Part shown: piece after piece, positions 1 through 45,040 of the stretch
Position numbering within the stretch: the first letter of the stretch is position 1
How the letters are laid out: every line of letters starts with the position of its first letter
Virus record (IMG/VR): IMGVR_UViG_3300032290_001263
Coordinates: 1 to 45,040 of that record
Direction: 5' to 3' (one strand)
Length of the DNA stretch: 45,040 nucleotides
Origin: a virus
Lineage: Duplodnaviria; Caudoviricetes
Notes under the pieces: model-generated
Database searches by the model: none
The model's input: only the letters and a program-made list of their open reading frames with translations
Told to the model about the DNA's origin: nothing
Translations under genes and position numbers: made by a program

Positions 1-252
1 AACTGACTGAAGATATAGTAATTTTTCACCATCGATTACTTTTTCTAAAGTAACTTCTACTTCGGAAACACTTTCTTCGTTAGCGTAAATTTCTAGCTGG
101 CCCAACTCGAAAATTTGTTCTAGTGTAAAGCTAGTGCTAATACCAACACTCTGAACGCCTTTCATTATAGCAAATTCAGAGGCTGATGCTGAGTTATGGC
201 CTGTTTTTGCAATTGCTACAGCTTGGCAGGCATAAAAAATTCTATTCGACAT
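1..252 (-). CDS. Probable major tail (tube) protein, 3' end beyond window
   Basis: Read manually: ATG at 252 with GGAG RBS, MSNRIFYACQAVAIAKTG...GVQSVGISTSFTLEQIFELGQLEIY, open to window edge; follows neck genes. Confidence 0.55.
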   Translation of the reverse strand, partial: MSNRIFYACQAVAIAKTGHNSASASEFAIMKGVQSVGISTSFTLEQIFELGQLEIYANEESVSEVEVTLEKVIDGEKLLYLQSV

Positions 253-281
253 TTAATTTTCTCCGTTAATAATGGGCTAGT

Positions 282-1217
282 TCAGTTGCCCCTAACTTCT
301 GTTGTGCATTTTATGGTTCCTAAAACTAAATCTTGGTTAATCTGATTAAGTTCCGGACTACCTGTATTAAATATATAACAATCTTTGTATTTAAAGTTTG
401 ATACTAACTGTGGGTACATGCCACTAGGTAAAGCTTGTGGACGTAAATAATTTGAAGCATCAAATGGATATACACCAGAAGATAAGGCATTGTTTGGATT
501 GAATAAATTAATACTTAAATCGTCTTGCTCTGCTATTATGTCTAACATATTTTTAGCTTCCCAAGCGTTTTTTGATATTACATAAAAAACTATATTGTTA
601 TGCATCCACTTACCGCCTCCAAGTTGGTACGGTTTTGTATTATGAACTGGCATAACATCAATAGCAATCGCCGGTAATTGAACTCTTTTTTCTCCAAATA
701 AAGCCCAATCGCCAGAACCTCTCATGGTAAATTGAGACGAATCAGATCTATTAGAGAGGCTTTGTACGTTTTTGAAAAATGGTAAATCGCTAGCTGGAAA
801 AACATTAACATATTTATGAGAATATGATATTCTCACGTTTGAGCTAACCGCCACAGGCGAATCAAATATAACCCTGCCGTTTTTATAGTCTACATTGAAT
901 CCAGATGTAGTATATGTATTATTTATATATACTCCCGTAGGAGATATCGGTGCACCTTTGGAAACTCCTGTCTCCCAAACCCAATTAGTTCTATTAGACT
1001 GCCATACTTTTCCGTCAGTATAATTAGGATCTTTAACAGAAACAAGCTTAGATTTATCATTTCCGTAAATACCTGTCGCCGGAGAGACTATGTTGTAAAA
1101 GCCTCCCTTATTTATAAAACCCCAATCATATCGCATGACAAAATTCTCAAGAAGTATATTGGTAAGCCCAAGATCTTGAGTATTGTTAAAGCCTTCTAAA
1201 TTAAGAGTGTCTGCCAT
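282..1217 (-). CDS. Virion neck / tail-completion protein (putative)
   Basis: 311 aa; position between head-tail joining genes and tail tube; C-terminal LPAIAID segment typical of tail terminators. Confidence 0.45.
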   Translation of the reverse strand: MADTLNLEGFNNTQDLGLTNILLENFVMRYDWGFINKGGFYNIVSPATGIYGNDKSKLVSVKDPNYTDGKVWQSNRTNWVWETGVSKGAPISPTGVYINNTYTTSGFNVDYKNGRVIFDSPVAVSSNVRISYSHKYVNVFPASDLPFFKNVQSLSNRSDSSQFTMRGSGDWALFGEKRVQLPAIAIDVMPVHNTKPYQLGGGKWMHNNIVFYVISKNAWEAKNMLDIIAEQDDLSINLFNPNNALSSGVYPFDASNYLRPQALPSGMYPQLVSNFKYKDCYIFNTGSPELNQINQDLVLGTIKCTTEVRGN

Positions 1218-1786
1218 GCTGCTTGCTGTATTTTTTGAGCGTTATTTTTTAAAGCTCTTGATATGAAATTATTGTCCTCAACACCAGAAAAAGCTGGGTC
1301 TATCATGAACGGAGTTATATTCTTGACCATTATAGCACCGCCTGTTCTGCCGACACCGTCTTTATATAATACCCCAAAATCGAGCATGATTATTTTATTG
1401 CCGTAAGTAAGAAGCCATTCAAGCCAAGGTATTTGACTGCCTGACTCAGAAGTTATTACCGCCTGCTCTAACGCCAACAGATTCTTGTAATTATAAGGTT
1501 GTATAGAAAGAGAAAAATTAAATACATACTGAGGCGAGTAGGAATACTGTAATCTCATAGTGTCAGCTACTGACCAAGCAATTAATAGGCTCGGGTCTAC
1601 TGATAAACCAAGATCATATTTTAACTTGCCAGATCGAACGGATTCCATTTCGGGCGATTCATAAATAGCATCTATTATGATAGGTTTTACGGCCTGCCTT
1701 ACTTTGTAGTAATTTTTGGATATTAATCCTTTGGCGTTTTCTCTGAGTTCTTTTATTATATGCTTTTTAAGACCTTGAAAACTCAT
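1196..1786 (-). CDS. Putative neck / tail-completion protein
   Basis: 196 aa; synteny; C-terminal NNFISRAL resembles HK97 gp10-like ends. Confidence 0.4.
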   Translation of the reverse strand: MSFQGLKKHIIKELRENAKGLISKNYYKVRQAVKPIIIDAIYESPEMESVRSGKLKYDLGLSVDPSLLIAWSVADTMRLQYSYSPQYVFNFSLSIQPYNYKNLLALEQAVITSESGSQIPWLEWLLTYGNKIIMLDFGVLYKDGVGRTGGAIMVKNITPFMIDPAFSGVEDNNFISRALKNNAQKIQQAAWQTLLI

Positions 1787-2286
1787 CTATTTTTTGTCCA
1801 TATAGATGTTATATATTTTACTGGATTGATAGCAAAACCAGTGTCTTCGGGCTGTCCATCTAGCATGTACCTTTCAGAAGTTTGGTTATATATTTCTGAA
1901 AACGGAGTCATGTATTTAGCCTGAACTATCTTAGAGAAAAAGTTAATACGACATACCAAAAGAAGAGACCCGTTAGGCATGTTCATGTTTTTAAATTTTT
2001 TATAAGCTTGTTCAGATGTATAAATTCTTCCGGGTATGTTTTCGGTTTTTTCTATTAGTTTATAGCCCTCGGCGTTGCAATAAGGGCACGGCATACCCGA
2101 CTCGAACGGTGCAGGCCCGCCCTGCTTATATTTTCCCGAGCTTTTATATGCCCCGAGAAATGCGTCAGGAACACAGTTAGGACATTCTTGCTTTATTTCA
2201 GGATATACTAACTGCACCTTTGTTTCAAGATGATCAGATACAGTGTTGTTAAAATCCTGAAAGTATGAATCGAATTTTTTTACCAT
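1783..2286 (-). CDS. Putative head-closure protein with Zn-binding CxxC pairs
   Basis: 167 aa; CPNC and CPYC motifs; directly after adaptor gene. Confidence 0.45.
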   Translation of the reverse strand: MVKKFDSYFQDFNNTVSDHLETKVQLVYPEIKQECPNCVPDAFLGAYKSSGKYKQGGPAPFESGMPCPYCNAEGYKLIEKTENIPGRIYTSEQAYKKFKNMNMPNGSLLLVCRINFFSKIVQAKYMTPFSEIYNQTSERYMLDGQPEDTGFAINPVKYITSIWTKNR

Positions 2287-2804
2287 GAGTTAGACCTATT
2301 TCTTGGTTCGTTACGTGTCCAATTCATCAAGAAGCTGCCCGGAGAATAAGGCCCGAGTATAGCTTCGCCAATACCAGAATATCCAGAAGGATTATTACTT
2401 CCGCATAATTGATATGTAGTAAGTAATTCTTCGTAAGTTTTACACATAGATTTCATTAATTCTATTGTGTTTTTTCCTCCTTCTGTATTATCTAATGATG
2501 ACGGGCCGTCTTTAATAACAACCGCATTTCCTCCCTTAGTTCTTGCTTCACCAGTAAGTATTATACATGATGCACGCATTACAGTAAGAAGAGAAAAGTC
2601 ATAATCATTTGTATCTACTGGGTCAGGCGTTATGCTTATATCGGAAGTATTTATAGAATAAGCATTAACAAATTTAGCCCGTTGGTTAACAGAATAAGCA
2701 GCATATGCTAAAACCTGTCTTAATCTAGAGTCAGTATAAGACTCTTCTTCGAAATCGCCTATTTCCGCACGAAGCATATTAACTAATTCTATATCCCAAG
2801 ACAT
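2280..2804 (-). CDS. Putative head-tail adaptor
   Basis: 174 aa; N-terminal LRAEIGD...YTDSRL pattern of adaptor proteins; synteny. Confidence 0.5.
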   Translation of the reverse strand: MSWDIELVNMLRAEIGDFEEESYTDSRLRQVLAYAAYSVNQRAKFVNAYSINTSDISITPDPVDTNDYDFSLLTVMRASCIILTGEARTKGGNAVVIKDGPSSLDNTEGGKNTIELMKSMCKTYEELLTTYQLCGSNNPSGYSGIGEAILGPYSPGSFLMNWTRNEPRNRSNSW

Positions 2805-2811
2805 TTTTCAC

Positions 2812-5721
2812 CTATGATTTTGGAGCATAAGAGACTTCTGCATAGCCCCAGCTTAGGACAGTGTCACCGCTGGTTATGTCTCTTAATGACCATAAATATG
2901 TTCCGATATTGTTTGTAACAGTAGTATTGATTCTTACTACAACGCCCGTTGAACTCTTGCCGATATCACCGTTAGCTATAACCAAAAGATTAGCCTTATT
3001 TTTTGTCTCCACAACAAACTCAAGTGTTTTTCCGGTTAAGTCTATCGGGCCGTTTTCGTCTTCCACAGTTATGAAAACATCAGTAACTTCTTGGAAGAAT
3101 AGCGATATGGTTTCAGACTCCACTCTCTTACGCATGTAAGACTGTATAGGAAGTATATTTGCATTAACAGTTACATTACCCGAGCCTCCACCGCCAGTTC
3201 CTGTTGGAGCTAAACTAAGTGCCGAAGCAGTCCATTTAGCGAGATTAGTTCCGGAACTTTGTATCATAGTAGCTAAGTCTTGGAATGTAGTGTATACAGC
3301 AGATGTTAATCTTGATAATATTGTTGAAGTATTTGAAAGTATGCTTTGAGAAGTTGATTCTAAGGATAAGCCAGACTTAATATCACTGATGGCATGTACG
3401 TGTAATAAAGGAGCTATTACAAATTGATCACCAACACTAGGAATGCCCGTAAATGCTTCTTCTACTACGATTTGGCCGTTAGAATTACTGTATGTAATGA
3501 TAGGTGAATTCTGCTCTGCTAATGTTCCGGTTAGCCATAACAGAACTGTGTGCTCTAAAGCCCCGGTTGGATAGTTCACTGTAGAAGAAAAAGTAGTATT
3601 AGTTGGTGTTGTAGCGGATGTTACTGTTCCCTCTATTAACGTGTTTGCCTTTTTCATTATGTCCATGAGCTTACCAAAGGTTCCAGCAGTGGTATGACCA
3701 GAATATGGTTCATCCCAAACATAATCAGCTATGGATTGATATGCTGTATTTTGTAACGATGTAACGTTTGTTACTGTAGGAATAGTAACGCCTGTCTGCA
3801 ATGCTTGTAATAAAAGCTTGCCTTGAGCATCTATTGCCATAGCAGCAAAGTTAGTCGGGAATACTTGGTTGATTACAGAGTTTACTCTTCCGGAGGTAAA
3901 AACAAACTGATCTGTTTGTGATTTAATGGCGAGTATTGAACTGTTGTCGGGCGAAACATAAGAAGCAGAAGCTAGTCTTGAAGATACTGTTACGTCAAGA
4001 TTACTTAAAGAGTTAAGCCTTACATCATTAGTAAGAAGTGGATTTGTAGGTATACTATTTACACTAGTTTGAGTAGCGGCTGTTTTTGCAGCATCATATA
4101 CAGATGTTAGGGCGTAGCCGGTTTTATCATTGTTTGTTGTTACTATAACACCATTAGATACGTTAGTAACAGTTGGTATAGTTACGCCTGTTTGTGTAGG
4201 TTGAAGAAGTAAACGCCCGGAAACATCAATACTCATAGAAGCGAAATTGGTCGGAAAAGCTTGAGTTAAAGCATATCCAGTTTTTCCTACGTTCCAATTG
4301 CCTTTATTGTCTAGGGCCGATGCAGCAATAGATGATGCGGTGATTACATTATTAGTTAATGAGCCTACATTTGAATCCATTCGACCGCTTACTAAGGCCG
4401 CAGGAATCCTAGATTGTATATTTTGAGTGTCTACTTCTATAGCGTCAACAACTGTTTTAATTGCTGCTATTTCTGTATCAACAAAATCATCTACAACATC
4501 AATCTTATCGCGAATAACATCTAAAATTCCAGAAGAAGGATCTAGAGGCACTGTTCCTGTGGTTGGAATTCCGAGTACGGCTCTTATAACTATTCTTTCG
4601 TCCGCAGTCCAATCAGTACCTCCACCACCACCACCTACAGGTGCTTGTTCTAGAGAGTTAGTAGTAAAGCGATAAACAAGTCCGTCTAGTTCTACCGTAG
4701 TATCGAGCTTGTCAGTGGTTGACTTAATAGCAGCGATTTCTGTATCTATAAAATTATCTATAGTATCAATTTTTGTATCTATAGCAGATAAAGCGGAAGA
4801 TGTAGCTAAGCCCGTCTGTATTTCTGTAACAGCGTCAGTAGCAATTGAAGAGGCAGTAATTACGTTAGCATTAATAGTCCCAACTGTAACTGCGTTTGTT
4901 AGATTTGTAACAGTAGGAATTGTTACACCAGTCTGTGCAGGCTGTAATAAAACTTTTCCGTTAGCATCTACAGAAAGAAGGGAAAAGTTTGCAGGAAACG
5001 CTTGTGATAAAGTATATCCTGTTTTATCATTATTTGTGCCTACTGTAACAGAAAAGCCAAATGCGGTTAACGTTCTTGTTGTTGCTCCCCATACTAACGA
5101 AGCAGGATCTTGGCCCGATGCATATCCACCAACAGTAACATTACCAGAAGCTAGTCTAGATGATATAGTGGCATCTAAATTATTCAATCTTGTATCATTA
5201 GTTAGTAGCGGATTTGTTGGTATGGCATTTACACTTATTTGCGATGCAGCAGTTTTTGCAGAATCATAAGCAGCCGTTAATGAAACACCACTAGCAGATG
5301 TAATATTAGTTGTACTTGCTATATCGGCAGGGAAATTGATAGTAGCAGACGCAGAAACAGACTGTCCGCCTATATTTATAACATTGGCATCTTCATTTCT
5401 ATTTTCTATAGAGAAGGTTCTTAAAATAGTTCTAGTTAAATCTACTCCGTCAACAGTACCTTGAGTAAACACAACATCATAATCATCACCAACAACATAG
5501 TCTGCCCCGGAAGTGTCTATTACTAATAAATATAAACCGGCCTTTGAGTCGTAGTTAGCTGATGGCTGAGTAATGCCAGTGGTTATTTCAGTTGTACTGT
5601 TTTTATATACCACAACCTGAGGAGCAATTGAAGCATCAGCAGGAACCATAGACTGGTCGAAAGTATTAAACTTTATCCTTATTGTTTGACCTTTTTTAAA
5701 GTCTCCAATATAATTATTCAT
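2812..5721 (-). CDS. Large repeat-rich virion fibre/appendage protein
   Basis: 969 aa, T/S/A/V-rich, internal repeats (FPxNF...QTGVTIPTVTN x3; AKTAAxQxSVNxIPTNPLLTND x2), poly-Gly linkers. Confidence 0.55.
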   Translation of the reverse strand: MNNYIGDFKKGQTIRIKFNTFDQSMVPADASIAPQVVVYKNSTTEITTGITQPSANYDSKAGLYLLVIDTSGADYVVGDDYDVVFTQGTVDGVDLTRTILRTFSIENRNEDANVINIGGQSVSASATINFPADIASTTNITSASGVSLTAAYDSAKTAASQISVNAIPTNPLLTNDTRLNNLDATISSRLASGNVTVGGYASGQDPASLVWGATTRTLTAFGFSVTVGTNNDKTGYTLSQAFPANFSLLSVDANGKVLLQPAQTGVTIPTVTNLTNAVTVGTINANVITASSIATDAVTEIQTGLATSSALSAIDTKIDTIDNFIDTEIAAIKSTTDKLDTTVELDGLVYRFTTNSLEQAPVGGGGGGTDWTADERIVIRAVLGIPTTGTVPLDPSSGILDVIRDKIDVVDDFVDTEIAAIKTVVDAIEVDTQNIQSRIPAALVSGRMDSNVGSLTNNVITASSIAASALDNKGNWNVGKTGYALTQAFPTNFASMSIDVSGRLLLQPTQTGVTIPTVTNVSNGVIVTTNNDKTGYALTSVYDAAKTAATQTSVNSIPTNPLLTNDVRLNSLSNLDVTVSSRLASASYVSPDNSSILAIKSQTDQFVFTSGRVNSVINQVFPTNFAAMAIDAQGKLLLQALQTGVTIPTVTNVTSLQNTAYQSIADYVWDEPYSGHTTAGTFGKLMDIMKKANTLIEGTVTSATTPTNTTFSSTVNYPTGALEHTVLLWLTGTLAEQNSPIITYSNSNGQIVVEEAFTGIPSVGDQFVIAPLLHVHAISDIKSGLSLESTSQSILSNTSTILSRLTSAVYTTFQDLATMIQSSGTNLAKWTASALSLAPTGTGGGGSGNVTVNANILPIQSYMRKRVESETISLFFQEVTDVFITVEDENGPIDLTGKTLEFVVETKNKANLLVIANGDIGKSSTGVVVRINTTVTNNIGTYLWSLRDITSGDTVLSWGYAEVSYAPKS

Positions 5722-5724
5722 TAC

Positions 5725-6381
5725 TTATCCTATATATTGATTTATTAATGGCGTTTTTTTTGATGCAGAGCCAGTTATTCCATAAACTTCCGATTCTACT
5801 AACGAAAGTACGAATGTTCTCCATAATGAAGATGTAGTAATCGAAGTAGTCAACGCTGAAAAAAATGTGGTTCTATTGAGTTGATAATGAAATCTTGTCT
5901 GCCAAAGAGACGAATCTGTTGCTGATAATCCGAGAGTAAATCCGGTAGGTGTGTTTATCGTATTTGTAGCATTCCTATTTAAAGTCCAAGCAACTAAAGC
6001 CTGATTAGTAGCACCAGTCTGAAATGTATTGGCTGTCTGAACGCCATAGCTAATCGTAACGCTTGTAGCAGAAGCGGTGGATATATAATTAGGAAAAATT
6101 AAGCTATTAGGAGATCCTCTCCATACAGTTGCATAAATTTGATCGGCATTAGTCCAGTTTCCTATATTTTCAGAAGAACTTTGCGCATATTTATAGCCAA
6201 TCAACAAAGAGCCGTTTGAAATAGATAAAGATACACGAGTAACCCAACCAGTAGGTAGTGTAGGCACTGTAGCTGAATTATCATTGTATGCAAATACAAG
6301 TAATAAATCTCCGGCAGAATGACTGCCAAGATCTACTGTTGCAGCATTAGCTGTTACTCCGCTTATGTAGCTTATTGCCAT
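5725..6381 (-). CDS. Hypothetical virion-associated protein (T/S-rich, beta-rich)
   Basis: 218 aa in structural operon; AGDLLLVF...TLPTGW pattern. Confidence 0.45.
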   Translation of the reverse strand: MAISYISGVTANAATVDLGSHSAGDLLLVFAYNDNSATVPTLPTGWVTRVSLSISNGSLLIGYKYAQSSSENIGNWTNADQIYATVWRGSPNSLIFPNYISTASATSVTISYGVQTANTFQTGATNQALVAWTLNRNATNTINTPTGFTLGLSATDSSLWQTRFHYQLNRTTFFSALTTSITTSSLWRTFVLSLVESEVYGITGSASKKTPLINQYIG

Positions 6382-6881
6382 AACTTAGGCTCCGTTTCCG
6401 GATTTCCATCCCATAATGTTAACGCTTCTCTATATGCCTGAACTTTATCTAAAACAACTTCTATTTTTAAATCCTTTAAATCTTGCAATTTTATATTTTT
6501 TATAATTTGCTTAACTTCTTGATTAGTAGTAGATATATTAAACTTTTCTAGAATAGAGATATTTCGTTTTACAGTCATTGCAAGAGCAGCCATTCCGGGC
6601 ACGCCTATGCTATGTAAATAATATAAAGCGTTCTGTACGTCTTCTTTACTTAGATTAATGCCTTTACCGCCTAATTGGTGAACAGCCCAACCCATTCCAC
6701 CGTTAGTTAATGCTATTCTTAATTCTTCTGCCCCTTGATTGCCAACGACTTCGGCAATACCTGCCCAAGTCCAAGGATCTTCGTCTAAATGTAAAACATT
6801 CTTTAAGTTTAATATATTCCAGATTTCTGAATCGTTAAGATTATTATAGTCTAATCCTTTTATAATATCTGTTAAATTCAT
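6372..6881 (-). CDS. Hypothetical protein
   Basis: 169 aa, overlaps or abuts neighbours in operon. Confidence 0.6.
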   Translation of the reverse strand: MNLTDIIKGLDYNNLNDSEIWNILNLKNVLHLDEDPWTWAGIAEVVGNQGAEELRIALTNGGMGWAVHQLGGKGINLSKEDVQNALYYLHSIGVPGMAALAMTVKRNISILEKFNISTTNQEVKQIIKNIKLQDLKDLKIEVVLDKVQAYREALTLWDGNPETEPKLWQ

Positions 6882-6884
6882 TTT

Positions 6885-7355
6885 TTACCTGTATATTAAA
6901 TTTAATGTTACTTCATTTGCAGAAGGAGCGGTATTATCGGCATCGGCAACTCCGGTAGTAGCCCTGACGGAAATACCTATAGAGAAAAAAAGCATAGGTG
7001 TGTCTTCTCTAACGTTAACAGATCCGTTTGCCGGAACAGTTATTGTCATTACGGGCACATCTGATTGAGTAGCGGCAGTTGCTTTATTATATATCTTGAG
7101 ATATCTAGGTGTAGCTGCTGTATTAGTTACTATAAAGCCATAAATGCTTCCGGGCCTGTCTTTAACTACTTGGCCGACATTTAATAAGCTTATGTTTCTA
7201 TAATTTGTTGGATAAGGGAGAAGTTGTTCGGCGGTTCCTATGATAACACCGACTTCTTCACCAAGAGCTTTGTTGTAAAAGCCTGTAGGTTGAGCACTGA
7301 TTGCAATGCCACCGGCTTTATATGGATTTGCTGATATAATTTTTTGAAAAGTCAT
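6885..7355 (-). CDS. Hypothetical virion protein
   Basis: 156 aa with AGGAG RBS, downstream of capsid terminator. Confidence 0.55.
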   Translation of the reverse strand: MTFQKIISANPYKAGGIAISAQPTGFYNKALGEEVGVIIGTAEQLLPYPTNYRNISLLNVGQVVKDRPGSIYGFIVTNTAATPRYLKIYNKATAATQSDVPVMTITVPANGSVNVREDTPMLFFSIGISVRATTGVADADNTAPSANEVTLNLIYR

Positions 7356-7422
7356 TTTTTATTCTCCTAATGAAATATACTCTATAGCTAAAGAGTATAA
7401 GCTAAACACTCCGGAAGTTTGC

Positions 7423-7452
7423 AAAAAAAAACGGGCCGAAGCCCGTTTTTTT
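7423..7452. terminator. Intrinsic (bidirectional-type) terminator after major capsid gene
   Basis: A-run, ACGGGC-CGAA-GCCCGT, T-run. Confidence 0.85.
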
Positions 7453-7466
7453 ATAGCCTTAGAAGA

Positions 7467-8459
7467 CTAGAATGATCCAGCGATTACTCTTCGCCCGTCC
7501 AAAACTCCAAAACCGAGTTCTGCCCAAGCATAATAACCTTGACGCTGTGACCTGTGTAAAGTTTCGTCTTCAAAAATTTGAACAGGAAGCTTAACAGGCA
7601 TGATGAACGAGTCGTTAGACGCAGAGTCTACACCGATAACAAGTTCAGTATCGCCAGAACCGAGTGATCCACCTAAGTCAGAGATAAAGTAATCTTGATA
7701 CTCTTGACCATCACCGAGTTCAAATAGGTCGTGAAGTGTAACTCCATAGATTCTTGTCAAAGGAGCACCGCTATCAGCAGCTTGATATACTTCTCGTCTG
7801 GAAGTGTCGTCTAATTGATCGATGCCCCAGTTGCGAATATCTTCTACGCCTTCAATTGAAGTGTAAAGATCGGTAAGTCTACCACGGCTTGAAACACTGT
7901 TCCCGCCCGCATTTCTACGCATAACAGTCTTCATAAGAGATAAAAGTCTCTTGGTTAATTGACCGTTAGCAGCGTCAGCGTCATAAACAAGGATGTTTCT
8001 ATCAGCAACTGCCGCGAGTACGGTATGCCAAGCATCGTCGTTCATTTTCTTGACGAAAGAATCTTCTAAGACGCTCATTGCTCTACCAAGAATGTCCCAG
8101 TTGGCTTTTCTAGCGTAAGAAAGCAAGAAGTCGATTGAAGAAGAAACGCTATATGTAGCAATTCTTACATAATCACTCTCAACTGAACGCTGTGGAATAT
8201 ATCCGTGGCCGGGATTGGTATAAGCAACGTGCTGGCTTTCAGTTCCCGGTGCCAATAGATCTAACGGAAATTCGTCAGTTCCATCGGTTGAAGGAGTGAA
8301 TAAGTTAATATCGCCAGCCATAATTCCCTGACGAAGAGGAAGCTCTAAAGCTTTAGCGATTTCTCGCTGTGCTGAAATAGCAACTGTCTTATCAGGATCG
8401 CCGGAACGTGCATAAAGTTCCAACATTTCAGGTGAAGGGGCTTGTCTAGCTTTTCCCAT
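7467..8459 (-). CDS. Major capsid protein (HK97 fold, inferred)
   Basis: 330 aa; order portal-protease-decoration-capsid; GGAG RBS; followed by terminator; C-terminal GYYAWAELGFGVLD. Confidence 0.75.
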   Translation of the reverse strand: MGKARQAPSPEMLELYARSGDPDKTVAISAQREIAKALELPLRQGIMAGDINLFTPSTDGTDEFPLDLLAPGTESQHVAYTNPGHGYIPQRSVESDYVRIATYSVSSSIDFLLSYARKANWDILGRAMSVLEDSFVKKMNDDAWHTVLAAVADRNILVYDADAANGQLTKRLLSLMKTVMRRNAGGNSVSSRGRLTDLYTSIEGVEDIRNWGIDQLDDTSRREVYQAADSGAPLTRIYGVTLHDLFELGDGQEYQDYFISDLGGSLGSGDTELVIGVDSASNDSFIMPVKLPVQIFEDETLHRSQRQGYYAWAELGFGVLDGRRVIAGSF

Positions 8460-8490
8460 TTTTTTTCTCCAATTTAATATTTTAATTTAA

Positions 8491-8970
8491 TTATTGTCTA
8501 CGGGTTACAGGTAAATTGATTTCCACTTTCGCGTAACCATCTTGGTCAACGCTACTCATCCACATTCCAAGAACAGGAAGAGTAGCACCGCTGACAAGAT
8601 CGCTTGCTGCTAAGTTTCCGCTAGCTGCGACGAAAGCGTTAGCACCTGCTGTTGGTGCAGTACCTTGAATTCGGTTCGTAACAACCCATCCCTTACGAAG
8701 AATAGTTACCTTGTTTCCTCGTTGGACTTCATTCTTGTATGGATTAAGTTTCTGACGGGTTAAGTCAATATTAACAACATCATTTAAAAGAATCCCCATC
8801 GGAACTTTACCGGATGGATTAGCAGCATATTCTACTAATGCCTGCCCCTGATCCAATGCCGCTCCTGAACCACCTGTGACTAAGCACACCATTCCGCCTC
8901 TTTCGGCTACTTGGTTCATGAAGAAGCTAATGTCTGTATCTTTTTCGTGTCTATCTGCTTTTAAAGCCAT
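8491..8970 (-). CDS. Capsid decoration/cement protein (putative)
   Basis: 159 aa Gly-rich, immediately upstream of capsid gene. Confidence 0.55.
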   Translation of the reverse strand: MALKADRHEKDTDISFFMNQVAERGGMVCLVTGGSGAALDQGQALVEYAANPSGKVPMGILLNDVVNIDLTRQKLNPYKNEVQRGNKVTILRKGWVVTNRIQGTAPTAGANAFVAASGNLAASDLVSGATLPVLGMWMSSVDQDGYAKVEINLPVTRRQ

Positions 8971-8981
8971 TTTATTCTCCG

Positions 8982-10352
8982 TTAGTTAGATTTTAAAGTT
9001 TTTAAAACGTTTGTGTTAAACCATGAAGCAACATCTTCACGTAGGTTTGTAGGGGTAGATTCTCCGGCAACATCATTAACAGAAGCCTTTGCCTTATCAA
9101 CTTCTACTTCTACTTGTATATCTTGAGAAGCCTTGGTTTTGTCTTCTTCAACCATTTTCTTTGCGGCTTTCTTTTTCATCATGGCCACAATTTTATCGAA
9201 GGCTTCATCTTCTAATGAATCAGTAGATGCTAAGGTTACTTCTAAGTCTTCTTCATCAAGACCGGCATCAGCTAGCGAAGCCTTACGCTTAGCCATTTTC
9301 TGCTCTTTCTTCATCTTATCCATTTCTGATTGCATATCATTTTTCTTACTTACAGCTTCAGCTAAATCTAAACTAGCTTTTGATAACTGCTCTTGCAATG
9401 AAGCTATATCTAACTTTAACTGTGCAACAGAACCTTCTAATGTTTCAGCTTGTGTCTTGAAATTAGTTAGGCTATCAATAGTTTCTTTAGCTTTAGCTAA
9501 TTCTGCCTTTACACTGTCTAGTTCTTGGCTTAAATCGACGGACATATTATTTTCTCCTGATATTGATTTTTCTTCTAAGGCAATAACTTCTTCAGTTTCT
9601 GCCTGATCTTCATTAGTAATTATTTTTGTTATAACGCTTTTTGGATTAGCAGGTTTATTAACAAGACCCATTCCAGAAAACGTAATATTTCTTAAAACTC
9701 TACCAACGCTATAACCTTGGTATACACCATCACCACCATATGCTCTTAAATACTTAGATAAATATGCTGTTGCTTCACTTCTGGATATAAGTTTTTTCTC
9801 ACCTGCTTGAGACTTTAGTTCATAATCAAAGTTTGGAAATAAACATTCCATTGAAACAAACCATTTACCTTCTTTTATTCCTTCTATTATACTTCTTGCT
9901 CTTTCTGCGAGCTTTGGATCAGACCAACTGGTATAAATTACTGATCCGACATGTATATTAAATTCTTTTGGAACTTGATCCGGAAACATAGAATCATAAG
10001 GAACTTCATTTCCCACGCTATCAAGAATGTAGTTTCCGGTTATATGACCAAATATATCTTTTTCATCATGCATGAAATTGAATTGTTTATCTTCTGCTGT
10101 AGATCTAGCAGGCCACAATTCTTCTGGATAAAAAACATCATCATTGTTATTCCAGCCCGTGCTAACTAAGATGCTTTCCATATAGAAAAGATCTATTTGA
10201 TTTGAATTAGCTGATGCTGAACTAACCTCGAAAGGTCTTTTTATTTTTGGTCTAGTGGACTCTCTAGCTAAAGATAAATAAGCTATGGAATTATTGTTAG
10301 CAATAATTTCGCCAAGTCCATCAGATATTTCTTGTGCATATACTTTTATCAT
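8982..10352 (-). CDS. Prohead protease-scaffold fusion (putative)
   Basis: N-terminal FNFMHD...GHI, VSMEC, FSGMGLVNKPANP protease-like motifs; C-terminal long acidic/Lys coiled coil. Confidence 0.65.
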   Translation of the reverse strand: MIKVYAQEISDGLGEIIANNNSIAYLSLARESTRPKIKRPFEVSSASANSNQIDLFYMESILVSTGWNNNDDVFYPEELWPARSTAEDKQFNFMHDEKDIFGHITGNYILDSVGNEVPYDSMFPDQVPKEFNIHVGSVIYTSWSDPKLAERARSIIEGIKEGKWFVSMECLFPNFDYELKSQAGEKKLISRSEATAYLSKYLRAYGGDGVYQGYSVGRVLRNITFSGMGLVNKPANPKSVITKIITNEDQAETEEVIALEEKSISGENNMSVDLSQELDSVKAELAKAKETIDSLTNFKTQAETLEGSVAQLKLDIASLQEQLSKASLDLAEAVSKKNDMQSEMDKMKKEQKMAKRKASLADAGLDEEDLEVTLASTDSLEDEAFDKIVAMMKKKAAKKMVEEDKTKASQDIQVEVEVDKAKASVNDVAGESTPTNLREDVASWFNTNVLKTLKSN

Positions 10353-10376
10353 AATATTCCAATCTTAAATACGCAA

Positions 10377-12419
10377 TTAATTTATTTCAGCAAATGTTAC
10401 AGCATAAATAGTTCTTAATTCTTCTATTGTTGGCTTTCTCTGTAGTGCAGCGGCAAATGAATTAATCTTTTCAGTTACAACAGATAGGAATTCTTTAGAT
10501 GGCATACACTCAGCTTTAATTTTTGTCTTTATAGACTGTTCTGTTATTTCTTCGTATGGTTCGTGAGCAGTAAATACAGATAACTTTAATTGCTCAAGCT
10601 TAGCAAACTGCTCCTTAGGAAGACTTCTCACATTCTTAGTTTCTGATATGGAAAGAAAAATTGGTGTTATTATTTCTGATATCTTATCTTGAGCTGATAC
10701 TCCCCACATAAAAACATTTGTGTCGTAACCTTTTGCTTTTGGTAGAACTCTTTTGGTTTTTCGTTTAGTTACATCTTTACGTGATAGCGGACGACCTGTT
10801 TGAGTGTTTTTGGGTTTCCTTGCGGGTGAAATACCTGAATTATTCTGAGTAGGTTCTTTTGGTGGTGCTTGATATGGTAATCCTATTTGTTCGAAATAGT
10901 CTTTACCTAATACTTGTGATTGTAATGCCATCTTTGCCATATCTTCTTTATGGTTAGGCTGATGAAATGGACTAGCCTTTCTAGGGGCATCTTTATCTCT
11001 AGACCTACGTTTGTTTTCACGTTTGAGTCTAGACTGTTCAATCTCTGGCATTTCTTTAAATCTTTCAAGAAGAGTTTCTTCTGACATTATGCATCTATCT
11101 ACAAGACTAACTAGCTGTGTCTTAATAGCTGCTTCATCGGCCAATATAATTGCATCAAAATGAATGCGAGCCGGTTCTTTGAATTTCATGGCCTTTTGAA
11201 CAATCTTAAATTCATTGTCCCAAAACTTCTTAACGGCCTTGCGTCCATATTCAAGACGTTCTATTAATACCTTAATTGATACATAGTTATTGGTATAGCT
11301 AGCATTTCCGCTAGAACCTGTTACTGCGGCTGAAATTCCTAAGCCTTGATAAATACTGTTTAGAACGGGCTTGTACTTTTCTTCTCCTAAGAATTTATAT
11401 ACTTGACTATTGCTTTCTTGGAACTTTAGATCAGGCCCCCATACTAAATCGAATGTACCGCCACCAGTATTACTTGCTATGATGTTTCTTAGTTTATTTA
11501 TGACTCCTTCTCTCGGAACTATTTTATGGTCTAGGCTACCGATTGTCCATAATCTAATATTAGATATAGCCCCATCTAAAGCTGCTAAGTCAGCCATTCG
11601 CATCTTATTTAGCATTGATATGTCATCAAGTATTGGATGAACCATAGGATTAGCCCAAGGCAACCAATCATCTTTTTTGTAATGGAATATGCTGATTTTA
11701 GATATATCTAGTTCTACTTCTTTTTTTCCTTCTTTTATCTGGTCTTTTAGGTATTCCGGTAGATATTCAATTCCTTCTGATGACTTCTTTGTTCCTACAA
11801 ATTTTTCGTTAACCTTGATAAAATATTTCTTTTCGCCGTTAATATTTTTTAAATCAACTTTAATTGGGTTTATAAATTCGTAAGACCAAGGAATCTCTCT
11901 TCGGTAGATAGGCATTTCGGCAATAATAGAATCTGTAGATGCGGTTGACTGCTTAAACTCCGACTCTTTTACTTTTGTTATTTTTGCTGTATTCCTGTGA
12001 ACTATTACATTTCCTATTCTATAAAAGTAATTAAGAAATCTTTCGGTTCTTTCTTCGCCGTTTACTTGATTATAAAATGCCCTATAAAACTTTTGAATCT
12101 TTGGGTCTGTGTGTACAATTGTAAGACCTTGAGAAGAAAAGTCAGCCATTAGGTCTATAACATTTTTTATAATTCCAAGATTATCGTATGCATCATTACA
12201 CTCGCGCATACTTTTCTTTTGCTTTGTAGCTGTAGCCTCGCCGGGCCTAAACGCTTCGTAATCACGCCTGTCAAAAGATGGCCTAACTGAGATGTTAGGC
12301 TCTACGTTAAGATATTCACGATTGCTATACGCAGTTGATTTACTTATACCGCCGTAAGCATTTAAATCGTTATCATTAAAATCTTGGTAATATTCACAGT
12401 TATTATATATTTTGCTCAT
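10377..12419 (-). CDS. Portal protein (putative)
   Basis: 680 aa directly after terminase and before protease; basic C-terminal tail with GRP motif. Confidence 0.7.
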   Translation of the reverse strand: MSKIYNNCEYYQDFNDNDLNAYGGISKSTAYSNREYLNVEPNISVRPSFDRRDYEAFRPGEATATKQKKSMRECNDAYDNLGIIKNVIDLMADFSSQGLTIVHTDPKIQKFYRAFYNQVNGEERTERFLNYFYRIGNVIVHRNTAKITKVKESEFKQSTASTDSIIAEMPIYRREIPWSYEFINPIKVDLKNINGEKKYFIKVNEKFVGTKKSSEGIEYLPEYLKDQIKEGKKEVELDISKISIFHYKKDDWLPWANPMVHPILDDISMLNKMRMADLAALDGAISNIRLWTIGSLDHKIVPREGVINKLRNIIASNTGGGTFDLVWGPDLKFQESNSQVYKFLGEEKYKPVLNSIYQGLGISAAVTGSSGNASYTNNYVSIKVLIERLEYGRKAVKKFWDNEFKIVQKAMKFKEPARIHFDAIILADEAAIKTQLVSLVDRCIMSEETLLERFKEMPEIEQSRLKRENKRRSRDKDAPRKASPFHQPNHKEDMAKMALQSQVLGKDYFEQIGLPYQAPPKEPTQNNSGISPARKPKNTQTGRPLSRKDVTKRKTKRVLPKAKGYDTNVFMWGVSAQDKISEIITPIFLSISETKNVRSLPKEQFAKLEQLKLSVFTAHEPYEEITEQSIKTKIKAECMPSKEFLSVVTEKINSFAAALQRKPTIEELRTIYAVTFAEIN

Positions 12420-12471
12420 GTTTTCCTAATTGCATTGATAATTGATTGCCATACAATTAGGTATACTCAAG

Positions 12472-14457
12472 TTACATGTAGTATCCGGAGTTGTTATTTA
12501 CACTATCCTTAAACCACTCAGGCCCATCATAGTCATCCCCTTCACCAAGCTTTTCGCGTTCTATCATTTGAGCAAAGCCTCCGTACTGCTTATAAGCATC
12601 TAAGAAGTTTTCTTTTGGCTTGGTTCTAGCAGACATATTTGCCATAACTAAAGCAGAATATCTGTCTTTCCTTAATCTTCCTTTTTTTCCAGTTCCGATT
12701 ATATATTCTGGTGTATCCCATCTTTCTCTTCCAGCCGGAGTTTGAACTATATTAATCATAGAAAGTTCATTTTTGAGATTTTCTATATTGTAAATGCAAT
12801 CTTCGAGTGTATCGTATATAGTTCCATTGATATTGTCAGATTCTATAGCGAGTTCAATGCTTACAGGGTCATAATATGGAAATAATAAAACTTTATCTTC
12901 AAAGTCTTTTCTTAGACCGTGATTAGCTTCAGCAGTCCAGTCTGCTTTTGCAAAATTACATAGCTTTAGAATATGAAGGCCAGCGTAATCATCAGTGTCT
13001 TCGGGCTTTTCAGGATCTATTACGGGCCATATAGGTATTTCTCCTTCTGATAAACGGCTCTTATCATGTAAAGCCTCAGAAATTGTTCTACCACCACCCT
13101 GAGAGTCCATTGCTATTTCTTGGCATGGAAATATTTTAAGTAAGTCTCTTATTTTTCTTGCGCAATAAGAATAAAAATCCGTTTCAGTTGTTAATTTTGA
13201 GTTTAGCTTTTCCTTGTGTTGTTGCCTGTTGGTAGTCCATGAGTAAACTATTCTTCTATGGTCTGGATGTACTTCTAGTACAACTATACTGAAGTTATCA
13301 ACTTCAGATGCCGGGTCAATTCCATAAATATATTTGCAATCCTTACTACCATAAAGTTTAGGTTCAAAAATAACAGGGCCGCTAGGCAAATTTATTTCGT
13401 TGCTGTGAGAAACAACGCAAGATTCTATTAAAGTTCTCTTGAAAAAGCCCTGAGAGTCAGAAGAAAATATAGCTCCATACTCCATATCGAATATACCGGC
13501 ATGAACAGTAGCTTTAGCTCTAGCTATCATACCCTCGTCCATAAGGCCCTCAGGCAGTGAACTCACAGGTATTCTAATAATTGAATAGCTGTCCCATTTA
13601 AGTGCCGAGTGGTTTTTATCTCCAAGAAGTTCTGATATTTTTGCGGGATCGCCTTTTGTGCTTAAACGTGCGTGATAATCCTTCCAATATTTAGCAAAAT
13701 GGTTAAATTCATAGTATGCAGTACCGGCTAAAACGATTTGGTTTCCAATATTTGTAGAATCAAACTCTTCTTCTGGCGGTGTTATACCTAGTTTTTGCCT
13801 TCTTTTGTGCTTAACTTTTTCATTTGGAGAGGAAGATACGTTAGCGAAGCCCGCAACAACGGTTTCAAATATTTCTATTGGTATAGACGCAAATTCATCC
13901 GTAATAATATCGTGTGCTCTAGCTCCTCTAATTTTATCGCCAGTACCCAAAGGAAGACATGTTATAACACTGTTATTTATTTTAAATATCAGTCTATCGG
14001 GGTCTTTATAAGGCCCGCTTTCTTTAGTACATAAACTTCTTAGTATAGGTGCGTTGTTCCATATTTCTTCCATGTAAGAAAATAGAACCTTGCTCTGTCT
14101 AAAAGCCGAACCAACTATAATTATTTTTCTTTTGGGCAAGAATAAGGCCCGCAGTAATGCATAAACAGACATAGTCCAAGACTTAGAAGCTCCACGAGAA
14201 GCTATTATCATTGGATATTTTTTATTCCATAGCTCTTTAAGAACAACCATTTGAAATGGAAGTATGTCTATGTTAAGAATAAATCTTGTAGCAAATCTAA
14301 AATAGTCAGGATTTGACATAACACACAGCAATCTTTTCATGACTACATCAGTGTCTTGAGACTGAAAAACGTAATCTAAAGGATTGTATATGTATTCATC
14401 TGGCCGGTTTAAACCAAGCCATTCGTTATCAAAATCATAACTTTGTATTTTTTTCAT
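12472..14457 (-). CDS. terL: Terminase large subunit
   Basis: Walker A-like ASRGASKS, Walker B DIITDEF, RNase H-like GIDPA and KDRYSAL. Confidence 0.85.
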   Translation of the reverse strand: MKKIQSYDFDNEWLGLNRPDEYIYNPLDYVFQSQDTDVVMKRLLCVMSNPDYFRFATRFILNIDILPFQMVVLKELWNKKYPMIIASRGASKSWTMSVYALLRALFLPKRKIIIVGSAFRQSKVLFSYMEEIWNNAPILRSLCTKESGPYKDPDRLIFKINNSVITCLPLGTGDKIRGARAHDIITDEFASIPIEIFETVVAGFANVSSSPNEKVKHKRRQKLGITPPEEEFDSTNIGNQIVLAGTAYYEFNHFAKYWKDYHARLSTKGDPAKISELLGDKNHSALKWDSYSIIRIPVSSLPEGLMDEGMIARAKATVHAGIFDMEYGAIFSSDSQGFFKRTLIESCVVSHSNEINLPSGPVIFEPKLYGSKDCKYIYGIDPASEVDNFSIVVLEVHPDHRRIVYSWTTNRQQHKEKLNSKLTTETDFYSYCARKIRDLLKIFPCQEIAMDSQGGGRTISEALHDKSRLSEGEIPIWPVIDPEKPEDTDDYAGLHILKLCNFAKADWTAEANHGLRKDFEDKVLLFPYYDPVSIELAIESDNINGTIYDTLEDCIYNIENLKNELSMINIVQTPAGRERWDTPEYIIGTGKKGRLRKDRYSALVMANMSARTKPKENFLDAYKQYGGFAQMIEREKLGEGDDYDGPEWFKDSVNNNSGYYM

Positions 14458-14908
14458 AGATTCTTTTCATTATAGAACCGGCAACAATAAATGCATTAAG
14501 CGGCGTATCACAGAATAAAAGCTGAAAACCGTACTCTTGCTGTAGTTCTAATAATACTCTAATTAGATATTTTCCGTTTACTTTGATGTTTTTCTTGATA
14601 GATGGCGGTATGTTAGCACTTTCAGGATAATTCATTACGTCTGTAAGGCTAAACTCGCATATTACATATCTGTTAGGATACTCTCGCATTCTCTCAAGTT
14701 CTCTTTTGAACCTATCTATATCTTTTACTATATTTTGGGCTATCTCTATAACAGAGGCTTTTCTTTCTATGCATATAAGATGCGGCATTTCTTTTATTGT
14801 ATAATCGCCAGTTTTAAGAGTTCCTAGCTCCATACCTAAGCATTTCTGGTACGGGTGGAAATTCCAGCCTTGTTGTTCTCTTGTGTCTCTGATAACTGTA
14901 TATGTCAT
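14435..14908 (-). CDS. ERCC4-domain nuclease
   Basis: DTREQ, LKTGDY, IERKAS, RELERM motifs. Confidence 0.8.
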   Translation of the reverse strand: MTYTVIRDTREQQGWNFHPYQKCLGMELGTLKTGDYTIKEMPHLICIERKASVIEIAQNIVKDIDRFKRELERMREYPNRYVICEFSLTDVMNYPESANIPPSIKKNIKVNGKYLIRVLLELQQEYGFQLLFCDTPLNAFIVAGSIMKRIYEKNTKL

Positions 14909-15528
14909 AGCATAGCCCTATATTTATTGAAATTCTGTACTGTATAAATATCGTCTGCTAGCCCATGAGAAACAGCTTCTTCCGCAGTTAGCCACCAATC
15001 GCTCTTTGAGGATATTTTTTGTTTGATATATTTTTTAATTACCGGATCTTTTTGATCTTTAAATTGCTCGGACTTTTTAAATGAGCGAACAAATATGTCG
15101 TAAAAATTATTTATTAGTGATTGATGAAAATCCACATACGATTTAACAGTTTTTGCATTATCCTCTATAGATGCATACCCCTCATGTAAAAGCCAAGAGC
15201 AGTTAGGCATTGTTAATATATACCCTTTATCTATAACAGCCTGCGGAATAATTGTGGCCATAGAAGCTGAAAGCCCGTATGTAATAAAAATAAAGTCACA
15301 ATTTGAGCTTTTAATTGCATCGTATATAGCCATTCCCGAACTTGTATCGCCGCCGTTACTAAGCTGGTGTATCATTATCGGATCTTTTCTTTTTTCTAAA
15401 ATCCGCAATCCTTTCAAGAAGTTTTTAGCCACATCATGATCAATGTAATCATTAAAAAGATAGATGTCTCTTCTTTCGATATTTATGTCTATGTCAAAAT
15501 CATCAATTATCAGGTTTTTTGCGGCCAT
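14905..15528 (-). CDS. ClpP-like serine protease
   Basis: SNGG...GMAIYDAI, GLSASMATII (catalytic Ser), LLHEG (His), WLTAEEAVSHGLADDI. Confidence 0.85.
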   Translation of the reverse strand: MAAKNLIIDDFDIDINIERRDIYLFNDYIDHDVAKNFLKGLRILEKRKDPIMIHQLSNGGDTSSGMAIYDAIKSSNCDFIFITYGLSASMATIIPQAVIDKGYILTMPNCSWLLHEGYASIEDNAKTVKSYVDFHQSLINNFYDIFVRSFKKSEQFKDQKDPVIKKYIKQKISSKSDWWLTAEEAVSHGLADDIYTVQNFNKYRAML

Positions 15529-15790
15529 TTTTAATTATCTCCAAAAAATGATAAGCATAACTATTTTCTTTGTTCTTAATTGATTTATGGCATTTTTTAC
15601 ATAAACATATAAGATTGTTTTCATCGAATCTTAATCCGGGTGAATCGGCCCATCTAAAAATATGATGTATTTCTATTCCACTTGCCCTTTTTTTCTTTTT
15701 GCAAAGCTGGCAAGTGTGATTATCTCTTTCTCTAACTTTTCTATTTAGATCAGGATCTCTGTCTCTAGCAGGCTTTCGCGGATTTATCAT
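15503..15790 (-). CDS. HNH endonuclease
   Basis: RDNHTCQLC...EIHHI...NLICLCKKCH. Confidence 0.85.
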   Translation of the reverse strand: MINPRKPARDRDPDLNRKVRERDNHTCQLCKKKKRASGIEIHHIFRWADSPGLRFDENNLICLCKKCHKSIKNKENSYAYHFLEIIKNGRKKPDN

Positions 15791-16868
15791 GATCCACCAT
15801 TTCCTTTACTATATCATCTATTGTTTTAGATGGTTTCCACCCTAATTCTTTTCGAACAAGCGAGGAATCTCCATGAAGAAAATCCACTTCGGAAGGACGT
15901 TTTAAAGATTCGTCAATCTTAATATAGTTTTGGTAGTCTTTTATTCCGGCATAAGTAAAAGCTTTAATTAGAAAGTCGGCAACAGAAATACACTTGCCCG
16001 TAGAAAGAACATAGTCTCTATTTTTACCTTCTACAAGCATTGTGTAAACACACTCCATATATTCTTCTGAGTGCCCCCAGTCTCTGTAAGCGTTAAGATT
16101 CCCCAGTCTTAATTTAGGAAAGACGACATCGGGCAATGTAGAAGAAAAAATACAGGTATCATTAAATTCAAGCGACTCACACTGTCCCAACGGAGATTGT
16201 AAGAATTCTCCGATCCACTTAGTTATTTTACGTGTTACAAACTTTTCTCCACGCCTCGGGCTTTCCATATTAAAGAATATAGCCGAACATACATTCATGC
16301 CGTAGGATTCTCTGTAGTTGCGGACTAAATGATGACCGGCCAATTTTGCTATGGCATACGGGCTTTGTGGAAGCATCGGGGTGTTTTCATCCTGATATTT
16401 TACTTGATATTCAAATCCAGTTACTAGGCCGTTGAGATCTCGAATAGCTGCGTTTTTAACACTATAGTTTTTGCCAAACATTTCGCTGGAAGAAAACTGT
16501 ACTAGCTTTATGCTTTTATCGGTTTTGCGAATAGCCTCTAGAATATTAAGTACGCCGAGTGCAGTAGCATTCCAAGTAAATGCGGGCTGTTCAAAAGAGG
16601 TTGCCACATGGGATTGTGCTGCGGCATTTGCAATGTATGCGGGCCTTACTTTTTCAACAATATCATTCACTGAAAAAGAGTCCGTTATATCTCCCTCTAT
16701 AAGAGTAAAATTAGGATTAGCAAGAGATAGTTTTATTCTTTCTATATTTGGACTACTTGTGCGTCTAGTAATCCCGTAGACCTTATAACCGTTATTAAGA
16801 AATATTTCCGATAAATAAGATCCCGCCTGCCCAGTTACGCCCGATATCAATACATTTTTGTTATTCAT
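15765..16868 (-). CDS. gmd: GDP-mannose 4,6-dehydratase
   Basis: GVTGQAGSYL, AAQSHVATSFEQP, SSSE, PQSPYAIAK, FNMESPRRG-FVTRKIT, LGNLNAYRDWGH, RPSEVDFLHGD. Confidence 0.9.
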   Translation of the reverse strand: MNNKNVLISGVTGQAGSYLSEIFLNNGYKVYGITRRTSSPNIERIKLSLANPNFTLIEGDITDSFSVNDIVEKVRPAYIANAAAQSHVATSFEQPAFTWNATALGVLNILEAIRKTDKSIKLVQFSSSEMFGKNYSVKNAAIRDLNGLVTGFEYQVKYQDENTPMLPQSPYAIAKLAGHHLVRNYRESYGMNVCSAIFFNMESPRRGEKFVTRKITKWIGEFLQSPLGQCESLEFNDTCIFSSTLPDVVFPKLRLGNLNAYRDWGHSEEYMECVYTMLVEGKNRDYVLSTGKCISVADFLIKAFTYAGIKDYQNYIKIDESLKRPSEVDFLHGDSSLVRKELGWKPSKTIDDIVKEMVDHDKSAKAC

Positions 16869-17664
16869 TTTTTAAAACAGTCTCCGAATTAAGTAACGGC
16901 TTGTCAACAACACCATTGTTGTAAACAATATCCGTAGATAATCTATGATATTCCTCTTCCATTGCCAGTCTATATTTTTCCATCTCTAGACCGACATTTT
17001 TCTTAAAGTCCTTGTCCTCAATCAATGCCGTAACTAATTCAGTCCAAGTGCGTTTCGTATCCTCTATATTTTTAACACGTTGATCCCGAGTACCCTTAAT
17101 ATCTTTAAGTGCCGAAGATTTTCTTGTCATTAAATCCCGGTATTCATCCGACATGCTTTTTAGAGATATTTGAAGTGCAGATATTTGTCTCTCTAAAAGA
17201 CTGATGAAATTTGTGTCCCAGCTTGATCTATCCTCGGATTTTGCCATTTCTATATCGTATTCTAGTTCGGCTATCTTTTTTCTAGAATCGCCCTGAGACT
17301 TCAATATCCTTTCGCAAAGTATCTCAAGTTTACATATATCAAGTATCTGCATTTCCTCAGTATGAAAAACGTCATCTTTAAACTGTGCATACATTTTTCT
17401 GTAATGATGATCCAGTAGTTTTAGTTCTTCGTCCGTAAACTGTTTCTGCAAAAGCCCGTAGAATGGTCTGCTTCTTAATTGATACTTTGCCTCAAGATCC
17501 ACCTTTTGAACATCAGTTACGCCAATATTACTGTGTACATAATCGGCTATTGCTCCGGGCCTTCTGTTTAAAGCCAGAGCAATTTCCTCGATGGTCATTT
17601 TATCCTTTTGACTTACTATGAAGTTTATTTCTTCTATAGTTAGTTTACCTGTTTTTTTCGACAT
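16861..17664 (-). CDS. HTH plus coiled-coil protein, candidate terminase small subunit
   Basis: N-terminal MTIEEIALALNRRPGAIADYV HTH-like; long coiled coil; heads the packaging operon. Confidence 0.35.
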   Translation of the reverse strand: MSKKTGKLTIEEINFIVSQKDKMTIEEIALALNRRPGAIADYVHSNIGVTDVQKVDLEAKYQLRSRPFYGLLQKQFTDEELKLLDHHYRKMYAQFKDDVFHTEEMQILDICKLEILCERILKSQGDSRKKIAELEYDIEMAKSEDRSSWDTNFISLLERQISALQISLKSMSDEYRDLMTRKSSALKDIKGTRDQRVKNIEDTKRTWTELVTALIEDKDFKKNVGLEMEKYRLAMEEEYHRLSTDIVYNNGVVDKPLLNSETVLKNE

Positions 17665-18109
17665 TTTCTTTTATTATACTAATTATTTTAGATTTAATTG
17701 CTGCGTTAACTTTTACTCCAGAACGTACCTTTAAATAGTATTTTCTAAGCTCTGCGGGAATTATCGTATCGAATTCTTCCCAGTTAAATTCAGATTCCTC
17801 ACACTTTTTTATGTCAACGCTTAAAGGCTCCGGGCGAACTAGATTCTTTTTACATGCCTGTGCCTTAGTTAAATCCTTAGACCCATTAGATCTATAGTAT
17901 TTATCTCTTTTGAAGGTTTTTAAGCGATTGGATATATGCCTAGATATAAAATTCTCAAAAGGTCGTTTACCGTCCCAGCGAGTTAATCCGTCTAGTCCCA
18001 TTATTATAGCCTCTTGAATTAAATCTTCGGATGTATAATGGGCAAATCTATACTTAGGGGCTATTGACTTTGAGACTCTTTTTATTATTTCGATTTGTTC
18101 TTCGTTCAT
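17645..18109 (-). CDS. Sigma-70 region-2-like protein (possible late sigma factor)
   Basis: EDLIQEAIIMGL...WDG...FENFISRHISNRLKTFKRD pattern of region 2. Confidence 0.55.
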   Translation of the reverse strand: MNEEQIEIIKRVSKSIAPKYRFAHYTSEDLIQEAIIMGLDGLTRWDGKRPFENFISRHISNRLKTFKRDKYYRSNGSKDLTKAQACKKNLVRPEPLSVDIKKCEESEFNWEEFDTIIPAELRKYYLKVRSGVKVNAAIKSKIISIIKENVEKNR

Positions 18110-18396
18110 GATGTATTTATTATAGCATAAAAACTTCGTGCAATGCGGAGTCCATGTAAGTCGGGTGATTCTACTTGAGTAAATGGGTGAATTGTGCGTA
18201 GACCACCCTGCGATATATGAGCGTGTAAAGTAGTTTTTGTTATGGCAGAAAACCCCCCTTAGTGGGGGTATATAAAATTTTTTCTAAAATGATTGAATAT
18301 GGGCTTGCAATGTGTTCGATATATGTTAGTATGGTTTGTGTTGATTCGACGTTGTTGTTGAGTCAGTTAGTTAGTTCCTTGTTAGGAGTGTTTGTG

Positions 18397-18651
18397 ATGT
18401 TTTATCAAGTTTTGGTTATGACCGCGAGCGGAAAAGTTCGAGTTTCAAACGAAACATCTTTGAGTGCAGTGAAATCCGTGACGGATAACGTTAACTGCGA
18501 TATCGAGGTAATCAACAACAGTGGTGACGTTTTGTACAAGCGACGAAAGAACGTTCATTCAAACGTTACCCATAGGCTTGTAGGGATCGGTGCAGATAAG
18601 GCTGCTCTTGATCGTGCGATTCGAAAGCGTGGATATCTCAAGCTGAGCTAA
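18397..18651 (+). CDS. Hypothetical early protein
   Basis: ATG 18397 after AGGAG; promoter TTGCAA(18305)-N16-TAGTAT; hairpin 18671-18694 follows. Confidence 0.65.
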   Translation: MFYQVLVMTASGKVRVSNETSLSAVKSVTDNVNCDIEVINNSGDVLYKRRKNVHSNVTHRLVGIGADKAALDRAIRKRGYLKLS

Positions 18652-18853
18652 GCTGAGAATTGAAACTGATCGATCCCCCCGAAAGGGGGGATCGTGTGGA
18701 AAGGAAAAAGTTCAGTGGGACGAATGGGCCGACATTGTCGGTCTCGTGGCTAAATGTTAAAGTTATTGTTGACTTATGACGATAAATAGTCTATAGTTGT
18801 TTGTGTCGGGTTCGGGAGTGCCGAATCGACAAAGGCTCCTTTTAAGGAACTTG

Positions 18854-19099
18854 ATGATGGCAAATTTGGTTGTTGTTAAGAAGGTTTGGATTGAAGCAGA
18901 GGATCTTGTGTTGGCTCTTTTGGCATTAAATAGACACGGTACAAAAATACTGCCAGACCTTCTTCCTTATGAAATGTACTGCATCGAAAAGGAAATTGGT
19001 TTTAATATCACCGAATTAAATCGGTTATACAAGAATTTTCCGAGAACCGTAGTGGCATATCCGGATGGAGATGATTTTATTAGGAATCCATTGGTATAG
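18854..19099 (+). CDS. Hypothetical cassette protein
   Basis: ATG after AAGGA RBS, downstream of promoter 18769. Confidence 0.65.
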   Translation: MMANLVVVKKVWIEAEDLVLALLALNRHGTKILPDLLPYEMYCIEKEIGFNITELNRLYKNFPRTVVAYPDGDDFIRNPLV

Positions 19100-19265
19100 C
19101 ATTCAGTCAGCAAAAAGAAAAAGTCGGTTCATCTGTATGGGTGGGCCGACTTTGTCGGTCTCGGCTAGATATGTTAAAGTATCTCTTGCATTGTGTCGAT
19201 ATATATAGTACGATGTTAGCAGTCCGGTAGTTCCGGTAGTTAGTTTCTCAGAAAGGATTCTGATC

Positions 19266-19400
19266 ATGCGTTTAGTTGTTTTGTTGGCTTTAGTATCTTT
19301 GGTAGGATGCCGTGCTATAGATAAGGTAGCTCTAAAGGCTATACCTAAAGATCATGGCAAGTATGAATTCGCAATAGAATTTACGCCTACCAAGGATTAG
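19266..19400 (+). CDS. Small lipoprotein (44 aa), not in ORF track
   Basis: MRLVVLLALVSLVGCRAIDK...; lipobox LVGC; AGAAAGGA RBS; own promoter at 19186. Confidence 0.7.
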   Translation: MRLVVLLALVSLVGCRAIDKVALKAIPKDHGKYEFAIEFTPTKD

Positions 19401-19572
19401 TATAAGATCGATAGGTCGGCCCTGAATCTGAAAGGAGGATGGGCCGACTTTGTCGGTCTCGTGAAGAAATATTGTAGTTAGCTATTGCATTATGTCGAAT
19501 ATATGGTAGATTGGTTTGTGTTGGGTTTGGGAGTTCCAAGCCAACAAAAGTTTTTTCGAAAGGGTTTGAAAT

Positions 19573-19896
19573 ATGTCGCAAGTAGCTTACAGCGAATTTG
19601 TAGGAATGGCATCGTTGGCGAATACACTAGGCAAGATGATTGCAACACTTGAACCTGAACAAATGGTTGAAGCGTTCTTGCTATCGCAAGGTGTCCGCAA
19701 CTGCATTGCATACGATTTTGCAGAGAACGGCGTAGAACTGCATCTCAAAATGCAATGGATTTTTGCAGAATTCAAAGACAATCCCGGAGTTTTTGATATT
19801 GCAATCTGGAATGCAATCGATGATCATGATGTTGTGATTGCGTGTTGTGCAATTGTAGATCGGCATAAACGAGAACATGCAGAACATCCAGAATGA
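19573..19896 (+). CDS. Hypothetical cassette protein
   Basis: 107 aa between promoter 19485 and terminator 19919. Confidence 0.75.
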   Translation: MSQVAYSEFVGMASLANTLGKMIATLEPEQMVEAFLLSQGVRNCIAYDFAENGVELHLKMQWIFAEFKDNPGVFDIAIWNAIDDHDVVIACCAIVDRHKREHAEHPE

Positions 19897-19918
19897 TTCC
19901 TGTAACAACAAAACAAAT

Positions 19919-19950
19919 ACCGGCCCTGCTTCGGCGGGGTCGGTTTTTTT
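19919..19950 (+). terminator. Intrinsic terminator
   Basis: CCGGCCCTGC-TTCG-GCGGGGTCGG plus T-run; near-identical hairpin at 21634-21661. Confidence 0.85.
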
Positions 19951-20261
19951 ATGCATTGATAGTGTGAGAATGGGCCGACATTGTCGGTCTCGTCCTTGAG
20001 TCAAAGTGCTAAGAATTGACAAACTATTCAAGGTGTGGTAGAATAGGCGGATCGTAGGTAGAGTAGGTATAATCGTTAAAATAGGTATAATCGATAAGAT
20101 GTTTAAGATCGTTAATGTTTCTGTTACTGTTAAATGCGATGGATGGGCCGACTTTGTCGGTCTCGTCCCAAAATGCTTGACATTTGAATTTAATATGCTC
20201 TAATGTTTATATCGCTGGTCAACGTGACCGGCAAACAACGGTTTAGTTAAGGGTTACAGTT

Positions 20262-20690
20262 ATGAAAATGTCGCAAGTGTTGGCAATTCCTCACAAAATC
20301 ATCGATTCGGTTACACCTGAATCTTTTGCAAAAGACACTGGGGCTTGCCTAGTGATCGGCAAAAGAATGATCAAGGATTTGACAACGGAATCTGGATTCG
20401 TTGAGACAGAAAAGGTTATGCCGATTCTTTCGCTGATTCCAAAGCAGAAAAAACGAAAGCTGACCGAATCTTCGGTCAAATTCGATACAACCGGAGAACG
20501 AAAGATCATTGATAGCGATTCCGAAAGAGCAAAGCGAATCGAACGATACCGAGCGATGGCTGAGCAAGGCCCGATTGAAGATCGATTCGAGGAAAACGAA
20601 CGCGAACTGATCAAGAAACAAATCACGTTCTGCGATCTAGCTCTCAAGGCCGGTTGGATGCAAGACGAGGAATTCGAAGACGACGAATAA
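20262..20690 (+). CDS. Hypothetical protein, paralog of 21802-22152
   Basis: 142 aa, acidic C-terminus; promoter 20177; terminator 20716. Confidence 0.8.
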   Translation: MKMSQVLAIPHKIIDSVTPESFAKDTGACLVIGKRMIKDLTTESGFVETEKVMPILSLIPKQKKRKLTESSVKFDTTGERKIIDSDSERAKRIERYRAMAEQGPIEDRFEENERELIKKQITFCDLALKAGWMQDEEFEDDE

Positions 20691-20715
20691 TCGAAGTCTG
20701 ACCAAGTCTGAATCG

Positions 20716-20739
20716 CCCCCCCGAAAGGGGGGGTTTTTT
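20716..20739 (+). terminator. Intrinsic terminator (C-run-GAAA-G-run family)
   Basis: CCCCCCC-GAAA-GGGGGGG-TTTTTT; same type at 18671, 21202, 22177. Confidence 0.85.
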
Positions 20740-20899
20740 ATTTTATTGATTCTATGCGAAAGCGTGTGGATGGGCCGACATTGTCGGTCTCGCGAGGAAA
20801 GTTTAATCCATTGCTTGACATTAGAATTCTATCGTATATACTGTATTGAGTGGTCAGGGAGTTCCTGACAATAAAACAATTCTTGAAAGGGTTTGGAAT

Positions 20900-21172
20900 A
20901 TGAAGATTTCTTATACAGTAAAAACCGAAAAGCTCGAAAACGGGTTAATCGTCAAAAAGAAGCATGAAGTGAAGTCACTTGCGATGGCAAAAAAATTGAT
21001 ACAAGGCTGCGACAAGTGGGAAGTCACGAAATTCAAGCAAGGCTTTGAATTGCTTGGGATGACTTGGGAATCTTATTACGAATTAATGAAAAATAAAAAA
21101 TGGAAAATCGATAGAAGTAGCAAGTTTGAAAGATTTTCTCTCTCTTTGAGAAAATCGAGAATCGCAAAGTGA
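20900..21172 (+). CDS. Hypothetical basic cassette protein
   Basis: ATG 20900 after GAAAGGG; promoter 20815; terminator 21202. Confidence 0.7.
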   Translation: MKISYTVKTEKLENGLIVKKKHEVKSLAMAKKLIQGCDKWEVTKFKQGFELLGMTWESYYELMKNKKWKIDRSSKFERFSLSLRKSRIAK

Positions 21173-21375
21173 TGACAAATTAAAAGACTCCCCGAAAGAG
21201 GCCCCCCGAAAGGGGGGTTTTTTTTATGGAAAGAAAAAATATCCCTCGGGAGAATAGGCCGACATTGTCGGTCTCGCCGTGAATGTTATTCTTTTTTATT
21301 GACATATACCTATTTAGTGTTATGATGGTTATATCGGTTTGGATGTTTTGCAACTTTTTGTTAAAGGGTTATGTT

Positions 21376-21621
21376 ATGGCTGATATGCTTGATAGGCTTC
21401 GTAACGAAAATCGTAGAATCGGAACACTTGAAACAAACAACGTAATAAGCATAAAGGGTAAGCAGGGGCTGTTTTTTGTGGAAACTGTTTTTGGTCTGTC
21501 GGGCCTTAATGATTCGGCAATGGTTGTAGAAGTTGAGGGTGAATACTACTCAACCTTGCCATCGGCTAAAAGTTTTAAGGTATCAATATTTGATATCGAA
21601 AAAATCGTAGATAGAAATTAA
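21376..21621 (+). CDS. Hypothetical cassette protein
   Basis: ATG 21376 after AAAGGG; promoter 21299; terminator 21634. Confidence 0.7.
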   Translation: MADMLDRLRNENRRIGTLETNNVISIKGKQGLFFVETVFGLSGLNDSAMVVEVEGEYYSTLPSAKSFKVSIFDIEKIVDRN

Positions 21622-21801
21622 ATTAAAGTTTATGGCCCCGCTTCGGCGGGGTTATTTTTTTGCTGATTACGTTTGGGTGGGCCGACTTTGTCGGTCTCGT
21701 TGCGATCTGAATACTTTTCGTTTGACTTTGAAAATTGATATGGTAAGATGTATTTGTGGTCGGGGAGTTCCCGATACAAAAACCTTTTTGGAGTTAGTGT
21801 T

Positions 21802-22152
21802 ATGAAAATTAATGAACTGTTGGCCCGCAAGCATTCAATCATCAACAGCGTAACCGTTGAATCGTTTGCAGTTGATTGCAAAATCGGTATTGTTACGGGC
21901 ACCGTTACTATCGACGGGCAGGAATTCGAAAAAACAACCACCGCGATATCAATCATTCGTCCAAAGCGTAAAAAGGCTAAGCCGGTTGATACTTCCAAGG
22001 CAATCAAGGCAAGCAATATTGAGATTTATCAGTCGCAAGCTGATAATGCCGAAGAAATGCCATTCGTCGGCGGTCAAGTTGATGAAATGGCTCAAATTGG
22101 AGCATACATGACGTTCCTGAATGCAATGCTGACGGGCGTTCATAACGATTAA
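21802..22152 (+). CDS. Hypothetical protein, paralog of 20262-20690
   Basis: ATG 21802 after GGAG; promoter 21722; terminator 22177. Confidence 0.75.
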   Translation: MKINELLARKHSIINSVTVESFAVDCKIGIVTGTVTIDGQEFEKTTTAISIIRPKRKKAKPVDTSKAIKASNIEIYQSQADNAEEMPFVGGQVDEMAQIGAYMTFLNAMLTGVHND

Positions 22153-22365
22153 TCGAAATCGAACTGTTCAATCAAGACCCCCCGAAAGGGGGGTTATTTT
22201 TTGGCCTGTTCTGCGTAGAAATACGTGAGCGGGCCGACTTTGTCGGCCTCGCCTGTGTCAAGTAAAATCTTTATCTTTTTTTTCTTTCCATATTTGCTTG
22301 ACATGTGGAAATCGTCAAGTATAATATATGCATCGCCCAAAAGAAAACCTTTAAGGAGCATGATT

Positions 22366-22617
22366 ATGTCTGCTGTTGGTAGTTTCGATTCTCAGTTGCA
22401 AATTGAGGATACCAAGGAATACGAAGATTTCTTAGATTCTCAGGATGCACAGCAACACCAAATCGACGGAGACAATGCACTCACCGATATCGTTGCAGAT
22501 ATCAACTTCGTCATGAACAAAATCAAGGATTTTCAGGATAAGCACGGATACACCGAAAAAATGCAGTCGTCGATTGCGTCTCTCAACGTGATCAAGAAAA
22601 AAATCAGCGATGCATGA
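22366..22617 (+). CDS. Hypothetical acidic cassette protein
   Basis: ATG after AAGGAG; promoter 22298. Confidence 0.7.
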   Translation: MSAVGSFDSQLQIEDTKEYEDFLDSQDAQQHQIDGDNALTDIVADINFVMNKIKDFQDKHGYTEKMQSSIASLNVIKKKISDA

Positions 22618-22883
22618 TAGCCGTTGAAGTGGCAGAAAGGTTTGTACAATGTTAAAAGCAAGACCACCGCCCTAACGGGTATTTATAGTAAAAATTTTTG
22701 TAATATGCAGGCGAATCGGCTTACCCCCAAGGACATGTTGCGGGTGGGCCGACTTCGTCGGCCTCGGTGCGTGTCAATGAACAAATAAATATTTTTATAT
22801 TTTATGAAATAGGTTGACATTGACATTTCATGAAGTATAATTAAAGCGTTGGTAAGAAACATCTCTTTCATAAGGATTTCAGT

Positions 22884-23096
22884 ATGTTTATCGGTGTTGC
22901 TCCTGCTTATGGTCGTGATTACAAAAGCATGAAGGATGTTAAAGCGGCGTGGGAAGCCGGAAAGGATTTTGTGATCACAGATATGCTGCATCCAAACTGC
23001 GGGGCATATCTGAACAAAAACGATGCTCCTAAGGGTGCTACTATTAATGTTCGCTTCAAACGCCAAACGAGCGTTTGCCCGATCAAGGTGAAGTAA
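22884..23096 (+). CDS. Small phage hypothetical protein (PAYGRDYKS motif)
   Basis: 70 aa, AAGGA RBS, promoter 22814. Confidence 0.75.
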   Translation: MFIGVAPAYGRDYKSMKDVKAAWEAGKDFVITDMLHPNCGAYLNKNDAPKGATINVRFKRQTSVCPIKVK

Positions 23097-23267
23097 GCTT
23101 TGAAAAATTAATGCCCACCCCCCGCTGGCGGGGGTGGGCCGACTTCGTCGGCCTCGATCATGTCAAGTGAAATGTTTATATTTTTATTTTTAGTGCAAAT
23201 GCTTGACATGGCAATTTAATCATGTATAATATATGCATGACAAGTTGATAACTTTCAGGAGTGAAAC

Positions 23268-23606
23268 GTGGACAAGTTTATTGAGTCTTATATTGAGACA
23301 GCTTTGTGGTTATCTGCTGACGAATATGGTGTTCCATTAGATAGCATTTATGACAACGATGACATTTCACCGGAATGCATGGCACAGATGGTCGAAGACT
23401 GCAAGGCATTTCAGGAAACCGCTGGCGATATGATTGCCGGGCGTGAAAAACGTGCAGGACATGATTTTTGGCTCACACGTAACGGTCACGGTGCCGGATT
23501 TTGGGATGGTGATTGGATTCAGCATGGTGACAAGCTGACAGAAATTTCCAAAGCATACGGATCTGTAGATTTGTATGTTGGCGACGATGATAAGATATAT
23601 TGCTAG
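23268..23606 (+). CDS. Acidic phage hypothetical protein (GHDFWLTRNGHGAGFWD motif)
   Basis: 112 aa, AGGAG RBS, promoter 23203; motif recalled from other phage early proteins, function unknown. Confidence 0.8.
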   Translation: MDKFIESYIETALWLSADEYGVPLDSIYDNDDISPECMAQMVEDCKAFQETAGDMIAGREKRAGHDFWLTRNGHGAGFWDGDWIQHGDKLTEISKAYGSVDLYVGDDDKIYC

Positions 23607-23790
23607 TATATGTTGTGCCCACCCCCAATCGTGGGGGGTGGGCCGACTTCGTCGGCCTCGCGAAAGTCAAGTAAAATAATAAAATATCTTTTGTAGGCGT
23701 GATTGCTTGACATGGGCAAAATCCAGTGTATAATGATGGAGTAGTCGCAAGTAAGCGATAAGTTTAGTAGACCTTTTTGGAGAATTTAGT

Positions 23791-24000
23791 ATGAATGGCT
23801 TGGAAATTCGTCAAAGCGTTAACGTTACTGTCAGTTCTGCTTCTGCATATGGTTCGAGTTTTAACGGAACCGTGGAATTGACGTTCGAAAACGATCAAGG
23901 TGTGAAAGTAAATATTGGGATGGGTAGCTCACTAGCTGAGAAGCTGGTTGCGAGCCTTCGTGAAGCAGTTAAGAATACAAAGCCGAAACGCAAGCGTTAG
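23791..24000 (+). CDS. Hypothetical cassette protein
   Basis: 69 aa, GGAG RBS, promoter 23707. Confidence 0.7.
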   Translation: MNGLEIRQSVNVTVSSASAYGSSFNGTVELTFENDQGVKVNIGMGSSLAEKLVASLREAVKNTKPKRKR

Positions 24001-24179
24001 GCCGATTGACATGCTGAGTGCAAGGCCCATCCCCACCAGCGGGGGGTGGGCCGACTTCGTCGGCCTCGTCGCTGTCAAGTAAAATATAATTCTTTTTTTT
24101 GTTAGCATGATTGCTTGACATGGCGTGAATGTAGTGTATAATTGTGGCATAAAGTTAAACAACTCTCTTGAAAGGTAGA

Positions 24180-24515
24180 ATGATGGAAAAACCAACATAT
24201 CGTACATTTAATTGTTCTTGCATTCCCGTTTTCGTAGAAAACATTTCGAATTACCAAAGAATGTTCGTGCGTACATGTTTCGGAGATAACTCCATTAAAG
24301 TACCAGAAACCTTCGAAAGTAACGAATGCGAACCGATGCATTTGTTCAAGGTTTTACTTCCAGACGATACGGCAAAATACGTTCTGGCTTGTAATGAACA
24401 GCGAGCAATCAGCCAAGCGTGCTGCGGAAACCATAAGGAACATGAATTAGAAAAAAGGTGCTTTGCAATACAAGTGCCGTTGAGAATTCAGGGCTGGGGT
24501 GCAGAAGAAGTTTAG
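24180..24515 (+). CDS. Hypothetical Cys-rich cassette protein
   Basis: ATG after GAAAGG; promoter 24115. Confidence 0.65.
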   Translation: MMEKPTYRTFNCSCIPVFVENISNYQRMFVRTCFGDNSIKVPETFESNECEPMHLFKVLLPDDTAKYVLACNEQRAISQACCGNHKEHELEKRCFAIQVPLRIQGWGAEEV

Positions 24516-24707
24516 TGACATGCGTTCAAGCCCACCCCCACCAACGGGGGGTGGGCCGACTTCGTCGGCCTCGGCTAAGTCAAGTAAAATAATAATCTTT
24601 TTTTTATATGTGTCAATTGCTTGACATGGCCAAACGTTGTGGTAAAATTAATGCATAAGCAACAGCGAGTTGCTGATAAGTTAGTTCTCTTGTAAAGGGT
24701 TTGTTTG

Positions 24708-24986
24708 ATGAATACTCAATCTGCTGAAATGCGTAGGGCTGATGCAATGGTCAAGGATTTCTCAAGTGCTGAAATCAAGGAAGCTGTAAGACTTCATGAA
24801 GAAAAACAGCGTGAGGCAAGATTGCTACAAATCCAGCAAAAACTGGAATCATTCCAACGCACAATCGACGGTCAAGTTGAATTGATTCGTTCAATCCGTG
24901 CGAGAGAGCGTTCAGCATTGTTATTGCTCGCACAACTGAACAAGAAGCTGGATGACTTCAAGAAGGGCGATATGGACGCAATCTAG
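24708..24986 (+). CDS. Hypothetical coiled-coil cassette protein
   Basis: ATG after AAAGGG; promoter 24621; hairpin 25011-25040 follows. Confidence 0.7.
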   Translation: MNTQSAEMRRADAMVKDFSSAEIKEAVRLHEEKQREARLLQIQQKLESFQRTIDGQVELIRSIRARERSALLLLAQLNKKLDDFKKGDMDAI

Positions 24987-25371
24987 TCCAAATCACGATA
25001 CTATATCCTAGACCCTGTCCCGTGAAAGCCGGGGCGGGTCGCTGCAAAGCGGCTCCGGTGCTCATAATATAGTAGGTTGAATTTCGGTAAAGCTTGACGT
25101 TTTACTTGCCAACTGCCTAGTGCGGAAAAAATTCATCGATTATGTTGGTCTGCCCTTGACAATGGGGTGGGCCGACGTAGTCGGCCTCGATTATACCATG
25201 CGTTCCGTCCTTGTCAACCGAAATCCGGAAATTTTCTATAGAAAAGTAAAATCTAAAATTATCCCTCAATTGCTTGACATGGGGAAACCATATGGTAAAA
25301 TCATTGCATAAGAGCGAAAGACAGTCAGTCGCTCAAAAGTTAAAACGGTTTTTTGATCAAAGGGGCAAATT

Positions 25372-26577
25372 ATGCCAGTTATTAATCTTTCGACAAAATT
25401 GGACGCTAGCGGCATGGGCAATACCGGAGCGTTTGTAAAGACACTGGAAGGACAGATCGGCGTGGGATTCGCGGATGGATTCCACGTTCATAAGGACTGG
25501 ATGGCAAAAACCATAGGATACGACACGGCCTTGGAACAAATCGGCAAGGCGGAAGATGAACGTAGCGATTATATCGTCGATGCGGATCAAGTCAAGTTCA
25601 TGGTTGGTGCTGGCGACAAATTTGTGGTGGAAATCAACGGTCAGCAATACGCACCGACCGAACACAGCTTCCCTCAAATGTCACAGAAAATCGGTGTGCT
25701 GTCGTCGTCGATCCTTCGTGAAATGGCCGCATCCGAACCCGACCGGCAAGATGCCGAAGCGATGGTAACGCTTGCGAAAAACGCCATGCGGCATGTCAAG
25801 ACTGATACGAAGTTTTTCGTGCGAACATACGACGATGGTACGCTTCGGGCTTGGTTTTCCGACAAGTACGCACCGATCAATAATCGGTGGTATTTGGAAA
25901 CCTTGCGGGAATTTTTGCCGAGTGCCCGGCTCTCGCATTGGAAATCCACCGAAGATACACTTTACGGCAACTTGCTACTGCCGGATAGCATGAAAAACGT
26001 CCCCGATGATCAAGATTCTGACTTCGGTTGTATGCTGTCAATCGCTAATTGCGAAATCGGCAAGCGGCGAATGAACTTGCTCCCTTCGATCTTCCGGTCG
26101 ATTTGTCTCAACGGCAATATTTGGGATCAGAAAAACGGCGTTGCGATGAAACGCAAGCATATGGGCAAGATCGATTTGGCAAGCCTCAAGACTGAAATTG
26201 GCGAATCGATCAAGGCACAGCTACCGATTGCGGCGGAAGCAATCGATAAATTCCTTGCAACTCGCAAGCTTGCAATCTCGACCAATGCCCGCGATGTTTT
26301 GGCGGTAATTGCTTCGGAAGAAAAACTCACCCCAACGCAAGCGTACCGAGCGTATAAGGCTCACGACTTGCTCGAATCGAACGACAACAACCTATTCGGA
26401 ATTGTCAATGCTATCACTCGGGCCGGTCAATCCTTCGACGCTGAAACGAACTACCAATTCGACGTACTCGGCGGAAAGCTTTCGCAACTGTCATCAAATT
26501 CTTGGGAAAGGATTCAGGCAAAATCCCGCAGCATTAACGTAGATGATATCGTCGAAATCTTCGGAATGGCGGTATAA
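25372..26577 (+). CDS. DUF932-like protein
   Basis: 401 aa; RAWFSDKYAPINN and IANCEIG...PSIFRSICLNG...KH motifs of the DUF932 family. Confidence 0.65.
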   Translation: MPVINLSTKLDASGMGNTGAFVKTLEGQIGVGFADGFHVHKDWMAKTIGYDTALEQIGKAEDERSDYIVDADQVKFMVGAGDKFVVEINGQQYAPTEHSFPQMSQKIGVLSSSILREMAASEPDRQDAEAMVTLAKNAMRHVKTDTKFFVRTYDDGTLRAWFSDKYAPINNRWYLETLREFLPSARLSHWKSTEDTLYGNLLLPDSMKNVPDDQDSDFGCMLSIANCEIGKRRMNLLPSIFRSICLNGNIWDQKNGVAMKRKHMGKIDLASLKTEIGESIKAQLPIAAEAIDKFLATRKLAISTNARDVLAVIASEEKLTPTQAYRAYKAHDLLESNDNNLFGIVNAITRAGQSFDAETNYQFDVLGGKLSQLSSNSWERIQAKSRSINVDDIVEIFGMAV

Positions 26578-26813
26578 TGGCAATAATCTTACTAGGATTC
26601 GGACTACTCATCCTAACCTTGCTATGGGGTGAGTAGTTCTAAAAAAGTGAAAAATTTCATCGGCCTGCCCTTGACAATAGGGTGGGCCGACTTCGTCGGC
26701 CTCGCTGGATGTCAAGAGTATTATAAATATTCTTTTTTTCTTCCTTATGCTTGACATTGATATTCTGTATGGTAAAATGATTGCGTTGTCAGTTAGTAAC
26801 TCGGAGAATTATC

Positions 26814-27308
26814 ATGGATTTCAAGCGAATTATCGACAAGGCTGTGGCTGTTAAAAAGGGCTGTTTTTCTTTGTACATTCAGTGCAACAAAAAAGTTGGC
26901 ATTAAATGTTTTGAAAACGAAGCTACCAGAGACGATGCATTCCGAAAGCAGAAAAAAGCTTGGGAAAAAGGATTAGCACCAAACTGTTTTGCAGAAATGG
27001 AGTTCTACGAAAAACTTGATTGCGGAACAATCAAGACTTGGTATTGCTACACAACGCAAGTTGTTAAGACTTTCAATAGAGAAAAAATAAGACGTATTTA
27101 CTGGGAAGATAAGTTACGTTCTTCGCGTGATAAAATAGAAAGAATACTTTCTTCGCTAGCATTAAGACTTTATGAAGAAGGTTTTCCCGGAGCGGGCAAT
27201 GACATGCATAGAATGAATATTGGGTTTATTGGTTCTAAGCCAGTTGCAATAGATTTTGGAAGCATAGGTGGCAACAGGCTTTGCACTGAATACGGCGAAA
27301 AACAATAA
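26814..27308 (+). CDS. Minimal protein-kinase-like (PKL-fold) protein
   Basis: VGIK (catalytic Lys), GLAP, NDMHRMNIG (catalytic loop), AIDFG; ATG 26814 after GGAG. Confidence 0.65.
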   Translation: MDFKRIIDKAVAVKKGCFSLYIQCNKKVGIKCFENEATRDDAFRKQKKAWEKGLAPNCFAEMEFYEKLDCGTIKTWYCYTTQVVKTFNREKIRRIYWEDKLRSSRDKIERILSSLALRLYEEGFPGAGNDMHRMNIGFIGSKPVAIDFGSIGGNRLCTEYGEKQ

Positions 27309-27434
27309 AAATAACTCACTCTGATATAGGGTGGGCCGACTTCGTCGGCCTCGCAGAAGTCAAGTAGAATCTAGATATTTTTTTTATTTTGTGCAATCGC
27401 TTGACAACGGGAATTCATGAGTTATAATAAGGGA

Positions 27435-28004
27435 GTAAGCAAGAGACACCGAATAGCAGTCAAGCAACTAGTCGGTAAGGGAAATGGCGAGACCTAGAGT
27501 GTTGAGTGGGTATCGTGGTTGGAATTCAACCTATCGTGGTTTACTGCGAGACGCGAGAGAGGCTCAAGACTCAAAACTCTAGCTTGCACGGATTATACAT
27601 CATGATGCCGAAACCTGAGGTGTATAGTTTTAGAAAGGCAGAAAGGTAGAAAGGTTAAGCGGTGAGCTTGTGGGGGTAACATGTTTGTCTAACCTCAAGC
27701 AATATCGGGGACAACATGGGTTGCCAGTTCCTTAATGGGGTAGTCGGGGCGGTTGCAGTTGTACTCTCAACCTTAGGAGAGGTAAAACTTGCTGGTTTAT
27801 ATATGTCACAAGCATGTTACGCCGAGTTTGAGAACCATAATCAAACAATAAGATACCATGCAGTCGGAAGACTTAAAATTCAGGCGATTAACTTAATTGG
27901 CTTATAATCAATTGAGAATCTTAAAAATTACGAATACCGCAAGTAAGTTGTAAGCCTAACATTATTTTTATTCGCCGGTGATGGAAGTTTTTTCTGTCAC
28001 CGGC
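27435..28004 (+). ncRNA. Candidate large structured ncRNA (~570 nt)
   Basis: Between promoter 27401-27428 and terminator; no credible ORF; helices 27494-27507/27569-27582 and 27676-27688/27808-27820. Confidence 0.6.
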
Positions 28005-28010
28005 TTTTTT
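27974..28010 (+). terminator. Intrinsic terminator
   Basis: GCCGGTGATGGAA...TTCTGTCACCGGC plus T-run. Confidence 0.85.
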
Positions 28011-28081
28011 TATTTATTTTTTTACTTGACAACGATAAAATCCCGTGTATAATCTAGGTATCGCTAACCAAGGAGAAAATC

Positions 28082-28630
28082 ATGCGATATAAAGTTCAGA
28101 ATGTTAAGATGAATATTGATATTGCAGGTGGAGAATTTGCAGGAGACTGTATGTTCTACGTTCCGCTAAATCATGTAAAATTCATGATTGAAAATTGCGG
28201 AATGAGCATCAATACTAAGTACGGCGTTAGTTTTGAGCATGACTACGGCGAGCTAACAATGAATCTAGACCATCGCCACTACAGCAGCACTAGTACAGAC
28301 CTGCTTATTATGTATCTTTCATGGTTGCTACAGCAAGACGGAGAGCAAGAAATAGAAGTAGTGTACTCAAATCCATTTTGGGCCATTCACGATTTCGAAC
28401 ATGCGTTGAATGATGAATCCGGTTGTACTATCTATGTTGATGAGCATATCGAGTACCAAAGGATTGAAGATACTTTTGTACTCATGAAAGAGCATGGATA
28501 TGAAATCACTTGGGAAATTTTAGAAGAAGTTACCGAAGCATATAATCAACGCTTTGGGCTTCAAGGTTCAAAGGCGAAATCATTTGATCATCACTTTGAA
28601 TTCGAAGAAGAAGAAGAACTCTACGCTTAG
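28082..28630 (+). CDS. Hypothetical highly acidic protein (HDFEH motif)
   Basis: 182 aa, AAGGAG RBS, promoter 28026. Confidence 0.8.
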   Translation: MRYKVQNVKMNIDIAGGEFAGDCMFYVPLNHVKFMIENCGMSINTKYGVSFEHDYGELTMNLDHRHYSSTSTDLLIMYLSWLLQQDGEQEIEVVYSNPFWAIHDFEHALNDESGCTIYVDEHIEYQRIEDTFVLMKEHGYEITWEILEEVTEAYNQRFGLQGSKAKSFDHHFEFEEEEELYA

Positions 28631-28784
28631 CGATAGAAGTCTGCCTTATAAAATGGGCCGACTTCGTCGGCCTCGCCGGAGTCAAGCGAAATCTTTCTTT
28701 TTTTTATTTCGACACAATCGCTTGACAATGACGATCTGTATGTTAAAATAATTGCATGAGACGAGACGATTACTAAGGAGATGA

Positions 28785-29000
28785 TTGATGTATGTTGTTG
28801 TTAGAACAGGTGAAGAGCCTAATGATGTTATTGTTTACAGGGGTGGAAATAACTTTGATGAAGCAGTTTTAGCTGCAAAGATAAGATTTCCAGAACTGCT
28901 AAGTCTAGAAGGAGATGATTTAGAGCATTTTAACGATTTTGGAGAATACACTAATACTTCACAGTGTTTTACTATTAACATTTGCTTGATATACAAATAG
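28785..29000 (+). CDS. Hypothetical cassette protein
   Basis: 71 aa, AAGGAG RBS, promoter 28722. Confidence 0.7.
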   Translation: MMYVVVRTGEEPNDVIVYRGGNNFDEAVLAAKIRFPELLSLEGDDLEHFNDFGEYTNTSQCFTINICLIYK

Positions 29001-29006
29001 ATTCAT

Positions 29007-29079
<73 letters not shown>

Positions 29080-29227
29080 CTTGACATACCGAAAAGTTTT
29101 GGTATAATAACGATACAAGAACAGCAGGGCTTGGATAACTCAGTTGTTTTTGCGAGGCTAGCTACCTCTCGCGAATATCCTGACCGCGACTAAATATTCA
29201 GGTGCAACGTTACCTCATTTTGTTGCA

Positions 29228-29298
29228 TTCGCTTCTGGTGTATATTGGTGACGCAACCCGTTACGGGTGGAGTGTAGGTTCGATTCCTACAAGCGAAC
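29228..29298 (+). ncRNA. tRNA-like RNA with shortened anticodon arm
   Basis: TTCGCTT/AAGCGAA acceptor, GTAGG-TTCGATT-CCTAC T-arm, ACCCG-TTA-CGGGT arm (13 nt instead of 17). Confidence 0.7.
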
Positions 29299-29326
29299 TT
29301 GTTTTATATCTTTTGAGAGGAAAACT

Positions 29327-29683
29327 ATGTCTAGCTGGAAAAACATTCGCGGAAAACTGCACATCGATATTTCAGAACTATCGGTTGAGTGCCGAGATTT
29401 AGTTTCAGGGCTAGTTAGCGAGCAAGATTGCGAGCTAACAATTGAGTTTTTGTCGTCTGGTTACTATACTCCGGCACAAACATACGGCCCGCCCGAAAAT
29501 TGCTATCCGGAGGAAAGTGACGAAGAACGTATTTTTGATTGTGCTACTATTAGTGGTAGAGCAATCCCGCAAGAAATTGGAGAAAAACTTTTCGATCTAT
29601 TGACAAATAAGATCGATGAAGTACAATTAGACTATAGCGAAGACCCAAGAGAATTTGAAGGAGATTGGTATGTCGAATATTGA
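29327..29683 (+). CDS. Hypothetical acidic protein (YGPPENCYPEE motif)
   Basis: ATG 29327 after GAGG. Confidence 0.7.
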   Translation: MSSWKNIRGKLHIDISELSVECRDLVSGLVSEQDCELTIEFLSSGYYTPAQTYGPPENCYPEESDEERIFDCATISGRAIPQEIGEKLFDLLTNKIDEVQLDYSEDPREFEGDWYVEY

Positions 29684-29921
29684 GCTTAGTTCAGAACAAC
29701 TGTATTCTGTTATTTACGATGACGATAGAAACGTGTTGTATCCAGAATGCTACCTAATGAACGGTAGTCAGGTTCTAGCAACTGTAAAACTATTTGGTAC
29801 TAGTTGCGGTGTAAGTTATGGCTTTGAAGAACCAGAGTCAGACACTAGAAAACATTGGATTGTCTATAACATTGTTATGGAAAATAATAAGCTCTTCTCA
29901 GATTCTTACCAAAGGATGTAG
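29670..29921 (+). CDS. Hypothetical protein
   Basis: ATG after AGGAG, overlaps upstream gene. Confidence 0.6.
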   Translation: MSNIELSSEQLYSVIYDDDRNVLYPECYLMNGSQVLATVKLFGTSCGVSYGFEEPESDTRKHWIVYNIVMENNKLFSDSYQRM

Positions 29922-30155
29922 GTGACTGCTATGGATCTCATAACGCTAGAAGAAGTCGGAGTTAGATATGTTCATTGTGAAGCAAGTTTCTATTCTCCGG
30001 GCTATACAGTTTGGAAACTTAGAAGATGCAATCTAGAATATGGATCAACTGATACATGCTATGTTGCAATATTAGGGACAAATACTTCCGATAAGTTCAT
30101 TAAGCTTTTAAGTTATTGGAATCGCACAGAAGAATGGGTTTACGGCCCGGCGTAG
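29922..30155 (+). CDS. Hypothetical protein
   Basis: 77 aa abutting upstream stop. Confidence 0.55.
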   Translation: MTAMDLITLEEVGVRYVHCEASFYSPGYTVWKLRRCNLEYGSTDTCYVAILGTNTSDKFIKLLSYWNRTEEWVYGPA

Positions 30156-30333
30156 ATTGATTGATTTATAATTCTAAGCCTATCCCTAATCTTTGGGATG
30201 GGCCGACTTTGTCGGCCTCGCTACATATATTTTACCCTTTTATTATCTATCCTACCGGTGGCTGTTAATTCAGCTTTCTGTTAGGAATGTTTATCCATTG
30301 GGATAATCACCGGTTAGATAATATCTTATTGCA

Positions 30334-30540
30334 TTATCGTCCTACGATTAGATTATCGAGGGTATGCAATTCTGCGAACTCATTGCTTCCGCGATAGGGT
30401 GCATAGCTATAACAAATAATGTTAAAGTCTCCCATATCTCGCCAAACCTTCATTCTACGACCGGTACTAGCGATAGTAACCGGTGTATCTTTAGCGATAG
30501 GTTGTCGCTGGGTTCGTTCTTGAGCAATCGTTTCCGACAT
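30334..30540 (-). CDS. Hypothetical protein on the opposite strand
   Basis: 68 aa, AAGGA RBS, leftward promoter TTGACA-N16-TATAAT at 30632-30605. Confidence 0.7.
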   Translation of the reverse strand: MSETIAQERTQRQPIAKDTPVTIASTGRRMKVWRDMGDFNIICYSYAPYRGSNEFAELHTLDNLIVGR

Positions 30541-30717
30541 AATAAATCCTTCTGGCCAAGCCAGTGTAGAAGAAAAAAAATAAACAGGTGTTTGTTACGC
30601 TTTAATTATACCATTGCTTTCGGGCTTGTCAAGTCATCGGGCAAATTTTTCGTCAACTTGTCTAAATGCCCGTGTAGTTTTCTATCTTGTCTATTTACCT
30701 TTTGTTAGGTTTCCTTT

Positions 30718-30809
30718 ATTATAACAGGCCCGAACGAATTGTCAAGCCCCATTTTAATTTTATTTTTTTTCTTCCATATCCTTGACATGGCGAATAGTCG
30801 TGGTAAAAT
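30718..30809. promoter_or_regulatory. Back-to-back divergent promoter pair
   Basis: Leftward TTGACA-N16-TATAAT (30745-30718) and rightward TTGACA-N16-TAAAAT (30782-30809) around a T-rich core. Confidence 0.8.
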
Positions 30810-30853
30810 AATCGCATCGAAACAAACGATATCTTACTCTAACGGAGACGATT

Positions 30854-31552
30854 ATGCAGTTATTGACTAAGGGTGATTCATCGCCTAAGATTGCTAAAAG
30901 TAATGATGCCGGATTAGGATACTACAGTGGTATTCTATATCTTGCACCACACAAATTGTCCGGATACAATACTTGTGCTAGTGCTAGCGATGCATGTATT
31001 GCAGCTTGCCTTAATCTTAGTGGTAGGGGTCGCATGAATAGTGTTCAGCAAGCCCGTATTGCACGAACGAAGTATTTCTTCGAGGATAGAACTAAATTTA
31101 TCGACCAACTATATGATGAAGTCGATGCATTTGTTCGCCGCTGTAATAAGCTCAAGCTCAAGCCCGCATTGCGTCTTAATGGCACCAGCGATATAATGTG
31201 GGAGCAAGTAGTACCAAAGTTGCACTCGGATTTTCCTAACGTGCAATGGTACGATTACACGAAGATTTACAACCGTATGCTTCGTTTTATTCATGGAGAA
31301 TTTCCAAGCAATTATCACTTGACATTTTCTCTTTCCGAAGTAAACTTTGACAAGTCGCTCGACGTTCTAAAGCGTGGTGGTAACGTAGCAGTCGTATTCC
31401 GTAATAAGGATATTGGGCCGGGCTGGTTAGGTTATAAGGTACACAATGCCGATAAAACTGACCTACGGTTTTTAGATCCTCATGGCTGGCAAGGATTGTA
31501 TGCCAAGGGAAAAGCAAAATATGACCGTAGCGGATTCGTCGTGGAGAACTAA
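30854..31552 (+). CDS. Gp88-like phage protein (three-Cys cluster, radical-SAM-like)
   Basis: NTCASASDACIAACLNLSGRG, RLNGTSD, YDYTK, NYHLTFS, DLRFLDP, GLYAKG. Confidence 0.7.
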   Translation: MQLLTKGDSSPKIAKSNDAGLGYYSGILYLAPHKLSGYNTCASASDACIAACLNLSGRGRMNSVQQARIARTKYFFEDRTKFIDQLYDEVDAFVRRCNKLKLKPALRLNGTSDIMWEQVVPKLHSDFPNVQWYDYTKIYNRMLRFIHGEFPSNYHLTFSLSEVNFDKSLDVLKRGGNVAVVFRNKDIGPGWLGYKVHNADKTDLRFLDPHGWQGLYAKGKAKYDRSGFVVEN

Positions 31553-31615
31553 TGTCAATAATACTAGCTGGAATACTACTACTGATTATTCATCACTATA
31601 TTGATTAGTTGGTTT

Positions 31616-31689
31616 GGGAAGTTAGCTCAGGCGGTTAGAGCACGGTTCTTATAAAGCCGGGGTCGTTGGTTCAACTCCAACACTTCCTA
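31616..31689 (+). tRNA. tRNA-Ile(TAT)
   Basis: GGGAAGT/ACTTCCT acceptor, GCTC/GAGC, CGGTT-CTTATAA-AGCCG, GTTGG-TTCAACT-CCAAC; no encoded CCA. Confidence 0.9.
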
Positions 31690-31728
31690 CTTTTAGATTT
31701 TTAGGTACTATTTTTTGGAGTTTAGGAT

Positions 31729-32226
31729 ATGAAGATTCACGATGTATTGGCTAAAATCGATTCTGCTAAAATTGTTAGCTTGCGAACCAAGACACAATGT
31801 AAACTACTCGCAAAATCAAAGGTAGAGTTTCCGCAAGGAGTAACCAAGATTTCACTACGCAATGGAATCATTGGTGCAAGCTACGAAAACGCCGTAAACA
31901 ATAAGCTTGAACGCGAAGGCGAACTGCCGGACTTCAAAGCAGAATCGCTCTGGAAGGGCCGGGGACGTAGAGTTAGTAAATTCATCGTACAGCATATGGA
32001 CACGCAAAAGCAGTATCTAGCTTTTCTTCCAAAAACTAATGCTGACGGGCACAATATTACAAAGTCGATTTATATCGACAATGCTACCGGGCTTGAAGTA
32101 CCATACAACAATGTTGAAAAGTATATTCCAAGCTACGGCTATAGCTCGTCAGTTGTTAACTGGCAAGTTATCGAACTTTCTAATGTTATTGGTTTGAAAT
32201 CAGGCGATATCGAATTCAATGCTTAG
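31729..32226 (+). CDS. Hypothetical phage protein
   Basis: 165 aa with GGAG RBS. Confidence 0.75.
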   Translation: MKIHDVLAKIDSAKIVSLRTKTQCKLLAKSKVEFPQGVTKISLRNGIIGASYENAVNNKLEREGELPDFKAESLWKGRGRRVSKFIVQHMDTQKQYLAFLPKTNADGHNITKSIYIDNATGLEVPYNNVEKYIPSYGYSSSVVNWQVIELSNVIGLKSGDIEFNA

Positions 32227-32233
32227 AATTAAT

Positions 32234-32368
32234 GTTTCATTCGTATAGTGGTATTACACTATGTTTGTAAGTTTATAGTATTGATTAGTCACCAATATTT
32301 ACTTTCATATACAATCCTGACTAGATTAGTATATTCATAGGACGGGTGTTCGATTCACCCATGAAGCT
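32234..32368 (+). ncRNA. tRNA-like RNA with 72-nt structured insert in anticodon loop
   Basis: GTTTCAT/ATGAAGC acceptor, GTA-TAGTGGTAT-TAC D-arm, CTATG/CATAG stem, GGGTG-TTCGATT-CACCC T-arm. Confidence 0.75.
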
Positions 32369-32374
32369 TTAAAA

Positions 32375-32623
32375 ATGTCACTACATAGATTAACAGATGA
32401 ACATCCATTATCAAAAAAGCTCGAAAAATTATTCGGGCTTATGGATGAACTTGGGATAAGATTCCATTTTGATGCTTTACTTATAGAAGTAGAGTACGAG
32501 TCCAAGCTTTATAGGCTTATGGATTTAGAAGCACGGCATTGCGATGGTTTATCCAAGGTAGATATATTGCCACCATATATGGAATATAAACTACTGTACG
32601 AAAAATTCGAAAAGGAAGATTAG
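32375..32623 (+). CDS. Hypothetical protein
   Basis: 82 aa, co-oriented. Confidence 0.65.
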   Translation: MSLHRLTDEHPLSKKLEKLFGLMDELGIRFHFDALLIEVEYESKLYRLMDLEARHCDGLSKVDILPPYMEYKLLYEKFEKED

Positions 32624-32624
32624 A

Positions 32625-32849
32625 ATGAATGTTTGGGTGCTTACACGAGAACACAATGATTACGATCAGCATGGAGAATACTTCGTAGCTATTTTTAGAT
32701 GTAAGCCTACGCGAAATGCTATTGGAAATGTTTTAAATATTGATCATAAGCGTGGTGAAAAACTCATAGATCATATTCTTGCTGGCGGTGGTCGTCGTGA
32801 TATCGAAGATGAATGGTATCACCTAAGAGAAGTAGAATTTTCTGAATAG
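32625..32849 (+). CDS. Hypothetical phage protein (WVLTREHNDYDQHGEYF motif)
   Basis: 74 aa, AAGGA RBS, followed by terminator. Confidence 0.75.
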   Translation: MNVWVLTREHNDYDQHGEYFVAIFRCKPTRNAIGNVLNIDHKRGEKLIDHILAGGGRRDIEDEWYHLREVEFSE

Positions 32850-32854
32850 ATTCT

Positions 32855-32888
32855 AGCCCGTTGCATTTAGTTGCTTCGGGCTTTTTTT
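32855..32888 (+). terminator. Intrinsic terminator
   Basis: AGCCCG...CGGGCT plus T-run. Confidence 0.75.
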
Positions 32889-32904
32889 ATTTCTCTGTTC
32901 TGAA

Positions 32905-33325
32905 TTGTCCGAATAATTCGGACTCGCACAATCTATTTTAAACTAGAAACGTCCGATCTAATCTGTGCGGTATTCACTCTCCGCGAGTTTATCTGGTTGG
33001 ATACCTGATCCTGCCAGATTGGGTAGACTTGGGGAACAAGGAATGTTTACCTTATTACTCTCTATAGCTATACCTTTTATTCGGTATCCAACACAGCCGA
33101 GGCGTTCTCCAACGTTGCTCGGAATTTTTTTGTTATAGCCTAGAAAGATTTAGCGTTTGCGAGACGCTCTGGTTGTCACTGCTCAAGGCAGCACTTTATT
33201 GGCACTATCTAATGCCGCACCCCCATTCACATTACATTGTTATTTCTCTTGGTTCCTTTTTGTTCTTGGACAGAACGGGCGAAAGCTCCAACGCAACGCA
33301 ACCCAGTTTGTAATGTAGAATGAAA
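32905..33325. ncRNA. Candidate structured ncRNA (~420 nt)
   Basis: No ORF; helices 32996-33005/33083-33092, 33224-33236/33309-33322, GGGC-GAAA-GCTC and several hairpins. Confidence 0.5.
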
Positions 33326-33422
33326 AAAGTAACAGTATGCCGGAAACCCATTCACATGCATATGTTCGTCCATCCTTATTATAACACTGAAACGCAGTGA
33401 AATCAAGTGTTTTCGGGCTTTT

Positions 33423-33629
33423 TTAGAGAATTTCCCGCATTAATTTAACAAATTTTATAGAATTTAGGCATAGATCGCCCGTAATAGATTCAATTATGGA
33501 TGTTTTACAGTCAAAACATATGTTAATGACCGTGCTTTTAGGCTTTTCCAGCCCGGTTTGCCCCCAATTATATAAATTAGGGCGATATTTCTGTAGTTGT
33601 TTTTTCTCTCCACAAACTTCACATTCCAT
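33423..33629 (-). CDS. Small Zn-finger-like protein
   Basis: 68 aa, CEVC...CFDC. Confidence 0.55.
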   Translation of the reverse strand: MECEVCGEKKQLQKYRPNLYNWGQTGLEKPKSTVINICFDCKTSIIESITGDLCLNSIKFVKLMREIL

Positions 33630-34029
33630 GCATATATTATAGCAAGATACTGCCTAAAAATTAGGCAACCCTAGAAAATTTTATAGTACACGCATATACT
33701 TCGAAACACGGTGTTTTTACGTGTATTGTTTAAACATAGCTTATGGCGGAATAATTAACATTAGCAGGCCCGCAAACTTTAAAATTGTCCGAGAGCAATA
33801 TATGCAAAAACATTGGGTTTTTTGATTTTAGGTGTTTTTTTTGGAAGGGGGATATAAACTCTGACGGTAGATTATTAAAAATGCACAATGGCGTAGATTC
33901 TTCCCATGACTACTATTTTTTTACTTCTACACAAAAACCGTAAAGCCTTACGCCACAACGACTTACGAAAAACAGTAAAAAAAACTTGTACAAGCACTTG
34001 CATTGCGAAAATGCTCTGGTATAATAATG

Positions 34030-34263
34030 GCATGAAAACGATCACCACAAAACAGCTAGCAAACACTAGCAAGACAACTAGACAGAACCTTTTCCTTCAA
34101 TATTTAGACTTCCAAAAGAGCAGAATATCAAGGAAAACACAGGGATTTTGTTGGTGGGGTATGTATCAAAGACTTACAACACCCCCACCCCCCACTTCCC
34201 ACGAGTTCTGCTTATTTCTCTTATGTTTGTTATTTGTTTATTGTTTATTTTGTTGGGTTTTTT
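34030..34263 (+). ncRNA. Candidate structured RNA (~230 nt)
   Basis: Strong promoter 33998-34025; C/A-rich 5' half pairs with G/T-rich 3' half; two internal hairpins. Confidence 0.45.
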
Positions 34264-34439
34264 GATATTTCGATAAAAAAGTTTTTACGAATCACTTGAC
34301 AAGAAACTTTTACGATGTAAAATGGTGATGTAAACAAAAGACAGTGGTTTTACCAATGTTTTTATTGATGAAACGAGTTGTTTCTTCAAACGATAGGTAC
34401 GATTTTTTTACTTTCATTTAGTCTTAGGAGACTTAAATT

Positions 34440-34715
34440 ATGGCAAAGACCAAGAATTCTGTCGGAATCGAAACGTTTGTTCAAAAGTGGATGGAGCATG
34501 TTCGCAGCAAGTCTACCATCGAAGCACTCGCAGCAGAGTTGCAACAAAAGCCCGCAAGCGTTTACCAGCGTTCTCGTGACGTATCGCAAAAGCTTACGGA
34601 GAAAGGACTTACGAAGCTTCCTCCCCTTCCTATGGGTGTCCGCAAGGAGCGTACCTTTGACGTAGACAAGCTTGCACAATTGCTAGGATGCTCACGAACT
34701 GAGCAGCAAGCCTAG
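34440..34715 (+). CDS. Small HTH-like DNA-binding protein (putative)
   Basis: TIEALAAELQQKPASVYQRSR; AGGAG RBS; promoter 34296. Confidence 0.6.
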   Translation: MAKTKNSVGIETFVQKWMEHVRSKSTIEALAAELQQKPASVYQRSRDVSQKLTEKGLTKLPPLPMGVRKERTFDVDKLAQLLGCSRTEQQA

Positions 34716-34852
34716 TATTTAATCAATCGTTTGCATAATAACCCGGCAGTTTAACATACTGTCGGGTGGAATGCCCGACTTAACACCTAGTTGTGCTATA
34801 CAGTTTTTTCCCTGAAAATGGAACGCTTCGCTTATCTTATTACTTAGTAAAA

Positions 34853-35062
34853 ATGCAAAACCAAAAAGATTTGATTAACGATATTAAGAATTCGTGGTAT
34901 GAAATATCAAGACTATCTTTGCACGTACACAAAGACCAATTGCTACAAAGTGATTATCCTTTAAAGTGTCGTTCAATGCAAATAGATACAATCATTAGGC
35001 TTGCAGAAAATATCAAGAAAAATCATCAAGAAATTTCAAATAATAGCATAGAATATACATAA
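34853..35062 (+). CDS. Hypothetical protein
   Basis: In-frame ATG (MQNQKD) of track ORF; TAATG coupling to next gene. Confidence 0.5.
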   Translation: MQNQKDLINDIKNSWYEISRLSLHVHKDQLLQSDYPLKCRSMQIDTIIRLAENIKKNHQEISNNSIEYT

Positions 35063-35367
35063 TGTCAAATATTAAAGGTGTTAGAATCTCAATTGATGAA
35101 ATCTACGAATACTTTGATGATTACAATATTAAAGTTTTAGATAACTTAGATAATAGCACTGAATTTGTTAAGGCTTATATAGCTATTGACGGAATTCAGG
35201 TTACAATTCATCGATCATACAAAAAATATGAATACACAAAGACTAAATCTAAAACTATCTCTTTTTGTTTTGCATATAGTCAACTGCTTGATTCTAATTG
35301 TTATATAACTTTTCTTGAAGAAAAAATGAACTACTACTTGACAAATCTGAGAGAAGAAGTAAAATAA
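35062..35367 (+). CDS. Hypothetical protein
   Basis: 101 aa, translationally coupled. Confidence 0.65.
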   Translation: MSNIKGVRISIDEIYEYFDDYNIKVLDNLDNSTEFVKAYIAIDGIQVTIHRSYKKYEYTKTKSKTISFCFAYSQLLDSNCYITFLEEKMNYYLTNLREEVK

Positions 35368-35372
35368 ACGCC

Positions 35373-35792
35373 ATGAAAAAAACAGAAATACTTGCAAGAT
35401 TTTTTGAATCTATAAATAATGATACCAATAGCTTTTTTGAAACTGTTAAAGTTGGCGACTTTGTAGATTCTGACGAGGATGCTTTCTATCTCAGCGGGCC
35501 TCAGTATAAAACTAAAAATAAGCTCTATGAGGTCAAGGAAATTGATATCCGTAGAGATGAAAACGGTAAAATATATTCTAGGACTGTAATTGTAGAAGGC
35601 GATTACCAAAACCATAAAACTAAGATAAATTTAGTATGGTTGTCAGCCACTAGAGTTATATATAGAGATAAAAAATTGATATGGGAATCCAGCAGGCAAA
35701 AATCTTCAAAACTATTTCTCGAAACATACTGCAAGGGGCTTTCAAGCCCTGAAATAGATGCAATCAAAAACAGCATTTATGTGGAAATTTAA
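35373..35792 (+). CDS. Hypothetical protein
   Basis: 139 aa, co-oriented operon. Confidence 0.7.
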   Translation: MKKTEILARFFESINNDTNSFFETVKVGDFVDSDEDAFYLSGPQYKTKNKLYEVKEIDIRRDENGKIYSRTVIVEGDYQNHKTKINLVWLSATRVIYRDKKLIWESSRQKSSKLFLETYCKGLSSPEIDAIKNSIYVEI

Positions 35793-35793
35793 A

Positions 35794-35985
35794 ATGAAAA
35801 ACAAATCTGAAATTGAAAAAATGGCAGAGGCCCGTGTACTTTTAATAGCCGCAAGAGATATTCTTGAAACTGCATTTCGTAAAATGCGTGAATGTGGAAT
35901 GTCAAGCGATATCCATCATAACACATGCTATTTAATTGATAGCCAGATTTCTTGGCTGATAACTAAGGGAAATGATAAGACTTAA
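35794..35985 (+). CDS. Hypothetical protein
   Basis: In-frame ATG (MKNKSE) just after upstream stop. Confidence 0.55.
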   Translation: MKNKSEIEKMAEARVLLIAARDILETAFRKMRECGMSSDIHHNTCYLIDSQISWLITKGNDKT

Positions 35986-36098
35986 TAGTTTATGTTGTAT
36001 TCGCACTAAGAAAAATGCGAAAGACTTCTTGACAAAAACGATTGATGCCGTAAAATAACAGCACTATTGCAGTTCATTACTCTTGCGGATTTTTTAAA

Positions 36099-36443
36099 AT
36101 GATTGTTTATAGAATAGAAAAAAACGGTCTCGGGCCTTATCGTGGTAGGAAAGAAAACAAAAATACTACTAGACTTGATCATAAGTTATCAAGTCATTCA
36201 GCATCTTATTTGCATCCTACTTGTCATGCTGAAATAACTAATTTTGATCATGAAAAACACATATGCGGCTTTTCTTGCATTACAAAATTAAAAAAATGGT
36301 TTCATGGATCAAGATCAGAACTACGAAGAAACGGGTATTCGCTCGTACTATATAAAGTAAGCCCCGCCGAGGTTTTTCATGGAAATCTACAGCTAGTATT
36401 TCCAAAAGATAGCGAAAAAATAAAAGAAATAAAAATCCCGTAA
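36099..36443 (+). CDS. Hypothetical phage protein (VYRIE...GPY...HP...CGFS...WF)
   Basis: 114 aa after promoter 36029. Confidence 0.7.
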   Translation: MIVYRIEKNGLGPYRGRKENKNTTRLDHKLSSHSASYLHPTCHAEITNFDHEKHICGFSCITKLKKWFHGSRSELRRNGYSLVLYKVSPAEVFHGNLQLVFPKDSEKIKEIKIP

Positions 36444-36490
36444 AGTCTTGACAAAAGCGGTTTACGTCTTATAATAAATAAGGAAACAAA

Positions 36491-36760
36491 ATGGTCATAA
36501 TAATGTATTTTGAAGAAGATAAAGACTTAGTTCAACGTGCTATTGATTTACTTGCGGATAATATATTTGGTCATTTGAAAATCAAACCTTCAATTGAAAT
36601 AGAAGAAGATCCGTTATATTATGATAATGAAACTTGCGTTAAAATAGAATACATCAACAGTTCAATGCCGTCAGAACAGTGTTGGCATATTTTTAGTCTA
36701 GCATCTGATTTGAGTCATGCTTTTATAATTGGTTATGTTGAAGGATTCAAAAGTAAGTAA
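36491..36760 (+). CDS. Hypothetical protein
   Basis: 89 aa after promoter 36448. Confidence 0.65.
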   Translation: MVIIMYFEEDKDLVQRAIDLLADNIFGHLKIKPSIEIEEDPLYYDNETCVKIEYINSSMPSEQCWHIFSLASDLSHAFIIGYVEGFKSK

Positions 36761-36775
36761 AAAGGTAATAACTAA

Positions 36776-37108
36776 TTGAATAAAATGACAAACGAACAAA
36801 AACTTGTTAACCATAATAGCATTGTATTTGTTGGAAAACCAACCGATGCACTTCTTTCTGTAGTGAGAATGGAACCACCACTACATATGTATCCCGGAGA
36901 TTTTTTTGAACATGCTTGTTCTCAAAAAAATGCAGTTTATTCAAACAATATGGATTTTGTTAGATTCTATCCTCATGAACAAGTCAAGGTTTGCTGGGAA
37001 GGACATGTAAAATCTATTACAGAACATCCAAAATATGAAAAATGGAAGAACGAAATGGATTCCGGAGAAATGGTTAGTTTTTTCGGGGCTAAATGGGTAG
37101 AAGAATGA
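36776..37108 (+). CDS. Hypothetical protein
   Basis: 110 aa, co-oriented. Confidence 0.65.
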   Translation: MNKMTNEQKLVNHNSIVFVGKPTDALLSVVRMEPPLHMYPGDFFEHACSQKNAVYSNNMDFVRFYPHEQVKVCWEGHVKSITEHPKYEKWKNEMDSGEMVSFFGAKWVEE

Positions 37109-37407
37109 TATTAATATTTGAATACAATTGGGGTAGCGAGCAATGCTATGGAACTTCTATATTTCCAGTAGAATACTCTTCTAAAGATGATCTACTTTTA
37201 GATTTTGAGATTGCTTGTATTGAAGCTCATGAGAATAATAAAGATTTTAATTTCTTTGGAGATTATTATCTTTTAGACTTATCTGACTTCATTTATTACG
37301 ACTATCAAATTGGAAGAAAAAAATTCCAATATGTATCTCCCGAAGTATACACTCTAGAAGAATGGCTAGAAAGATTTACTTTAAAAGTAAAAAATACAAA
37401 GGAATAG
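37105..37407 (+). CDS. Hypothetical protein
   Basis: ATGA overlap with upstream stop. Confidence 0.6.
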   Translation: MILIFEYNWGSEQCYGTSIFPVEYSSKDDLLLDFEIACIEAHENNKDFNFFGDYYLLDLSDFIYYDYQIGRKKFQYVSPEVYTLEEWLERFTLKVKNTKE

Positions 37408-37409
37408 TT

Positions 37410-37670
37410 ATGAGATCAGAAGATTATATCAACCGAATGAAAACTACTCTTCCGAATGAAGAGTATGCTTCTAAGCTTAAACGTCCCGATGGATTAGCAA
37501 CTTCCATTCATAGAAGCGATTTAGATAATTGCGAAGTAATATTGACTATAGTAATTACATATATGTCCGGCATAAAGTTACAAGTATGCGGAAGAAATTC
37601 TGGCGTATGGAAATCTCTAGAAGGCATCCCATGCTATTTTGCAAATTTCCGTTATCGCGTTGAACAATAA
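37410..37670 (+). CDS. Hypothetical protein
   Basis: In-frame ATG (MRSEDY) after AAGGA. Confidence 0.55.
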   Translation: MRSEDYINRMKTTLPNEEYASKLKRPDGLATSIHRSDLDNCEVILTIVITYMSGIKLQVCGRNSGVWKSLEGIPCYFANFRYRVEQ

Positions 37671-37705
37671 CTTGACAAAACTCTTTTTCATGGTAAAATA
37701 CTGAA

Positions 37706-38128
37706 ATGAAAGAAAAAATTAAAGTAACGATTGATCGTAGCAAGTGGCGTACTGGATTAAATGGAACATCTGCTTCTGGTCGTGGAGATACATATCTTTT
37801 AAACGACGAAGGGTTTATGTGCTGTCTTGGTTTTTGTAGTTTAGCAACAGGCGTTTCTAAGTCAGAAATGCTCAATGAGCCACTTCCGGACTGGGTTCGC
37901 ATTAAAAATAAAAAAAATATCAACGGCTTTGATTCTTTAGTTTATATAAACGAAAATCTTGAATATACGAGCACAGATCTTAGTTTTAAGGCTGCTAAAA
38001 TAAACGATAGCCCTGATGATCGAGCGACCAAAGAACAGCAATTACTAGAACTATTTAAAGATACTGAGTTTGACATAGAATTTATCGGAGAGTACACACC
38101 GTTTGAATGGATTAAAAAGGATATATAA
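37706..38128 (+). CDS. Hypothetical phage protein (MCCLG motif)
   Basis: 140 aa; ATG 7 nt after -10 box (leaderless candidate). Confidence 0.75.
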   Translation: MKEKIKVTIDRSKWRTGLNGTSASGRGDTYLLNDEGFMCCLGFCSLATGVSKSEMLNEPLPDWVRIKNKKNINGFDSLVYINENLEYTSTDLSFKAAKINDSPDDRATKEQQLLELFKDTEFDIEFIGEYTPFEWIKKDI

Positions 38129-38376
38129 TGAATCGAGATTATAATGTAGTCGATTTCGCTTATGATATCATAAGTATGCATAAAGAAATTAGTTTCTTGA
38201 AAAGCGAACTCAAGTATTATAAAGAAGCGACAGAAGCACGAGATAAAGATTTAGAAGAATCTCGCAAGCACTTAGAACATATGCATATTTCTCAAATAAG
38301 AATGCTACTTACTCCGGGCGTTGTAGACAATCTAGTGAAAAATGATTTTGCAAACGTTGACAATGACAAAAGTTAA
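38128..38376 (+). CDS. Hypothetical protein
   Basis: 82 aa, TAATG coupling. Confidence 0.65.
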   Translation: MNRDYNVVDFAYDIISMHKEISFLKSELKYYKEATEARDKDLEESRKHLEHMHISQIRMLLTPGVVDNLVKNDFANVDNDKS

Positions 38377-38394
38377 GTTATAATAAAAGCATAA

Positions 38395-38487
38395 GAGTCG
38401 TTGGTGTATTGGTAGCATTGCAGGTCAGCGGGAAACCGTACCGGAGAGACGTTGCCGGGGGAGTAGGTTCAACTCCTACACGATTCT
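38395..38487 (+). ncRNA. tRNA-like RNA with anticodon arm replaced by branched GAAA-capped arm
   Basis: GAGTCGT/ACGATTC acceptor, GTGT-ATTGGTA-GCAT D-arm, GTAGG-TTCAACT-CCTAC T-arm; GCGG-GAAA-CCGT inside; promoter 38357. Confidence 0.7.
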
Positions 38488-38568
38488 TTTGCGTAACATC
38501 ACGCAAGAAAGGCTTGAAGGTGTCAAATGGAAATGCCAGATAAGCAGATGTTTGTGAGGCTGGTAAAT

Positions 38569-38680
38569 GGGTTGGTAGCTCAAATTGGTGAGAGCGGCTC
38601 TTGATTAAGGAGTGGCGTGCATGATCGCGGGTTGATCGCCGTAGATGGCACTAGTGTGGGTTCGAATCCTGCCCGACCTA
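38569..38680 (+). ncRNA. tRNA-like RNA with 42-nt variable region and non-canonical anticodon loop
   Basis: GGGTTGG/CCGACCT acceptor, GCTC/GAGC, GCTCT-TGATTAA-GGAGT, GTGGG-TTCGAAT-CCTGC. Confidence 0.7.
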
Positions 38681-38715
38681 TTTTATTTTTCTATAGTTTT
38701 AAGGAGTAAAAATAA

Positions 38716-38988
38716 ATGAGCAAACACAAAGAAAATAATCCAGCGAATTTACTTTATCCAGTTTGTTGCCTTATGGTAGTTGTCAGCGGTACTCTTAAAC
38801 TGGCCGGAGTAATTAATTGGCCGTGGATTGCCGTTATTGCACCACTATTTATTATTCCTTCTATAATCATCTTAATGGCCTTGATAGTAATTTCAATTAC
38901 AGTATTATATTTATTCGGGCTTTTGTTCGTAAAATATATTTTAGATTACTATGAGCGTTTTAAAGCAAAGAGGAAAATTCAGGGATGA
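38716..38988 (+). CDS. Small membrane protein
   Basis: LKLAGVINWPWIAVIAPL plus long hydrophobic stretch; AAGGAG RBS. Confidence 0.75.
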   Translation: MSKHKENNPANLLYPVCCLMVVVSGTLKLAGVINWPWIAVIAPLFIIPSIIILMALIVISITVLYLFGLLFVKYILDYYERFKAKRKIQG

Positions 38989-39093
38989 ATTACTCGATTT
39001 AATGCGAGTGCATGAAATCACTTTCAAAAAAAATAAAAAGATCTCTTGACATGTTGATTCAATATTGTATAATAGTGGAAAAGGAAACAAAAG

Positions 39094-39315
39094 ATGATCA
39101 AAGAACAAAAATCTGTACGTGCCATTGAATTTTTTGAAGGCAATAAAGAACTTTATGCCATAGCATGGTTTGAAAAAGGCAGAATCCCATGGGTAAACGG
39201 AAATCCACCGGAATTTATTTTCTGGAATCGTATGCTTTGGAAGTTTATTTGGCGAAGGGCTGACGATTTAGCATGTGGATACGAAAAGGCCGGATCTTTT
39301 GTGAATACTGATTGA
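39094..39315 (+). CDS. Hypothetical protein
   Basis: 73 aa after promoter 39046. Confidence 0.65.
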   Translation: MIKEQKSVRAIEFFEGNKELYAIAWFEKGRIPWVNGNPPEFIFWNRMLWKFIWRRADDLACGYEKAGSFVNTD

Positions 39316-39358
39316 CAAACAATTTTGAGCTGGTATAATAGTGGAAAAGGAGAGCAAA

Positions 39359-39643
39359 ATGACAAAAAATTCAGCAGGCCGAAAAAGATTTGTTTTGTGC
39401 GGAAGAAACGAATACAGTGGACAGTCTCAATATTTTTGTTTCGACTTTGATGCTACATACAATAGTAATGGCAATATAAAAGTTGATTTTAATCACAGAG
39501 AGGCTTGTTCATCGTTTGTGCCTTTCTTTCGTCGTAGCAATACATATGTTTTTGACAGTAACGGCGTTTGCATATCGCACCTACCAAGCAAAAAATATAG
39601 ATATCATAAAGTGAATGCAATACTAGTTGACTCTCATACATAG
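39359..39643 (+). CDS. Hypothetical protein
   Basis: ATG after AGGAG; promoter 39312. Confidence 0.65.
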   Translation: MTKNSAGRKRFVLCGRNEYSGQSQYFCFDFDATYNSNGNIKVDFNHREACSSFVPFFRRSNTYVFDSNGVCISHLPSKKYRYHKVNAILVDSHT

Positions 39644-39663
39644 ACAAAAAGTAAAACAAAAGA

Positions 39664-39837
39664 ATGAACGACGCAAATTATCGCAAATACAATGATGGTT
39701 CTCATAATTCTAGTAAGTATCACAAGCTTGACGGAACTCCTATTCGTGCAATCCTGAAACGAGAAGCTGAAAAAGAAGTTAAAGATTTTGAAAAAAATGA
39801 ACTAAAGGAATTGACATTCGAATTCAAGATTGTATAA
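39664..39837 (+). CDS. Hypothetical 57-aa protein, not in track
   Basis: MNDANYRKYNDGSHNSSKYHKLDGTPIRAILKREAEKEV..., fills intergenic gap in operon direction. Confidence 0.5.
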   Translation: MNDANYRKYNDGSHNSSKYHKLDGTPIRAILKREAEKEVKDFEKNELKELTFEFKIV

Positions 39838-39866
39838 TCTAGAAAAGAAAGAAAACGGGAAACATA

Positions 39867-40142
39867 ATGTATAAAATGAAGTTTACAGCAAAAGAAGCAC
39901 AGAAATTTGTTGTGGTAACGGCAGAAGAAGAAGTTGCCGATATCGAATCGCTGATCGAAAAAGCTGCAAGAGAAAACAAACGAGAAGTACGCCTGTTGAA
40001 TAATTTCTGGGTCAACGAAGGATACGCCGGAACTGAAAAGTATAAAGCGGCTTGTAAAATTCTTGAGGAAAATGGATATACAGTTGAATTCTTTTATGAA
40101 GAAAAACAATTCGTAAACATGTATACAGTTGTCAGGTGGTAA
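39867..40142 (+). CDS. Hypothetical protein
   Basis: 91 aa after promoter 39811. Confidence 0.7.
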   Translation: MYKMKFTAKEAQKFVVVTAEEEVADIESLIEKAARENKREVRLLNNFWVNEGYAGTEKYKAACKILEENGYTVEFFYEEKQFVNMYTVVRW

Positions 40143-40181
40143 AACCAACTTTAGAAAAGGAAAAATAAAGTACAATAACAG

Positions 40182-40387
40182 AAAAGGCAGGATGGCTAGT
40201 GGCTTAGGTTAACGCCAATGATAGTTCAGCTAGCAATCCGTTGATCGCTATAAAAAACCATACGAAGGAAGTTGTGCTACCAAGCCTAGTAGCTAGTATG
40301 GAAGGTTAAAAACACTGACTCGGACGTGAGTAGAAGCGTTAAAACCGAGAGGCACAGTGAAAAAATCCTAGCGGTCAACAGCCTTTT
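40182..40387 (+). ncRNA. Candidate compact multi-helix ncRNA (~205 nt)
   Basis: AAAAGGC/GCCTTTT closing stem; GTTGATCGCTA/TAGCGGTCAAC; CCATAC/GTATGG; CACTG/CAGTG; CTCGG/CCGAG; A-rich linkers. Confidence 0.6.
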
Positions 40388-40424
40388 TATTTGACAACGG
40401 CGAAAAATGAGGTAAAATAAAAGC

Positions 40425-40619
40425 ATGAAAAGAATTTACACAATAGACGTTTGGGATATATTCGACGGTAACAGTATCGACGAAGTTATCGAAAAGCTCA
40501 AGAAGCTAAAAGAAAAATACAAAGATGGGCGTGCCCGCTTTATTATTAACCTTGGAGAAACCTATATTACCGCCGATGATGCTTATATTTTTAATCTGAT
40601 AGGAGAAGAAAATGTCTAA
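40425..40619 (+). CDS. Hypothetical protein
   Basis: 64 aa; ATG 7 nt after -10 box. Confidence 0.6.
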   Translation: MKRIYTIDVWDIFDGNSIDEVIEKLKKLKEKYKDGRARFIINLGETYITADDAYIFNLIGEENV

Positions 40620-40941
40620 AAAATTTATTGGTTATACTGCGTGCGTTTCTGATAAATCAGGACAAATTTATAAGTTAGCCAAGGATTATCAATCTGGATA
40701 TTTTTATTTAGATACAGGCATAAAAATTGAAACGATTGCGGCAGTTATAAAAAGTCTAAAACTAATGAGAGGTTTAGCAGCAAAGGATTCAAAGTTTGAT
40801 TCTTCAACATTGTGTATTAATAAAATCATCCTAGAGCCAATCGGGGATGACGCTGTTATGGAAGCGATGAAAAAGGCAGTTCTAGAAAAAGCCGCAAACA
40901 CTTTCACGCCCGAAGAATTGGAAATCATCAAAGCAGGATAG
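40612..40941 (+). CDS. Hypothetical protein
   Basis: 109 aa, AGGAG RBS. Confidence 0.7.
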   Translation: MSKKFIGYTACVSDKSGQIYKLAKDYQSGYFYLDTGIKIETIAAVIKSLKLMRGLAAKDSKFDSSTLCINKIILEPIGDDAVMEAMKKAVLEKAANTFTPEELEIIKAG

Positions 40942-41004
40942 ATAATTTTTTAGGTTAAAGCCAGTATAATTTTATTCTTAAACTTATTTTTTATAGGTAG
41001 AAAC

Positions 41005-41286
41005 ATGAATTCACAATTTGATCTAAAAACTTTTTCCGCTGAAAATATTAAAATTATGCAACAAAATCGTCAACGGAATGCTGTCATTCTCTTATTTGAG
41101 AATATCGCATCATTTGTTTTTAATCATGCAATGAGTTCTTCTTTTAATGAAAATAGTTATAATATTTTTATTGAAAGGGAAGATTGTAAAGTAATAACTG
41201 ATATGTGTGAAATGATGACATCAAAAGGATTTAAAGTTAGCTTAGTTAATTCTCGCGGTGGCTACGACATTACAATTAGCTGGTAA
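41005..41286 (+). CDS. Hypothetical protein
   Basis: 93 aa, ends ITISW. Confidence 0.65.
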   Translation: MNSQFDLKTFSAENIKIMQQNRQRNAVILLFENIASFVFNHAMSSSFNENSYNIFIEREDCKVITDMCEMMTSKGFKVSLVNSRGGYDITISW

Positions 41287-41291
41287 TAATT

Positions 41292-41459
41292 ATGAAAAAA
41301 TCAATCACAATTAAAATTGAAAACAAGCCCGAAAGACGAGGACACCAATCGCATCGTAGTGGTAGTGGCGAACACGACGACAAGCGTACAAAACGCCTCA
41401 AAACGCGATCTGATCGAACACGCCAATCAATCAAGGATCAATCGGACGGGCATGTTTAA
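41292..41459 (+). CDS. Small very basic protein (55 aa), not in track
   Basis: MKKSITIKIENKPERRGHQSHRSGSGEHDDKRTKRLKTRSDRTRQSIKD...; ATG 5 nt after upstream stop. Confidence 0.55.
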   Translation: MKKSITIKIENKPERRGHQSHRSGSGEHDDKRTKRLKTRSDRTRQSIKDQSDGHV

Positions 41460-41681
41460 ATGGAATTATTTCGCTATGCAATGTCTAAACTGCTTCTTTA
41501 TTTAGCATCAATACTAATAGGAATATCTATACTCTATTTTATGAAGAATAGAGAGTTCATTTCTGAAATGTATGAAAGCAAAGAACAGGCCGTACTTTCT
41601 TTTGAAGATATCTTTTTCGCGTGCTGTTCTATAATGAGCATGTTCTGTTTTTATTTTTCGTCAGAAATGAATTCTGACTAA
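41460..41681 (+). CDS. Small membrane protein
   Basis: Two hydrophobic segments. Confidence 0.5.
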   Translation: MELFRYAMSKLLLYLASILIGISILYFMKNREFISEMYESKEQAVLSFEDIFFACCSIMSMFCFYFSSEMNSD

Positions 41682-41753
41682 TTTTTTCTTGACAATGGAT
41701 TTTATTGATATATAATCATGCCATGAACATGAAGATGAAAATTTTATTAAATA

Positions 41754-41987
41754 TTGAAAGTAAAAATGATAGATAAATCTGAAAAGCTTGAAGCTTTACC
41801 GTTCTATATTGTAGAATACATTAACAAAAAACTTGAAATCATAAAGTCAGATATAGTATCTGAGAATCTAGAAAACTCTAGAGATTATTATATTGGTTAC
41901 ACTATTGCTTGCCAGAATATTATTTCCGCTATGGAAAATTACTATGGTGATGCGGGCGAAAAATTCATAAAGAGCTTTAAAAAATAA
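41754..41987 (+). CDS. Hypothetical protein
   Basis: 77 aa after promoter 41689; start uncertain. Confidence 0.55.
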   Translation: MKVKMIDKSEKLEALPFYIVEYINKKLEIIKSDIVSENLENSRDYYIGYTIACQNIISAMENYYGDAGEKFIKSFKK

Positions 41988-42283
41988 TGAAAAACATAGA
42001 AATTATTAAAATACTCAAGAGTATGGGATACCGGGAAATTAAAAAAGGTGTCTGGGGTAAACCAATTGGACATTGTATACTAGTAGCAACATTTCATAGC
42101 GATAATTGGCTTCTACGTGGATTTTTTATGGGAAAAGACGGAAAGATTTACAATTGGCAAACTAAGAATTTTAATCGAATAGAAGAATTGAAATCGGCAG
42201 AAACAGAATGTTATCATGAATTACATATTTCTTCCAATTTTGAGTTCTCTACAAGAGCAGAATATCTTGAAGATTTTCTGTAG
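41987..42283 (+). CDS. Hypothetical protein
   Basis: 98 aa, TAATG coupling. Confidence 0.65.
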   Translation: MKNIEIIKILKSMGYREIKKGVWGKPIGHCILVATFHSDNWLLRGFFMGKDGKIYNWQTKNFNRIEELKSAETECYHELHISSNFEFSTRAEYLEDFL

Positions 42284-42341
42284 ATCAACTTGACAATTGT
42301 TCTACAGATTTTATAATAAAAGGACAAGAAAGGACGATAAA

Positions 42342-42746
42342 ATGATTCGTTACGAAATGTTGAAGTATGTAGATATTTATCATTTACTATTCAAGTTTTC
42401 TGAAATTACTGGATGGGCATCAACAGAAGGAGGAGTCTGGAACGCCGATTTCAGCAAACCTGTTTTTGAGGTATTATACCCCAAAAATTTTCATGGACAT
42501 GTTTTATCTGGCGAATCAAAATATGCTTTTCTTTTAAGGAGTCCAGAAGATGGTTTTAATGGCCTTTGGAGACATTTGGATAAAAGCATAGAATCTCTTG
42601 ATTGTTTTTTAGGAAAAAAATCTTATAAACATAGTGTGCTTGGCGAAGTTATTTACTCTGAAATTCATTTGGAAACAATAATACTTTGGCTAATTCTCAA
42701 TGATGAACTTGTGATGGAAGATGCAATGTACCACAACGAATGGTGA
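42342..42746 (+). CDS. Hypothetical protein
   Basis: ATG (MIRYEM) after GAAAGGA; promoter 42290. Confidence 0.65.
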   Translation: MIRYEMLKYVDIYHLLFKFSEITGWASTEGGVWNADFSKPVFEVLYPKNFHGHVLSGESKYAFLLRSPEDGFNGLWRHLDKSIESLDCFLGKKSYKHSVLGEVIYSEIHLETIILWLILNDELVMEDAMYHNEW

Positions 42747-42766
42747 TAAAAAGGAGAAGACAAGAA

Positions 42767-43294
42767 ATGCATAAATCTCAATATGAACAATACTACAATC
42801 TTATAAAGAACTTCTACGGCGAAACCAAGGCCAAAAGATCGGGAGTTCCTTACATGAACCATATTGATGAAGGTATAGTTGTCCTATCAAAAATAGGGGC
42901 TAGCCTTAACGCTATAAAGGCTTACTGCCTGCATCCTATTGTTCAGGATGATTCTAATGTACTAGAAGGAATCAAACTAATCACACGCACTATAAATGAT
43001 TATTTTCATATGTCAGTTGTTCTTGCTATATCTATGGAATATAGAAATGTAGCTAATCGCGGGCTAAGTTGTTATCAGGTGGATAATCCAGAACATATTT
43101 ATCTCAGCCCAATCAAAGATGTTAACGATATGCTAATTGCCGATAAAGTACAAAACAGGAAGGATTTTCTAAAATATCATCTTGGGACACATCCAAAATC
43201 TAAGGAGCTTGATGTATATTTTAAAAATTGGCTCAGGCGTTTAGAAGTAACAGAAGCTATGTATGATGATTTAGTTTGTGATCTCAATAAATAA
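42767..43294 (+). CDS. HD-hydrolase-like (Mesh1/SpoT-type) protein with HD changed to HP
   Basis: RSGVPYMNH...LHPIVQ...ADKVQNRKD; AGGAG RBS. Confidence 0.55.
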   Translation: MHKSQYEQYYNLIKNFYGETKAKRSGVPYMNHIDEGIVVLSKIGASLNAIKAYCLHPIVQDDSNVLEGIKLITRTINDYFHMSVVLAISMEYRNVANRGLSCYQVDNPEHIYLSPIKDVNDMLIADKVQNRKDFLKYHLGTHPKSKELDVYFKNWLRRLEVTEAMYDDLVCDLNK

Positions 43295-43306
43295 ATAAAG
43301 GTATCT

Positions 43307-43513
43307 ATGTTAAGCGAACAGTACAAATATTGTTGGGCAGGCGTTAGCTGGAATATAGATCGTGATTGTGTTTTACTCCAGTTGACAAAAGAAATGCCAA
43401 ACGGTGAATGCGATCAGATAAGAGTTAGATTAACCCCGGCAGAAGCTTTGGAATTGGCAAACAAGCTAGAATCCATAGCACACATGTTGACAAACAGTAG
43501 AGGTTTGGTATAA
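43307..43513 (+). CDS. Hypothetical protein
   Basis: 68 aa, LTPAEALELANKL. Confidence 0.6.
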   Translation: MLSEQYKYCWAGVSWNIDRDCVLLQLTKEMPNGECDQIRVRLTPAEALELANKLESIAHMLTNSRGLV

Positions 43514-43559
43514 TCAAGCCATAGCAAACAATCAGGTTTTATTAGAAAAGAGCAAAAAG

Positions 43560-43898
43560 ATGGCCGCAAAGATTTATTCTGCACCAACGTCTGTTGAAAC
43601 GCCAAAGTACAATTTGCCAAAGTCTGGCGAAAACTGGAAGGATCACCTAGAGCAAGAGCGAAAAAGCGAAATAGACTATATCGAAAAACTACGGGCATTC
43701 GCAAAAACCCGAAAGCCAAACGGCAAGAATGTTGGCGAAGTTGTACACTTTCCTGTGGCCGATGGTCATGCTTCATATATGGTGTTGTCTATGCGCCCAC
43801 TAGAGCTTATGCACATTCCTTTGGGAGATGCATACCAGTTTCGTTACGTGAATAGACTCACAGCAAAAGATATTGAAAATAACATCGGTGTATGGTAA
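43560..43898 (+). CDS. Hypothetical phage protein (FPVADGxAxY motif)
   Basis: 112 aa after promoter 43487. Confidence 0.75.
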   Translation: MAAKIYSAPTSVETPKYNLPKSGENWKDHLEQERKSEIDYIEKLRAFAKTRKPNGKNVGEVVHFPVADGHASYMVLSMRPLELMHIPLGDAYQFRYVNRLTAKDIENNIGVW

Positions 43899-43901
43899 TA
43901 T

Positions 43902-44138
43902 ATGGAAAAACAAAAATGCTTTATATTATACCAAGATGATTTTCTGTTTGTAATGGAAGATATAGCGTCTAGAATTAGTGTTTACTCTAAAAATCCTTAC
44001 GCTAGAATAAAAATCTACGGAATGTCCAAAGAACAGGCTTTACAAACGTTCCACAAAGAGTATAATGATATTCTAGAGTGTGTCAAAAAAGATCTTCAAG
44101 AACAAGAAATGGCAGGTTTTAAAAAATGCGATATCTAG
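43902..44138 (+). CDS. Hypothetical protein
   Basis: 78 aa, operon. Confidence 0.6.
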   Translation: MEKQKCFILYQDDFLFVMEDIASRISVYSKNPYARIKIYGMSKEQALQTFHKEYNDILECVKKDLQEQEMAGFKKCDI

Positions 44139-44401
44139 AACAAAAAGACCTAAAAACTGACGTTATTTATGTATGTGAAACGTATACTGGAAACGTAGGG
44201 TTTATGGCATACCGTAACGGTAGATATGAAGATATTTTTAGTTCTGATGCTGAACATTTGCCTTTAGATGGTCATATTCGATATGTTTGGAATTTAGAAA
44301 ACGTACCAGAAGAAATTATTAGTAAGCTAACAGAAGAACAGAAAAGGTATAGAGATTTTATTTTAGGATGGAGAAAAAGGTATGAAAATTTCAATGGATA
44401 A
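44126..44401 (+). CDS. Hypothetical protein
   Basis: 91 aa, overlapping operon. Confidence 0.6.
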   Translation: MRYLEQKDLKTDVIYVCETYTGNVGFMAYRNGRYEDIFSSDAEHLPLDGHIRYVWNLENVPEEIISKLTEEQKRYRDFILGWRKRYENFNG

Positions 44402-44756
44402 AAAGTACGAAATTTGCGGTGGTGAAATGGATAAACTTCCAGTAAAGATTTACTCCGTGGAAGGTAACGTCAACGATAGCGTACATGGAGCCGTTCTTGT
44501 ACATGGCAAATGGAAGAATATGACATGGAGCCAAAACGGAACTGTTTGGGACACGCTAAAATCCGAATGGGATTTAGTTGAAGTCAAAGAGCGAAAAAAA
44601 ATTGAAGGATGGGTTAATGTATATAAAGATAATACTATTGGTGCTTTATGGAGTACCAAAGGTGCTGCCGATGACCGCAGAAAAACCTCTGAGCGAAAAG
44701 ATTTTTTTGCTTGCGTGAAAGTCACTATTGATTGCGAACAAGGAGAAGGACTATAG
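44382..44756 (+). CDS. Hypothetical protein
   Basis: 124 aa, overlapping operon. Confidence 0.65.
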   Translation: MKISMDKKYEICGGEMDKLPVKIYSVEGNVNDSVHGAVLVHGKWKNMTWSQNGTVWDTLKSEWDLVEVKERKKIEGWVNVYKDNTIGALWSTKGAADDRRKTSERKDFFACVKVTIDCEQGEGL

Positions 44757-45040
44757 AAAGAAAAAATTTAATCTATGGTAGTACGGCACTTAAATATTGG
44801 TTGCCGGAACTTAAAAGAACTCCTAAAGATTTAGATTACATCGGGCCGGGCAAAAGTTCTAAAGATATAGAATATTTTATGCATACGGCCCTAGAATATG
44901 TTCTAGATAATAACATTGATGATACATATGTTGATCTAAACTTTTTATATACTATCAAATGTAGTCACCTGCATTATGATATTAAATGGGATAAGCATTG
45001 TATAGACGTAATGTTTATGCAGTCACACGGGGCTATATTA
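44753..45040 (+). CDS. Nucleotidyltransferase-like phage protein, truncated by window
   Basis: Read manually: LIYGSTALKYW...RTPKDLDYI...LYTIKCSH...WDKH; GS + DxD motif; start codon uncertain (ATA 44753 or TTG 44732). Confidence 0.55.
   Translation, partial: MERKNLIYGSTALKYWLPELKRTPKDLDYIGPGKSSKDIEYFMHTALEYVLDNNIDDTYVDLNFLYTIKCSHLHYDIKWDKHCIDVMFMQSHGAIL

What the first reader, a model, noticed from the sequence alone, without database searches (positions are those of the whole stretch)
32234..32368. tRNA scaffold carrying a kissing-loop domain in place of the anticodon loop
Seen: acceptor, D, anticodon stem and T arms are intact, but 72 nt (32264-32335) replace the 7-nt loop. They form two hairpins (GTAA..TATTG/CAATA..TTAC and ATATAC-AATC/GATT-AGTATAT) whose loops contain TAGTCA (32286) and TGACTA (32318), exact reverse complements. 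The insert is too short for group I/II introns. Inference: a natural tRNA-scaffolded functional RNA, or a new tiny intron type (removal could leave a TT-TGT-A loop).
Basis: partly seen in the sequence, partly recalled or inferred. Interest (0 to 1): 0.82.

Follow-up and report, generated by a model that had tools for sequence, protein, structure and literature searches.

The report
Phage tRNA body carrying kissing hairpins
An uncultured freshwater phage has an optional gene shaped like a threonine tRNA, with 65 extra bases that are predicted to fold into two hairpins whose tips pair with each other, so it likely makes a stable non-decoding RNA built like phage T4's unexplained species 1 RNA rather than a spliced tRNA.

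Summary
The tRNA arms, both hairpins and the complementary loop hexamers are in the sequence as described. Correction: the 7-nt loop TT-TGT-AA is still there (32264-32270); 65 nt are added behind it. A kissing fold this stable arises in 3 of 1500 shuffles, but no full-length homolog was found, so covariation could not be tested. The body descends from tRNA-Thr but lost Thr identity (U2:G71, 3-nt variable region). No intron hallmark, intron-less allele or splicing enzyme was found. The gene is optional: 5 of 6 near-identical strains lack it; two relatives keep a deleted remnant with compensated acceptor pairs. Best reading (0.4): an unspliced, non-decoding tRNA-bodied RNA, likely an accessory tRNA mimic. 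Closest known: T4 species 1 RNA, whose two loops pair with a compensatory change (found here). Rival (0.2): an alternative fold exposes a loop pairing 16-19 nt with one of the phage's own early mRNAs. Relic or processing signal 0.25; intron 0.1. The scan has reported tRNA bodies with twin hairpins on other phage DNA before.

The parts
32234..32368 (+). tRNA-bodied RNA gene (G1 to discriminator T; CCA not encoded, as in the window's two ordinary tRNA genes)
   Evidence: missed by ARAGORN and Rfam
32234..32240 (+). acceptor stem 5' strand (pairs with 32361-32367); U2:G71 instead of the C2-G71 of Thr tRNAs
32243..32257 (+). D arm, identical to the D arm of phage tRNA-Thr/Gly/Trp genes
32259..32263 (+). 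anticodon stem 5' strand (pairs with 32336-32340; can instead pair with 32244-32250)
32264..32270 (+). intact Thr(UGU)-type loop heptamer; its last four bases can pair with 32299-32302, which would hide the anticodon
32271..32335 (+). 65-nt insert (cargo)
32279..32297 (+). hairpin 1; loop 32284-32292 holds TAGTCA (32286-32291)
32307..32334 (+). hairpin 2; loop 32317-32323 holds TGACTA (32318-32323)
32292..32310 (+). stretch that is single-stranded in the alternative long-stem fold and complementary (16 Watson-Crick, 19 with G:U) to 23900-23918
32341..32360 (+). 3-nt variable region and T arm
32219..32374 (+). the optional cassette: replaced by 15 other letters in 5 of 6 near-identical strains
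30782..30809 (+). nearest strong sigma-70-like promoter upstream (11 of 12 matches); probable start of the transcript that holds the gene
   Evidence: consensus match only
32855..32889 (+). terminator-like hairpin with T run downstream
   Evidence: z -5.7; not listed by the terminator scan
23791..24000 (+). 69-aa early ORF whose codons 38-43 are the possible antisense target

Best explanation
The gene is a tRNA-Thr-derived body with a 65-nt insert, and it likely yields a stable, unspliced, non-decoding RNA whose insert is predicted to lock into two kissing hairpins and which would act as an optional tRNA mimic that occupies host tRNA-binding proteins. Shown: the arms, the insert, the complementary hexamers, the Thr-type D arm and loop, loss of Thr identity at pair 2-71, compensated acceptor pairs in relatives, absence from most close strains. 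Inferred: transcription from the early promoter at 30782; release by host RNase P and 3' trimming with CCA addition, because acceptor stem and T/D elbow are what these enzymes read (established knowledge); the kiss forms, hides the old anticodon and makes the arm too bulky for the ribosome. Weakest step, no direct evidence: the role as decoy for host enzymes that attack tRNA ends or elbows during infection.
For: Scaffold and hairpins. Body is Thr-derived: 9 of the 20 viral loci with the same D arm are tRNA-Thr, all 9 start G1-C2, this one G1-U2. Acceptor pairs 2-4 differ between the window, L023 and L024 yet stay paired: shape is kept, identity is not. The phage group keeps other non-standard tRNA bodies: 38395-38487 is conserved in G002 with compensated acceptor pairs, and two insert-bearing bodies lie directly before a Ro60 gene in G001/G002. 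Precedent for the fold: in 7 T4-like species 1 RNAs the two loop hexamers pair in 7 of 7, with one pair changed on both sides in 2 of 7; T4 RNAC is a detected RNA of unknown function (PMC9697503 and PMC3014915, passages). A tRNA body with cargo in the anticodon arm is processed and stable in E. coli (engineered scaffold, PMC3753655, passages). The cassette sits in a strain-variable early region.
Against: No full-length homolog in any search, so neither the hairpins nor the kiss show covariation. The insert folds no better than shuffles overall and has a rival fold of equal energy. The gene is missing from 5 of 6 close strains and reduced to a remnant in two relatives, which also fits decay. 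No RNA evidence: the two RNA-labelled runs gave no contig over the gene (not informative, the strain may lack it). No sequence likeness to T4 species 1 RNA (306 of 1000 shuffles score as well), and T4's RNA has no D arm. Nothing here tests the decoy role.
Confidence: 0.4

Rival explanations
1. Decaying relic or mere processing signal: a tRNA-Thr gene broken by an insertion; only the acceptor stem still matters, as a cut site or terminator-like stem in the early transcript (the 3' end lies 6 nt before the next start codon), and the hairpins are chance.
For: Absent in 5 of 6 close strains; relatives keep only acceptor stem, D region and a T run; insert z -0.41; looser kissing rules are met by 3-6% of shuffles; no homolog of the insert anywhere searched.
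Against: All four arms are intact with a perfect T loop; 25 Watson-Crick pairs are used by the two hairpins and the kiss; a fold this good arises in 3 of 1500 shuffles; more distant relatives end the upstream protein as the cassette-bearing strain does (5 of 5 members of two clusters), hinting that the cassette is old.
Confidence: 0.25
2. tRNA-protected antisense switch: the kissing form is a closed state that refolds into one long stem and exposes a 24-26-nt loop, which pairs with the mRNA of the phage's own 69-aa early gene and dampens it.
For: 16 Watson-Crick (19 with G:U) contiguous pairs to 23900-23918, -25 kcal/mol, starting at the first base of the loop of the minimum-energy fold; 15 of 3000 insert shuffles and 1 of 600 loop shuffles match the window as well; the other 5 of 375 natural tiles with such a match are repeats or A/T runs. 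The two folds are about equal in energy. G001 and G002 lack both the insert and the gene. RNase P-processed phage antisense RNAs exist (C4, CI; PMC5499578 passage).
Against: Found after several post hoc looks. The site is in mid-ORF (codons 38-43), not at the ribosome site. The gene seems to occur in strains without the cassette (inferred from equal contig lengths and protein ends). The loops of the two Ro60-adjacent bodies have no target in their own genomes. A captured inverted fragment would give the same match without function.
Confidence: 0.2
3. Tiny new intron in tRNA-Thr(UGU): 65 nt are cut out at 37/38 or 38/39 and the halves ligated.
For: An intact TT-TGT-AA loop on a Thr-type D arm; unexplained tRNA introns are known from Lak phages (10.1101/356790 passages).
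Against: No bulge-helix-bulge at a usable site, no group I U/G pair except at a cut that leaves TT-ATA-TT, no group II start, no hammerhead core; no Rfam match; no intron-less allele in 6 DNA runs; no splicing endonuclease, RtcB or T4-type ligase in complete G001 (the control rang nowhere); product would have U2:G71 and a 3-nt variable region; Lak introns are 79-114 nt with an embedded T loop, absent here (PMC6784885 Table S6, part read).
Confidence: 0.1
4. Y-RNA-like partner of a phage Ro60 protein encoded elsewhere in the genome.
For: Relatives G001 and G002 encode Ro60 with two insert-bearing tRNA bodies just upstream; the window is about 29% of its genome.
Against: No Ro60 in the window or G003; in G001 it lies about 27 kb from this site; no GNCGAAN0-1G or GGUCCGA motif (motifs from PMC4201824); no significant likeness to those inserts (285 and 313 of 1000 shuffles).
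Confidence: 0.05

Closest known systems
Phage T4 species 1 RNA (rnaC) and its Tevenvirinae/Marfavirus homologs
   Same: About 140 nt, phage-encoded among tRNA genes, tRNA-like ends with T arm, two hairpins whose loops hold exactly complementary hexamers (7 of 7 homologs, one compensatory change); function unknown.
   Different: No sequence likeness; T4's RNA has no D arm or anticodon stem and is conserved in about 750 phage records, whereas this gene has a full tRNA body, weak A+U-rich stems and is optional.
'Enigmatic' introns in tRNA genes of Lak megaphages (Devoto et al.; 10.1101/356790, PMC6784885)
   Same: A+T-rich insertion behind an intact anticodon of a phage tRNA, including Thr(TGT); no Rfam intron family.
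   Different: Lak inserts are 79-114 nt, hold a second T loop and have intron-less alleles; their tRNA bodies keep identity elements. Here 65 nt, no inner T loop, no intron-less allele.
Engineered tRNA scaffold (Ponchon and Dardel; described in PMC3753655)
   Same: Acceptor, D and T arms kept; cargo placed in the anticodon arm.
   Different: Natural, cargo and purpose unknown, expression not shown.
Bacterial and phage Y RNAs (YrlA; PMC4201824)
   Same: tRNA-mimic domain joined to another domain; relatives of this phage encode Ro60.
   Different: YrlA is permuted, carries GNCGAAN0-1G and lies within 4 kb of Ro60; none holds here.
C4 (P1/P7) and CI (P4) antisense RNAs
   Same: Small phage RNAs matured by RNase P (PMC5499578 passage); a loop complementary to a phage transcript (recalled for C4/CI).
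   Different: They lack a T loop and, as I recall, target leaders; here a full tRNA body and a mid-ORF match of unproven meaning.

Membership tests
Canonical decoding tRNA-Thr | 7-bp acceptor, D arm, 5-bp T stem with TTCRA loop | tested here: met
Canonical decoding tRNA-Thr | 7-nt anticodon loop closed by the stem | tested here: not met
   72 nt between the strands; ARAGORN and Rfam do not call it
Canonical decoding tRNA-Thr | G1-C72 and C2-G71 identity pairs (established knowledge, recalled), 4-5-nt variable region | tested here: not met
   U2:G71 and 3 nt; 9 of 9 Thr relatives have C2
Bulge-helix-bulge tRNA intron | 4-bp helix between two 3-nt bulges at the splice sites | tested here: not met
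   6 partial motifs, none with an inner helix over 1 bp or at sites that restore a 7-nt loop
Bulge-helix-bulge tRNA intron | splicing endonuclease and ligase available | tested here: inconclusive
   none in G000, G001, G002; host unknown
Group I / group II intron | catalytic core; U before and G at the end (I); GUGYG start (II) | tested here: not met
   65 nt
Lak-type enigmatic tRNA intron | intron-less allele of the same tRNA gene exists | tested here: not met
   6 DNA runs: whole cassette present (1) or absent (5), never the 65 nt alone
Lak-type enigmatic tRNA intron | insert holds a second T-loop/tRNA-like body | tested here: not met
   compared by eye with Table S6 part 4; no inner T arm
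tmRNA | G3:U70 pair, A73, tag reading frame | tested here: not met
   U3-A70, U73; ARAGORN finds none; only a 22-nt T-arm match to Gordonia phage tmRNAs
YrlA-type Y RNA | permuted tRNA domain, GNCGAAN0-1G motif, Ro60 within 4 kb | tested here: not met
T4 species 1 RNA (rnaC) | tRNA-like ends plus two hairpins with complementary loop hexamers | tested here: met
   (layout only)
T4 species 1 RNA (rnaC) | sequence homology to the family | tested here: not met
   no such hit
T4 species 1 RNA (rnaC) | accumulates as a discrete stable RNA | not testable with these tools
   only contigs, none over the gene in RNA-labelled runs
Small self-cleaving ribozymes | match to a known core (hammerhead, twister, twister-sister, pistol, hatchet, HDV-like) | tested here: not met
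   Rfam scan to E 10 over 32100-32500 gave only three chance hits on the other strand; no CUGANGA or GAAA
C4/CI-type antisense RNA | loop complementary to a regulated transcript of the same phage | tested here: inconclusive
   16-19-nt mid-ORF match, about 0.5% by shuffles, no covariation

The most novel reading that the evidence does not exclude
A natural tRNA-scaffolded conformational switch: the RNA is matured as a tRNA, stored in a kissing-loop closed state, and opens into a long stem that displays an antisense loop against one of the phage's own early genes; tRNA bodies would then be a modular chassis on which this phage group swaps antisense, Ro60-binding and structural cargoes.
Probability: 0.15. 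Interest if true: 0.82.

Novelty: new variant of a known kind. Interest (0 to 1): 0.5.

Why it matters
Phage tRNA look-alikes with cargo in the anticodon arm are missed by ARAGORN and Rfam and are usually filed as pseudogenes or unexplained introns. This case ties that recurring layout to a laboratory model: T4 species 1 RNA, a detected RNA whose function is still given as unknown, has the same loop-loop design and here shows a compensatory change in it, so the layout can be tested at once in T4 and E. coli by loop mutation and rescue. If the antisense reading holds, it would be a natural counterpart of the engineered tRNA scaffold used as a regulator. The single gene studied here is weakly supported on its own: no full-length homolog, no RNA data, optional in its lineage.

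Tried and rejected
Homolog searches, all without a second full-length copy except the near-identical record L022/G003 (2 differences in 5202 nt, none in the gene): D-arm 18-mer in viral contigs, 20 loci; D arm plus distant T loop, 62 loci, 3 passed the stem filter: self, one coding look-alike, L079; D loop + TAGTCA + T loop, 55 loci, 4 passed: self, L079 again, L126, L140; both hexamers + T loop, 48 loci, only self has the body; metagenome scan, 120 loci from 42 of 64 parts (scan cut off), 52 passed the filter, 40 distinct, by eye one single tRNA with an insert (L145) and otherwise tRNA plus partial duplicate; GTDB genomes, 4 chance loci; annotated phages, no match over 22% of the query; neighbour-protein searches gave only 3 loci. 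Inserts of L079, L126, L140, L145, G001 (two) and T4 rnaC are not significantly like this one (123 to 952 of 1000 shuffles). RNA-labelled runs X19 and X20 hold only short contigs over the upstream ORF: no evidence either way. I laid 8 of 24 listed runs. tmRNA, Y RNA, group I/II, BHB and ribozyme readings rejected as in the membership table. Two weak promoter-like matches inside the insert (9 of 12) are at chance level. An ATG-started 7-codon frame on the minus strand of the insert has no other copy. The 69-aa protein has 3 clusters of relatives and no usable name. Terminase is at most 27% identical to annotated phages: no family or host assigned. Literature searches gave no paper on a natural tRNA body with kissing hairpins or on a loop-loop pair in T4 species 1 RNA; the old T4 sequencing papers and most subscription journals are not in the library, so this does not show that it is unpublished. 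The DNA behind the more distant relatives of the upstream protein (P0002-P0004, P0037-P0039) could not be fetched, which leaves the covariation test open.

Full report
Setting. The window is a 45-kb fragment of a tailed phage (terminase; about 29% complete) found in freshwater metagenomes. The finding lies in the strain-variable early region, between a 165-aa and an 82-aa ORF of unknown function, downstream of a strong promoter-like site at 30782. No family or host could be assigned.

Observation. The anticodon loop is not replaced: TT-TGT-AA is intact at 32264-32270 and 65 nt follow. The variable region has 3 nt. ARAGORN and Rfam miss the gene. Two Watson-Crick hairpins with 6-nt complementary loops occur in 26 of 5000 shuffles under the strict rule and in 149-311 of 5000 under looser ones; a kissing fold as stable as the observed one occurs in 3 of 1500. 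Against this, the insert is no more stable than its shuffles overall, and the same hexamers can pair within one long imperfect stem of equal predicted energy. The tests are post hoc.

Origin of the body. Of 20 viral loci with the same D arm, 9 are tRNA-Thr, 6 Gly, 3 Trp, one is this gene and one a remnant. Four Thr genes have an acceptor stem that differs at two pairs. All 9 Thr genes start G1-C2; this gene has U2:G71. It is a tRNA-Thr descendant that has lost a Thr identity pair (identity rule recalled).

Three alleles. Near-identical strains in 5 of 6 DNA runs (X2, X4, X7, X8, X15; five studies) lack 32219-32374 and carry 15 other letters; only X1, perhaps the source, has it (8 of 24 runs laid). 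A second record, L022, has it unchanged. Two more distant phages (L023, L024; neighbour protein 85% identical) keep a remnant: acceptor stem and D region joined to the end of the T stem. Acceptor pairs 2-4 differ among the three sequences and stay paired: shape under selection, identity free. No allele lacks just the 65 nt. Protein ends suggest the cassette-type allele is the older one (2 of 10 in the close cluster, 5 of 5 in two more distant clusters), but that DNA could not be fetched.

Not an intron, on present evidence. No usable bulge-helix-bulge, group I or II hallmark or hammerhead core; no endonuclease, RtcB or T4-type ligase in the complete relative G001 (the last had no positive control). 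Lak phage tRNA introns (10.1101/356790 passages; PMC6784885 Table S6, one part read) are longer, hold an inner T loop and have intron-less alleles.

No full-length homolog. Six pattern scans of viral contigs and of the metagenome and GTDB collections for the gene, one for the insert alone, BLAST of annotated phages and two neighbour-protein scans found none; the metagenome scan covered 42 of 64 parts. The kiss therefore has no covariation support of its own.

Closest precedent. T4 species 1 RNA (rnaC) has tRNA-like ends and two hairpins with complementary loop hexamers. In 7 homologs picked the six pairs hold in 7 of 7, the stems vary, and one pair changes on both sides in the two Marfavirus sequences (one event, two related genomes). 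Its function is stated as unknown (PMC9697503, PMC12685909, PMC3014915; passages). My searches found no paper on this pairing; older papers are not in the library. The two RNAs are not homologous: this is 'built like', not 'member of'.

The phage group uses tRNA bodies as a chassis. The window has three more odd tRNA bodies; one is conserved in G002 with compensated acceptor pairs. G001 and G002 carry two insert-bearing tRNA bodies with a shared loop directly before a Ro60 gene. Earlier notes of this scan describe twin-hairpin tRNA bodies on other phage DNA; these are unchecked leads, and none shares sequence words with this gene.

An antisense lead. In the long-stem fold, 32292-32317 is an open loop. 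Its first 16 bases are exactly complementary, 19 with G:U, to codons 38-43 of a 69-aa early ORF at 23791-24000. Shuffles reach this in 15 of 3000 and 1 of 600. G001 and G002 lack both the ORF and the insert. Against: one of several post hoc looks, a mid-ORF site, the ORF seems present in strains without the cassette (inferred), and the Ro60-adjacent loops have no such target.

Mechanism. Most likely (0.4) the gene is read in the early transcript, cut out by host tRNA-processing enzymes, given CCA, and stays unspliced; the insert kisses, buries the old anticodon and bars decoding; the RNA serves as an optional tRNA mimic. Anatomy, ancestry, compensated acceptor pairs and optional presence are shown; expression, processing and the kiss are inferred; the decoy role is a guess from the accessory early-region setting. 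Rivals: relic or cut signal (0.25), antisense switch (0.2), intron (0.1), Ro60 partner (0.05).

Papers seen. Passages: 10.1101/356790, PMC10690425, PMC4201824, PMC7824862, PMC5499578, PMC2330249, PMC3753655, PMC9697503, PMC12685909, PMC3014915. Supplement part: PMC6784885 file 3, part 4 of 8 (other parts may hold more introns). Others only as search listings. The target position of C4/CI RNAs, Thr and Ala identity rules and RNase P substrate rules are recalled.

Verdict. Real feature, new variant of the known but unexplained phage tRNA-like stable RNAs; interest 0.5.

Noticed in passing
L021:909-1047 (T4 rnaC) and L292-L295, L359, L360: T4 species 1 RNA homologs keep two complementary loop hexamers in 7 of 7, with a both-sides change in 2: a probable kissing loop in a classic unexplained RNA.
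   Followed up: partly
G001:C1:91906-92023 and about 92219-92334; G002:C1:23801-23918 and the next gene (L284, L285): Two non-permuted tRNA bodies with a stem and a shared 16-nt loop motif in the anticodon arm, directly before a Ro60 (TROVE + vWA) gene; candidate Y-RNA-like partners of a different build than YrlA.
   Followed up: partly
window 38395-38487 +: tRNA body with extended anticodon and variable arms, conserved in G002 at 84% with compensated acceptor pairs.
   Followed up: partly
window 38569-38680 +: tRNA body with a 35-nt variable arm (Rfam tRNA 35.7 bits); G001 has a different odd tRNA body behind the same upstream motif.
   Followed up: no
window about 29228-29296 +: tRNA body whose anticodon stem is closed by a 3-nt loop, preceded by three hairpins; its D loop is complementary to 11 nt of the insert.
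   Followed up: no
window 25000-25075 +: Twister-sister ribozyme match above the Rfam cut-off (40.9 bits).
   Followed up: no
window about 23610-23735 and 24030-24145 +: Repeated intergenic units of G+C-rich hairpins followed by near-perfect TTGACA-16-TATAAT promoters before single small ORFs.
   Followed up: no
L079 (=L123), L126, L140: Other phage tRNA bodies with 55-81-nt inserts in the anticodon arm; L079 and L140 hold an (A/G)CAGCAAA motif also repeated around L079.
   Followed up: partly
L145: tRNA-Gly(TCC) with a 42-nt insert behind the anticodon in a metagenome contig, probably an ordinary archaeal-type intron (not tested).
   Followed up: no
window 32628-32853: The 74-aa ORF slot is also swapped for 222-428 other letters in close strains.
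   Followed up: no
window 31616-31690 +: tRNA-Ile with the anticodon UAU, rare in bacteria (recalled), conserved in G001-G003.
   Followed up: no
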